A stretch of 63,998 nucleotides of DNA, filler included, from Hyphochytrium catenoides (lineage: Eukaryota > Protista > Hyphochytriomycota), in assembly GCA_900088475.1 (NCBI GenBank). It is 7 parts of 7 records of this genome, joined end to end, with 100 filler letters (N's around TTAATTAATTAA, not from the genome) between each part and the next. Parts side by side here need not be neighbours in the genome. Positions count along the whole stretch, not along the records: positions 50,491 to 60,383 come from FLMG01000918.1; 6 more parts are not named here. One strand, given 5' to 3'. Both the position numbers and the translations under genes were made by a program. The notes under the pieces are model-generated. The model was not told the DNA's origin, made no database searches, and worked only from the letters and a program-made list of their open reading frames with translations. The stretch's first letter is position 1. Each line of letters begins with the position of its first letter. Positions 1 through 63,998 of this stretch are shown here, in pieces.

Positions 1-100
1 TACAGTCACGCTGCCTCTCTCTTTCCTCTCTCTCTCTCTCTCTCTTTCTATTTGCCTTGTTCTATTTCACACTCTCTCACTCTCTCTCTCTCTTACGCAG

Positions 101-530
101 AACTTTGACGAGAAAGTCAAAGACCTACGAGCTTTCCGCCTCCGAGTCCAAAGAGAGCTGACAGTGCATGAGCTCGAAATCTGTCGTCTCTCTCTCTCTC
201 TCTCTTCTCAGGAAGAGCTCCAACTAGAGCTTCAGGGGCTGGACGAGAGGAGAGAGAGACTGAGAGACATGACAAAGGCCCTAAGAAGAAACCTAGAGCA
301 GTACAATGACGCCGTGGATTATGTGAGAGAGCAGTTAAGGAAAGCCCAGGTATGCTCTCTCCCTCATGCTCTGTCTCTCTCCCTCCTTCTCTCCCTCTTT
401 CTCTCTCTTTCATTTCTCTCTCTCCCTTGCAATCTCTCGGCTATCTTTTCTTTCTCTCCCTTACCCTCTCTCTCTTCTCTCTCTTTTCTCTCTCTCTCTT
501 TTCTCTCTCTTTCTTTTCTCCTCTTTCCTT

Positions 531-562
<32 letters not shown>

Positions 563-1510
563 CTCTTTTCCCATACCTTCTCTATTTCCTCCCATAGCCT
601 CCTCCTGATTCCTCCTTCCCTTGCCCCTTCCTGGCCATTAGTCCTCGGATTCTGTTTTCCTTGACTTCTTTCACCTTTGCATTGGGCTTCTTACAGCTCT
701 CTCNNNNNNNNNNNNNNNNNNNNNNNAATGACAAAGCTCTGGAGAGATCCTTCAAGGCCGAGATCCAGAACGCGAGCAGCCATCCCCTGGACCAGGAGGA
801 AGTGACCACCTACGTGTCTATTCTCAAAGTGAGAAGACCGATCGGGCCAAGAGGAGAGAGACCAAGAGTTGGCCGCCGTCCATCTTCTCCCTCTCTCTCT
901 TCCAAATCTACAGGCTCCAAGAGAAGAACAATGGCGAGACTCTCTCTCCCTCCCGACGGAGGAGAGAGAGATACCGAGGGAGAAGATCCTCGAAGCTCAA
1001 GGATCTCCGAGAGGAGTTCCGCAGCCTCTTCTGTTGATTCCTCTCCCTCTTTCTCTCCTGCTCTTGAGGCCAATCCAGGGCAATTTATTGTCTCCACGCG
1101 CCACTCTCTCTCTCATGTCGATATGTTTGCTAAGGATAAAGGACTAAGAAAGAGTGCGGCGGGCTCTGCAGCGGGAGAGAAAGAGAAAGAGAGAGAGAAA
1201 GAGACTGGTGTCGTGGGAAGAAGCGTCTTTTCTATTGACATGAAGGCGCCGATGGGGACAGAGCAAATTCTGCTTGCAAAGCTGATGATGTCAGCTACGC
1301 CCACTGTCAGCACCCTGACAACCTCCTTGGGAGAAGGAAGAAGAGAGGGAGACCGGAGAGAGAAAGAGAGAGAAGAGAAACTCGCGCTCTCTCTCCTCCC
1401 GGCGATGGCTGACGGGCAGATGGACGCAGAGGAAGATCTAGATGGGGATGCGCTGTCCCAAGCGGAAACTCTGCAGCGGCTGAATCCATACGCGGCGGTG
1501 AGGGACCTTG

Positions 1511-1550
<40 letters not shown>

Positions 1551-2821
1551 TACTCTCTACTTTCTCCCCCTTTTTCCCCCGTTCTGTCTATGGCGCTGCC
1601 ATTTTAACGCGGCTTCTCTCTTCCTCTTCTGTCGGTTTCTTGTTCCGGCTTCTCTCTCTTTCTGTTAACCCACAAAAGCCTTCCATCGGATGTCTTCTCC
1701 TTTTCCTCTCTTCTGACTCTCTCTCTCTCTCTCTCTCTCTCCCCTCTTCTTCTCTGCATCAAGGAGTATGGGCCTTAACCCTAACCTCTCTCTCTCTCTT
1801 CATTCTACTGATCTCATCCTGCCTGTGCCGTCGCTTTCTTTAACCCTTCTTTTCATTCTCTCTTTCTCTCCTTCACTCCCTTTCCCTCTCTCTTTCGTTC
1901 TCTCCTCTCCCTTTTCTCTCTCGCTTTTCTTTCTTTCTCTCTCGCTTTTCTTTCTTTGTCTCTCTTTCTTTTGTCTCTCTCACTCTCCCTCTTTCCTTGT
2001 CTCTCTCACTCTCCTTCTTTCCCTCTCTGTCTCTCTCTCTCTGTCTTTGTCTCTCTCTCTCTCCCCCAAGGCGGAGAAGAAACTCGTCGATGATGCAGAA
2101 GCGTCTCTCCTGGAAGAGCCTGGGCCGCTGGATCTCTCTCTCGATGTCCCAGAAGGTTTCTCTGTGGATCCCGAGATATGGAAGAAAGTCAAGAAACTGC
2201 ATCAGAAGAAGATAAACAGCGAGAGAACCGTGAGAGACAGAGCGACTGCGTTGAAAGAGCTCTCTCTCTCTCAAGAGGAGATAGAGTCAGAGATAAGGAG
2301 AGTGGAGGGAGAGATCCAGGATGTAGAGAGAGAGAGAATGGCCTTGGAAGAGGAGAGAGTCGCCATGGCATACAATCAGACATTGACGCTGCACATCAAA
2401 ATGGGACAGGTACTTTCTTCACTCTCTCTTCCTCTCTTTCCTTCTTCTTCCCTCTCTCTCTCTCTTTTTTTTCATCCTCTCTCTCTTTTCACCCCTCTCT
2501 CTTTTCACACACACTCTCTCTCTCTCTCCCCCTCTCTCCTCTCTCTCTCCCCTTCTCTCTCTCTCCCCCCCCCTCTCCCTCTCTCCCTCTCTTTGCACCC
2601 TCCCTCTCTCGCTTCACTTTCCCTCTCTCTCTCTAACCCTGGCCTTGCTTCAACTGTATCCTGGCGTCCCTGTCCTTCTTACTTTGAGTAGATGGATTAT
2701 CTCTCTCTCTCCACCAGCTCGCATCTCTTCTAGTGTCCGACATTTCCTTAACCCTTCTCACTCGCTCTCTGTCTCGTTCTACCTCGGTGTCTCTCTGTCT
2801 CTCTCTCTCTCTCTTTCCCTC

Positions 2822-2854
<33 letters not shown>

Positions 2855-3091
2855 AGGACGAGGTGGTCAGCAGCTCTCCTTCTCTCTCTCACAGTTACGG
2901 AGATGCGCTCCTGCTCCCCCGCCAGCGGGTGGAGGCGATGAACAAACTTGTCATACAGAACGCACAGGAGAAGGTAGCAAGAGAGAGGAAAGGAGAGAGA
3001 CAGTCCATTCAGAGAGGGAGACACACAGAGAGAGGAAGGGAGAGAGAGAGAGAGAGAGAGGGAGAGAGAGCGAGAGAGAGAGAGGGAGAGG

Positions 3092-3135
<44 letters not shown>

Positions 3136-3395
3136 GTGAGAGAGAGAGACAGAGAGAGATGAGAGAAGCCACTCAAGAGCGGCGGGAGGGAGAGAAGAGA
3201 GAAACATGCAGACGACAAAGAGAGACAGGAAGAAGGGAACAAAAAAATATGAAGAGCGGAAAGAGGACAGAGAGAAAAATAGTGAAAAAGCAACGAAGAG
3301 AAGAGAGAAGTGGTCAGCAGACGGAACCAGCAAAACGGTCAAGAAATCACTTCCGCATTCTCTGCCTTCCCCTTTACCATCTCTCTCTCACATTC

Positions 3396-3434
<39 letters not shown>

Positions 3435-3899
3435 AGATTAGCGCTCTGCAGACAATGAAGAGCTTCCGCAAGAACATCAACGTGATGATCTGGGAGAGAC
3501 GGTATCTGGACAAGCAAGTGACTCACATGATGGAGACATACACAGACATACACCTACTCAGAGCCACCAAGGAGTTACAGGTCTCTCTCTCTCTCTCCCG
3601 CTCTGTCTCCCCTTTTCTCTTGAGCTCTTTATGCCCAGGGTTTGCGCCTTCTCTTCAGTCTCGGTGCTCCTCTCTTTGTCTCTCGCTGTTGTCTCTCCCT
3701 CTGAAGCACTATCTTCATCTGCTCTCCTCTTCTCTTCACATCTTCCTTGCCCTTTCTCTCTCTCTCCGCCTCTCCCCCTTCGTTCTCTTTCGTTGGCTCT
3801 CTCTCTCTCTCTCCCCTACTCCTCGTTCTTCCCCCTTCTTCTCTCTCTGTATACATATTCATATCGCTCTCTCTTCCCGTCTCTCTCTCTCTCTCTCTT

Positions 3900-3931
<32 letters not shown>

Positions 3932-4974
3932 ACCGGCTCTCTCTCTTCTCTTTCTTCCCTACCGCACTCCCTCTTTCTCTCGTTTTCTTAAGGTGTTCTT
4001 GAAAGACAGCGCTGAGGGGACAGAAGGAGACAAGAAAGATGAAAGAGCAGGAGAGAAGCCGAAGACCTCTGACGCTAAGCTGCAGCAGAAGAGACAGTTG
4101 CACAGAAAGAAAATGCAGTCGCTGGAAGAGAGCATTCGTGAGCTGGAGAGAGAGAAAGAGAAGAGAGAAATGGAGAACAAAGCGCTAGAGGAACATCTCT
4201 CTCTCCTCCGAAGCAGCGTTGAGGTAGGTCAAAGGTGGCGCGAAAGCTGAGAGAGCTCTACAAAGCGAGGGAGACAGAGAGAGAGAGAGAAAGAGAGAGA
4301 GAGAGGCGGTGAGAGGGAGAGAGAGAAAGAGGAAAGAAGGGTGGTTTGAGGAATGAGATCTGGAAGGCGAAAGTTATGTCCACGTTGAGGGGAAAGAAAA
4401 GGAAGTGCACAGTGCAGGTCCTCCCATATGTTTTCTCTCTTCTCTCTCTGTGTCTCACTTTCTCTCACTCTCCCGTCTTCTCTCTCTCTCTCTCTCTCTA
4501 GGTGCGGGAAGGGATAGTCCGGAGCCGTGACGAGGCGATGGGAGGGAGCAAGACAGAGATGGCCAGCAAGAGAGTGCGAGCCGTGGCGCTAAGAAGAAAT
4601 CTAGTCAACACCGTCAAGAGACAAGCTGCGGAGATACAGGCGCTCAGAGAGGTGTCTCTCTCTCTCTCTCTTTTCTCTTACTGATTCCGCATTCTTCTGC
4701 TAGAGGTTCAACTCGATTCAGAGATTTCTCCCTTGTCTAGAACCAACCGTCTCCTGTCACATCGCTCTCTCTCTTTCTTAAGTACCTCACTGATTAACTC
4801 TTCTTAACTCTATTAACTCTTCTTTAGCATGCCTCTCTCTCTCTCTTTCCATTCTCCGCCCGGTCCTCTGCATTTAGTCAATGAACGCTCACCTTCCTCT
4901 CTCTCTCTCTCTCTCTGTCTCCGTGCATGCAGGAGCTTCACAGAGTGCATGGAAAAAACTTCCCCCGATTTTGA
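101..4974 (+). CDS. CFAP43: Cilia- and flagella-associated protein 43 (WDR96), C-terminal coiled-coil region; 5' part lies outside the window
   Basis: GT-AG exons 101-349, ~697-1497 (contains an N gap), 2071-2409, 2857-2973, 3437-3580, 3993-4223, 4502-4651, 4933-4974. Peptides DKALERSFKAEI...KVRRP, VPEGFSVDPEIWKK, LHIKMGQ|DEV, YGDALLLPRQRVEAMNK, MKSFRKNINVMIWERRYLD...DIHLLRATKELQ and RRNLVNTVKRQAAEIQALRE|ELHRVHGKNFPRF* follow the order of the CFAP43 C-terminus as I recall it. Confidence 0.85.
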
Positions 4975-5179
4975 GGGAGAAAGGAAGGGAGAGAGAGAGA
5001 AAGAAAGAGAGAAGAGTCCAGCAGTGAAGCCACCTCTCTTCCAATAGAGTCCTTCTTCCAAATAATAGATAAGTTCGGACCAGAATGATCGCACCGAGCA
5101 ACGAGAAAGAGACAGAGAGAAACCCAAGGGGAAGAGAGACTGGCTCTGGGACCATGAAGAGTGTGGAATGAGCCTTTAT

Positions 5180-5230
<51 letters not shown>

Positions 5231-5232
5231 TT

Positions 5233-6876
5233 TTAGGTCTTGAGTCCATCCTTTGCTCTCTTCTTCTTCTTCTTGATCTGGTCGAAATGCTCCTGCGCGG
5301 CTTTGGAATAATCTTTGTCGTGTCGCTGCTGATTCACTGTCTTCGGAGTCACTTGCAGCACATCCTCATCGTTCAAAACGTGGTCCTTTCCGCAGCGCTG
5401 GCGGCCCAAACAGGAGAGAGAAAGAAGGAGAGAGAGAGAAGGAGAGAGAGGCCAGCAAGAGAAGAGGGGGAGAGACGTTAGGTATCAATTGGCGCGAGGA
5501 TAAAGGAAAGAGAGAGATCGATAGAGAAGAGAGAATACGCTATGAAGTTCACACGAGGGAGACAGAAAGATTCTACCTACCGAGCACGAGAGGAAGTGCC
5601 AGAGCAAGAGAGAGATAGAGCAAAGAAAGAGAGGGAGAGAGAGAGAGAAAATGACACGGTAGAGAGCATTCAGGAGAAGAGAAGCTACCTGCGGATCGTG
5701 CTTGGTACTGATTCCCCAGACCAGCGCGTAGTTGAAGGTCTTCCACAGGTCTGTAGAGATCTGAGCAGAGGAGTTAGACGAGAGAGAGAGAGAAAAGAGC
5801 AAACAGTTGAGAGAGAGAGAGAGCGACACGAGGGAGAGAGATAATGCTGGAATATGAGACAAGAAGAAAAGAGCAAGAGCAAGTGACTCACCGATTTAAC
5901 AGCTGCTTCTACGGAGGTTCCCTTGCGTTCCGTGGACAGAACAATTGGCTCCGTGAAGTCAGGAGGCTGCCACACCAAACAACCAGCCGGGCATAGAGAA
6001 AGAGAGAGGGACAGACAAAAGAGAGAGGGACAGACAAAAGAGAGAGAGAGAGAGAAGGAAATTAGTCTCTTTTTTTTAGTGCTAATCACATAGGCGAGGG
6101 AAGCTCTTTCACGAAGGAGCGCACCTGTCCTCTCTTCTTGGTATAGACTCTGGTCAGCCCCATGTACTCCCACATTTTCCGCAGAAGACGGTCAAATCCG
6201 AGCTTTCCAAAGAGAAAGATCGAGACAGGAGACGGAGAAAGAGAGCGAGAGAAGGGTGAGTGTCAAAACAGAGAGCAAGGGACGCTCCAGAGCACGGGAA
6301 GGGACCAAATACGTGAAGAGAGAGAAAGAGATGAAGAGAATGCAAGAGAGAGAAACAATGCCACACGCAAGGGATCACAGGGACTTTACTTACAGCAGAG
6401 TTCCCTCCCTGTGCTGTGCAGCAAATAGTAGAATGAGGCATCCGAGCCAAGCGGTCAACCTGCAACACGTGAGGAGAGAGAGTTTTGTCTCGCTCAGAAT
6501 CCTGTCTCTTTCTCTCCCTTTGAGTACGCAGCATCTTCTCTTATAGAGTAGAGAAACCCAGCACACACTCTCCTCTCTCTGGACCTTTAGATAGTCTCAC
6601 CACCCTTCAAGTTCCTCATTGGGTCTAATGTTTCTCTCTCTCTCACTCTGTGTGCGTGTCTCTCTCTCTCTCTCTCTTTTTCTTTCTTTCTTTCCGGTAG
6701 GCTGATGCTTACCTCCTCTATGGATATCATGTCTATCTTATTATAAGCATAGAGCACTTTGATGTACTTCCTGTTGCCCTCGACCACATCGATCAGGTCG
6801 TCCACTGTGCAGTCCTCACGGAATAATACTTCGGCATTGTGGATCTTATACTGGATGAGGAAGTAAGGAGATAAAG

Positions 6877-6910
<34 letters not shown>

Positions 6911-9011
6911 TGTCAGCGTGAGGCAAGTGTGTAGGAGAAAAAGATGCAGTACAAAGGAGCGGCATCAGAGAGAGGCTGTCAGAGAAAAAGAAAGCGGAAA
7001 TCGGGGTAACGGTAGGGATAAAGGACCGGAAGGAAGAAAGAGAGAGGCGGTGAAAGTAGGAGAGAAAAGAGAAAGACAGGGAAAGAGGGGAGAGAGGAAG
7101 AGAGAAAGGGAATATGTCCCAAGGTAATGAGGAGGTGTCTACCTCTCTTAATATGCTCGTAACAGTGCGAAGAGGATCATCCCCAAGCTGGACCGGACCC
7201 AAAGAAACAAGACACAAGCACGGCATCGGTCTCTCAACTCTTTCTTTCCCTCTCCTTCATTTCCTCTCTCCTTTCTCTCTGACAGCACTTTCTTCTATTT
7301 TGATCTCACCACCTTTCTCTCTCTCTTTCTCCCATCTCTGTCCTTCTTCTTGTCTACTTTTGGTCTCTTTCTAGACTCTCTCTCTCTCTCTCCTTCCCCA
7401 AACTCTGTCCTTCTTATTTTTGTCTTGTTTCTAGGCTCCTTTTCTAGGCTCTCTCTCTCTTTCTAGGCTCTCTCTCTCTCTCTCTCTCACTCTTTCTTCC
7501 ATCTTTCCTTCTTCTTGTCTACTCTTTGTCTTGTTCCAGGCCTCCCTGAAGATTCTTTTCCCTACCTTGGTAAGTTTCAGTGTGCTATTGAAGCTGATGC
7601 CTCCTCCTTGCTTTCTCTTCAAATAAATGTTCGGGGGACGCTTGTTCAGACGCAGGCCAACCTTTATAAGACAGAGAAGCCAGGAAAGAGGGAAAGAAGA
7701 GAGAAAGAGGGAAAAGCAGGGGAAGGGAGAGGTAGTTAGTGTGCTTCTAAGAGCTTTCGCTCTCTCTCTCTCTCTCTCTGTGTGTGTGTCTAATGGTGTC
7801 TCTCTCTCTCTACGCCTTTCTCCTTGCCTTACCAGCTCCAGCTCTCTCTCTAAAATTTCTCTGTGGTTGTGCGTCCCTTCCCTGGCGGCGTCGAGGACCA
7901 TGAGTATCATGTCGGCGCTCTTAGCCACAGCGATGACTTCTCTTCCTCTCCCTCGTCCGTGCGCTGCACCCTCAATGATACCAGGCAGATCCAGCAGCTA
8001 GAGAACCAAAAGAGAGAGAGAGAGAGAGAAAAAGAGAGAAAGACCACGATGAGAGAGTAAACAAAGGATAAAGAGAGAGATTTGAGGATGAGTGAGTTAA
8101 GTGAGACGATGAGGCAGTAGCAGGAAGAAGAGGACAATGGCAAACCGTAGCAAGGAAAGACTACCAGAGAGAGAGCGACAGACAAAGAAAGAGAGACAAA
8201 GAGAGAGCGAGACAGAGAGAGAGAGAGAGAGGGAGGGCAAGAGAGAGAAAGAAAGAGAGGAGAGGAGAAGGAGACAAGAGTGAAGAGGTCACCTGTATCT
8301 TCACTCCGTTGTAGAACAGGTTGCCAGGGATACAAGTCAGCGTCGTGAACTCATAACCCGCGGCCATTGACTCTGTCTGGGTCAGTTGACTACGTGGGAC
8401 AAGGAATAAAGACAACCAAAGCGTAAGAATTGAGAAAGAAAGAGAGAGAGAGAGAAAGAGAGAGAGAAGTTAGAAAGGGAAGAAAAAGGAAGCTATAGGT
8501 AAATGTATCGTATAGAAGAAGAAGCAGAGTAATTGCCCACACACGAAGAAGAGAGAGGGAATCAAAGAGGCAGAAGCTGAGAATTAGACAGGGGAAAAGA
8601 GGACCATAGCTTGAAGAAGGGAAAGAGAGAGAGAGAGGGAGAGAAAGATGGAGAGAAAGAGAGAGAGATGGAGTGAAGAATGAGTCTCACCTGAGAAGAG
8701 TGGACTTGCCCACACTGGGGAACCCTATCAGCGCTACGCGTCCATCACCACTGCGAGCTACGTCAAACCCTTCTCCTGCCCCGCCTGAGCTCTTGCCTCC
8801 CTCCAGTAGCTAACGAGAGAGAGAAGGAAAGAGAGAGAGAGCGTGAATAAGGGAGAGAGAGTGTATAAGGGAGAGAGAGTGAAAAGAAAGAGAGGGTAAG
8901 AGTGAGAAGGAGAGAGAGAGAGTATGTTAGACAGACACGGCGTTCTAGAAGGAAAACAGAGGTCAGGAGGCAAAAAGACCGCAAAGTCTGATGGAAAAGG
9001 ACTAGNNNNNN

Positions 9012-9047
<36 letters not shown>

Positions 9048-9661
9048 AAGTAAGGAAGAGGAGATTGACCGCATGGCTTTCATACTTCTGTTCGAAGCTT
9101 GGCCAGCTTAGCCTTTAGATTTCCCAGATGATACTCCGTCGCCTTGTTCTTCTGAGTCCTTTTCATCTCATCCTCTGAGAGAGAGAGAAAGATAAGACGG
9201 GCAAAGGAGAGAGAGAGAGAAGATAGAGAAAGGGAAAGACAGACAGAGAGAAATACGGCAGAGAGAGAAACAGAGAGAGAAGTGTGGTCGATGGTAAGAG
9301 GAGGGCGGGGGAGGAGATAGAGAGGGAACCATTAAAGGAAAAGAAGAAGCAGTGCAGAGAGAACAGAGGAAAGAGAAAGGATGGAGGAACAGGAGAGAGA
9401 GAGAAAGAGGGAGAGAGGATTGTGAAAAAAGAAACCCCGATATGGAGAGAGGGGGAGAGAGAGGGGGAGAGAAAGAGAGAGATGGAGAGAGAGAGAGATG
9501 GAGGGAGAGAAAGAGAGCTATAGAGAGACAGCAGACAGAGAGAGAGAGGGAGAGCCCCAGAGATAATGGGAGCCACACTATTATAGACTTCAAAAGCAAG
9601 CAGCAGCCTCGGCTCTCCTACATCCCTTACCGATCTCTTTGATACGCTCCACGATCCCCAT
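5233..9661 (-). CDS. DRG2: Developmentally regulated GTP-binding protein 2 (OBG-family GTPase with TGS domain), multi-exon, complete
   Basis: Spliced translation: [10 protein letters not shown]|[31 protein letters not shown]1 [17 protein letters not shown]2 [12 protein letters not shown]3 [12 protein letters not shown]4 YNKID, TGS region YTKKRGQ|PPDF...ALVWG...[11 protein letters not shown], ending [13 protein letters not shown] (TAA at 5233-5235). ATG at 9661. Confidence 0.95.
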
Positions 9662-10129
9662 GGTTCCAAAATAAAGACGGCCTTAGCCCACAGAGCGATA
9701 CGGCCAACAATATGGGGACAGAGAGGGAGAGAGGGAGAGAACGAGAAAGACTTCTAAGAGGAAAGGGAGAGCTATGGCCTTTCCGTCCTTTCTTTCCTGA
9801 GGTTTGGGCCTGCAGCCTTCACAGCAAGGCAGCGACCGAGATCAGTGATGACCCTTTACACGCAAAGAAGGAAGGGACAGGAAAGAGAAGGAGGCCCGCT
9901 GCTGAGAGAGGCTTGAAGAGAGTCAAGGTTGTCCCATAACGTTATCTCTCCTTAGATCCTCGACAATGCCGTACGAAGCCGATAGGAAGAGGCCAGCGAA
10001 AGAGAGGCGCTCACTAAGAGCATGAAGTGGGAAAGAAGAGGAAGAGAGAAGAGACAGAGAGAGACAGAGAGAGAGACAGAGACAGAGAGAGCGAGAGAGA
10101 GGAGAGAGCGAGAGAGAGAGAGAGAGAGA

Positions 10130-10229
10130 NNNNNNNNNNNNNNNNNNNNNNNNNNNNNNNNNNNNNNNNNNNNTTAATTAATTAANNNNNNNNNNNNNNN
10201 NNNNNNNNNNNNNNNNNNNNNNNNNNNNN
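10130..10229. other. Artificial assembly spacer (N-run, TTAATTAATTAA, N-run); same spacer at 13952-14051, 45256-45355, 50391-50490, 60384-60483, 62894-62993
   Basis: The same ~100-nt layout occurs six times. The 12-mer places stop codons in all six frames, and genes are truncated at these points. Confidence 0.95.
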
Positions 10230-10436
10230 GAGAGAGAGAGAGAAAACGAGAGAGAGAGAGAGAGAGAGAAAAGAGAGAGAGAGACAGAGACAGAGAAAAG
10301 AGAGAGAGAGAGAGAGAAAGGAGAGAGAGAGAGAGAGACAAAGAAAAGAGAGACAGAGAAAAATCCAAAGGAGAGAGGAATATGCGGGGAGAAGAGGGAG
10401 GATCAGAGAGACCGATCAAAGAGACAGATGGCGTAC

Positions 10437-10811
10437 CTGATATGTCTCTTTCACTTTATTCTCCGGCATGACTGTCTTATATCCTGGAAGAGGGAGAACC
10501 ACGTCGAAGATGGAGAAAGCGCCGCTTGCAATGTCTTTCTCGGAGAGAATGTGGACTCTCCCTCTCAGCTCGACCGCCTCGTCTCCCACTACTTCTGCCT
10601 CGAGGTCCAATCCCTCTTCCTCTTCTTCTCCCTCTTCTTTCCCGGGGTCCTCCGTCTCTTCCGGGTCTTTCTCTTCTTCTCCGTCTTTCCCATTTCTGAC
10701 CAGCACCAGGTCGCCTGCCACAGGCTTATCGCTCCCTAGAAAGATAGAAGTGAGTCCCCTTCCGAAGAGAGAGAGAGAGAGGAATAAAGAGAGAGAGAGA
10801 CGGAGAGAAAA

Positions 10812-10854
<43 letters not shown>

Positions 10855-11199
10855 CAATAAGAAAGAGAGAGAGAGAAAAGAGAGAGAAAAAGAGAGAGAA
10901 AAAGAGAGAGAAAAAGAGAGAAAGAGAGGAAAAGAGAGAGGTAAAGAAATGTCGAGAAGAAAGACGAGCCTACTCATCGCCGCGGGAGTGACGGGAGACC
11001 CAAGAAGAGAAAAAGGAGGAAATTGAGATTAAGTAAGGGAAAGAGAGACAGAGAGAAGGAGGAAGAAGTGGCGGGGCAGAGACACCAAGAAAAACAGGAA
11101 GAGAATGAGAGAGCAAGAAATATAGTCGGAGACGAGGGATATTGGGGGATCGGAATCAGAAAGCGAGCGAAAACAGAGACACAGAGAGAGAGAACGAGG

Positions 11200-11236
<37 letters not shown>

Positions 11237-11533
11237 GACGGAAAGAGAGAGAGAGAGAGAGAAGAAAAGAAGAGAAGAGATGGGGAACGGGAAACAGGGT
11301 CGGCGACGAGAGGGGTGAGAGATAGAATCTGAAGGAGAGGGAGAAAGGAATAGAGAGAGATGGCGAGAGAAAGCAAGGAGAGAGCAGGATAGGACGCTTA
11401 CCATAGAGCTCCAGCCTCGCAGTGGCTGCTTTGTTCCAGAGCAAACTCTGGTAGGCATGAACATAAAGCTGCAAAAAAAGAAACAGAAGAGTTTATCAGT
11501 AGGGAAGACAGGTCCATTTGGGCCGTTCTAAGC

Positions 11534-11585
<52 letters not shown>

Positions 11586-12182
11586 GGAGAGAGGAAACGT
11601 TCTTTACGAGTGTAAAGCGCCGAGGAAGAGAACGAGAGAGAGCGAACGGCAAAGAGGGGAGAGGACAACGAACGGAAAGGAAACGCCCCACCAAAAAGAG
11701 AGGGAAAGAGAACAAGAGAAAGGAGAAAGAAATAGACGGGGGATAGAGAAGAGAAGACGAACTGGAAACGGGAAGAGAAACACCCAGCGAAGAAAGAGAT
11801 AGACAAAGACAAGGGAGAGAGCGCAGCAAAAAGCCGAAAGTACCTCACCGAGAAAGAGAAACAAAAATGGCACTCAAGAGAGAAAAGATCGGCGGTCAAT
11901 ACAGAGAGAAAGAGAGAGAGAGAGGAAGGCAACAAAGAGGAGAGAGAGAGAGAAGAGAAAAGCAAGATTTAAGAGGAAGAGCTCCGCCAAAACATCTCAC
12001 CGAGAGAAGAGATCTTGGGACTCTGTGGAGCGCATTGACAGAGTTCACCGGGACGCCGTGGGTGTAAGACTCCATCAGCGCTCTCTCCGCCACCATCCAG
12101 CGCGGCATCTTGTTCAGCACAGCCCGAGGATCCCTGAAGACCAGCTCTGAATTAGGACCATGCACCGATAAAGAGAAAGAGG

Positions 12183-12229
<47 letters not shown>

Positions 12230-12298
12230 AAGAGAGAGAGAAAGAGAGAGAGAAAGAAAGAGAGGGAGAGAGAGAAAGAAAGAGAGAGAGAGAGGGAC

Positions 12299-12329
<31 letters not shown>

Positions 12330-12342
12330 AAGAAAGAGAGAG

Positions 12343-12373
<31 letters not shown>

Positions 12374-12771
12374 AAGAAAGAAAGAGAGAGAAAAAGTAAT
12401 AGAGAGGGAACACAGCCACGCAGGGCAAGAGACTAAACAACAAAAAATGGAGAATGGTCCGAGACGGAAAAATGCAAGTGTGAGAGAGGAAGATAGAGAA
12501 AAAAAAAGAGAGATCACCGTAGGGGAAAGGTTATGCGAGAGAGAAAGAGAGAGACTGGGAGAGAGAAAGAGAGGGAGAGAGAGAGAGCTGAGTCAAAAGG
12601 CGATCGGACTTACTTCGTTCTAAACCAGAGCTCCTTCGCTTCTCTGACAGGCGGAGCATCAGAGGCTTTCACTCCCATGAAAAGAGAGTAAAGGTCCGCC
12701 CACTGACCGCGTAGCAGCAGCTGCCCATACTCGTAAGTAGGAGTGGAAGCCTGGCCGAATCGCTGAAGACC

Positions 12772-12812
<41 letters not shown>

Positions 12813-13065
12813 AGAGAGAGAAGCCTTAAGAGTTACATCGACAAGGTAAGGGGGGCATAAGAGAAGGAAGACAGCACCAAAGTGTATGCGGTACAAGAGA
12901 CGGAAGAGAGAGATCCACAGAGAGAGAGAGGGAGAGAGAGAGAGACCAAGAGTAGGAAAAGGATGCCAACAGAGAGAGAAAGAAGGTGACGACAAGAGAT
13001 GAGAGAGATGACCAAGCAACCAAAAAAAGCGAGCAAGCCTGGAGGAAGAGAAACTAGAAGGAAAG

Positions 13066-13096
<31 letters not shown>

Positions 13097-13530
13097 CAGG
13101 AGAGAGAGGACGTATCCATACTGACCAAAATAGTTGATAAAGCCTCTCTCTCCCCATTCTTCTACTTTCTCTCTCACTCTATCGTCCTCTTCCGTCACTC
13201 CTCTCAGGACAATGTCAAACTGATTGCCTTTGAGCTGTCCAACACGGAGACGGATGTGAGAGAAAGAGAAGTTCCCCACTGTTAGTCCTGCGCCGCGCAG
13301 TCTATTAACTCGAGCTATCTTCTCTGGAGGCACCCTGATCGTGAAGCAGAGATAGCGGGAAAGGGGTGGGCGGAGGGAGGAGAGAAAGAGGGAGAAAGGA
13401 GAGAAAGAGAGAGAAAGGAGAGAGAGTATGAGAGAGAGTATGAGAGAGAGGAGAGGGAGTAAGGACAAAAGATCGCAAACGGAGGAAAGAAGAGAGAGCG
13501 AAGGAGAGAGAGAGACAAGGAAATCAAAAG

Positions 13531-13565
<35 letters not shown>

Positions 13566-13598
13566 GACAGAGAGAGAGAGAGGACAGAGAGAGAGAGG

Positions 13599-13630
<32 letters not shown>

Positions 13631-13845
13631 CAAAGAGCGATTGCTAGAGAAAGAAGACGCCAACGAGAGGTAGAGCTGAGCTCTTTACCTGTATGCGCAG
13701 CACTTCTGGAAGGTGACGGCTCTTTTATCCTTAATACCAGCGAAAGAGAGACATTTATCCTTGACACCGACCACGCGGGCGATCGTTTTCATCGCTGAGA
13801 GCATTTCCATGTTCGTCTTGTGCAGGACAAAATGGATGTAGTCGC
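10437..13845 (-). CDS. PUS7: TruD-family pseudouridine synthase (PUS7), internal exons only; both ends lost at assembly spacers
   Basis: Exons encode DYIHFVLHKTN, the catalytic motif FAGIKDKRAVTFQ, LRVGQLKGNQFDIVLR, GFINYFG|LQRFG, LYVHAYQSLLWNKAATARL, PVAGDLVL and SIFDVVLPLPG. The splice junctions I checked are GT-AG and in phase. Confidence 0.93.
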
Positions 13846-14543
13846 CTAGGAGAGGGAGAGAGAGAGACAGAGAGAGCCAGCGAGAGGAGAGCCAGAGCGA
13901 GAGAGCAAGCAGCAGGGCAAAAGAAAAGAGAGAGAGAGAGAGAGAGAGAGANNNNNNNNNNNNNNNNNNNNNNNNNNNNNNNNNNNNNNNNNNNNTTAAT
14001 TAATTAANNNNNNNNNNNNNNNNNNNNNNNNNNNNNNNNNNNNNNNNNNNNAGAGAGAGAGACAGCAGAAAGAGAGAGACAGAAAGAGAGAGAGGGACAG
14101 AGAGAGAGGGGAGGGAAGGGAAATAGTAGAAAGAGAAGAGATAATAGTAATATCACAGGGGAGAGGAGTGGAAGAGTGGTGTGACAGTGAGGACAACACA
14201 GGACAGACAACAAAGAGAAATGGCGAGGAAAGGGAGCAAGCCAGAGAGAGAGAGGGAGGGAGAGAGAGAGAGAGAAAGGAAGATAAACTGGCATTGACAG
14301 CCAAGTTGGCAAGAGAAGTTTGCCTCTCTCTCTCTGCATGCCACCTTCCTCGGTCTCTCCTTGCCTCTTCTTGCTCTTTTCGTCGTCTCTCCCTCTCCCC
14401 CGTTCTTTCCCTCCGTTAACTGTCTCTCTTTCCACCGGCAGATAGCTTTAGCCCCGCGATCCTCGGACGGAGGACTGTGAGTCTTGACAGCACTGCCCTT
14501 GTGACCATTCTTCTTTAGAGAAGCGCTGTGCCACTCAGACAAG

Positions 14544-14582
<39 letters not shown>

Positions 14583-15025
14583 TCTCTTCTCGTCTCTCTA
14601 AGGGTCAAGGGCCCTCTGTTCTTCCGGACACGCAGAGCCATCCTCCTCGGACTTTTGAAGTTCTGCCTGCTCTCTCCTCTCTCGCACGCAACTCCTCCTA
14701 CTTCTTCTCTCGCTCTCGCTCTCTCTCTCTCTCCCTTTTATCGTTGTTTGGGTGTCTTGCTCTCTTTCACTCTCCATCCTTTCTTCATTGTTCCTCTTAT
14801 GCAGGCACTGAGTCAGACAGGAAAGGAAAGATGACACTCTTCCTTTACTGAGGCGCACCCATCCATCTCTCACACTCTCTCTCTTCTCTCCTCCCTCCCA
14901 ATTCGTTTTGTCCCCGCGGCGGTCTCTGAGTTGGTCACCCTCTAGTCTTTCTGTCCTCCTTCTCTCTCTTTCTTTCTCTCTCTCTCTCTCTCTCCTTCTC
15001 TCTCCTGATGCCGTTCATATAGACC

Positions 15026-18000
15026 ATGGACGGCTCAGGGACGCAGGAAGAGGACGACAAAGCTGCAGGGAAGAGCTCCAACAGCGGTTCAGAAGGCGGC
15101 CAAGCCATGGCCGAGACGTCCTCCTTTGTCCTTGATAACACGGTGAACCGCTATCGCTACCTCTTGCGGACGCGGCCCGCTCAAGTCGAGCTGCAGGATC
15201 CTGCCATAGCGCAGCCTGGGAGGGAGTTCATCCAGGTAAAAGTTACAGAGAGACTGAGTGAGAGAGAGGGGGGAGGGGGGCAGAGGGAGAAGAGAAGAAG
15301 AGAGGAAGGGAGAGAGAGGAGGAAGAGAGAGAGAGAGCAGGAGGAGGGGAGAGAGAGAGAAAGAGAGAAAGGCTGCAGAATGCAGCCGAGATAGAGATCA
15401 GGAAGGTAGAGTGAATCCTCTGACTGAACTCTGTTTGGAGTGCGTCAGGGAGATTGTCTGGCGTCTTGTCTCAACACTTGTCATTCCTCTCGGTCTGCCC
15501 TCCCTCTCGCACGGGCACTCTGCCTCTGTCGCTGACTCTCCCTCTTTCTCTCCCTCTCTCTCACTCTTTGTTTCCCCGGCTCCCTCATCACAAGCGATTG
15601 ATGGAACGGTGCAAGACGGTAGACTTCTGTTCAGAAGACTTAGAGAAAGATACGCCGTCTCCAACGAGAGAGATTGCAGAAGAGATCGACCAGGCCATCA
15701 GCTCCTTCTCCATCCTGAGATTGGGAGACTTCGGCATTGGAGACATCGGTGCACGCGCTCTGGGCCTGGCCTTGCAGCTGAACAAGAGCGTCACAAGCGT
15801 CGATCTGGGCTTCAATTCTATAACAGACCGAGGCGCAGAATGGCTGGCAGCTTGCTTTAGAAAGAACAGGTCTCTCTCTGCTCTATATCTCAGTGGAAAC
15901 TGCATTGGACCGCCCGGGGCCGGCGCCCTCGCCGCCGCTCTGTCTCTCAACTCGACGCTAACAACTCTCTTCTTGTCCGGGAACTCAATCGGTTCGGCCG
16001 GAGCCGAGCAGCTTTACCGCGGTTTGGCCTCTAACAATAGTTTGAAGGTGCTGTACATTAGTAGCAACAACCTAGGCAGTGACGGCGCTGGCGCGATAGC
16101 GGCGCTAATGCTAAGGAATCATAGCATAGAAGACTGGTATCTCAGCCAGAACTCAATAGGAGACAGAGGAATGAAGCTCTTAGCTAAGGCGCTCGCCCAG
16201 GCCACGGCGGTGCGCACACTAGAGCTAGGGATGAACAATGTTCACGCAGAAGGTGCCGTCGAGATAGCGAACGCGCTCGGGCAAAATAAGTCGGTGCGCA
16301 CATTATACTTGGATAATAATCCCCTTGGGGATGCAGGAGTGGCCGAGTTTGGGACGCTTCTGGCTCGAAATGAGACGCTCCAGGTGCTGGATCTGGGCTT
16401 TAGCGGCTGTACGGTGCAGGGACTGCAGAAGCTGGCTGTTGGGCTGCAGAGGAACGCAGCGCTGATTGCCCTCTTTGTGCCGGGAAACAGCCTTGTCTCT
16501 CCTCAGGATGCCAAAGGCGTGAGGGCGGCCCGCTTAGTGGCAGCTGCGATGCTCTCGAATCCCCGCTGTCAGTTGCGACAGCTGACCGGCGTCCGTCTTA
16601 GTGTTATCTCTATGGAGATTCGTCTGCCGTTAGAACTGCACGATAGCGAGAATGAAGAGATTCTTTCCTTTCTGCGAGAGAGACTGTCTCTTCAGATAGC
16701 CGCCGCCGCAGCGGGAGGGAGAACACAAGGATCTGCCTCTCGAAGAACAGAAGGGTCGTTGCAAGTGACTGGACAGGTCGTGGCTGAACCGCCAAGGACT
16801 CTTGTGGCGCCGCCTACCTTCCAGTACCAATCGCCACCAGACAGAGGAGGGCAAAAAGGGAGGGAAGGAGTGGAACAGGGGGAAGAGAGAGAAGAGGGAG
16901 TCCATCGTTCCCCCTCTCAGGCAGCTTCCCTTATCACTCGGCATCACTTGGGCTCACTGCAGGCGATATCTCAGATCCCCTTTGACAATCACGAGCTGGA
17001 CGCCTTGCAGAACCATTATAGTTCCATCACTACGCTGGAACTGGCTGCGCAAGGTTAGTAAGTCCACAAGTTGAGGTTTTCTCTCTCCTGTGTGTGCATG
17101 TGTGTGTCTTTCTTTCTCTCCCCCTCTCCCCCTCTCTCTCGGCCTGTGTCTCTGGCATGCGGTTTCTCTGTTTCTTGTCATAGTCGGCAATTTGCACCGA
17201 TCTATCCTCCGTCCTTGCTCTGTCTCCCGCCTATTCTTATCTTTCTGTGGAGTTCTCCGAGTTGCTGGAGTCGACCTTCTCTCTCTCTCTGCCGCTCATC
17301 CTTCCCTCTTCGCCGCTATACTCTATGGCTTCAAGAGTGCGACCTGCGTGTGCTGGACGGCTTCCAAGCCTGCTCACTTACTGCCGTTGCTGCCACCTCT
17401 TTTCTGTTATAATCAGCTTCTGGGGCAGCCATTCGGTCCTCCAGCGAGAGCTTGGAGCCTGTCTCTCGGGGAGAATCCCTTCACAAGCGGGCAGCCACAA
17501 GTTCAATGCGAGACATGAGTGAGGCAGAAGTTAACTCTAGGAAGAAGGTTGCCAGGTCGAGAGTGTCCAAGTACCAGCTTATACAGGTGGGAGGACCAGC
17601 CCGTCTCTCTCCTTCCCCAGCTCTCTCTTTGTCTTTCTCTCCTTTCCGTAGAGTGACATCATCTGAAAGTTTCTTTTTGTCAATAGCCTCATTTGGCTTA
17701 TCACCATCGCTGCCCCAGCCACCTTTTTCTTTCTGCTGGCTGCGGTCCTTCTTCATTTATCAGCGTGCTTGTCTAGAGAGTCATTCGTCAAAAGCCTGAC
17801 GTCTTCTCTTTAAGGTTATTCTTTTTAAGGGGTGCTTTTCCTTGTCTCTCTCTCTCACTTTTGCTTCACAAACCTTTCGCTCCTGCACTGCCAACAGAAG
17901 CAGCCTCTATCTCGTCTCTGTCCTTTGTCCCCATCCTCTTTGCAAGGCCAACCTTCCTCTTTTCGTCCCTCTTTCACTCGCCGGTCCTCTAACCTTTTGT

Positions 18001-18196
18001 GCATGGAAACCCGCTTACCCGTGTGTTCGTGTTGTAGAGGAAGATTGCTCGATTGCAAGCAGAAGGAGACTCCGCAGCGCTGCTGACGTTACTCCGTCAG
18101 CTGAATTTCTTAGAGCGAACGCTGAAGAGCATGGAAGACCCGAACTCCTTTGAGATCATTGATAAACTCCTAGGAGCGGACCTCGAGAGAAGATGA
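15026..18196 (+). CDS. Leucine-rich repeat protein, RNI-like/NLRC3-type 28-residue repeats, with a helical C-terminal tail
   Basis: Exons 15026-15235, 15595-~17053, ~17417-17587, 18038-18196. About 9-10 repeats of the form NxSLxxLYLSxNxIGxxGAxALAxAL. The last exon reads RKIARLQAEGDSAALLTLLRQLNFLERTL...LERR*. Confidence 0.85.
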
Positions 18197-19577
18197 CAGG
18201 GAAGCAAGGAGGAGTAGAGACTCTTTCTCTCTTGTTCTCTCTCTTCTCGCTTTCTCTCTCTCCCCGTCAAGGAGCTTCTCCGCCTACTAATAGTGCTAGG
18301 GAACCATCATAATATCAAGTAGCTGGACAGCTCAATGAACGGGTTTTTCCTGGCTCGTTTCTATTATCCAGTCCCTGTATACCTTTCTCTTCTCTTCTCT
18401 GTTTCTCTCTCCCTATCTCGTCCCTCTCTTCATCGCCCTCAGCCTCTCTGCATTTCCTCGCCTTAAAATCCTTGCCTCCAAGGCAACTCCCTTGTGGCTG
18501 TTCGTTGCGCTTCTCTTTCCTCCTTCTCCCAACAATTCCTTCTCCCTTCTCTGTGTCACACACCAACCACCGCAGCTTGTCCCTTGATGAGTCATCTAAA
18601 GCCTCCTCCATCTATTGCAAAAGGTGAAGAGAGACGACGAACCGTTGGCTCTGTCAGGTCTCCCCTCATCACTGCATAAAGACGAATCTCCCCAGCCAAG
18701 GGAGGAGGACGTGATGGGAACTGAGAAGCAGCCGGCGGGGAGACGAATGGTCACTTTTATTCCTCTTCGTTCGCTAGGTAAAACAGGAAGTTGTCCGTCC
18801 TTGGGCTCGACGATGTTTTGACAAAGCGCCTAGCTTGCTCCAAGAGGAAGGAAGAAGATGAGAAGAGGAATGTGCTATGTATTTGCGGTCTATGGGCCTT
18901 GTTCTTAGGTACGGGAAGAGGTTATGTGGGAAGAGGTTATGTACGCTTATAAATAGAGGTCTTTGGCCCCAGCACCGTGGAAGCTCTTCTCAATCTTCGG
19001 CGAATCTTGCATGCACCAGGCGCTTAAGGCCTGTGGACCTCCATTTCCGTCCTCCTCCGTGCATGCACCTGCAACGACCAGAGAACGCAACGAGGCGGCG
19101 CTACGCGCTCTGAGACTGTTGTCCTTGAACACAGCGCCACGCAGAAAGAAGTTCAGCTCCATCCTTTTCCAGCTTCAGTGCGTCAATAGCTGTGAGACAG
19201 ATTCCTCATTCTATCGTCCTCTTATCTGGGATGGGTGGCGTAGACAACTTCTCTACTGAGCGGCGGAGCATCATCTCCTCTCTCACTGCGACCATAGAAG
19301 GGAGAACGACGATACTGTCTCTCTTCAACGTGGTAGCCTTTCCATGGGCAGAGTAGCATGAGTCAGCTCGTGAACGCCGCCTCCCATACCAGCATGGGCC
19401 GCGAAGAAGGGAGGGGATAGGGAGCCAGTGACCAACATCCAAAAAGCGTAGCGTTGTCCTTCATAACCTCTTTGTTGTCTCTCAGTGAGACCTAACACGC
19501 GATCGGGCCTTCATTCTTACTAAGGATGACCAACAGTGATGCTACAGGCATCGCCATCAGGCGCTGCCCCCAGCAAG

Positions 19578-20426
19578 CTAAGGCCCAGGGCTCTTCTCGA
19601 CACTCTCTACGCCACTCCGATTGACACGGTTTGGAGACTTCTTAGGCACCACGTTGAAGTTAGCATAGCTTGGATGCTCTCTCTTCTTTCGATAACCAGT
19701 CCATAGTAGGCGTGCACAGCACAGCAGCAGCAGGAATAGAAGGATGATGGCTCCGATTGAGAAAGGAAGGAGCTTGCGTGAAAAGAGGATAGCTTCAAGG
19801 CTAGTCGCATGCGCAGTGCTATTGCTCGATGCTGTGCCGTTAGCTAGCTCGGTTATGTTGATCAGATACCCAGTGCTCGTGGGACTGTTGTTACTCTCAC
19901 CTCCAGCTGTGCCTGCAGATGCTGAGCTTCTAGGCTCGTTCTCTCCTCCAGCGGTTGGTGGGCTTGAAGACGTGCTGACCTCACTCTCTATCTCGACGCG
20001 GATCGGTGTGCATGAACGCAAGCACTTGAGCAAGCGATTAGGGGCTTCAAAGATGCATTTGCCTTGGTTCGGTGTGAGAAAGAGATCAAGATCCGTAACA
20101 TGCCCACACAAGGTGCTGCCATTGCAGATAAAGTAGGGAAAGGCACTCAGGTTGATCACTCCTGCACCGTCAGGACACTGAAGACACGCCCGACCTTTCT
20201 TCCCAAGCACGGCGCCATTGACCTCTCCGGAGGGTCCGAAGCTGCTGTTGCACTTTGATGTGCTATCAAGCTCAACAAACCCTTTGCAGGCTGGAATGTA
20301 GTCGCAGCCCAGTTCAATCTGTGCTCCTAAAGTCACCGAACTGCCTAATAGTGCAGAGCAAGAGCTCATGAAAGCCAGAACTACAACGATAAGACCAGGA
20401 CCTCGCTGCTGAGGTTCCCAAGCCAT
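19578..20426 (-). CDS. Intronless type I membrane protein: signal peptide, Cys-rich ectodomain, Ser/Thr linker, one TM helix, short basic tail
   Basis: ORF 19578-20459, likely start MAWEPQQRGPGLIVVVLAFMSSCSA at 20426. About 10 Cys in the ectodomain, several N-x-S/T sequons, TM FSIGAIILLFLLLLCCARLLW followed by YRKKR. Confidence 0.75.
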   Translation of the reverse strand: MAWEPQQRGPGLIVVVLAFMSSCSALLGSSVTLGAQIELGCDYIPACKGFVELDSTSKCNSSFGPSGEVNGAVLGKKGRACLQCPDGAGVINLSAFPYFICNGSTLCGHVTDLDLFLTPNQGKCIFEAPNRLLKCLRSCTPIRVEIESEVSTSSSPPTAGGENEPRSSASAGTAGGESNNSPTSTGYLINITELANGTASSNSTAHATSLEAILFSRKLLPFSIGAIILLFLLLLCCARLLWTGYRKKREHPSYANFNVVPKKSPNRVNRSGVESVEKSPGP

Positions 20427-20647
20427 CGCTGCGTTGGCTCGGCTGTTCCGCGCTGGCAACCAACGGGGGCGCGGTTGTTCAAACGAGAGGCTTTTCTGCT
20501 TCGCCGAGCGGTCCGGCGGGCTCCTTCCTCTTCAAGAGCAGAAAACTGTCTCTTGATCACCGCGCCGCGCCACCCTACCACGCTCTGTGTCTGCTGCTCT
20601 TGACTGCAAACAGGGAGCGAGAAGGAGCCCGATCCTGTCCGTTGAAG

Positions 20648-20960
20648 GTGTGATAACCGCTCACCGACTCAGCTTCTTCTTATTAGCTTATTAGACAGCG
20701 AGAATAGTAGCTCGGCGCTTGGACAGGGATTATAGGTCAACGTGAGACAGACAGCCGAGGTTCTCAAGTCAGCTGAAGGCCAGGCTGCTGCGTAATGGTA
20801 GTCGTAGGTTCACTGCGAGGAAGGCAAGTGTAATAACCGCTCACCAGCCTGGGCTTCTCATCTTAGACACGAGCAATGATAGGTCAGCTCTTAGGCAGCG
20901 ATTACTAGGTCATCTTAGACAGCAAATATAGGTTTTCAACTCAGCTGAACCTTGCTGCTT
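20648..20960. repeat. Degenerate two-copy direct repeat, period about 180 bp
   Basis: gtgtgataaccgctcacc (20648) vs gtgtaataaccgctcacc (20828); ggttctcaagtcagctgaa (20759) vs ggttttcaactcagctgaa (20931); both copies also contain ttagaca and gctgct blocks. Confidence 0.7.
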
Positions 20961-21305
20961 CTCCGAGATGGGGAGAAGTGTTGGCGGTACCAGAGCCTAA
21001 GAGAGTGGGACAAGCGGATGCAGAATATTATGCAGGAAAGCACGAGCTTCTAGCAGTGGCGGGCGAGGTGCCTTGCCTGCAATAGACACTAGAAAGGGAC
21101 TGTCATTCCAGAAGCAATCATCAAGAAGAGTAGGAGCTGCGCAGATCATTTTTAAACTCTGTAGATGGTAACGTCTCCGCCAAAAAGTGAAGATAATAGT
21201 CCTCCCCTCCTCATCCTGCCCTCGCCAATGATTGACTATGAGGCGAAGGCGGGTCTTACCTAATGATGGAAGACTCTTCAAGCTTGGCTGTCCGCTCCAG
21301 CTTTG

Positions 21306-21348
<43 letters not shown>

Positions 21349-21909
21349 CATGTTCTTTCACCTGCGACCACCAGCAGCCAGACAGGGATTCTCCTCTCAA
21401 TAAGGAAGTAGTAAGGAGCAGCATCTCCAGGCTTCACAGATCTCCAGCACTATCGCCCATCATATAGGATAGGCATGAACATCCAGTACCTGCTGCTGGC
21501 CATCCGCAGCGGCCCCGTTTCCTTGCCAAATTCTCTTCTCATCCCCATCATTGAGACGATGGCGCTTGGGCAGCAGATGCTGCTTACCTATCTTTTTGTT
21601 AAGAGAGGTACATCAAAGCTCCCTTCCTGTCTGACTTCATATTCACTTTGGCACTTTTTATCCTGCGGTACCTCAGGTCAAGGGCTTTCATTGGGCGTCA
21701 GCATCATCGAGTCAGTTAAGTCACTCTTCAGCTAGGCGCTCCATTCTCAAACTTTCATTGCTGACAGCAAGACATCATCAAGAGGACAAGCACCTCGGAA
21801 GAGACTCCTCCAGAGGTTCGTCCTCCGAAGGGGTCTCGCTCGAGTAGGCTGCGCCTGCGCTCTTGAAGCCTCCGGAGAGAGACTCGTCCTTAAGAAGCCA
21901 TTGCGAGAC

Positions 21910-23862
21910 ATGGTGGCAATTCAATCGTCCCTTATTCTTAGCCTCTTGAGCTACATCGTTGACCTCTCGTCCCTTCAAGATTGTGTCAACCTCTCGGCTC
22001 TGGAAGGTGTTTTCTCCGCCTTTGACAGCAGTGGCACCTCTCAAGCTATCCTTGACTTGGTGCATCTCCGAACCGACTCCGTCCACACCATCTGTAGCGC
22101 ATTAGCGCCTGGATCAGGATCACTGGCTACCGCGCTGACAAAGGTTGACTATGTGGACGCTGTATGGGGAGCTAGTAGCAGGAGTAGCAATTGTTCTCTC
22201 ATGACGAGAGCCTACATTGATCAAGTTCCTTACATTCTAGGCTTTGAGAGCCCTGCGCATCTCGTACAAGCGATCGTTGGGACGTTAGATGACGTTAACA
22301 ATGCTCTTTGCAGTAGGCAGACAAGTGCCAACGAGAATGATCGTTGTGCTTCCATCCTTGTGCCTTACCTTGCAGACACTGTGGACATTGCCATGAATGA
22401 CACGAGAAATCCGGAGATCAAAAGCTGGGTCAATCTCTATGAGGCAGACACCACCCTCAGCTGCGCTAATGTTCAAAATATGACTTCTGCTTTGGGCTGC
22501 TGCTACAGCGCTGCCGCCTCAGCTGTCGCTGCTATCAGTGATCGCTGGCTAAAGACGTGGGAGCTGATGCAGCTTGTGTCTATAGCGCCGTCCTTCGGCC
22601 CCATTGGCGACAAACTCATCCACAATCTAAAGGCTCTGCCTACGACCTGCCCCGGCGAACAACAATGCCCTGCGCTCCTTCAAAGTACCTTATCTTCCAC
22701 TCTCCAAGCTCAGACTCCCAACCGCTTTGGAGTTCCTGTGCCTAGTAGCAAATCTGCGGCTCATACCCCGGTCGGTGGGTTCCCAACAGCGAGCTTCCTT
22801 CGGGCTATTATCCCCGACCCTGATCTTCAGGAGCTGATGGCCTCTTGCGTGGACTTCAGCGCATTAGATGGACTCATCAGTGCCATCGAAAGCCTAGGCA
22901 TCGCCACCCCTCTCGTCGATAGCCTCTTCGGGAGCACGGACGACGAGACAGAAGTGTACTTAGGCCTTCCGCCCCTGTGGACTACAGCTGAAGCTCTTTG
23001 CTCTGCCCCCGAGAAAGGGAATAAAGTATGGACAGAGCTTGATCGGATTGACTTTATCGCTGCTGTCTGGGGACATCTCAATACTGAGCAGGGTAAGTAC
23101 TGCCCGGGAAGATCATTCATCCTGAACCTCCCAGCTACCCTGGGCTTCACGGAACCGGAGGAACTGGTAGAGGCTTTCAGAAACCTTGTCAGCATCGGTG
23201 TGTCCGCAGTCTGCTCCAAGGGAGAGAAGGGAGGCACATGCGCCAGTACCGTTGGTCCTTACATGTACCACGCTTTTAGCGTCGTCGTTATGGTGGACTC
23301 GTACAGGGGCAGCTATCCCTCAGAGGCTTCCTACTACTACTCTCGTTACTTCCCAGACGCTAGCGACTGGTCCACTGTTCTTAGAGCGGAGGCCCCTGTC
23401 GCTTGTGATGACGTATCCATGATTGTCGACTTCATGGGATGCTGCTACAATCCTATGTCGGCTCTGATGAAAGCAGTTGGCGCAAGCTGGATGTTTGGTG
23501 GAGGTGTTGACAGGATAGTTGAGAAATTAGTGAACATGCCGCAGAGCTGCTCAAGCGCCCACCAGACCGCATCCTGCAAGATCAATACTTTCCAGTCTCT
23601 TGTTCAGCCTCGTGCTCCAACCACACCGCCTTCACCGCCGCCCAGTCCCGCTCCAACCCCTACTCCGCCGTCGGTGGCTCCCACCCCTTCTCCAACCACT
23701 CAAGCACCAAAAACAACTGCACCAACCACACCTGCCACGCCTACTCTAGGCAAAGGCTCTCCAAGCAGTTCAGCAGGGTTGGTGCCTGGTCACTTGTGGA
23801 CGATCAGCTGCATGGTAGTGGCCTTGACAAGCGTTGGGGCGCAGCTGCTGCATGCTTTGTAG
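21910..23862 (+). CDS. Intronless cell-surface protein: two tandem ~250-aa Cys-rich domains, Pro/Thr stalk, C-terminal GPI-type signal
   Basis: 653-codon ORF with ATG at 21910. Internal duplication (CVNLSALEG/CVDFSALDG, VDYVDAVWG/IDFIAAVWG, LGFESPAHLV/LGFTEPEELV, LGCCY/MGCCY, LKALPTTC/LVNMPQSC). PTTPPSPPPSPAPTPT stalk, then SSSAG and a terminal hydrophobic stretch. Confidence 0.85.
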   Translation: MVAIQSSLILSLLSYIVDLSSLQDCVNLSALEGVFSAFDSSGTSQAILDLVHLRTDSVHTICSALAPGSGSLATALTKVDYVDAVWGASSRSSNCSLMTRAYIDQVPYILGFESPAHLVQAIVGTLDDVNNALCSRQTSANENDRCASILVPYLADTVDIAMNDTRNPEIKSWVNLYEADTTLSCANVQNMTSALGCCYSAAASAVAAISDRWLKTWELMQLVSIAPSFGPIGDKLIHNLKALPTTCPGEQQCPALLQSTLSSTLQAQTPNRFGVPVPSSKSAAHTPVGGFPTASFLRAIIPDPDLQELMASCVDFSALDGLISAIESLGIATPLVDSLFGSTDDETEVYLGLPPLWTTAEALCSAPEKGNKVWTELDRIDFIAAVWGHLNTEQGKYCPGRSFILNLPATLGFTEPEELVEAFRNLVSIGVSAVCSKGEKGGTCASTVGPYMYHAFSVVVMVDSYRGSYPSEASYYYSRYFPDASDWSTVLRAEAPVACDDVSMIVDFMGCCYNPMSALMKAVGASWMFGGGVDRIVEKLVNMPQSCSSAHQTASCKINTFQSLVQPRAPTTPPSPPPSPAPTPTPPSVAPTPSPTTQAPKTTAPTTPATPTLGKGSPSSSAGLVPGHLWTISCMVVALTSVGAQLLHAL

Positions 23863-25294
23863 AATGCCAGTGAGGGAAAAACGGAAAGGTTGCCCATGGT
23901 CATCAGAGTAGCTGTCTTCGATTTAGATCTTGAGTCGGAGGCCCCGTCTACTTGTGGTTTTCCAATAAACAATCAGACAAACTCGCGACGCACGTACTTC
24001 TTCTCATTCGTTCCTCTCTAGCTCAAAATGATAGCTTTTTGACCCCATAATCACCAAGAAAGTTATCCCCAGCCAGACAAAGCTCTCATTGGTCACGCCG
24101 AAAGAAGTCCGAAGAGCTGAGCAGAGACCTGTCTTACTTTTAGTCAAAGCGGATGGCGCCATGAACTTCTGAGGCCCAACCAAGCACCACGCACTTCCTT
24201 CACTAGATCCCCGGCACTTGACATTGCACGCCCTCAGAAGGCACCAAGAGTTGTTAGCTAATCTACGAAGCGCAAGCTTGGGCCATCACGCACGTTGTTT
24301 GCTTCCAGAGCGTCATGAGAGAGGTTTATCTAAAACTCAAGAGAATGATCGGTTTGGCCCTAGCAGCACCACTGTTCTTCAATATCCGACAGTTCTTTGA
24401 TAGATGAGCAATTCTGGCCTATCTGGGAGAAGACATTGCTATAACACTGCTCAGCTGTAGACTTGCCTCTTCATCAGGCATTCACCGTGTAGCTCACAGG
24501 GGAATCCCTACCGCTGCTAGGATTTGGTCCAGTCACTGGCTTGCTATTGACTTTCTGGCTCATCGAAGAACACCCTTTGGTTGGTAGGTCTTACCTTATA
24601 AGTGGTGGCTTACTGCTAGTCTTCCATTGCTCTCTGCGCCTCCCGAATCAATCCCTGCATCGCGCAGCGCCCAACAAACAGCTAACAGCCTAAGCTGGAT
24701 CTAGCCCAGGACAATGACCACGAGCGCCAACCTATGCGCTTCTTCGAAACACACCTGTACTTTATGAAGGTAGGGCATCAGTAGCTCTGTGTTAGCGCGT
24801 CCGCAACTATCTTGTTTGTCATCGGGTGCCCTCAAAGAAGCGTGTGCCCTTGGTCACCTACGGGCGAGTGACAGAATATTTGAGTGAACAAGTGCTTCGT
24901 CCTCTTCTTGTGACGTCCGGCGCACACACGCCAGAGCCCAGGCGTAGAAGGCCGACGATTGTGCGCCGGAGGTCACAGTAACGTGAGTGATACCGCGTGA
25001 CATAGCTGGGTTGACCTCTTTTTGGTGAAGGAAATGGCCAAGAGGAGGACGATTTCATCACCCTTCGAAGACATGTGGAGAGATAGTTTGGAGGTGAAGG
25101 ACTAATCCGTGCAACGTTATGTTTATTGGTAGTGATCTTTCCGCTGAAAGGACGTTTCTACTCTCGGCATCAGATCTCCAGGAGGAGGTGGCTAAGCAAG
25201 AAGATAGCTAGAGGAGTCAGCTGCCACCACCAGATTGCCAATGCACATGTTAAGCCCAAGTCCTCACTAGCGCTAACTTCTGAAGCCTGTCTCC

Positions 25295-25567
25295 CCCGCC
25301 CTCCGTAGCAGTACACTTATGTCAACTAAGGGGGAGCAGGCAGGCTGCTGACGAGTCGCAATGCTTCCCTTAGAACTCCAGTGGCGCGTGGTCTCCTTAT
25401 TAGGCAATGACGCTCCAGCGCCGTTGTCGCCACCCGCCCTCCAAAGCAGTCCACTTATGTCAACTAAGGGGGAGCAGGCAGGCTGCTGATGAGTCGCAAT
25501 GCTTCCCTTAGAACTCCAGTGGCGTGTGGTCTCCTTATTAGGCAATGACGCTCCAGCGCCGTTGTCG
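25295..25567. repeat. Tandem duplication, period 138 bp, two near-identical copies
   Basis: 25295-25429 and 25433-25567 (cccgccctcc...cacttatgtcaactaagggggagcaggcaggctgctga...gcgccgttgtcg) differ at about 5 positions. Confidence 0.95.
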
Positions 25568-28500
25568 AACTATCTCTCAGCGCGCTGATGATGGAGCGGA
25601 GTCTATCAGCGAAGAGCACCAATCTTCCGCCGGTGGACGGCGGGCGGCGATGGCGGCAACCTTTGAGGTGAATGGCACACGCGGGGGAGCTCTGAGGAGC
25701 TTGATGGGTCCGATTTGAAGGGCTTTTGGATTCATATCCTCCCGATTATAGTTCTCTGCAGCACGAACGTGCAGTGGCTGTGGGTTATTCCTTTCGGTAT
25801 GTCGCCGAATATCCGATTCTTACCTGATAAAATGGAGGAGACAAGAATCTGCATTCCAGGTCATGAATTCTACCAATTCTGAAGCTTTTATCGGGATGTG
25901 GAGCCGAGAAGATGAAGACGTAGGCTCTGTCTGGAGTCTCCAGACCAGGACCATGGCCTGCCTGTATGGTGATAGCTGACCGCGCTACCGCTTCTGGCAG
26001 AGTAAACCAGACCTCTGTCGTCTGTCCTCTATAGCAATGTGATTCTAGGTCATAGAAGGCCACTTCGCGATCAGAACTTGACTCTGCTGGACGCTCATGC
26101 TTCCCATAACATAGTCTGGAAATGACCATTAACTTTAGAACGCCGGCGCTTGAGAAGACCTGGGGCGCTTGTGTAGGAGCTACAGCACAGAGATCAAGAC
26201 AAAAACCTCGCCCATAGTCGTCTCACTTTGTACCTGGCGCTTGGTATGACCATGGAAGGACCATTGAGAACTCTTCGCAGGAGAGACGGAGCCTCTGTGC
26301 TGCTTCTGCTCCTATACGCCGCCTGGGCTTTCGGCGGTTCGTCCAGCTTCAATTGCACATGTGAATATTTTTAAAATAACATCTACTCTGTTATTCTTCA
26401 ATTCGCTCGTCTTGCCTTGCTTTACACAGAGTTCTATGTTCTTCTCTACATCTTAGCGTTTCATATGCTCTGTGCTTCTCTCTTTGTATTATCTCCCAGC
26501 TGCTTTGCTAGATCGCATCTCAGTCTCTGTCAGCCATGATATCGGCCTTCAGCTGACGGGAACGTTCGGCCTTTAGTGTGGAACGTTTTTGCGTCATCCC
26601 TGATGTTTTGTGCAGCGCTCTCTATAGCTCTCTGCCTTTCTCTCTCCTCCTTTCTCGCGCTCATCTCCTCTCTACCTCTGTTGCTTACCTACTCCTTTGC
26701 TTATGGAACCTAATTAGACTGACTTCTCTTGGCATCATTGCCCCTACACATCCTCATCTCAGCGTCAGTGAGTCTTTACTTCCACTATTTCTCCCCTAGA
26801 CCTGTGATAGCTTGTCTATGCCTTTTCGTCAACTTCACGCGTCCTGTCATGGCTTTCTTACGCTCTTGCACTCTCTTTCTCCCTCTTGTTCTCTTCGCCT
26901 CTCTTCCTCAAGGTCTGCGCGCTGATAGCTTTCGCGGTCTATTGCTTGCTGCTGAGCTCATTGTAGAATCACTGCCAGACGTGACGGGTCCCAAATGGAC
27001 TGCCGGAGCGGAACGAAAGTGGAACGCTGGACGTTTGCGGGTACTCTCAAAATTCAGCGTTGCAGTCTCTGTTGGCTTTGTGAGTCGCGTGCAAATCTGG
27101 GAAGGAGGACTGAGGAATAAGGCAGTTGGAGAAGCACGATTAGACAGAGAGCATATACGGACTAGCACCTACAACGTATAGCCTTGAGTCTCAGAAGGTC
27201 CTCTGTAATATGTAGGCCGTAGGGCCACTCTAATAAGCGAGGGCTTGAGGGGAGAAGAGGCAGAAGTAGTCTAACCCTTTGAACAGCACGGGAGCCTGGG
27301 AGTAGGTCTCTGAACGTTTATCGGGTTCGCTAACCTTTTGGCCTTTGGACAGCTAATTGGTCTCTTCTTTTGGGTGCCGCTGGACCGACTGGCCAAGGGT
27401 GCATTGCATACGCCTGAGACAGATGTGGCAGGAGCGCTGCAGGTCAACTTCCCGCCCTTTCACAAATAGAAAGGGCCTCACTTTCCATCTGTACTTCTTC
27501 TGGTTCATTAGGTCTCCTCCACCACATTGCCAGTCCCCTCTTCTCTACCTCATCAATCTTGTCTTACTGCTGCGTGTGTCCCTCTTCTACTACCTCCGCT
27601 AGGTGGGGACGCTGGGCGTCCTGGTGGCCATCTTTGTGGACTTAGCACGAGGCAGAAGGTTCACGCCACGGGGTGAGGATGTGGGTTAGGCAGCATAAAA
27701 GTATCTTAAGAAGGCTTGAGGAAGGGCTTTTCGTCTCACATTGCCATCTCATCATTGTTCTTCTTCTTCTATCGCCATCCTCCTCCTTTAGGTAGCAGGT
27801 TAGATGCAGGAAGAGGTGGTCCCTGCGTGCCCTACAAGTCACTGGAGAGCCTCCAGGTAAGTCGAGGACGTCTGATGACCAGGGTAGGTGAAAGATGATG
27901 AAGCAGGGTTATTTGAGAGGTCAACCCAGCCGTGCCCTCTATCTTCCACGCAAACTAACTCTTTTCTGTCCGCAGGCTCTGCTCAGACATGTTTCGGCGC
28001 TAGAGGCTAGTGTCGTTCCTTTGTGCTTGCTTCTCCTTCGAGTGTTTGGTCTAATGGTTCTTGAACCCGCTGTCGCCCTTTTGATATATTCCCGTCTCGC
28101 AAAGCGGTAACATATCCTCTGTGTGATGGCCATACACCCTCAGCACATAAACTATAACTTCCTCTCCTCAAAATTAATTCCTCCTCAGTTTCTCCTCTCC
28201 GTCTCTCGTTCGCTCCCTCTCTTCGTCTCTTCTCTCTCTTTTCCTCTTATCTTCTCTCTCTCTTTCTTCCTCTTTCACTCTCTCTTCTCCCCTTCAGCAG
28301 CTTTTCTTTCTGCAGCAGGATCTTGCCCTCTCTTCCTCTCTCTGTCTAACCCTGTCGTCTTTATGGTGTCCCTCCTCTCCCTTCTATTCCATACTCACTG
28401 CCCTGGAACACTAATAAAAACCTCGCCTTCGTAGAATTTGGACCATTCTGCTGAGGACGGGCCGTATCCTTCTCCAAGGTGTGCCTTTAGAGGCAGGACA

Positions 28501-29744
28501 CGCCCTGGACAACCAGCTGCAGAAGGTTATCAATAGCTTCTCTTCCTCCTACCTCTCTCCTTCGATAGGCCCCAACCTTTGTCGTTCTCTCCCTTGCCTG
28601 TTAGGTGGTGTTGAGGTTGCTCCTTCGAAGCAACAATTGCCTTCGCATCTCTTGTTACTCCTTCTCCCCTGCTCCTCATATGACTGACCTTGTTCGACTT
28701 AGATTTGGACGCTTGAAGGTGTGCTTGAGGTGCGCAGAGGTCAGTTCTGGTCACTGGACGAAGGGCATCTAGTTGGCGATGTGGTCGTAAGAGTGAAGGC
28801 GGATGCTAATGAGCAGGTATACAAGGGACAGGGAAGGGTCTCTGCTAAGTGCAAGAGCCTATCGCTTTCCTTTCCCTGTCTAGCCTGCCGAAAACGTCCT
28901 GTCTCTCCGTCCTCTCATTAGCTAGGTCACGTCATTGCTTCTTTGATCGGGCCTTTCCTCGAATCCTTTCAGTTTCTTGGGTGTAGTCCCTAACAGTTGC
29001 TCAATCTCTCCTGTCCCGATTTCCTCTCTTTATTAGTCGATTCTGTCTCATGTGGAAAGGATACTCTGCGACACTGTGCAGCACCTCACAGTGCAGATAG
29101 AGAAGGACCCCAGCATGGAGTGGATGACCTCCCACACCTCACTCAAGCACTCTCGCTTTCCAGCCCCTGGCCAGAAGCACTAGAGGCTCTTCATCTCTGT
29201 TCGACTTGGAGTTGACGCTAGGGAATGCATTGGAGGAGAGGAAAGACAAGAGGGAAGGAGGGGTAGGCGGTCATGATGCCATTGCCATATTAAAAGGGAA
29301 GAGGTCAAAGCACGAAGTATAAGTCAGAGGCAAAGAAAGAGGAGAGGTGATGAGGAACAGATGAGGCGATAACATGGCCTAAGCCTTTCTCCTGCTTATT
29401 CAAGCTCAATAATGTTGGCTAATATGTTAGGCCTTTAAGTCCCTCGTTTCCTTTTACCTCGCCGGCTCAAACCGATGACTCCTTTCCGATGCAGATCCCA
29501 GCGTCATGCTCCGTTGATAATCCGCTTACCTATGAGGACCTATTGCCTATAAATGTGACGTCTGACAACTGAGAGCCTCCAGGCTGCTTGGTGACGGGAT
29601 GACCTTGACGGCTGCCCAACAAGCTCTTCATCGATAGACACCGTCGAATTACCCTAGCCGTATGAATTGACACTCTCCCCGTCTTCCGACGGGAGCTCCT
29701 TCAGGCACTCCGACAAAGATATAGATGAGGGGAAAAGGTTGCCG

Positions 29745-30450
29745 CTGCTGGAGTAAAGAATGTGACAGAGAAAGTTCTGACGAAGCGCGACAACCCTTTG
29801 ATGACATTCGAGGAGAGCATCCATCGTCTGCGCGTAGATATCTGCGCCAAGATCTTGGCAGCCGAATACTGAGGCGCACCGACCAAGATCTGTAGGTTGG
29901 TAGGTAAGGCTAAAGAGAATTTGATCTCTTCAAGTCCATCCCCGCTTCTACAAAGGCCTTGAGCCACATAGCGTCGTAGAGATTCTTCATGCTTGCGGTC
30001 AAAGGTAGACTGGATGGCTCAAAAGGGGATATTGCTTAACTTCCTGTGTCTGGCCGCAAAGGTGTTGAACCAGAAGCGTTCTTGGCCACACTGCGCTTCT
30101 TTCTTTAGTCGTAAGTGTCATCTCTGTCTCTCCACAGCTTCACGAATACGCTTTAGCATTCGCCATTGCCTGGTCCTATGGCAGTAAGGAAAGGGGTAAG
30201 AGTCCAACGTCACAGTCTCGCTGGGCTCAAATATGTGCACCCCGGGCGGCAGCGCTCTGTCCTGCAAGGATATGGTTTTCAAAGGTTCAGGCGTGGAGCG
30301 GGCATTCTGGCCACCAAAGTGGAAGACTGTCCATTCGTCATAGTTCCTGGTGCCCTGGCCTGCATGTGTGTGCCGGTGTAGTAGAGGATGCTCTCAGTTC
30401 TGTCCAGCCTCTGTAAGGATTCGTCTCATTGTAGCTGAAGATCCCTTGCT
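29745..30450 (-). pseudogene. Pseudogene of a pectinacetylesterase/Notum-family hydrolase, paralogue of 33039-34511
   Basis: Minus-strand fragments in collinear order, with stops and frameshifts: QGIFSYNETNPYRGWT, ILAGQSAAARGAHI*A (intact gene VLSGQSAGALGAHFWA), TVTLDSYPFP, QCGQERFWFNTFAARHRKLSNIPF*AIQSTFD, KNLYDAM, ADIYAQT...QNFLCHILYSS. Confidence 0.88.
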
Positions 30451-31068
30451 CGGTTCTATAAATGAGGGTCTACGAAGCAGCAGCCAGGGAGAAGACCCTT
30501 TTCAGGAGTCCCCTGGAGCCGCTACGGCGTGGTGGTCGTCCCTGTGCAAACGGCTTGTGGGCCCTGAACCCATGTAAGCCCTCTCTCCTTAACGGCTAAG
30601 CTTCAGCCTAGTAGTCGATAGGGAAACGCTTTCTTTATTCACAACTATTTCTTGATGGAGATCCGTGGAGCAGGACGTGGTCGAGACTGATGAAGCGCCT
30701 GCGTGCTTTTCACCAGTCAGTTCTTTCTTTTCTGGAGACTGATAGACACCATGTTCTTCTCCTTCTTCCACTGCCCAGCGGCCAGAGTTAGTGAGTATGT
30801 TAGATAAGATGTTCTCGCTCTCTAACAGATGATAGAGGATGAACGTTAAAGACTGCAAAGAAGACTTCTCTGATATTGTCTAATTTTCCTCTCTTTCTTC
30901 CTGTTCATTTTCTTTCCCTCGTTCTCTTTGTTCTTCCTTCTGTACTATCAATTAACATGTGGTGAGACCAGGAAGGAAAGAGAAGAGGAGGAAAGGGAAA
31001 GAGAAGAGAGACCCAGTGGACACAGCAAGAAGAGAGAGAGAGAGAGAGNNNNNNNNNNNNNNNNNNNN

Positions 31069-31104
<36 letters not shown>

Positions 31105-31274
31105 AGGAAAGTAAGAGCTGAGGGGAAGAGAGGTTTGCATTTTTGAGTACATGTGCGGCAGCATCAGCAGGTCTGGACGGCAGGGAGGGAGGCTAGGTGA
31201 CGCCAGAGTCTCTTCACCGTTGTTACCCCGTACCAAGGTCCCACTGAGGCGTCAGACTGTCCGTTGTGGTTCTC

Positions 31275-32320
31275 TGTAACATTTCCTTCTTTTCATCGAG
31301 CCAAAGGTCACGTCCGTTATCAGGAGTGGTAGTCCACACTTGGTTGGTACTCTTGATAACATTCTTTTGCATGTTTCTTTAGCTGATCGTAGGAGTCTAG
31401 ATCTTGCATGTTCTACATAGCGATGGGATGTGCGACTGCCCGCGCTCTCCGCGCACTAAGCCTCATCTCACTTCGCATTGTCCAGACGATCTGTACTTCA
31501 GTTCATTGCGCTAGAGTGTTCTTCTTTGCAAGGCTTCCTCTGTGCCTACCAGTAGCGTACGAGAGAGAGAGAGAGAGAGCCGAGTCTCCTCGGGAAGCGA
31601 TCCGAGAGGCTCTAAACGCTACAGTGGTAGCTGAGTCCCTAGCGTAGATTGCTGAGTGATGAAGGGAAGTCGTGTAGCACTAGTCTGGTGATGAAGACAC
31701 GTGGATGCAGAAGGAAAGGGAGATAGCCCAACGCAGCAGCCAGATACGGACTTCATCATACGAACGGGTGGAGCCAGAAGAGACCTGAAGACTCACACGC
31801 ACAGGAAAAGATGGTAGATGACGAAGAGACAAAGCGCGAAGTGGTGTCTGGCGAAACCGGTGAACGGCCAATGACTGTGGCTGAAGGACGCGAGTTGCGT
31901 CAGGAGATAGGAAAGCTTCTTGAGGGAGTTGCTTGGTTGGACGATTAGGCAGAGGAACGAGTGCCGACGACCCTAGTAGTGAATCTCGACCCAGCATTCA
32001 ACGACCAGCGACGCGCTACGGTGGCCAGGAGGAGGAGCGATAGCTCGGAGGCGAGGCCGTCAAAACCACTCTTCTACCGAGGGAAAGATCTAAGGAACCC
32101 CACGGGATTGGACACTTGGCTCATGAAGATTGAGCAGTACGTTTTTGAAGACTCTGACCCAGCGAAGATCAGGACAGCCACCTCCTTTCTTACGGAGCGA
32201 GAATGCCGCGGAATGGTGGCTAGCCAAGAGTAGCGAACTGAAGGGGCTAGGATTCGGTTCTCCTTTCTACGCTTATGACTGGGAGGAATTCAAGAGCATG
32301 ATGACCGAAGAGTCTCTTTG
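31275..32320 (+). mobile_element. Ty3/Gypsy LTR retrotransposon remnant: candidate 5' LTR (31275-31623), primer-binding site (31625-31635), frameshifted gag fragment
   Basis: Gag-like peptide KPLFYRGKDLRNPTGLDTWLMKIEQYVF...KIRTATSFLT / ENAAEWW...DWEEFKSMM at ~32060-32310, with a frameshift near 32200. The candidate LTR starts TGTAAC and ends GCTACA, followed by gTGGTAGCTGAG, close to the tRNA-iMet PBS TGGTAGCAGAG. No pol or 3' LTR was recognised. Confidence 0.75.
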
Positions 32321-33038
32321 GTGTGAAGAACAGAAAAGATGATCTCATTCGCGACCGACTTGCCAAGTTATCATGCTTGGTAGTTCCATTGTCGCCAACC
32401 TTCTTCTCTTAACGCTGGAAGCCAGAGGCTGAGAATCCTCAGCATCATACGCTTGGGCTTTCATGTCCTACTACTAGAGGTGATCACTGCTATCTATGGC
32501 CGTCAGTCGGCGATCACCCGACTCCTCCATTCTCCTCATGCTGCGGTTGCCTCTTTACCTCCTGCTACTTCTTCATGTCAACTACTCTGCTGCAAGCAAT
32601 AGCGTCCACGGACCAACCGCTTTCCAATAAAAGATAGCGGAGGGGTCGTGATGATGGGAAGGAAAAAGAAGCCGAAATAATAAAGTCTAGTCATTCTTTA
32701 GATAAAATTGGCTGAAGAGGAGAAGTCTCCTACTCAGTGCTGCTCTCGGAAGGGCAGACAGATTGTTGACTCTGATGCTAAAAAGAAAACGAAAGAGATG
32801 GAGATTATTGTTCCTGGGCTGGCCACTAGTCGCAGGCCGCAGCTAGACGGACGGAATAGAGTGAATGCACGCCATCTTGGGAAAGAGATGTGGCGAGTAA
32901 GAGAGGAAAAGAAGAGAGGTGTCTGCCAGACGGAGGATACATACGAGGGAAGATGGTTAATGAAGGACATCGCAGAGAAGTGATGGAGAAGGTTTAACCA
33001 TGAGAGTCAAAAGTACCCGAGCCACACAGATATGGACC

Positions 33039-34511
33039 TTACCCTGAGAGCAAACCAACCACGCTGCCAACCAGGCCGAGGTCAGACTCTGCATTGACCG
33101 TCAGCGAAAGTGCAGCTTTGTTTCCGGGCTGAGTAAAGTTTACGGCCCAGGCAGCCTGGCACGTAAACTGCTGGTCAGCCTCACACTGGGAACCGGCTGA
33201 CGTTCCCGGAGCCAGAGGAAACTGTTTCAAATACGCTGAAAGCGATGGCTTGGCTGGATCCGAGGCCATTGCCACAGAACCAAAGTCTGGCTGGACCAAG
33301 AAGACATGGCGAGTGGAGTTTAGGACATAGGAGAGGAAGTTCCCGCTAGTCTGGACGAAGTAGTTGTGGATGACAGCTGTCTGGCGGTAGAAGTCGGCGT
33401 CCGAGATTGGTCCGGTCGGGAACTCCGGAGCTGTCTGCACCTCCGCAGGGATGTCCAGCGGCCCGTTGGGCACTGCACCGATGGCGGCCATATACCCCAA
33501 AGCATTGTAGAAGTTCTTCTGGGTCGCGTCCAACTTTGAGTGCACAGCGATGAAAGGGACAGAGCTATGCTTGCTGTGGACTCGAGCTGCAAAAGTGTTA
33601 AACCAGAGTCTGCCGGCGTTGCACTGCTCTAGCTCTCCAGCGGTCAAAGAACCAATCCGGTCCAAGGTCTGACAGGCTCCTATTTGCTTTAACGCTATTC
33701 CTTGGTTGCCAGGCATGACAGGCAGCGCATACGAGTCGAGGACGACTGCCTTTTGGATGTTTGGATTTGCATAGCGGGAAAGAACAAAATCAGCCCAGAA
33801 GTGCGCTCCTAGAGCACCAGCGCTCTGTCCTGACAGGACAAGCTTGGCGGGAGCTGGGAAGTTGAGAATGGTCCAGGAGAGAGACGCAAGGGCATTGTAA
33901 AAGCCAGATTGGTACGCTTCGTCCGTCACGGTGGTCGCGTTGGTGGTGGTGTCCATTGAAATGTATCGACGAGTTACGTTGCCTATGTACATATCGCAAG
34001 AGCACTGCAGGATTGAGATCTTGGTCCAGGCCGCGTAAGGATTGGCCTGATCTTGGTCGTCGAAGATGCCCAATGGCCGCTCGGGGACGGCTTGCGTCGT
34101 GCACATCACAGCTTTTGGCGGGGCATTTCTGCTGCAGGTTCCAGGCACATTTGGCAACTGGTCCACGAAGCAGGAGCCGCCGGCCTGGAAGTCGATGAGT
34201 AGATTTTGGCTGGCGGATCCCTTGCCTGGATAGTAGACAAAGGCAAATGGCTGTCCGTAGATGCAGCGCGTCTCTCCACCAGGATAGATGAGGGCAGGAC
34301 TGGTCGAACTCAGGCTCTTGGCGCTACAAGTACTCCTTGAACCGATAGAGCAGCTAGGAAGGCTAGTCCCGGCTGTCTGTGCCCGCCGCAGATGGTTGTC
34401 GGTGGAGGAGAAAGCCAGTGAAGGCTCTATCAGGACGAGGCCTGCAAGGAGGCAGAGCAACAGCAGAGGCCTCTTGTGTTGGGAGAGGCGCGTCCTGACG
34501 TGCTGTGCCAT
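33039..34511 (-). CDS. Secreted pectinacetylesterase/Notum-family alpha/beta hydrolase (CE13-like), intronless
   Basis: 490-aa ORF with a signal peptide. Motifs IYPGGETRC, LLIDFQAGGSCF, GIFDDQDQANPYAAW, CSCDMYIGN, nucleophile elbow LSGQSAGALG, and candidate catalytic Asp (KLDATQ) and His (TRHVF). Confidence 0.88.
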   Translation of the reverse strand: MAQHVRTRLSQHKRPLLLLCLLAGLVLIEPSLAFSSTDNHLRRAQTAGTSLPSCSIGSRSTCSAKSLSSTSPALIYPGGETRCIYGQPFAFVYYPGKGSASQNLLIDFQAGGSCFVDQLPNVPGTCSRNAPPKAVMCTTQAVPERPLGIFDDQDQANPYAAWTKISILQCSCDMYIGNVTRRYISMDTTTNATTVTDEAYQSGFYNALASLSWTILNFPAPAKLVLSGQSAGALGAHFWADFVLSRYANPNIQKAVVLDSYALPVMPGNQGIALKQIGACQTLDRIGSLTAGELEQCNAGRLWFNTFAARVHSKHSSVPFIAVHSKLDATQKNFYNALGYMAAIGAVPNGPLDIPAEVQTAPEFPTGPISDADFYRQTAVIHNYFVQTSGNFLSYVLNSTRHVFLVQPDFGSVAMASDPAKPSLSAYLKQFPLAPGTSAGSQCEADQQFTCQAAWAVNFTQPGNKAALSLTVNAESDLGLVGSVVGLLSG

Positions 34512-35485
34512 TGCTAGAAAGAGGTGAGGAGAAGAGCGGCAAGAAGCTTCCTCTTCTCAGTGTGAAGAAGTTGAGCTCAGGACACCTGGGCGGCGTGGTG
34601 GCTTGCTCAGCTGGTGGGAAGTAAGAGACTGAGCAAGACAAGTTTGAAAGATACGAAGGAGTCTCCTCGGTGGCGGACATCAGCTGGAGCACAGCAGCCA
34701 GAGGAAGGAAGAGAGGTGAAAGGCACGACTTCCTCATCGCATTCTCCTCTGACTCCTGACACTCCTTTATATTAGAAACAAGGAGTAGGAAGACACTAGA
34801 GGGAGGGAATAAGAGGTGACGCAGCAGCATGCAAGAGGCAGGGAGACTGAAGAGATGGGAGAGTGCATGACGAGAATCGCAAGAGAAGAGGAAGAGTCTG
34901 CCTGTTCCTTTTGGGATCAGTTGAAGAAGTGCACGCAGCCATCATCCGGCCGCAGCTTCTGTCCTCAAGAAGGGCAGGCGCGTCAGCTTGCTGATGGCTT
35001 GAGCCAATGGCTCGACTCTAACCACGACGGACGCTTCCTCTTCCCTCTTGTCTATCTCCCCACCGCCGCCAACAGCCCTTTGACCCTTCAGTCCTGGTCA
35101 GCAGGAAGGGCTGCCTGGCCCGTCACTATGAGCACGCTGCCATGCATCCTTAGCTTCTCCGGAGCAGGACATCTTCCTGGCTAGAGGAGGAAGGGAAGTC
35201 CAAGCCCACGAGGCACGGGTCCGTGGTCTCTAAGTAATTGTTAGGCCTTTTGGCCCCGCCCGTGAGGGCCGAAAATTCTTCACCTTCTTACCCTGGTCAT
35301 AGATCCGGTGGCGTATTATTTACGATATAGAAGGGAGTAGGTATGGGTTTATCAGATAGATCGATGTATTATTACTGCGGCGCATCTCTGCTGTCTGAAC
35401 ACTTGAACCTTGACAAGGGGGCCGGGGGGGGTTCTGATGGCCATCTCAGGAGGAGAGAGAGANNNNNNNNNNNNNNNNNNNNNNN

Positions 35486-35519
<34 letters not shown>

Positions 35520-38500
35520 CAGAGAGACAGAGAGACAGAGAGACAGGGAGACAGAGAGAGGGAGAGAGGGACAGACAGACAGACAGACAGACACAGACAG
35601 ACAGACAGACAGACAGAGAGAGAGAGGAAACGACTATGAGAGGAAGGCCGAAGACAGAGAAAGACAGGAAGAGAGAGAGACCAGAAGAGAGTACCAGAAA
35701 GGGAAGTGAGTCTGTGTGAGAGAGTGAGACAGTGGTGTGAGAGAGAGGGGAGCCGAGTGAAGGAAGAAGAAGAGACAGGATGAGAGCGAGTGACGCGAAG
35801 AGAGAGACAGTGAGAGATCAAGAAGGAAGAGTGCTCAAACCCAGCACCTTTAGACGAGGGGAAGATCTAGATAAAAGATGAGGAGAGTGAAAGAAGAGGA
35901 CAACAAGCGGATGACAGCCCTTTAGTCTTTTTTTTCTAGAATAAAAAGGAGGAGGAGAGAGGAGACATAGATGGACATTAGGGAAGACCGTCCCACTGTC
36001 TGCCCCATCAGTAAACGAGAGAAAGGAAGAGAGAGAGCTAAAGAGAAGAGGCAAGTGGGAGGGATGATGTAGTACAAGTGAAGCAGGGAATAGAATCCCA
36101 TTGAGGGCATCTGTCTGGTGGGCCGTGGACCCCATCTCCATGCTCTCTCGATGGATCTTGCACCTTGTTCCTCTGTCGATCAGTCTCTGCTGCAGAGAAC
36201 CACCAGCAGCAGCTGCTTGTTCATCCTTCATCCTTCATCAGGCTGATGGAAGGGCCGGGCCGCCTCGCCCCATAACATAGCAGCCAGTCAGCACCAGGAC
36301 ATAGGAAATCACTTCTTACACCGCCCTGTCCCCTCTCTTCCCTCCTTTCCTCTTGATAATTCCTCCTCTTCCTCTTCTCTCCTCCCTGCGTTTCCCGTCG
36401 CTGGTCCTGCAAGAGCCATTGCCTTATGAAGAGATCGCGCTGCCCAGTACAAAGGCCAGTGGCCAGTGCATAGAAATTTGTTTCCCATCCTCTTTGACCC
36501 CGTTCAGTTCCCTCAGACCTCTGTCTATCGTCAGCTTCACCTCCATCCTGCTGTTTCTTCTTCTTCTCCCAATCCTCAGACAGGAGCCTTTCTCCTCATC
36601 AGTCTCGTCTCGCCTCGTCGTCTCCTACCGAGCCCCATCAATAGTTCGTCATAACCTTGAAGAACCAGATGTCAGGTCTGACCGTAGCTGCCCCTTGAGG
36701 TGGGATATACTGTCCTGACAAGACACTGACTACGAAGAGTAGATTGGCTATATTAAGGCTATGAAGAGGAGCGCCGGGGCTTGTTGATAGTAGGGACCGC
36801 TGTCGAGCGTCGTTAGGTACGCAGTGAGCCCTTCGCCCTCCATCTAGAGTAGCGGCTAGTGATTAACCTCTTGCAGCTCCACTGGCAAGGACAGAGATTA
36901 CCTTTTTCTTTCTCAGCTAAGTTTTAGCGGTGCTGCATTTTATAAAGTCATTGAAGGGACGGCGATGTAAACAGACACGCCCAAAAACTGCCAAGAGTCC
37001 TCGCTAATTTCTTCTACCCGCATCTGTCTTCTCAGCGCCGGGGTCCCGGCGTAGCGCCGCCTGCTCTCACCCTACTATTTCCTTTGCGCCATTTCAGCCA
37101 GCTGTTGCAGCGCCCCATACCTACCCCGTATTATGGTAGCAAACCCTTTGCCAAATTGTCGCCGTCGAAGGACTCTGTCACTTATACAATGTGTCAACAA
37201 CAGGGTGACTTGCTTGGCTCTCACTGACACATCTCACTAAAGATGGGTGTCGTTGGATATGGGGTGCTTCAAGCTCATCCCTTCAAACTGGTTTTATCCA
37301 ACAACTGAACGTACAACGGGATTCTGCCTGGTTGTCCTTGTGAGCCCACCCACATTTCGACAGGAGGAGGAGGGGTGGCTGAGCGTCATAATAATCCATA
37401 AAGCGAGGAGGCAAGACCGACATGGTGGTTAGCCTGCTGCTGGTGGCTCATTGGAAGCTAATGGGCTCCGACAGAGAGGATGGTAACCTGGGGCTCAATT
37501 AATGGTGAGGTGTCCACTATCATCTTGAGGTTGGATGGAGGTTACAACAGCTTCTCTACGGTTCGCTTAGAGCTCCTGCTCCTCATGTCTTGCTGAATAT
37601 TCACCCTCCTGTATCTCAAGACGGCTATGCATGCATTGGCTTTCGTCTCTTGTGCTCAGGTCCAATTAGACACTCTAACGATAATTGCCAGCTTGGTGTT
37701 CACAGTCAGGTAATACTACAGCGCTGCTGGTGGAAGGACAAAAAGAAGAGATGAAGGACATATCCGGTACCTACCACCAGAAGACAACGCGGTCACATGG
37801 CCCGGCGCCGAGGGATCTATACCCTCTGGTTCAGGATGATGAGGTGAAGGCTACTTTCTCTAGAAGAGCCACCGCATGGTCATTGTTCTTATCATTAAGA
37901 AACCTGGAAAGAGACTAGCGGGGATATGCACCACTTCCTCCCAGATCATCGTGTAATGCTACATTGATGAAGCTTCGAAAGACTTCGTGGCTGTCATAAT
38001 CCGTCGCTGTAAAGGTCTTCATCTCTCGCTTATGTTAAGCAATAGCCCAATATGTTTAGCTCATCAAGACTTATTAGCTAGACTACTGACCTTCGTCCTC
38101 CTCTCATCTTTTTCTACTCAAAGGCCCCGGTGCGGCGCCTATAGCTTGGTCCCAACTACTGATGCCTTAACCTTCCACCACCGAGACGGCGGCACTGCCC
38201 ATGGCCCAAAGGTGCGCCGCGCCAGCGGCTTGCGCGTTCATCTTGTGGGCCACTCTTCGCAGAAGGGACACGTCAAGCAGAGGTGTGATGGTAGATGATT
38301 TGTAGTGTTCTCAAAAGGTGTCATCGCCGATTGGGGCATGTCAACACATTCGCCTATCCCCTTCCTCCTCCCTTACTGATGTCGTCATTGTGACACGTAC
38401 TTTCTTTGTCTTTCTCTTTGCTGATCCTCTTCTACGACGGCCTCACTTTCAAAATGTGTAACCACGACCCGGTCAGTCAAATGTGCGCCATGATGCAGTG

Positions 38501-38746
38501 CAGCGATTCTGAGATGAAAGCAGTGTCTACAGCTACCAATAATGAGATCAACGGAGACATTGTTGATCAGCGGAGGTTTGATGCGTCAAGAAGCTTCTCA
38601 TGAGGGAGAGAAATAGTACTGTCTCAGCTTTTAGAGAGAAGAAGTCGTAGAGGTTAAATCAGCTTTACTTGGTGGAGACTGAGCGTTGCGATAGTGACGG
38701 ACAGACAGAGNNNNNNNNNNNNNNNNNNNNNNNNNNNNNNNNNNNN

Positions 38747-38782
<36 letters not shown>

Positions 38783-39618
38783 GCTGTGTCGGGCAGTGGA
38801 GGTTGCGATAAAAAGCTCAGGTCCCGGACGAGGCCGTGTAACCTCTCCACCAGCACTTGCCGTCCGTTACATGATTCCGACCCTATCTGACAGGTCCACT
38901 AAGCCCATTTTAGATTAGTTTAGCAGCTCTGACCCTTGTAGAGAGACCTGAATAGTGTAGTTATGTTTTCCTCTCGTATCTCGCTCCACTCTGTCTCGCT
39001 TGTAACTAATATTATTCAAGATAGCTCCTACCTCTATTAATCTCTGTCACAGATCATCCCCTTTGGAACCTGTTCCTATGTTTGATCAGATAAACGCAAG
39101 CTATTCCCAAGGGATCAGAGCCCCTGTGCTCAATGAAACACTGGCATAGGGCACTGCCCCCTCACCCACACATCTATTGCTACTTCATCCCAATATTATT
39201 GTGGGAAAGACCTATTCCCAGCGTAGGTTGCACCTCTTTGGTTGTACCTGATTATTAACCGCTTGGGTCTCGATAAGGACCACGTAGCAACCACGGCGCT
39301 TATCAGTTGTTCTTATCCTTCGCCGCCTCGCCTACAGATATGCGGTGCAGGGAGTGAGTGTGGCTGACCGGTTCCACGACGTCTCTCGTGATCACTCTGT
39401 CTCACTGGGGTTCGCCAAAGTATATACTTCTATTCCTTCTCCTCGTACTATTCAGCGCCTTTATGCGTCACACTGTCTTGCGGCGGCGCATCCTCTCCCA
39501 CTTGCGTATGGTGTCCACGCTGACTCGCTTTCTCTTCGTCTCTTCTTCCCCTCCTCCTCCTCCTTGCTTCTCTCTCGTGCTCACTCTTAGAAAGAGCAAC
39601 GTCAAGTTTGGTAAGCTA

Positions 39619-39659
<41 letters not shown>

Positions 39660-40103
39660 CTCTCTCTCGCGCTCTCCTTTCTCTCTTCTCTCTCTCAATC
39701 TCTCTCTCTCTTTTCTTCGATTCTGCCCTCTCACATTGTCTCCCCCTCTCTCTTCTCTCTCTTTCATCTCTCTCTCCAGGTGTCTTTTCTCTTGCAGCTT
39801 CAGCACTCCACTCCGTACAAGCGGTTAGTGGACCAAAGGGTGCATGGCAAGGCAGGCGGCAGAAGAGCTTGACTTGGCAGGCTGCAGCCGTGGTGGGAGC
39901 TTTCAGACCTGGAAAGTCTAGCAAGAGGACCAATCGAAGAATTGACAAGAGAGACAAGGAGCAGGACGGAAGGAAAGACTCTGGCAGGGAATGAGTGGCG
40001 TGAGCTGACCTCCACCCGCTCCGCAACCCTCTCTTGTCTCGCTTTCTCTCTCTCTCTCTCTTGCCTCGCTTCGTCTCTCTTCCCACCTCTACTACTCAGA
40101 CAG

Positions 40104-41357
40104 ATGACGGGTCAGCTGTTTACTGAGTTTAGGCCAGTGGAGCTTCTGCCCAGCTGGCGTGGGCGCCAGGTCGAATGTAAGACAAGTCCGGACCTATGGG
40201 TGACGGAGGTTATTGGACTGCTTCTGAAGCAGAAAGGACAGGAGCGAGACGAGCTGGTCAGTTCATTTCCGGCCGTGGACGCTCTTCAGGAGGAGGTTCC
40301 CACGGTAGACCTGGAGCTTCCGTCGGGCCCGACACTCAGCGAGCTTTGGACCCGTCTTCCCTCTCTCTCAGGGTGCATCCTCTTTGTCTCTTGGGTCTTC
40401 CGCTTTCTCTTCTTGTTAGTGCAAGGCTGCCTTGCCTGGGTAGTCTTCTTTAAGTTTATCATCGGGGCCGACTCTCTTTCTTCCTTCTTTATCCATCTTT
40501 CTGTCTGGACTGGCTGGGTCTATCTCCTCATCCTCGGCCGCGACTACTGCAGGAAGGCCTCGGCGGACCTGCGGCCAATCTATGACCATGCAGAGCTATT
40601 TATCGTTGTCTCTCTCTTGATGGTCATCTGCAACAACGTTGCTTTCTTCTTTCACGTGCCCAGGCGAGAGGTTCTCTTCGATTTTGGGCACTTTCTTGTT
40701 CCCGAACTACCACGGGAGTCGGTCTTTAGAAAGATAGGAGAAGGGATGACCAGCACCCTTCCCATTCTATGCGCTGTGTTGACGATGTTCCAGAGCGCGG
40801 AAGGAAGAGTCAAGTCATTCTGTGACTTCTTCCGCATCGCGTCCATTGTTTACTTGTTAAGAGCCTTCACGGTCTTCTGGACCTCACTGCCCGGGCCGGC
40901 TCCTCACTGCAGAGACCTAAACACTTATAGGTCCCCATCTGGCTGGCTGGACATGGTGACTAACATCCATGCCATGTACGGGCATTGTAACACTTGTGGA
41001 GATCTCATCTTCAGTGGCCATACTGCTTTCACACTCACGGCCGCCTTGTTGCTTGGACGGAAACTGGATCGGTCGTGGAGATTCTCTCTTCTCCGCTGGC
41101 TGGGGATTGCCTCCTACCAGGGAACGGTTCTATTTCTAATCGTTGCTGGGCGCAAGCACTACACTGTAGATGTCGTGCTTGGTGTGATCGTCACCTTCCT
41201 CGTTTTCTTTCACTTTGAAGACTCATGGACGCCACACTGGGCCAAGGCCCAGCCGCAGCAGGCACGGCCGGTGAGCAGAGCGCCCAAGTGTCCTCTGCCT
41301 AGCCCTCACAAGGAGCTGACACTTTGTGGGGTGCAGCAGCTGTCAGGGATCGTCTGA
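40104..41357 (+). CDS. Inositol phosphorylceramide/sphingomyelin synthase-family protein (copy 1), no intron in the catalytic region
   Basis: Multi-TM ORF with LFDFGHFLVPE, TSLPGPAPHC, CGDLIFSGHT and RKHYTVDV (His-His-Asp catalytic set). Start is uncertain: first ATG at 40104, possible upstream exons at ~39340-39990. Confidence 0.88.
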   Translation: MTGQLFTEFRPVELLPSWRGRQVECKTSPDLWVTEVIGLLLKQKGQERDELVSSFPAVDALQEEVPTVDLELPSGPTLSELWTRLPSLSGCILFVSWVFRFLFLLVQGCLAWVVFFKFIIGADSLSSFFIHLSVWTGWVYLLILGRDYCRKASADLRPIYDHAELFIVVSLLMVICNNVAFFFHVPRREVLFDFGHFLVPELPRESVFRKIGEGMTSTLPILCAVLTMFQSAEGRVKSFCDFFRIASIVYLLRAFTVFWTSLPGPAPHCRDLNTYRSPSGWLDMVTNIHAMYGHCNTCGDLIFSGHTAFTLTAALLLGRKLDRSWRFSLLRWLGIASYQGTVLFLIVAGRKHYTVDVVLGVIVTFLVFFHFEDSWTPHWAKAQPQQARPVSRAPKCPLPSPHKELTLCGVQQLSGIV

Positions 41358-41742
41358 AGCTTTTCCTTATCTGCAGGCAGTTTGTCAGCCAAACATCTTT
41401 GCCTATTGTTACTTGCTCTCTCTCTCTGTACACATAAAGCCCAGAACCCTAAGTTAATCTACAATGAAATAGATGCTAATCCATCCCCTAGCGGCTCAGC
41501 TTTCGACAATTACCCCCTGTTTACGGGCTCCATCTCTCGTGTGGGTGCAGCGATTGCCTTTAGATTGCGGGTGTCTGTTGGACACCTAAGGCACAGAAGG
41601 TAGAAGGGACTGAAAGGCCCAGATTGGCAAAGAGGTCTTGCCTTTGAAAGCTCATCAATAAATACTATTAGCCATAAATAGTGGTAAGAAAAAATAGAAG
41701 TGAGTGACAACGCGGAAGAGAAGCATCGCCCTAGTCCTAACA

Positions 41743-42990
41743 TTAGCAGATGAACTCGCCTTCTTCGTGCGGTACCGGCTCTGTCTCGTCCTCCAGACAT
41801 TTAAGCATGACACATGCCGTGGCCTCATCACTCAGCTGCGATACCTCTTGAGCACTCTCCGCCAGGTACTTTAATATCTCATGACGTGAGTAGCTCTCCA
41901 GCGGGCGGCGTCGAGGATCCCAAGAGTGCTCAAAGAGACAGAACGCAAGACTGACGACTATCACAGCAATGGTAACGTCTATAGAGTAGTGCTTCCGGCC
42001 GCCAATGATAAGATAGAGAATGGTTCCTTGGTAGAAGAGTAGGGCCGCCCACCGAAGAGAAGAGAAGCCCCAATAACGGTCTAGCTTACGCCCGAAGAGC
42101 AATGTAGCGGTGAGCGTAAGAGCCGTGTGTCCACTAAAAATCAGATCTCCGCAGCTCTTGGCTCCGCCGTACATCCCCTGCAGTTGCGTCACCACCTCAA
42201 TCCAGTCAGCCGGCGGATGATAGTTCTCGCTGTCAATTCTGCAGTGTGGCGCGGGGCCAGGCAGAGAGGTCAGCGGGACAGTGAGAGCGCGAAGGAAGTA
42301 TGCAATCCCAGCAATCCTGAAGAAGTCGCAGAACGACTTAATCCTCCCTTCATGCGATTGGAAGCTTGTGAGGAAGGCACAGCCCACAGGCAGGGCGATC
42401 GTCATCACCTCACCCAGGATGCGGAGCCAAGAGTGAACTGGCTGCTCCGGAATGAGGGCGAATCCTAGATCGAAGAGAAGCCGCTTGGATGGCGTGTGCA
42501 GGTAAAAAGCAACATTATTCGAGAGAACCATGATCAAGCTGATGCCGATGAAAATCTCCGCATGGTCAAATATGGCACGCAGATCTCCCGAGCGCACTCT
42601 GGCGCTGTATCTCAGCAGGACAATGATGCCGAACCAGATCTGCCACATCGCATAGTTGATAAACCGCGTCTTGTCATCCGTGGCCCCAACTACCTTGCTG
42701 AAAAAGACAGCCCAGAGCAATACTTCCTGAGCCAAGATAACGAGGAAGCAAATGATCCAAGCCAGAATGGTGAGAAACTCCCTAAGAGTAGGCGTCCGGC
42801 TCCAAAGGTGGGCGAATCCTGGCTGGATCTCTGTCTTCGCATGTTGCCCACTGAGCACCTGCTGGCCCTTCACTTGCTCTAATGTGAAAGACAAGTTGAG
42901 AGCGGCCTCATCAATCTCAGACACCTTTCTCTTCGCAAATCCTTGTCTGGCCGCAGCGCTCCGCACCATAAGCTGCGTCACTACGTCCAT
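41743..42990 (-). CDS. Inositol phosphorylceramide/sphingomyelin synthase-family protein (copy 2), intronless
   Basis: 415-aa multi-TM ORF with LFDLGFALIPE, TSLPGPAPHC, CGDLIFSGHT and RKHYSIDV; collinear with copy 1. Confidence 0.9.
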   Translation of the reverse strand: MDVVTQLMVRSAAARQGFAKRKVSEIDEAALNLSFTLEQVKGQQVLSGQHAKTEIQPGFAHLWSRTPTLREFLTILAWIICFLVILAQEVLLWAVFFSKVVGATDDKTRFINYAMWQIWFGIIVLLRYSARVRSGDLRAIFDHAEIFIGISLIMVLSNNVAFYLHTPSKRLLFDLGFALIPEQPVHSWLRILGEVMTIALPVGCAFLTSFQSHEGRIKSFCDFFRIAGIAYFLRALTVPLTSLPGPAPHCRIDSENYHPPADWIEVVTQLQGMYGGAKSCGDLIFSGHTALTLTATLLFGRKLDRYWGFSSLRWAALLFYQGTILYLIIGGRKHYSIDVTIAVIVVSLAFCLFEHSWDPRRRPLESYSRHEILKYLAESAQEVSQLSDEATACVMLKCLEDETEPVPHEEGEFIC

Positions 42991-43349
42991 CCCAGAGATC
43001 GCCTAGGGTCCTATTGGCTTGGCTATCAACTGGTCAGCCTCTAATATCTCTCCTCAAGTTCCTTATTTCTATGTCTCCTGATAACAGCACAAGGCCCCGA
43101 GCTGAGAGACTCAGGAATAGCAGGAGGGAGAGATATCCTGGCAGAGCTTTGTCCTATAGAATATTATGAAGGATCACTGCCCAACAGCTGGCCCCGCCCC
43201 ACAGCTTCAGGAAGAGCTTGGCGCCTCTGCTGTGTCGTTCTTTTTATGGTCTGCCGCGACAACAATCCTCTCGCTCCTTCCTGAGCGTGACATCAACCAG
43301 CGTTTCCTGAGTCAGACCTCTCTTCTCCTCTCGCTCTCGCTCTCGCTCT

Positions 43350-43394
<45 letters not shown>

Positions 43395-43477
43395 TCCCCC
43401 ACGTCTCTCACCAGTCTCCTTGTCTTCTCCTCTGCTCTGTTTCTTGTGGGTAAAAGCCTTTTTGGCAGCCTCTACTA

Positions 43478-43516
<39 letters not shown>

Positions 43517-45355
43517 TCTCTGTCTCTGTCTCTGTCTCTCACATCGTGGTTTTCTTGCTCTGTCTTTTGTTCGCAAGTTCTCTCTTCTCTCTTCTTCTCT
43601 GTCTCTAATAGCCTGGTCCAACCCCTGCAAACAAGTCCGGGAGGAGGTCTGAGGAGATTGTGGGATGGTTTCTCGTGCAGAAACTAGGAAAAGGAGGGCA
43701 GGGAGAGCGGGTGAAGGGAGAGGGGGCAGGAGGGGCAGGACGATGGAAAATTTCGGCCACCGGGCTTTTTTGCTAGGTAAAGACAGAGAAAGAAACGAAG
43801 GAAGTATGGGAAAGGAACCAGAGAACAGAGAGAGAGAGAGAGGAGAGAACAGAGAAAAGGGTGCAAAAGGAAGAGAGATTCTGACGACTAGACAGACACT
43901 TAGGCCAGGGCGGATGGGCGCACGCGGTGAAACAGCGAGGGGATTTGAAGATAATAACAGGTGGGTGGGAGAGGCGGCTCTTATAGGTAAGAGTTAGGGC
44001 GGGTGGGTGATAGTACCGTCCTGGGCCATGGGATGGCCGGTCATTTTCAAAGACTGTCGACATTCACTCGCCGCCCACCCATCCTAGAAAGGTTTTGGTT
44101 CCTCCGCCTTCTTTCTTTCCTCTCTTCCCCCCCCAGAACATGTCTAGGCTAACTCTGTCTTTATCAGAGTACGCTCTGTCTCCAAGCTTGTATAGTAAAG
44201 CTCATGTCTTTACTGGTATCTCTCCCATTCACTATTCCATATCCTTCCTCTCTGTCTTGCGCTATCGCCATGGGATGTCACCTGATTCGCTGTTGGAAAG
44301 CCACGCTTTTGTCCAGTTCTCTGCTCACCCTTTTCTCTCCGCCTAACTAATAATTCCTCGCGCTATCGTCCAACCCAGCTGGCTCTGCCCCTTGGGGCCC
44401 TTATCTCTTCCCGCTCTGTCTCTTACCATTACCGCTATACCTATAAATAATTTCCTCTCCTCATTATCGGTCTAGTAGCGGATGTGCTGGTGTCTAGGAT
44501 CTCTTGGCTCTTGTCCTCCCCATGCCTTTTTGAATATTTTCAGGGACCAGGTATAGTCTACTTCGCTCTCTATAACAGACAACAGCCAAGCGGCGGTTCC
44601 AAAAAGTTACTCGCTGTCGGCTAAGAAAGAGTAGAGGGAAGCTTATAGAAGTTATAGGACAAAGCATAGAGAAGGAGATGGGCAAGGGCATCACATCAGG
44701 AAGGAGGGAGACCCATGATGATGGACCCTTCGAGTCCCATGATCGACAGAGAAAGAAAGATCGACCAAGCGATCTGAGTTTTGAGCTCTGCCTTCAGGGG
44801 ACACACTAACTTTACGAAAGTGTGCCTGGCTGAAGTTGTTCCCGCGTGCTCCCGTCTAAGGTCTTGGTTGCTTCTGTATCTCCGCTGCATGTTTCCTCTT
44901 TCCCCCTTCTTATTATTTCTCTCCAGCAACTTGGCCTATCAGAAGTGTATGTTTCCTTGTGCAGTGTGCATGTCTCGGGCCAGGAACTCAAAACAAGAAG
45001 AAGCAGCACGAATTTCCTTTGTACTTTGACTTGGAGGCTTATTCCAACCCAGATACCAAGAGCCGTCAGTAAAATCGGCAAGAGCTCAGCTACTATCTTT
45101 TGTGCGAGGCGCTGCGTTTAATGCCTGGTGGTAAGGTCGGTAATGTGCCATAGTTTCGGTCAATAATATTGATATGAGAACTGGGCAGGACCATCACTCT
45201 CTTTATTGACTCTACCTTGCTCTTTCTTCCTCTCTCTCTCTCTCTCTCTCTCTCTNNNNNNNNNNNNNNNNNNNNNNNNNNNNNNNNNNNNNNNNNNNNT
45301 TAATTAATTAANNNNNNNNNNNNNNNNNNNNNNNNNNNNNNNNNNNNNNNNNNNN

Positions 45356-45974
45356 CTCTCTCAGTCTTTCTCTGTATGTCATCTTGCTTCTTCTCTCTCT
45401 CTTTTCCTCTTCTTCATCTTAGGTTAGCTCCTCATAGCTCACCGCGACTCTCTCCGACTCCTCTTTTCTTCCGCTCTTTCTCTTTATCTCTACTACTCTC
45501 TGCCTGCGCCTCTCTCTCTTTCCCTTCCTTTTCCTTACACCGCCACCTCCTGCCTCTCTCTCTCTCTCTCTCTCTCCCTCTCTCTCTCCCTCTTCCGTTC
45601 TCTCCTCCCCTTCTGACTGCAGGAAGGGGCGTCGAAGGCCGTCCTCGCCCACTTTTTCTCTCTTTCTCTATCCCGGCCGCTCCTCTCTCTCGTCTCTTCT
45701 GACCCCGTGGAAAAGTGTCGAGAGCTGGCGTTAGAGCTTTGCCTCTCTCTCTCTTCTGAAGTCCTGGACGATTGCAGAGAGTTCCTCAGGCAGTTTGCCC
45801 CTGTTTTCAAGGTAGAGAGCTTTCCTTTCCGTCTCCTGATTTTCTCTTTAGCTGTGTCTCTCTCTCCTCTGCTGTCCTCATTCGTCCGGTTCTATGCCTC
45901 TCTCTCTGTCTTCCTCCCTCTTTCTCCCCTTGTGCTGATGCCTCCCATCCGCTGATCGTCACTGCTCTGTACCC

Positions 45975-46016
<42 letters not shown>

Positions 46017-47193
46017 CTCTGTCTCTTTCTCTCTGTCTTCGCTCTCTCTTTCTGTTCATCTGTCTCTTCCTGCCCGCTGTCGGTCCCTTTCCTCTCTTGC
46101 CTGTCTCTTTCTTTCTTTCTCTCTCTCTCTCTCTCTTTCTTTCTTCCTTTCTCTATTCTCCACTTTTTCTCTTTCTCTCGCTGTTCTCTCCGCCTCTTGC
46201 TTCTCGATGTTTTCCTTCTCTTCCTTTCTGAGGGATCGCCTGTACTCTCTCTCTCCTCCTTCCTTTTCGGAATAGGCACGAGCAGGAGAGACTCCCTTTC
46301 CCGAACCAGCGGAAGAGCTCCGCTTACAGCTTCTCGAGCTTCTCTCTTCTCTCCTTTCTTCCTTGAAAACGTCAGGTCTTCNNNNNNNNNNNNNNNNNNN
46401 NNNNNNNNNNNNNNNNNNNNNNNNNNNNNNNNNNNNNNNNNNNNNNNNNNNNNNNNNNNNNNNNNNNNNNNNNNNNNNNNNNNNNNNNNCAATTCTCCTT
46501 CTCTCTCTCCTCTTCTTGACGAGGCAGCCTTTCCTATTTTGAAGAGAGTAGCGCTTGACGGTGTTCCTCTTGTTCGGAAAGAGGTTGTCTCTCTCTCTTC
46601 CCTTTGGCTTCGCTCTCTCCCACCAAGTTTAGAGCTTGATGGACAGATTCTCCCTCTTCTTCTTGGTGGACTGGCAGACGAGTCGGAAGAGATCCAGGTT
46701 TCTCTTACTTTTTTCTCTTTAGCTCTTCCTTTCCTCCCCTTCTTTCAAAAATTCTGCGGTGTTGGTCTCTAGCGCCGAGCTAAGGGCCTATTCTTTCTTT
46801 CTCTCTGGCCCGCTTCTTTCTCCCTCTCTCTCTCATTCTCTGCTTCACTTCCTCTTTCCTTGTTGTCCTCTCTCTCTCTCTCTCTCTTTCTCTATATTGA
46901 GATACAATGACGTCAGGAATTGGCATTTTTCCTCTCTCTCTTTTCTCTCTCACATGCATTCTTCAATTTTGCACCTCTTCTGGTACCTCCCCGTTCAATT
47001 TCCCTTTCATGCTTCGCCCCTCAATCCACTTTCTCTCTCTCTTCTCTTGCTTGCCATCTCATTGGTTTGTCCCTCTCGCTGTGTCCTCCCATCCTTTTCT
47101 TCGATGTTACCTCTCCCGCCATTTTCTCTCTTTCTCGTTTCTCTCTCTTTCGCTCTCGCTCGCCCTCTTTCTTTCTCTCTTGTTCTCTCTCTT

Positions 47194-47252
<59 letters not shown>

Positions 47253-48781
47253 TCTATCTCTCTCGTGTTTGTCTATCCTCTTTCTTCACTGTTAGAGTTT
47301 TGCGGTAGGCGAGCTGCTCAGTTTGAACTGTCACTGGGAAGCGCTGGCTAAGCAGTTGGACGTTAGCCTTGAAGAGTATGAGATTAGGAAAGAGCAAGAG
47401 GGAGAGAATTTTTCTCCTTTCTCTTCGAAACCAGGAGCAGGGATCACTTGGAGAGTGACAAGGTCCTCTCTCCCTTTCTCTCTCTCTGTCTCTCTCTCTC
47501 TTTCGCCCCTTGTTCGCTTCTCCTCATATGGTCCTGTCTGACATGAGTCCTCTCTCTCTTTCTCTCTCACCTATCTCTTCTCTCCTCTCTCCTTTTCTGT
47601 CTCCGTCTCTCTCTCTCTGAGTACTCCTTTGCTTTCAGACTATCTTCACATTGATTCATCTGTCCAACACATGGATTCCTCTCTCGGTAACGCCTAATTC
47701 TTACTCCTCTCCTCCCGTTGTTTCTCTTTTAACGTCTTTCTCTTTGCAGTCTTCTCCCCCGGATGCTCCCTCCAATATTGGAGGACACTGGAAACTGGAC
47801 GGTAAGAGCTCTCCCCTCTTCTTTTCTTTGAATCCTTGTTCTTTCTCTCTCTCTCTCTCTCGCTCTCGCTCTGTATTTCTTCCTTGTTTGTTCTCTCTCT
47901 GTGTGTTTCTCTTTCCTTCTCTCGTCTCTAAAAGTTCCGTCCATCCAATTACCAGTCTCTCCCCGTCGCTTCTTGCCTCCTCTGCGGTGCTTTCTGTTTC
48001 TTTTTCTCTGTTTCTCTCGCTTCTCTCTCTCTCTCTCCCTTTCTCTCCAGTAAGGAGACAGACTTAAGCTTTGGCTCAGGCGCTGACAAGGGCGAGATCT
48101 GCGTCTGTTCTTCGGGTCATCATCCTCATCACAGGAGACAGAGTGCAGCCTTTTATAGAGAATATCCTAGCTGTATGTGTCTCTCTCTCTTTCCCTCTCT
48201 CGTTTTTCTCTTTCTCTCTTTCCTCTTTCTTTTCTTTCAATCTCTCTCTCTCGCTTTATCTCTCTTAGGCTCTCCCTGTTTGTTGGCGTCTGGGCACTTT
48301 CTGCGATTTTCTGACTGGACCTACTTCCTGCTCTGCCCGAACATATTTTGTCTATGGCTTCGCGTCTCGTTGCCTCTTTCCCGATGCTTTTTCTGCATCT
48401 CTCTCTCCATGGCTCACTCACTTTCTTAATGATTCGCTTGGATCTCTCTTCGTCTCTCTCCCTCTCTCTTTCTCTCCGCCCCCCTCCTCTCTTTCTCTTC
48501 ACCCCTCTCTCTCTCCTTCTCTCTCTTGTTTTCAACTCTCTCTCTCTCTCTCCCTGTCTCTCTATTTTCACCTCTCTCTCTCTCTCTTTTGGTGTCAACT
48601 TTCTCGGTGTTTCTCTCTCCCTTCCAGACACTCTCCCGCACCTGTCGAGATGAGAAGGCTGAAGTATCTGCGGCAGTGTCTGCCTGCATGAGCACCATCA
48701 GCAGAGCTGTAGAGCCCAACGTCACGCTCACAATTCTTAGCTCCAAGGTGGAAACTGTGCTACGCACTGAAAAGGCTTTCT

Positions 48782-48820
<39 letters not shown>

Positions 48821-49721
48821 ACATCTTTTCCTCTTCTCTCCTTTCTTACCTTCTCCTCGTACATCTTATTCCTCTCTCTCTCATTTGTCTCTCTTTTTCT
48901 CTTTCACATCAACACTCTCTCCTTTCCCTTCTCATGTCTCCTATTTCGGTCGGGTCTATTCTTCAACCCAGCTCTTCCTGCTGTTCCCATGGCGGCCACT
49001 CTTGTCTATTTGCTTAAGTGTTTTCTCCCTCTTCCTCTTCGCTCTTTCCTGTCTTCTTCTCTTCTGTCATCTCTTTCTCTCTCACTCCGTCTCTCTGTCT
49101 ATCTGTCTGTCTGTCTGTGTGTCTGTCTGTGTGTCTGTCTGTTTGTCTGTGTGTCTGTCTGTCTCTCTCTCTCTCTCTCTTCTTTTCTCTGTTTCCCTCT
49201 TGCCCCTCTCTCTTTCTGTCTCTGTCCCCCTCTCTCTCTGTCTCTCTCTCTCTCTCTTATCAACAGCTTCGGCGCGATCTTTCCCTTGAAAACTCTACCT
49301 CAGTGGCTGATGGACTGGTTCTGGTCAGAGCGGCGGTGCAGGGTTTGCGCAAGTATGAACTGAAGACCTTCATCAACGTAAAGGCTGTGCTCTCTCTCTC
49401 TCTTTCTCTTTCTTTCTTTCTCTCTCTCTCTCTCTCTCTTTCCTTGTCTCTGTCTGTTTCTGGCCCTCTCTCCGCTCGACCCAAATCAGTCATAATTGTC
49501 TCTCTCTCCCCCTCTCCCTGTCTTTCTGTCTCTCTCTCTTTTCTCTCTCCTTTTTCTCCTTTTCCGGGCTTCTGAACGTTCTCTCTCGATTTCGATCCTT
49601 CCTTGGGCTCTTCTCAGGAACTTTCGGCTCTGGCAGCTGCCTGCTCGGCCCTAGAGAGCCCTGAAGTCCAAGAGATGCTGACAGCGATGATAGTGGAAAT
49701 AATAGGTCAGCCAAATTACTC

Positions 49722-49757
<36 letters not shown>

Positions 49758-50324
49758 CGTCTCTCTCTCTCTCTCTTTCTCTCCGTCTCTTTCTCTCCGT
49801 CTCTCTCTCTCTTCTCTCTCTCTCTCTCTCTCTTACTTCTCAACGGCTTCCTCCGCCTCTGTCTTTGTGCATCTAGCACTCTCTCGCTCTGTTTCTCTCT
49901 CTCAGTCTCTCTTTCTTGACAACTAGTTGTATTTTCTCCTCTCCCCATTTATGGCTTTCTTTTTCGAGTCTGAATACACTCCCTGCTGTCAAGGCAGGGC
50001 CTCTTTCTCTTTCTCCCTTTCCTCTGTCTGACTCCCCTTCAAGTCTCCTTCTCTCCTTAACTTTTACGTCCCTCTCTTCCTCTCTGTTTCTGGCTTTCTG
50101 GTCTCAATTCCTGTTCTCTCTCTCTCTGTCCTTGTCCTTTCTTTCGCTATTCTCTCTCCCGTCTTATCAGTTCCTGACCGCTTTTGAAATGGACCTCTCT
50201 CCTTTTTCTTAGAGCGCGGTGGCGAGCTCTGTGTGGACGGAGAAGTGCTAGTGAACCTCCATCAGGCGTTATTGCAAGTGATGGGCTCCTCCTCCTCTCC
50301 TATTATATCCGATGCCGTAAGGAA

Positions 50325-50371
<47 letters not shown>

Positions 50372-51140
50372 CTCTCTCTCTTTGTCCCTCNNNNNNNNNN
50401 NNNNNNNNNNNNNNNNNNNNNNNNNNNNNNNNNNTTAATTAATTAANNNNNNNNNNNNNNNNNNNNNNNNNNNNNNNNNNNNNNNNNNNNGAGGTACGGA
50501 GGCTTTGCCGTGCTGCCTGCTCCTGCTGCAGAGATTTTGCCCAGCCAATCCTCAGAAACTCCCGTCACTTCTGTTCCGTAAGGAAGATCTCATGATTGAG
50601 TGGGTGTTGAGTTTGGAAACCAGGAACACAATGACGGACTTCAGAAACCCACACCTCTTTTTTGTCTGAAACGATGTGGCCGCCTTTCCTACAGGAGGTT
50701 TTGGAGATTGATGACGGTTCGTGGCAAGTCAAAAAAGAGTGAGAGAGAGAGACAAAGAGAGAGACACCTAGAGACAGAGCGACAGAGAGAGACAGAGAGC
50801 GACAGAGAGAGAGAGAGAGAGAGACAGAGACAGAGAGAGACAGAGAGTGAACAGAGAGACAGAGAGACAGAGAGAGACAGAGAGAGAGAGACACCGAGAG
50901 AGAGAGAGAGAGACACAGGCAAAGGTAGTTAAGAGACCAGGAAGGAAAGAGAGCGAAGAGAGAAGAGGTAAGAGAAAAGGCAGAGACGAGTAACCAAGAG
51001 GCCAAACGAGACAGATACGGCCAGAGAAACAGCGCTGACGCAGGCAACACAAAGGTTAGAGATCGCTACTACTGACTTAGTACAGCGCTTATCTCTCTCT
51101 CTCTCTCTCTCTCTCTTTTTCTCTCTCTCCCTCTCTCACT
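45356..51140. repeat. Second dense (CT)n/(GA)n microsatellite field (DNAAF5 introns and beyond)
   Basis: Directly visible, including (CTGT)n and (GAGACAGA)n variants. Confidence 0.95.
45623..50316 (+). CDS. DNAAF5: Dynein axonemal assembly factor 5 (HEATR2)-like HEAT-repeat protein, internal exons only
   Basis: Exons encode RPLLSLVSSDPVEKCRELAL, LKRVALDGVPLVRKEVVSLSSLWL...ILPLLLGGLADESEEIQ, RSASVLRVIILITGDRVQPFIENILA|TLSRTCRDEKAEVSAAV...VEPNVTLTIL and GLVLVRAAVQG, in the order I recall for HEATR2. Both ends lie at spacers. Confidence 0.75.
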
Positions 51141-51331
51141 CCCCGCAAAGACTTGAGCTTTCATGGGCTAAGCGGCAGGAGAAGCAGCCACTGGACACCA
51201 GCACTAGAGGACCTTAAGTAGGGTGTTAGCAGTACGCTGACCCGATCGCCAAAGAGCAGAAGGCGCAGGGCAGAACTAGGTTGAGCACATTTGGTGTGAG
51301 GCAGGACGAGCTAACGCTCGTGGCCCGAACC

Positions 51332-51850
51332 ATGAAGGCTCTATTGGCCTTTGTTCTCTCTGTCTCTCTCTTCCTTGTTGTCCAAGGGACTACTGTCTTT
51401 GGATCTCAAAGCCTGCAGCAAACAGAGAGGAAGAGCTACGAAGATCAGTTGCAGGATAGAGCGCAGAAACTCAGTGATAAGATTGGCCGCACGGCCACCT
51501 CGAGCAACAGAATGAGCAACGACATCCGCCAGTGCATTGATGCCGCTCTCACATCCTTCAATGAGCAGTATTTTCAGCTTAACGTCGCTCTAAGAGAGGG
51601 AGGAGCAGGACAAGAGCCATCAGAGGACACCAAGAAGAAGGTAGAAGGTATTCTAGCGACGATGGAAGGACTGGAGAAGAAGGCAAGAGACTGCAGAGGA
51701 GGCCAAACTCCTCCTCCTGCTCAGGACACTGGAGGGGCTTGGGACTCTGCAGGGAACCTAAGAGACCACCCAGGGATTCTCTCATTGTTGAAAGCGGCAA
51801 GACAAAGGAAGATGAGACAATTCCAAAGCGAGAGTGAGGAGGAGGAGTAG
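51332..51850 (+). CDS. Small secreted helical protein of unknown function (172 aa), intronless
   Basis: Signal peptide MKALLAFVLSVSLFLVVQG, an amphipathic helical body with two Cys, and an acidic ESEEEE terminus. The ORF is non-repetitive. Confidence 0.7.
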   Translation: MKALLAFVLSVSLFLVVQGTTVFGSQSLQQTERKSYEDQLQDRAQKLSDKIGRTATSSNRMSNDIRQCIDAALTSFNEQYFQLNVALREGGAGQEPSEDTKKKVEGILATMEGLEKKARDCRGGQTPPPAQDTGGAWDSAGNLRDHPGILSLLKAARQRKMRQFQSESEEEE

Positions 51851-52123
51851 CCAAAGGCATGCTAGACAGACTAACGACCTGGTAAGCTAGTTAAGAATGA
51901 AAGTAGCAGGCAGACGTCTCTCTCTTGCCTAGCGAATGAGCTGAGTGAGAAGGAGTGAGAAGATGAGGAAGGAAAAGTATGAAGCTAAACCTAATGACTC
52001 CATGTATTCCTGTGGTTCAAACACTAAGATCTAGAGCCTTTGGACTCTGCTCTTTGTCTAACTTGCCAAGGGCAAAACTCCTGTTTCCTCTTGCTTCCTA
52101 AAGGTTTCCTTCGTTCACTTTGC

Positions 52124-55100
52124 CTAACCAAAGATAATCGAGCTCTGGCCTACTCCCTCTCTTCCTCTGCGGCGAGGGGTATCCTTGACAGTCGATCCAG
52201 GAGGAAGAGAAGTGCCCGCAGCGGGCCTGGTTGGGGTGGGCTCTAAAGAAGACACGTGAGGGAGGAGAAGGCGACAAGAATGCAGTAGTAAGCAGGAGCC
52301 AAACGATAACCTAGATAAGGCACAACCCTTGGGAACATTGCGCGCGAGGACGAAAAGACAGCTCATCAGGGAAGGCCTCAGCTGCCTGACAAAGAGCCGT
52401 GGTCCAGCTATGGCGAAGCTGTTGTCACAGATAAGCTAAAAACAGCCTTACCCTGGACTTGGTCCTTCGTGGTGTCTACGGACCCAGCGAGCTCAATCTT
52501 GGCAACGCCGATACCTTGAGCGTTGAGATTGTGAGTCATAGCCTGAGACACAAAGGTCATAGAGAAGACATCAAGGGTGAGAGATGTAGTCGCCCTCTAT
52601 AGAATGACATGGAGAAAAAGCCGGAAAGGTATGGCCAGCTATGTCTGGGACGAAGAAGGGTTGAGGATCTCTTTTCTATCGCCCGAAGATCCTTTCCCTA
52701 TCCTTCCTATGCGTTCGTTCCATGTCGAGCCTTTCTAATTTGTCTACCTCTCTATCAGTCTTCCTGATATTGATATCGTCCTTTATCTCCTGCACTGACT
52801 GGGTGCCATCAGAGTGCGTCACAAGCACTCTTCTGCAAGTAGAATTCTCGCACCATCCCTCTCCGCCACTAATATGCCAAGCGTTGCGGATCATCAGCTC
52901 AAAATAGTCGTCAGAGTCAATAGACGCGCTAATGTTAGCATAGTAACTAGCGAACTCGTCCATTGAGACCTGTGATAAAAGAAAGAAAGGGAGAAGCAAT
53001 ACTCAGATTAGACGAAGGAGCTGAAGAAAGAGAGTAGAAAGGGCGAAGCAAATGGCGAAGAAAGAGGATGGTAATCCTTTTACGCATGACAATGAACGGC
53101 AGCTCGGAACTTGTGAATTGAGCGAAGTAGGAGAGAATAGTGAGCCCTTACGCTTCGACTTCTTGCTAATATAGAGGAAGAGAAGGGACACGGTGAAGAA
53201 TAAAAGGAGAGATGCTTGGAGAGGAAGAGAGACAGACAGACAGAGAGCGACACACGTGGAGATGGACTAGAAGAAACTCCACCTTGCCATCCTTCTCATT
53301 CGACCCATCAAGAAGATCTAAGAACTCTCTAAAGACTTGAGCTTGGGTCCTGGTCCCTGCCAAGACATCGGGATGCTGGCTGGCATCGTAGCGAGGCACA
53401 ATGTCCGCTACATCGAGGACCTGGAAAAATGTGATGGCAACCAGGGATAGAGGAAGAGAAGCGAGAGTGAGTTCACCAAAAGATAGAAATACAAGGAAGC
53501 AGAAAAATCAGAGAGATACACAGTGCAAATGGCCTAAGACCGCTAAGTGATATAGAGCAAGAGAGGGCATACTTGAAAGGAAGGTAAAAAGAGAAATAGA
53601 CTAAGATGAACTGAGACAGCCAGAAAACTGTGAGTTGGAAGAGCAAGCACACTGGGGAGACCTACCCCGCTCTTATCCACATCAATGACACCGAAAGCCA
53701 TCTCGACCAGCCTCCTGCGGCGCTCATTGAGATCACCCTGGTTGGCAGTGTGAGCGAGTGTGCGGATAAAACTTAAAGCTTTCCGATCTTCCAGCTCTTT
53801 CTTAGCTCATTCCGCCACGCATTCTCCTTTGTCTTTCTTCTCGAAGCAGCCTCCGCTTCTTTATCTCGCTATCTCTTTATCGCACTCCTTCCATATGTAC
53901 AGTCCTCGTCCCGCTTAGGCTGCCTTTAAGCGATCTCTTACCCGAAGGCCGAAAAGGAATTCATCATAGCTGATCGTCCCGGACTTGTCCTTATCGAAAT
54001 AGTTGAAGAGTCCTTGCACTTGCTGTCCACAAGGAAAAGTGAGGGAAGGAGATAGAGGGCAACGATATTAGCCTCCATAAGGAAAGACTCTTAAAAGAAA
54101 ACGCAGAGGTCGTCTTCGTCGCCTGATAGAGCTTCCGAGGCAGCGCACCATGAAAATAAACAAAGAAAGGGTGACAGACAGCAAGGAAGAGACTCGGACA
54201 ACGGCGCTATGTCCGGCCCTGTGGCGCGCTTACCGCGTCTGAGTACTTCAACATATGCTCCTTCGTGGCCTTCTTGAACTCCATGAGGTTAAGAGACTTG
54301 CTTCCGTCGTCATCCATGATCCTGAATTTCTTCGCCAGGCGGATAATCCCACTAACAGCCCCAAGCGCCAAGATCGAGGGGGCCAATCGGAAGAAGAACG
54401 AAGACAGAGTGATGATGACGGGCACTGGGTAAGTAGACTAGAGCTAGACCTAAAGCGTAAATAGATAGAAAGATAGACGCTGTGGAAGACAAAAAGTGGG
54501 CACGCTGAACAGATAGAGGAGCCATGGATATAATTAAGATGCTGAAAGAGCGTGACACACTAGCTAGCGGAAGAGAGACAGACATTGAAGAGGTTACGTA
54601 GAGTGACATGAGTCTTACCTCGCGCCGTGCTGCAGAAGTGATGCTTTGAGAGAGCTTAACAGCTCTTTAACAGAGGCAGGAGCGTTCTCCATTACGGAGG
54701 AAGTGGAGTGAGAGAGTGACGAAGAGGCACTGCTATCGATAGCTCTTGCGCTCTGCGTGTAGCTCTTCTTACTCATCCTCGCAAGTGAAACCGCGTTGGA
54801 CACCCATTCTTTGGCTAAGCCCGTGTTCAGCTTACTTCTTGCATCTCCTTCGCTGCTACCAGAAAGTAAACCGTAGATAATGGGGACAGGCGAGGCCACG
54901 CTGAGCTTCACTAACTCCTAGGGGCGGATACAATGGTTAGTGCTACACTCAGAAACGGATGCAGAGAAGCCCAGGTGGATAGGGGAACGCCTCTTAAAGT
55001 TATGGACCAGGAGCAGACAGCAGTTTAGAAGGAATGGAGGCAGAGAGCCCCACCTAGGCTTGTGTTCTCTCTATTCTCTCCATCTTCTTCCCTGTGCCTC

Positions 55101-56088
55101 TCTCATTTCCTCTTCTTTCCTGTCCTCATCTCTACCCTTTCCCTTCTCTCTCTCTCTCTCTCTCTCTCTCTTTAGTCCGACCCGTTGTCTATCTCCCTCA
55201 TCCTCTTCGTTAGCTCTCCTCAACAGATCAGACTTACCTTTGTCACCGTCTTGGCCATGACCTCTGCCAGCGGAGAGGAGGATGGAGAGATGAAGGTCCC
55301 AATGGCAATCACGCCGTCGGTGGCTCCTGCCTTAACGAGGTGGCTAGCTGCGCCAGGGAGGCCCGCCTCATCGAACACCTGACCAGAGACAAAGGCAACA
55401 AATTGGAGTGGAAAAGTAAGAGACAGAGAGAGAGAGCATATGAGAGAGAGGTCCAAGAGGGAAAACGGATAAAGTGGCCGAAAAGCAGCAGACTCGGAAA
55501 AGAGAGAGACTGAAGCCAAATGGCAGGGGGAAATCAGCAGACAGAGAGCGAGCCAGAGAAAGAGAGACAGAGAGAGAGAGAGGCAAACAGAGAGAGAACG
55601 TCCTGATTCCTCTCTTTCCTTACCTCCAGAATGTTGATACCTGCTGCGTTGGCTCCTAGAAGAGCCTTCGTCACTTGTTGAGTTGCCTCATTGGCTATCT
55701 CTGGCCAGGAAACAGCCTTCAGGACCGTGAAGCGAAGACCCAGAGCAGAAATAGAGGACGGGTTTCCTGTCGATGGAGCCTCAGAACCGCCCGAGGAGCT
55801 GATCATCGGACTGGCTGGGACGACCTCGGCCGCCCCCGAAGCGGCTGGGACGAGGGGAGGAGTCTGAGGAAGAGAAGAGGAAGGAGAGGAAGTGGAAGAG
55901 GTCGAGGGCGGAGCAGTGGAAGTGCGCCGAGGGTCAAACTTGCCCTTTCTGGGAGGCGTCTGGGGCACAGGCTCATTCTCTCCAAAAGAGATGCTGGAGC
56001 CTCCTCCCGGCGGCGCGTGCACGCGAGTGAAGGCGCGCGCAGTGCCGCTCATCTTCTGATTCATCGGAGTGCCGCCAGTGCTGGACAT
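52124..56088 (-). CDS. Fusion protein (581 aa): SPIRAL1-like PPGG motif, lumazine-synthase-like domain, calcyphosin-like four-EF-hand domain, C-terminal GQSSIIFG motif
   Basis: Ten phase-compatible GT-AG exons: 56088-55624, 55378-55238, 54917-54619, 54351-54234, 54022-53942, 53737-53666, 53420-53283, 52969-52748, 52542-52452, 52242-52124 (1746 nt). Calcyphosin motifs GASGIIRLAKKFRIMDDDGS, YDASQHPDV and ISASIDSDDYFELMIRNAW. Confidence 0.88.
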
Positions 56089-57281
56089 TGTGGCAAAGGC
56101 AGGTGGGGGAGAGGCAGAGAAAGAGAGAGAGGTAGGGAAATGGGCAGGGAAGAGAGAGAGGCGGCGGAGAGACGACGGGAATAGCCCTGACCAGCGCAGG
56201 GAAAGGGGGACTGTGACCTGAGGTCCTGAGATAAGGTTGCCTGTTGGTCTTGCACACTGCTGCTTAAGCAGGGAGGAGAAGAGGATGGAGATGATGAGAC
56301 ACAAGCAGTGCATGGAAAGGCAAGGACCAAAAGATCTCAACAGACCTACTGTCATGGATNGTTTCGTGAAATGTTTCAGCTGTATCTCATATATATATAT
56401 AGGAAACTTAATCTTGATTAATTGCAGTTATCCACTTTATGATCCGTTATTTTTGGAGGATCCGCTTGTCAACAAAAGCCTTGCTTTCTGTCGTAGTGGG
56501 AAAAATACTCTCTGTCTCTGTCGCTCTCTGTCTCTCTCTCTGTCTCTCTCTCTCTGTCTGGCTGTCTAGTCAGTCTCCTCTCTCTCTTTCTCTCTATCAA
56601 TTGGTGATAAGAGAAGTGAAAAGAGAGTCCTAGGTAGGCGGCAACAAGCTCAGAGCACTGGTGTCTCGGGCAGTAGAGGCGTCGTCACGCTTGCTTCGTG
56701 GTCTCACTTACCAGGAAGCTTCCTTTCCATTTTGCTCTTCGTCTCTGATCCTTGTCCTCTACGAGCTTTGTCCCTTCTCTCTCTCTCCTGTTTCCCTCGG
56801 CAATCTCTGCTCCCTGCACCTGCCCGACCATCGGTGAAACCTCTTGTGCCTTTGGTAGTTCTATGTTTCTCTTTCTCCCCCTCCCACCTGTTCTACCCCC
56901 CTGTCTATAGGAAGATTGGACTCAGTTGGCTTGAACTTTGAAAAATGGAGGGGAAGTAGGCAGGAGGACTGACGAATGAAAGACAGAGAGAGGAGAGAGA
57001 ATAAGACATCGGAAGAGAACAAGACATGGCAGAGGACTGGGACAGGGAAGAGAGGTTCTTAATGGGTGGAGGAGCGGTCGTCGATTCTTAGACATTTGAG
57101 AAGTATATTTACAAAGTTCTGTGCATGAAGTAAATAAATGAGCGGAAGGAAGGAGAAAGAAGAGGGAGGAAGTGCTATCTCCTGGCATGGGTTCTGCTCC
57201 TCTTGCTCCTGCGTGTCTCTCTCTCTCTTTGATCTCTCGTATGCCCCTCTCCTTCCTTTGCTCCTTTGGTCTCCCGGTTTC

Positions 57282-60383
<3,102 letters not shown>

Positions 60384-61170
60384 NNNNNNNNNNNNNNNNN
60401 NNNNNNNNNNNNNNNNNNNNNNNNNNNTTAATTAATTAANNNNNNNNNNNNNNNNNNNNNNNNNNNNNNNNNNNNNNNNNNNNTGCTCCTCTTATGGCTG
60501 GCCTGACCGTGCTATGGAGAGAACGACGACGTCATCGCAGAGAGCTCCAGAAAGATAGGACAAGAGATTCACAGAACAGCAGACGAAAGGACGGCTTCTC
60601 TAGCACAGTGCTCCGTATCTCGAACGTGGAAGATGAGAGGCTGCTGGCGGTGGAGGGCGATAGCTTTTTCAGGGAAAGAAGAGAGACAAAGGGAACGTGT
60701 CTAAGTTATCGAAGGTCGTTGCCTAGCGAATAGAAGACCACCACCTTACCAGCGACCTTCTGCTCTTGCAAGCAAGCACCTCCCTGTACTCTGCCTATAC
60801 GAAGGCCCACTTACTATTTATACAGAGAATAGGCTTCTCTAGCATTCGAAAGCTGTCGACTTTGCGCTCACTTCGGCATATAGTGCACATAAATAAAACA
60901 GTTCAACTATGGTGCCTTCAAGGCACTCACAATGTTGATGGCCTCTATGACTCTCGTGACTCCACCTTATCTCCAGAGTTCGCGCACGTGCATATGACCA
61001 AGCAACTGTATCTTTTCCTTCTGCGCTGGTACTCAACCTTCCTGGCTTTGTCTCTTCGGCTAAAAAGCAATACTTGAGAAGGGAAAGGACTGCATCTCAG
61101 AGGGGAACTGACTTGATCCCTTGCAGGGTTCCCAAACGGCAAGCTGATAAAGAGGACCTCTGATATAGGG

Positions 61171-61316
61171 GAGGAAGGCTACTAAAAGCAGGACCTCCCA
61201 CTCTCGATGTCCTGATCATCCAGAGTATGACTTCGGTAAATTACCCCGAGGAAGGCTACCAACAGCAGGACTCCCCACTCTTGATGGCCTGGTCATCCAG
61301 CCTATGATTTCAGTAG
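61171..61316. repeat. Degenerate tandem duplication, period about 77 bp, overlapping the Myb gene stop codon
   Basis: gaggaaggctactaaaagcaggacctcccactctcgatgtcctgatcatccagagtatgacttcggta (61171) vs gaggaaggctaccaacagcaggactccccactcttgatggcctggtcatccagcctatgatttcagta (61248). Confidence 0.85.
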
Positions 61317-62804
61317 AATATATCGAGTGGCGCACTGAAGCGCACTCCGTCCACGTAGCAAACCCTGGCTTCCGACTAAGTCCATCCTGAGGAAGTGTGA
61401 GTTTAGGCACGAACGAAAAGACCCCAGAGCAGAAAGCCCCTCCGCTTTAGAACCTCTTTTAATGCAGAAGAGGGTGTGGAGACGGCAGGAACGCCTTCCC
61501 CTATACTCCGTCAAGGAAAAGAAAGAAGATCAGTAGGGAGAAGCAGGTCTACACGACAAAGTAAGCTAGTTAAGTACGGAGCCATTAATAATCTAGCAAT
61601 CCCCTAGGCCATTGCATTCCTTACCACGTCTTTTCAGAAGGCCCACGTTGCTTCACGAAATCCAACAGTGCTTTGTCTTCTTCTGCTGTCCAGCCTCCCT
61701 CTACCGCCATGGTATTCGCACGCGCAACGTCATTCGAGTTTGCTGATTGTAGGGAAGACGCAGAGGAAGCTGATGGTTCAGGCGAACGATTAAGGACTGA
61801 AATGGCAGAGCCTTGGCCAGAACCACATGCGGTCTCTCCGCTTTGCTTTCCCGGCCACCTCCGTCTTGGCAGACGTCCAGCGTTGAGACGGGGAAGAGGG
61901 GGAGAATCAGCAGCTGCACACGGGGCTTCACCTTCCGTTTCAGTCTCTGAGTCTAGCAGCTCGTCCTGCAGGTATTACATGGAGAAATAACTTCATTATG
62001 AGCCCTAGAAGATGAAGCACATAATAATAATAGATCGGCTTGCAAATGGGTAGCCATAAAGGACGATGGAAGAGAAGCAGGTGGAGATCAAAGCGACAGC
62101 GTGATCTTGTCGCTAATATATAGTAAAGCATGTAGGCACTGGGATTAATTCTAAGGCTGGACCTATGCTGACCTTCTCAAACTCTTCTTCTGATCCACTG
62201 GACGAGGAGAGAGCTTCCAGCATCTCAGCCTGCTCCTCCTCCTCTACCTCCTCGTCAGCTTCTTCTTCCTCTTCGTCCCTGTTGCTTTGCCCAGCCTCTT
62301 CGCCTTCACTGTCGGAGTCAGAAGTGGAGCTGCCAGACGACGATGATAGTAGATCATCCTGCTCAAATGCGCTATCATCGTCATCCTCCAATTCAAGATC
62401 ATTCCCTAGTAGGATGGATGAACAGCCGGACAAAAGAGCAGCGCGGGGGTCAAATGCTTGGCAAAGGATATCGCGGTAGATGTGGCTCAGCAATAGCGAG
62501 ATGATATATAGAGGGTCGAAGCGCGTGTAGGTAACTTGGCCAATCAAAAGCTGCACTTAGACCCTTCCACTACGCGACGAGCCTTATTGGCTAGAATGCA
62601 AACCATCAGGTAGGCAAAGCCTTTAGAATTCATCTCACCGCCCATGAAGAAAGATGTGATAGTCTCTCCATAACCCGTTGGTCTTTGGATACGCAGGCCG
62701 GTTGGACTTCTACCCTCTTCTTCGTCCGCGTCCTCCCCTTCTTCTTCCTCATCATTGGTGGTAGTACTTCTGATACCGATGTTGGCCCATTTCTGCTCCA
62801 CCAA
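61302..62804 (-). CDS. Acidic low-complexity protein with a single C-terminal Myb/SANT domain, 5' end missing
   Basis: Exons ending at 62173, 61965-61625 and 61386-61302 splice in phase to GGWTAEEDKALLDFVKQRGPSEKTW|MDLVGSQGLLRGRSALQCATRYILLKS*. Upstream are Asp/Glu/Ser-rich tracts; exon structure above ~62540 is uncertain. Confidence 0.78.
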
Positions 62805-63998
62805 AGAAATCTCAAGGGGACCTAACCATGTAAGATAGTATCAAGAGGAGTAATGAGGATAGTGAGAGACAACGTTTGCCGGTGAGAGGCAGCNNNNNNN
62901 NNNNNNNNNNNNNNNNNNNNNNNNNNNNNNNNNNNNNTTAATTAATTAANNNNNNNNNNNNNNNNNNNNNNNNNNNNNNNNNNNNNNNNNNNNTTACAAC
63001 CGTAATCCTTTCTAGCTTGTGGTCTCTCTCTCTTCTTCGTCTCCTCAATCCTAAAACCTTGTTGGTATGGAATTTCTTTCGCTTAATGTTCTGTGTCCGT
63101 TAGTCGAGAAGGGGTTGTTCCCCCTCATCGTCTGTTGGGTCCTTGGCTGACTCCTCCTTTCTTCCTCTCCCTCTCTCTCTCTCCCTCTCTGTCTCTTACT
63201 CCCCTCTCTCTCTTACTCTCTCTCTCTCTCTTACTCTTTCGAACTCGTTTTATCTCCCTCTCTCTGTTGCCCCATCTCTCGGTTCTCTCTCACTCTCTTT
63301 CTTTCTCTCACAAACTCTGTCTCTCTGGCTCTCTCTTTCTCTCCTCGCTCTTTCTTTCTTGTGGTTCATTGACCGTACATTGATATCAATCCTCCGCCCA
63401 CCTACCGTGCCTCCTTAGCTGGTCTTCGTCTCAGCAGATCCGATGAAGCTGCACGTTGCCATAGAGACCCTCTCCACAATTATCCAGCCCTTTCCGTGGC
63501 CTGTACGTTTGCTCCAAAGACACCAATTTCGCGTCAATGTTCCCCTTCTTCTTCTCTCTTCCTTCTTTTATCTTCCTCTCCTCTCCCCTCCTACGTCTGA
63601 TGACCTTTATTATTGAAATCCTTTCCACAAAGCCCTTCCTCTTTTTGGAGAATGATGGAATTCTTTCATGCCCAGCTCGCTCCCTCTTTCGTTCGACCTT
63701 CACCTACTTCTTCTACTTCGGGTCGGCCTCCTCGCCGACGTTTCTCGCTGAACCTCTCGCCTTATTATATGCGTGACCGTGGCTGGTTTTTCGTTTCGCT
63801 TGGCCTTTCTTCGTCTACTCTTTTGCTCTGCTGGTTTCTCGCTGTCTGTCTGTCTCTTTCTGGTCTCTCTCTCTGTTAACAGTTTTCCTGCTCTTCTTTA
63901 TCTTGACAGCGCTCGTTTTATCTCTCCGCGTGATTTATCTATCTCTGCCTTCTAACTGTTTTGCACGCAGCACCTCCTCGTCCCAGTGCTCTCCCGGC

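What the first reader, a model, noticed from the sequence alone, without database searches (positions are those of the whole stretch)
52124..56088. Lumazine-synthase-fold pseudoenzyme fused to calcyphosin EF-hands: candidate Ca2+-regulated oligomeric scaffold
Seen: ten in-phase GT-AG exons with no internal stop give one 581-aa protein. Exons 1-3 (~55745-54770) encode LGLRFTVLKAVSWPEIANEATQQVTKALLGANAAGINILE|VFDEAGLPGAASHLVKAGATDGVIAIGTFISPSSSPLAEVMAKTVTK|ELVKLSVASPVPIIYGLLSGSSEGDARSKLNTGLAKEWVSNAVSLARM. Exon 3 runs directly into a calcyphosin domain with EF loops DDDGSKSLNLME, DKDKSGTISYDE, DVDKSGVLDVAD and EKDGKVSMDE. Established: the first segment is collinear end to end with 6,7-dimethyl-8-ribityllumazine synthase (RibH: GLRIAIV...VPGAFEIP.AAKKLA.SG.YDAVIALG.VIRG.T.HFDYV...GL..VSL..GVPV.FGVLT...EQA.ER), which forms pentamers, decamers or 60-mer cages; calcyphosin-family proteins bind Ca2+. 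Inference: VPGAFE, IRGxTxH and the phosphate-binding Arg are not conserved, so the domain is probably inactive and kept as an oligomerisation hub displaying five or more EF-hand modules. I know of no functional description of this architecture, though unannotated homologues may exist.
Basis: partly seen in the sequence, partly recalled or inferred. Interest (0 to 1): 0.9.

Follow-up and report, generated by a model that had tools for sequence, protein, structure and literature searches.

The report
Lumazine-synthase-fold calcyphosin fusion, likely microtubule-lumen protein
The gene is real and encodes a dead-looking copy of a vitamin-B2 enzyme fold fused to a calcium-binding calcyphosin module; the same fusion exists in several other protists and carries features seen in proteins that line the inside of microtubules, so it is more likely a microtubule-lumen or flagellar protein than a free oligomeric scaffold.

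Summary
Ten GT-AG exons on the minus strand (56088-52124) give a 581-aa protein. Exons 2 and 3 each hit Pfam DMRL_synthase, and the two hits are collinear. A RibH HMM aligns across the exon 1/2/3 joins at 20.8 bits. No RNA data were available. Instead, an algal contig (L009) carries the RibH-like domain and EF-hands 1-3 in one uninterrupted ORF, 44% identical to window residues 139-501. It spans six of the window's splice joins without a gap. The exon 3/4 join also rebuilds the calcyphosin GASGI motif.

Eleven related contigs were fetched (L002-L011, some of them copies of one another). Those that hold a RibH-like ORF have calcyphosin coding sequence next to it. AlphaFold models of two relatives match only lumazine synthases (Z 14.4). 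RibH's His88 and the Glu of its VPGAxE motif are replaced.

The calcyphosin part is closest to CAPSL, Tetrahymena RIB proteins and trypanosomatid DMIP21, which are all microtubule inner proteins. Both termini carry JPT2-type PPGG-K/G-S motifs, which are reported to mediate microtubule-lumen localisation.

My best reading is a conserved, undescribed microtubule-lumen or axonemal Ca2+-binding protein with a RibH-fold pseudoenzyme domain. Oligomerisation is untested.

The parts
55624..56088 (-). Exon 1 (aa 1-155): start codon, N-terminal PPGG motif, S/P-rich low-complexity spacer, and the first strand-helix-strand of the RibH-like domain (aa ~115-155, 55624-55746)
   Evidence: The N-terminus (M-S-S-T...) parallels the orthologue starts M-S-T-K... 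in L002, L008 and L009. The tblastn match to L009 starts at aa 139 and runs through the exon 1/2 join.
55981..56037 (-). N-terminal JPT-type motif, aa 18-36 (RAFTRVHAPPGGGSSISFG)
   Evidence: Conserved in L002, L003, L007 and L008 as TRRHAPPGG-K/N/V-S/T.... It resembles the JPT2 PPGGK*S motif LNPPGGKSSISFY, which is needed for microtubule localisation (PMC12773733).
55238..55378 (-). Exon 2 (aa 156-202): RibH-like helix 2, strand 3 and the degenerate substrate loop
   Evidence: PF00885 profile 48-85, E 0.13. TIGR00114 14.9 bits. Best PDB sequence hit is Salmonella lumazine synthase 3mk3.
54768..54917 (-). Exon 3, first part (aa 203-252): RibH-like helix 3, strand 4 and the C-terminal helices
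   Evidence: PF00885 profile 88-137, E 0.13. Aligned to the family motif PVIPGI..SSLLEAKG..LA.EW.
54619..54767 (-). Exon 3, second part (aa 253-301): S-rich linker, then the first calcyphosin helix (VKELLSSLKASLLQHGA)
   Evidence: Aligned to LLDKFRETLK in the relatives and to the helix before GASGI in L009's single ORF.
54234..54351 (-). Exon 4 (aa 302-341): GASGI join and EF-hand 1 (loop at 54279-54314)
   Evidence: EF-hand_6 E 0.0016. Loop DDDGSKSLNLME. The join is spanned by the L009 ORF.
53942..54022 (-). Exon 5 (aa 342-368): EF-hand 2 (loop at 53960-53995)
   Evidence: EF-hand_1 E 5e-8. Loop DKDKSGTISYDE.
53666..53737 (-). Exon 6 (aa 369-392): helix and the first half of EF-hand 3
   Evidence: Collinear with L009, L007 and L003.
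53283..53420 (-). Exon 7 (aa 393-438): rest of EF-hand 3, the conserved YDASQHPDV segment, start of the non-canonical EF-hand 4
52748..52969 (-). Exon 8 (aa 439-512): end of EF-hand 4 and the conserved C-terminal extension (WHISGGEGWCENSTCRRVLVTHSDG...)
   Evidence: 62-80% identical to 352 database proteins. Best solved relatives are DMIP21 (9e78_3D, E 5e-19), 9e2g_0T, CAPSL, Tetrahymena CFAP161A and RIB22, and calcyphosin 3e3r.
52452..52542 (-). Exon 9 (aa 513-542): AMTHNLNAQGIGVAKIELAGSVD segment
   Evidence: Conserved in L002, L004-6 and L008 as EAMxxxLxxQGI...I.L.GSVD.
52124..52242 (-). Exon 10 (aa 543-581 plus stop): variable P-rich tail ending in the C-terminal motif GQSSIIFG* (52127-52150)
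   Evidence: The relatives end in GGAATIVLG* (L002), GGKSSVNF (L004-6) and RRQPGGASSLVLG* (L009). This is a JPT-type terminal motif.

Best explanation
The locus encodes one 581-aa protein belonging to a conserved, so far undescribed eukaryotic family. The layout, from N- to C-terminus, is:
1. an N-terminal PPGG-(K/G)-S motif;
2. a lumazine-synthase (RibH) fold domain that has lost catalytic residues;
3. a disordered linker;
4. a CAPSL-like calcyphosin domain with three canonical EF-hands, one degenerate EF-hand and a conserved C-terminal extension;
5. a C-terminal GG-x-SS-x-x-(F/L)-G motif.

Proposed mechanism (inferred): the protein sits on the lumenal face of stable microtubules, most likely the flagellar or basal-body microtubules of a flagellated stage. 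The calcyphosin domain would bind tubulin as CAPSL does, with its EF-hands facing the lumen. The terminal PPGG motifs would add short tubulin-binding anchors as in JPT2. The RibH-fold domain would be a non-catalytic globular module held in the lumen, making protein contacts or binding a ligand.

Shown: the gene model, the domain identities, the fold, the conservation of the architecture and the motif similarity. Inferred: localisation, tubulin binding, Ca2+ dependence and enzymatic inactivity.
For: One gene:
- Ten in-phase GT-AG exons.
- L009 holds PF00885 (E 4e-5, residues 24-134) and EF-hand pairs (residues 185-244) in one uninterrupted 301-aa ORF.
- That ORF aligns to window aa 139-501 at 44% identity, across joins 1/2 to 6/7.
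- The remaining joins and both termini are collinear with L002-L008.

RibH fold:
- Pfam hits in window exons 2 and 3, and the RibH HMM at 20.8 bits.
- The L002 orthologue domain hits PF00885 at E 6.6e-6, and its best PDB sequence hit is 1w19.
- AlphaFold models: pLDDT 72.9 for P0241, and 80-93 over the domain for L009.
- Foldseek's top 50 for both models are all lumazine synthases, cages and fusion constructs built on them, or the related archaeal riboflavin synthase.
- VIA-align gives Z 14.4, against about 10 for the next fold.
- All 100 protein-language-model neighbours carry DMRL_synthase.

Inactive:
- The Glu of VPGAxE aligns to Gly and His88 aligns to Pro.
- The family does not keep RibH's residues.
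- TIGR00114 scores are 15 bits against a cut-off of 84.6.

Microtubule lumen:
- Exon 8's best solved relatives are doublet-microtubule inner proteins.
- The orthologue's EF1-2 region is closest to CAPSL (E 1.8e-18), then RIB57, RIB22 and RIB35.
- CAPSL binds lumenal alpha-tubulin and decorates microtubules in vitro (bioRxiv 10.64898/2026.06.11.731632).
- JPT2's PPGGK*S motifs are required for microtubule localisation, which that study places in the lumen, and they closely resemble this protein's termini (PMC12773733).
Against: - There is no localisation, expression or binding data for this protein or for any family member.
- No RNA run was available.
- The similarity to DMIP21 covers only the calcyphosin C-terminal part. 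The DMIP21 N-terminus did not match the RibH-like profile or the model.
- Pfam JUPITER did not hit exon 1, so the motif resemblance is short and local.
- Human calcyphosin itself is also described as a soluble Ca2+-binding protein.
- The window's RibH-like domain is divergent even from the protist family: 11 bits against the A1 HMM. It lacks that family's GPG and GSGNGS motifs.
- The organism and its life stages are not known to me.
Confidence: 0.55

Rival explanations
1. The RibH-fold domain keeps the pentamer (or higher) assembly of lumazine synthases and acts as a soluble oligomerisation hub that displays five or more Ca2+-binding calcyphosin modules.
For: The fold is that of lumazine synthase, and solved members are pentamers or multiples of pentamers (entry titles name pentameric and icosahedral forms). 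A conserved strand-like segment precedes strand 1 in the relatives (AVEVTEYKVGL). From my knowledge of RibH this could correspond to the N-terminal strand exchanged between subunits.
Against: Oligomerisation was not tested, because no multimer prediction is available. In RibH the active site lies at the subunit interface, and those residues are the ones lost. This removes one reason to keep the interface. The CAPSL-like module and the PPGG motifs point to one-to-one binding on a tubulin lattice, whose geometry a five-fold ring does not obviously match (inference).
Confidence: 0.2
2. The RibH-fold domain is a ligand sensor. It still binds a small molecule, such as a pteridine, flavin or ribityl-type compound or a phosphorylated metabolite, at the old active-site position. 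It would couple that signal to the Ca2+-binding module.
For: In the protist relatives the most conserved positions lie where RibH has its substrate loops: GPG after strand 1, the Gly/Ser-rich D.IGSGNGS loop after strand 3, and PGI.CQSSLLEAKG after strand 4. That is the pattern of a kept binding site rather than a bare scaffold.
Against: The window's protein lacks most of these motifs. It has SWPE for GPG and SPSSSPL for GSGNGS, and scores only 11 bits on the family HMM. No ligand can be named from the sequence.
Confidence: 0.15
3. Gene-model artefact. A RibH-like gene and a calcyphosin gene lie side by side and were joined only on paper.
For: There is no transcript evidence. An in-frame stop follows exon 3 immediately if intron 3 is retained.
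Against: L009 has both domains in one uninterrupted ORF. Eleven related contigs were fetched (L002-L011, some of them copies of one another), and those with a RibH-like ORF have calcyphosin coding sequence next to it on the same strand. The exon 3/4 join rebuilds GASGI. The RibH-like ORFs of all ten relatives end in the first calcyphosin helix.
Confidence: 0.03

Closest known systems
Calcyphosin-like protein CAPSL (PDB 11yj) and calcyphosin (3e3r)
   Same: Four-EF-hand calcyphosin domain with the GASGI helix-loop start. EF1-3 have canonical loops and EF4 is degenerate. The orthologue's EF1-2 region matches CAPSL at E 1.8e-18. CAPSL is a microtubule inner protein that binds alpha-tubulin.
   Different: CAPSL is 208 aa and consists of the calcyphosin domain alone. 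It has no RibH-fold domain, no terminal PPGG motifs, and lacks the WHISGG...CRRV...H.DG extension: it matches only residues 2-32 of exon 8.
Trypanosomatid DMIP21 (9e78_3D, 457 aa) and 9e2g_0T (422 aa), doublet-microtubule inner proteins
   Same: Best solved matches to exon 8, including the C-terminal extension (E 5e-19 and 7e-17). DMIP21 is a 48-nm-periodic lumenal protein.
   Different: Their N-terminal parts gave no match to the RibH-like profile or models. They are not among the 60 best hits listed for the orthologue's EF1-2 region.
6,7-dimethyl-8-ribityllumazine synthase (RibH; PF00885, TIGR00114)
   Same: Same strand-helix order and fold. Sequence similarity is collinear over profile positions 17-137, with Z 14.4.
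   Different: Scores are far below the family cut-offs. His88 and the Glu of VPGAxE are replaced. The domain is fused inside a larger eukaryotic protein. Oligomeric state is unknown.
Jupiter/JPT1/JPT2 microtubule-associated proteins
   Same: Short PPGG-(K/G)-S-S-x-S-F type motifs at or near both protein ends. In JPT2 they are required for microtubule localisation, which that study places in the lumen.
   Different: No overall homology: Pfam JUPITER gave no hit on exon 1. JPT proteins are small and disordered, with no globular domains.
Other calcyphosin fusions in cilia: CAPS2 (DM10 + calcyphosin) and Marchantia MpCAFA (CAPS + FAP115)
   Same: The same theme: a calcyphosin module joined to a second domain in a ciliary protein.
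   Different: The partner domain here is a RibH fold. I found no paper that describes this partner.

Membership tests
Lumazine synthase (RibH) as an enzyme | Score above the curated family cut-offs (PF00885 26.7 bits; TIGR00114 84.6 bits) | tested here: not met
   The window's exons score 12.6 + 12.6 bits on PF00885 and 14.9 bits on TIGR00114. The relatives score 26.5 and 23.9 bits on PF00885. The E. coli control scores 200 bits.
Lumazine synthase (RibH) as an enzyme | Catalytic and substrate-binding residues: Glu of VPGA(F/Y)E, His88 in the GxTxH loop, Arg127 | tested here: not met
   Glu aligns to Gly and His aligns to Pro. Neither is kept in the relatives. The Arg127 position is ambiguous in the alignment.
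Lumazine synthase fold (DMRL synthase superfamily) | Four-stranded parallel sheet with flanking helices in RibH order, and a structural match to solved RibH | tested here: met
   Shown for the relatives P0241 and L009. For the window's own domain it is shown only by sequence, because the spliced protein could not be submitted for structure prediction.
Lumazine synthase fold (DMRL synthase superfamily) | Pentameric or higher assembly | not testable with these tools
   No multimer prediction is available.
Calcyphosin / CAPSL family | Four EF-hands in calcyphosin order, with significant similarity to solved calcyphosins | tested here: met
Microtubule inner proteins (functional class) | Location inside the microtubule lumen, bound to tubulin | not testable with these tools
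   Only indirect evidence: the nearest solved relatives are MIPs and the termini carry PPGG motifs.
Jupiter/JPT family | Match to Pfam JUPITER, or overall homology | tested here: not met
   No Pfam hit on exon 1 at E up to 10. Only the short motif is shared.

The most novel reading that the evidence does not exclude
A former riboflavin-pathway enzyme fold has been recruited as a structural or ligand-sensing module inside the microtubule lumen. It would be tethered there by a CAPSL-like Ca2+-binding domain and JPT-type taxane-pocket motifs. This would define a new, widely distributed class of lumenal protein in which the RibH-fold domain either oligomerises across protofilaments or reads a small metabolite.
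Probability: 0.15. Interest if true: 0.8.

Novelty: new variant of a known kind. Interest (0 to 1): 0.6.

Why it matters
Calcyphosin modules are emerging as building blocks of the protein layer inside ciliary microtubules. A 2026 review of apicomplexan microtubule inner proteins mentions none. I found no paper linking a lumazine synthase fold to calcyphosin, EF-hand proteins or cilia.

If the prediction holds, three things follow:
- A conserved protein is added to the lumenal inventory of protist flagella, including a likely parasite.
- It is a clear case of a metabolic enzyme fold turned into a cytoskeletal pseudoenzyme.
- It extends the JPT2-type PPGG motif from animals to distant protists as a general lumen-targeting signal.

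All three can be tested directly by tagging, microtubule co-sedimentation and cryo-EM.

Tried and rejected
1. phmmer of exon 3 against 1.84 billion representatives gave 0 hits, not even to itself. This genome's proteins are therefore not in that library, and the exon is too divergent.
2. The Atlas search with exon 3 gave only weak thioredoxin-like neighbours (0.77). I dismissed these as noise from a fragment.
3. RNA runs: none was listed, and only three DNA runs hold the locus.
4. Fetching RibH relatives with E. coli RibE returned only sequences at least 84% identical. The local HMM built from them is narrow, but it still scored 20.8 bits.
5. I tested whether the N-termini of DMIP21 and 9e2g_0T are RibH-like. 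There was no sequence match and no structural match among the listed hits.
6. The search for related loci on metagenome contigs with the family alignment found nothing.
7. A mixed alignment (A2) was misaligned, so I discarded it and built A3 instead.
8. The 180-189-aa metagenomic 'calcyphosins' turned out to be ORFs that start at EF-hand 3, not stand-alone proteins.
9. Cluster look-ups gave no organism names.
11. The spliced 581-aa protein has no reference, so it was never sent to Pfam, AlphaFold or the homology searches as a whole. It was analysed only exon by exon and in local scripts.
Full report
**Observation**

The ten exons are 56088-55624, 55378-55238, 54917-54619, 54351-54234, 54022-53942, 53737-53666, 53420-53283, 52969-52748, 52542-52452 and 52242-52124. 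All are flanked by GT..AG. Together they make 1746 nt, or 581 codons plus a stop. Introns are 204-320 nt, and a random run of 581 stop-free codons has a probability near 8e-13. The spliced protein has no reference, so I did not type it into any tool. It was studied exon by exon and in local scripts.

**Is the first domain lumazine-synthase-like?**

- Scanned separately, exon 2 hits Pfam DMRL_synthase at profile positions 48-85 and exon 3 hits positions 88-137. Each scores 12.6 bits at E 0.13, and each hit is that exon's only hit.
- Two independent pieces landing in order on the same one of 24,736 families is far beyond chance.
- Exon 2 alone also scores 14.9 bits on the TIGR00114 equivalog model. 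Its best PDB sequence match is Salmonella lumazine synthase.
- A RibH HMM built locally from enterobacterial sequences aligns spliced residues 150-224 at 20.8 bits (E 1.5e-8 for a single target). The alignment runs straight through the exon 1/2 and 2/3 joins.

**Relatives and the gene model**

No RNA run was listed, and only three DNA runs of one coded organism hold the locus. I therefore used cross-species evidence.

- Exon 8 finds 352 proteins at 62-80% identity. Following one of them gave contig L002.
- On L002 a 171-aa ORF with PF00885 (E 6.6e-6, profile 18-137 of 139) sits directly upstream of the EF-hand and exon-8-like ORFs.
- That ORF finds nine further relatives (alignment A1). All of them end in the first calcyphosin helix.
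- Contigs L003, L004-6 and L008 show DMRL_synthase-like and EF-hand ORFs side by side on one strand. L007 has the same layout by tblastn.
- The decisive case is L009, from an alga with light-harvesting-protein genes nearby. One uninterrupted 301-aa ORF carries PF00885 (E 4e-5, residues 24-134) and EF-hand pairs (residues 185-244).
- L009 aligns to window residues 139-501 at 44% identity. The uninterrupted ORF spans the window's joins 1/2 through 6/7, and the rest of the alignment crosses one short L009 intron.
- Joins 7/8 and 8/9 and both termini are collinear with L002-L008.
This recreates the GASGI motif that starts the calcyphosin domain in the relatives and in CAPSL.

The single-gene model is therefore well supported without transcripts.

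**Fold**

- AlphaFold2 on P0241 with A1 gave pLDDT 72.9 and a strand-helix x4 order.
- On the L009 ORF (alignment A3) the RibH-like part reached pLDDT 80-93. It is followed by a disordered linker and then the EF-hand helices.
- For both models Foldseek's top 50 PDB hits are all lumazine synthases, cages and fusion constructs built on them, or the related archaeal riboflavin synthase.
- VIA-align gives Z 14.4 to M. tuberculosis RibH. Forty-eight RibH-derived entries come before the next fold, at Z about 10.
- AFDB clusters agree. They also include a 747-aa 'EF-hand domain-containing protein' with a RibH-like region at residues 90-239.
- A protein-language-model search returned DMRL_synthase for all 100 neighbours.

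**Active or not?**

- In the HMM alignment the Glu of VPGAxE pairs with Gly, and the His of the GxTxH loop pairs with Pro.
- The relatives do not keep these residues either.
- TIGR00114 scores are about 15 bits, against a cut-off of 84.6 and 200 bits for the E. coli control.
- The Arg127 region cannot be judged from the alignment.
- The protist relatives have their own invariant motifs at the old substrate-loop positions: GPG, SKAL, D.IGSGNGS and PGI.CQSSLLEAKG.LPNL..EW.
- The window's protein lacks most of these motifs and scores only 11 bits on their HMM. L009 is intermediate.

A pseudoenzyme is therefore likely. A retained ligand site in part of the family is not excluded.

**Second domain and likely function**

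- EF loops 1-3 are canonical and EF4 is degenerate.
- Exon 8, with its extension WHISGG..C....CRRV.V.H.DG, is closest to trypanosomatid DMIP21 (E 5e-19). DMIP21 is a 48-nm-periodic doublet-microtubule inner protein.
- After DMIP21 come 9e2g_0T, CAPSL, Tetrahymena CFAP161A and RIB22, and calcyphosin.
- The orthologue's EF1-2 region is closest to CAPSL (E 1.8e-18), followed by RIB57, RIB22 and RIB35.
- A 2026 preprint shows that CAPSL is the main lumenal protein of the transition-zone doublet. It binds alpha-tubulin with its EF-hands facing away, decorates microtubules in vitro and promotes their formation.
- The protein's N-terminus carries HAPPGGGSSISFG. The relatives have HAPPGGKSTFSV, HAPPGGKSSFSF and HAPPGGNTSISFG.
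- The C-terminus ends in GQSSIIFG*. L009 ends in RRQPGGASSLVLG* and L002 in GGAATIVLG*.
- These motifs closely resemble the PPGGK*S motifs of JPT2, for example LNPPGGKSSISFY. In JPT2 they are required for microtubule localisation, which the authors place in the lumen, and they are predicted to sit in the taxane pocket (PMC12773733).
- Calcyphosin modules fused to other domains are already known in ciliary proteins, such as CAPS2 and MpCAFA.

Together these results make a microtubule-lumen or axonemal role the best-supported reading. It remains an inference.

**What is not settled**

- The N-terminus of DMIP21 is not detectably RibH-like, so no solved structure shows this domain in a microtubule.
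- The organism is unknown to me. CT-microsatellite introns and S/P-rich inserts recall cyst-forming coccidia, but that is from memory and untested.
- Whether a canonical ribH exists elsewhere in this genome cannot be seen from a 10-kb piece.

**Novelty**

I found no paper linking a lumazine synthase fold with calcyphosin, EF-hand proteins or cilia. Two recent papers on apicomplexan microtubule inner proteins mention neither term. I rate this a new variant of a known kind: a calcyphosin/CAPSL-type protein with an unreported RibH-fold pseudoenzyme partner and JPT-type motifs, conserved across several protist lineages.

Noticed in passing
window 57282-60100, minus strand: The upstream neighbour is a multi-exon Sel1-repeat protein. 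Several ORF pieces hit PF08238, with E down to 1.5e-15. It looks like a SEL1/Hrd3-type gene.
   Followed up: partly
window 51281-51850, plus strand: A 189-aa ORF with a hydrophobic, signal-peptide-like start (after about 30 residues) and an acidic tail. It has no Pfam hit and may be a lineage-specific secreted protein.
   Followed up: partly
window 50690-50950, 55130-55200, 55430-55620, 56100-56170: Long CT/GA dinucleotide microsatellites fill introns and intergenic DNA. They create many spurious Ser/Leu-rich or Arg/Glu-rich ORFs in the mechanical ORF list.
   Followed up: no
window 52820-52900 (exon 8) and relatives: The extension after EF-hand 4 has a His...Cys...Cys...His pattern (WHISGGEGWCENSTCRRVLVTH). 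The pattern is kept in DMIP21 and in many relatives, but the second Cys is Asn in some metagenomic homologues and the first is missing in 9e2g_0T. It may be a metal site that is not universal.
   Followed up: no
L003 5910-6678 and L007 2211-3041: In two unrelated contigs the divergently oriented upstream neighbour of the fusion gene encodes cNMP_binding domains. In L007 it is followed by protein-kinase ORFs, so it looks like a cGMP/cAMP-dependent kinase. This may be conserved synteny or co-regulation.
   Followed up: no
window 56359: There is a single N in the assembly, just upstream of the gene's 5' region.
   Followed up: no
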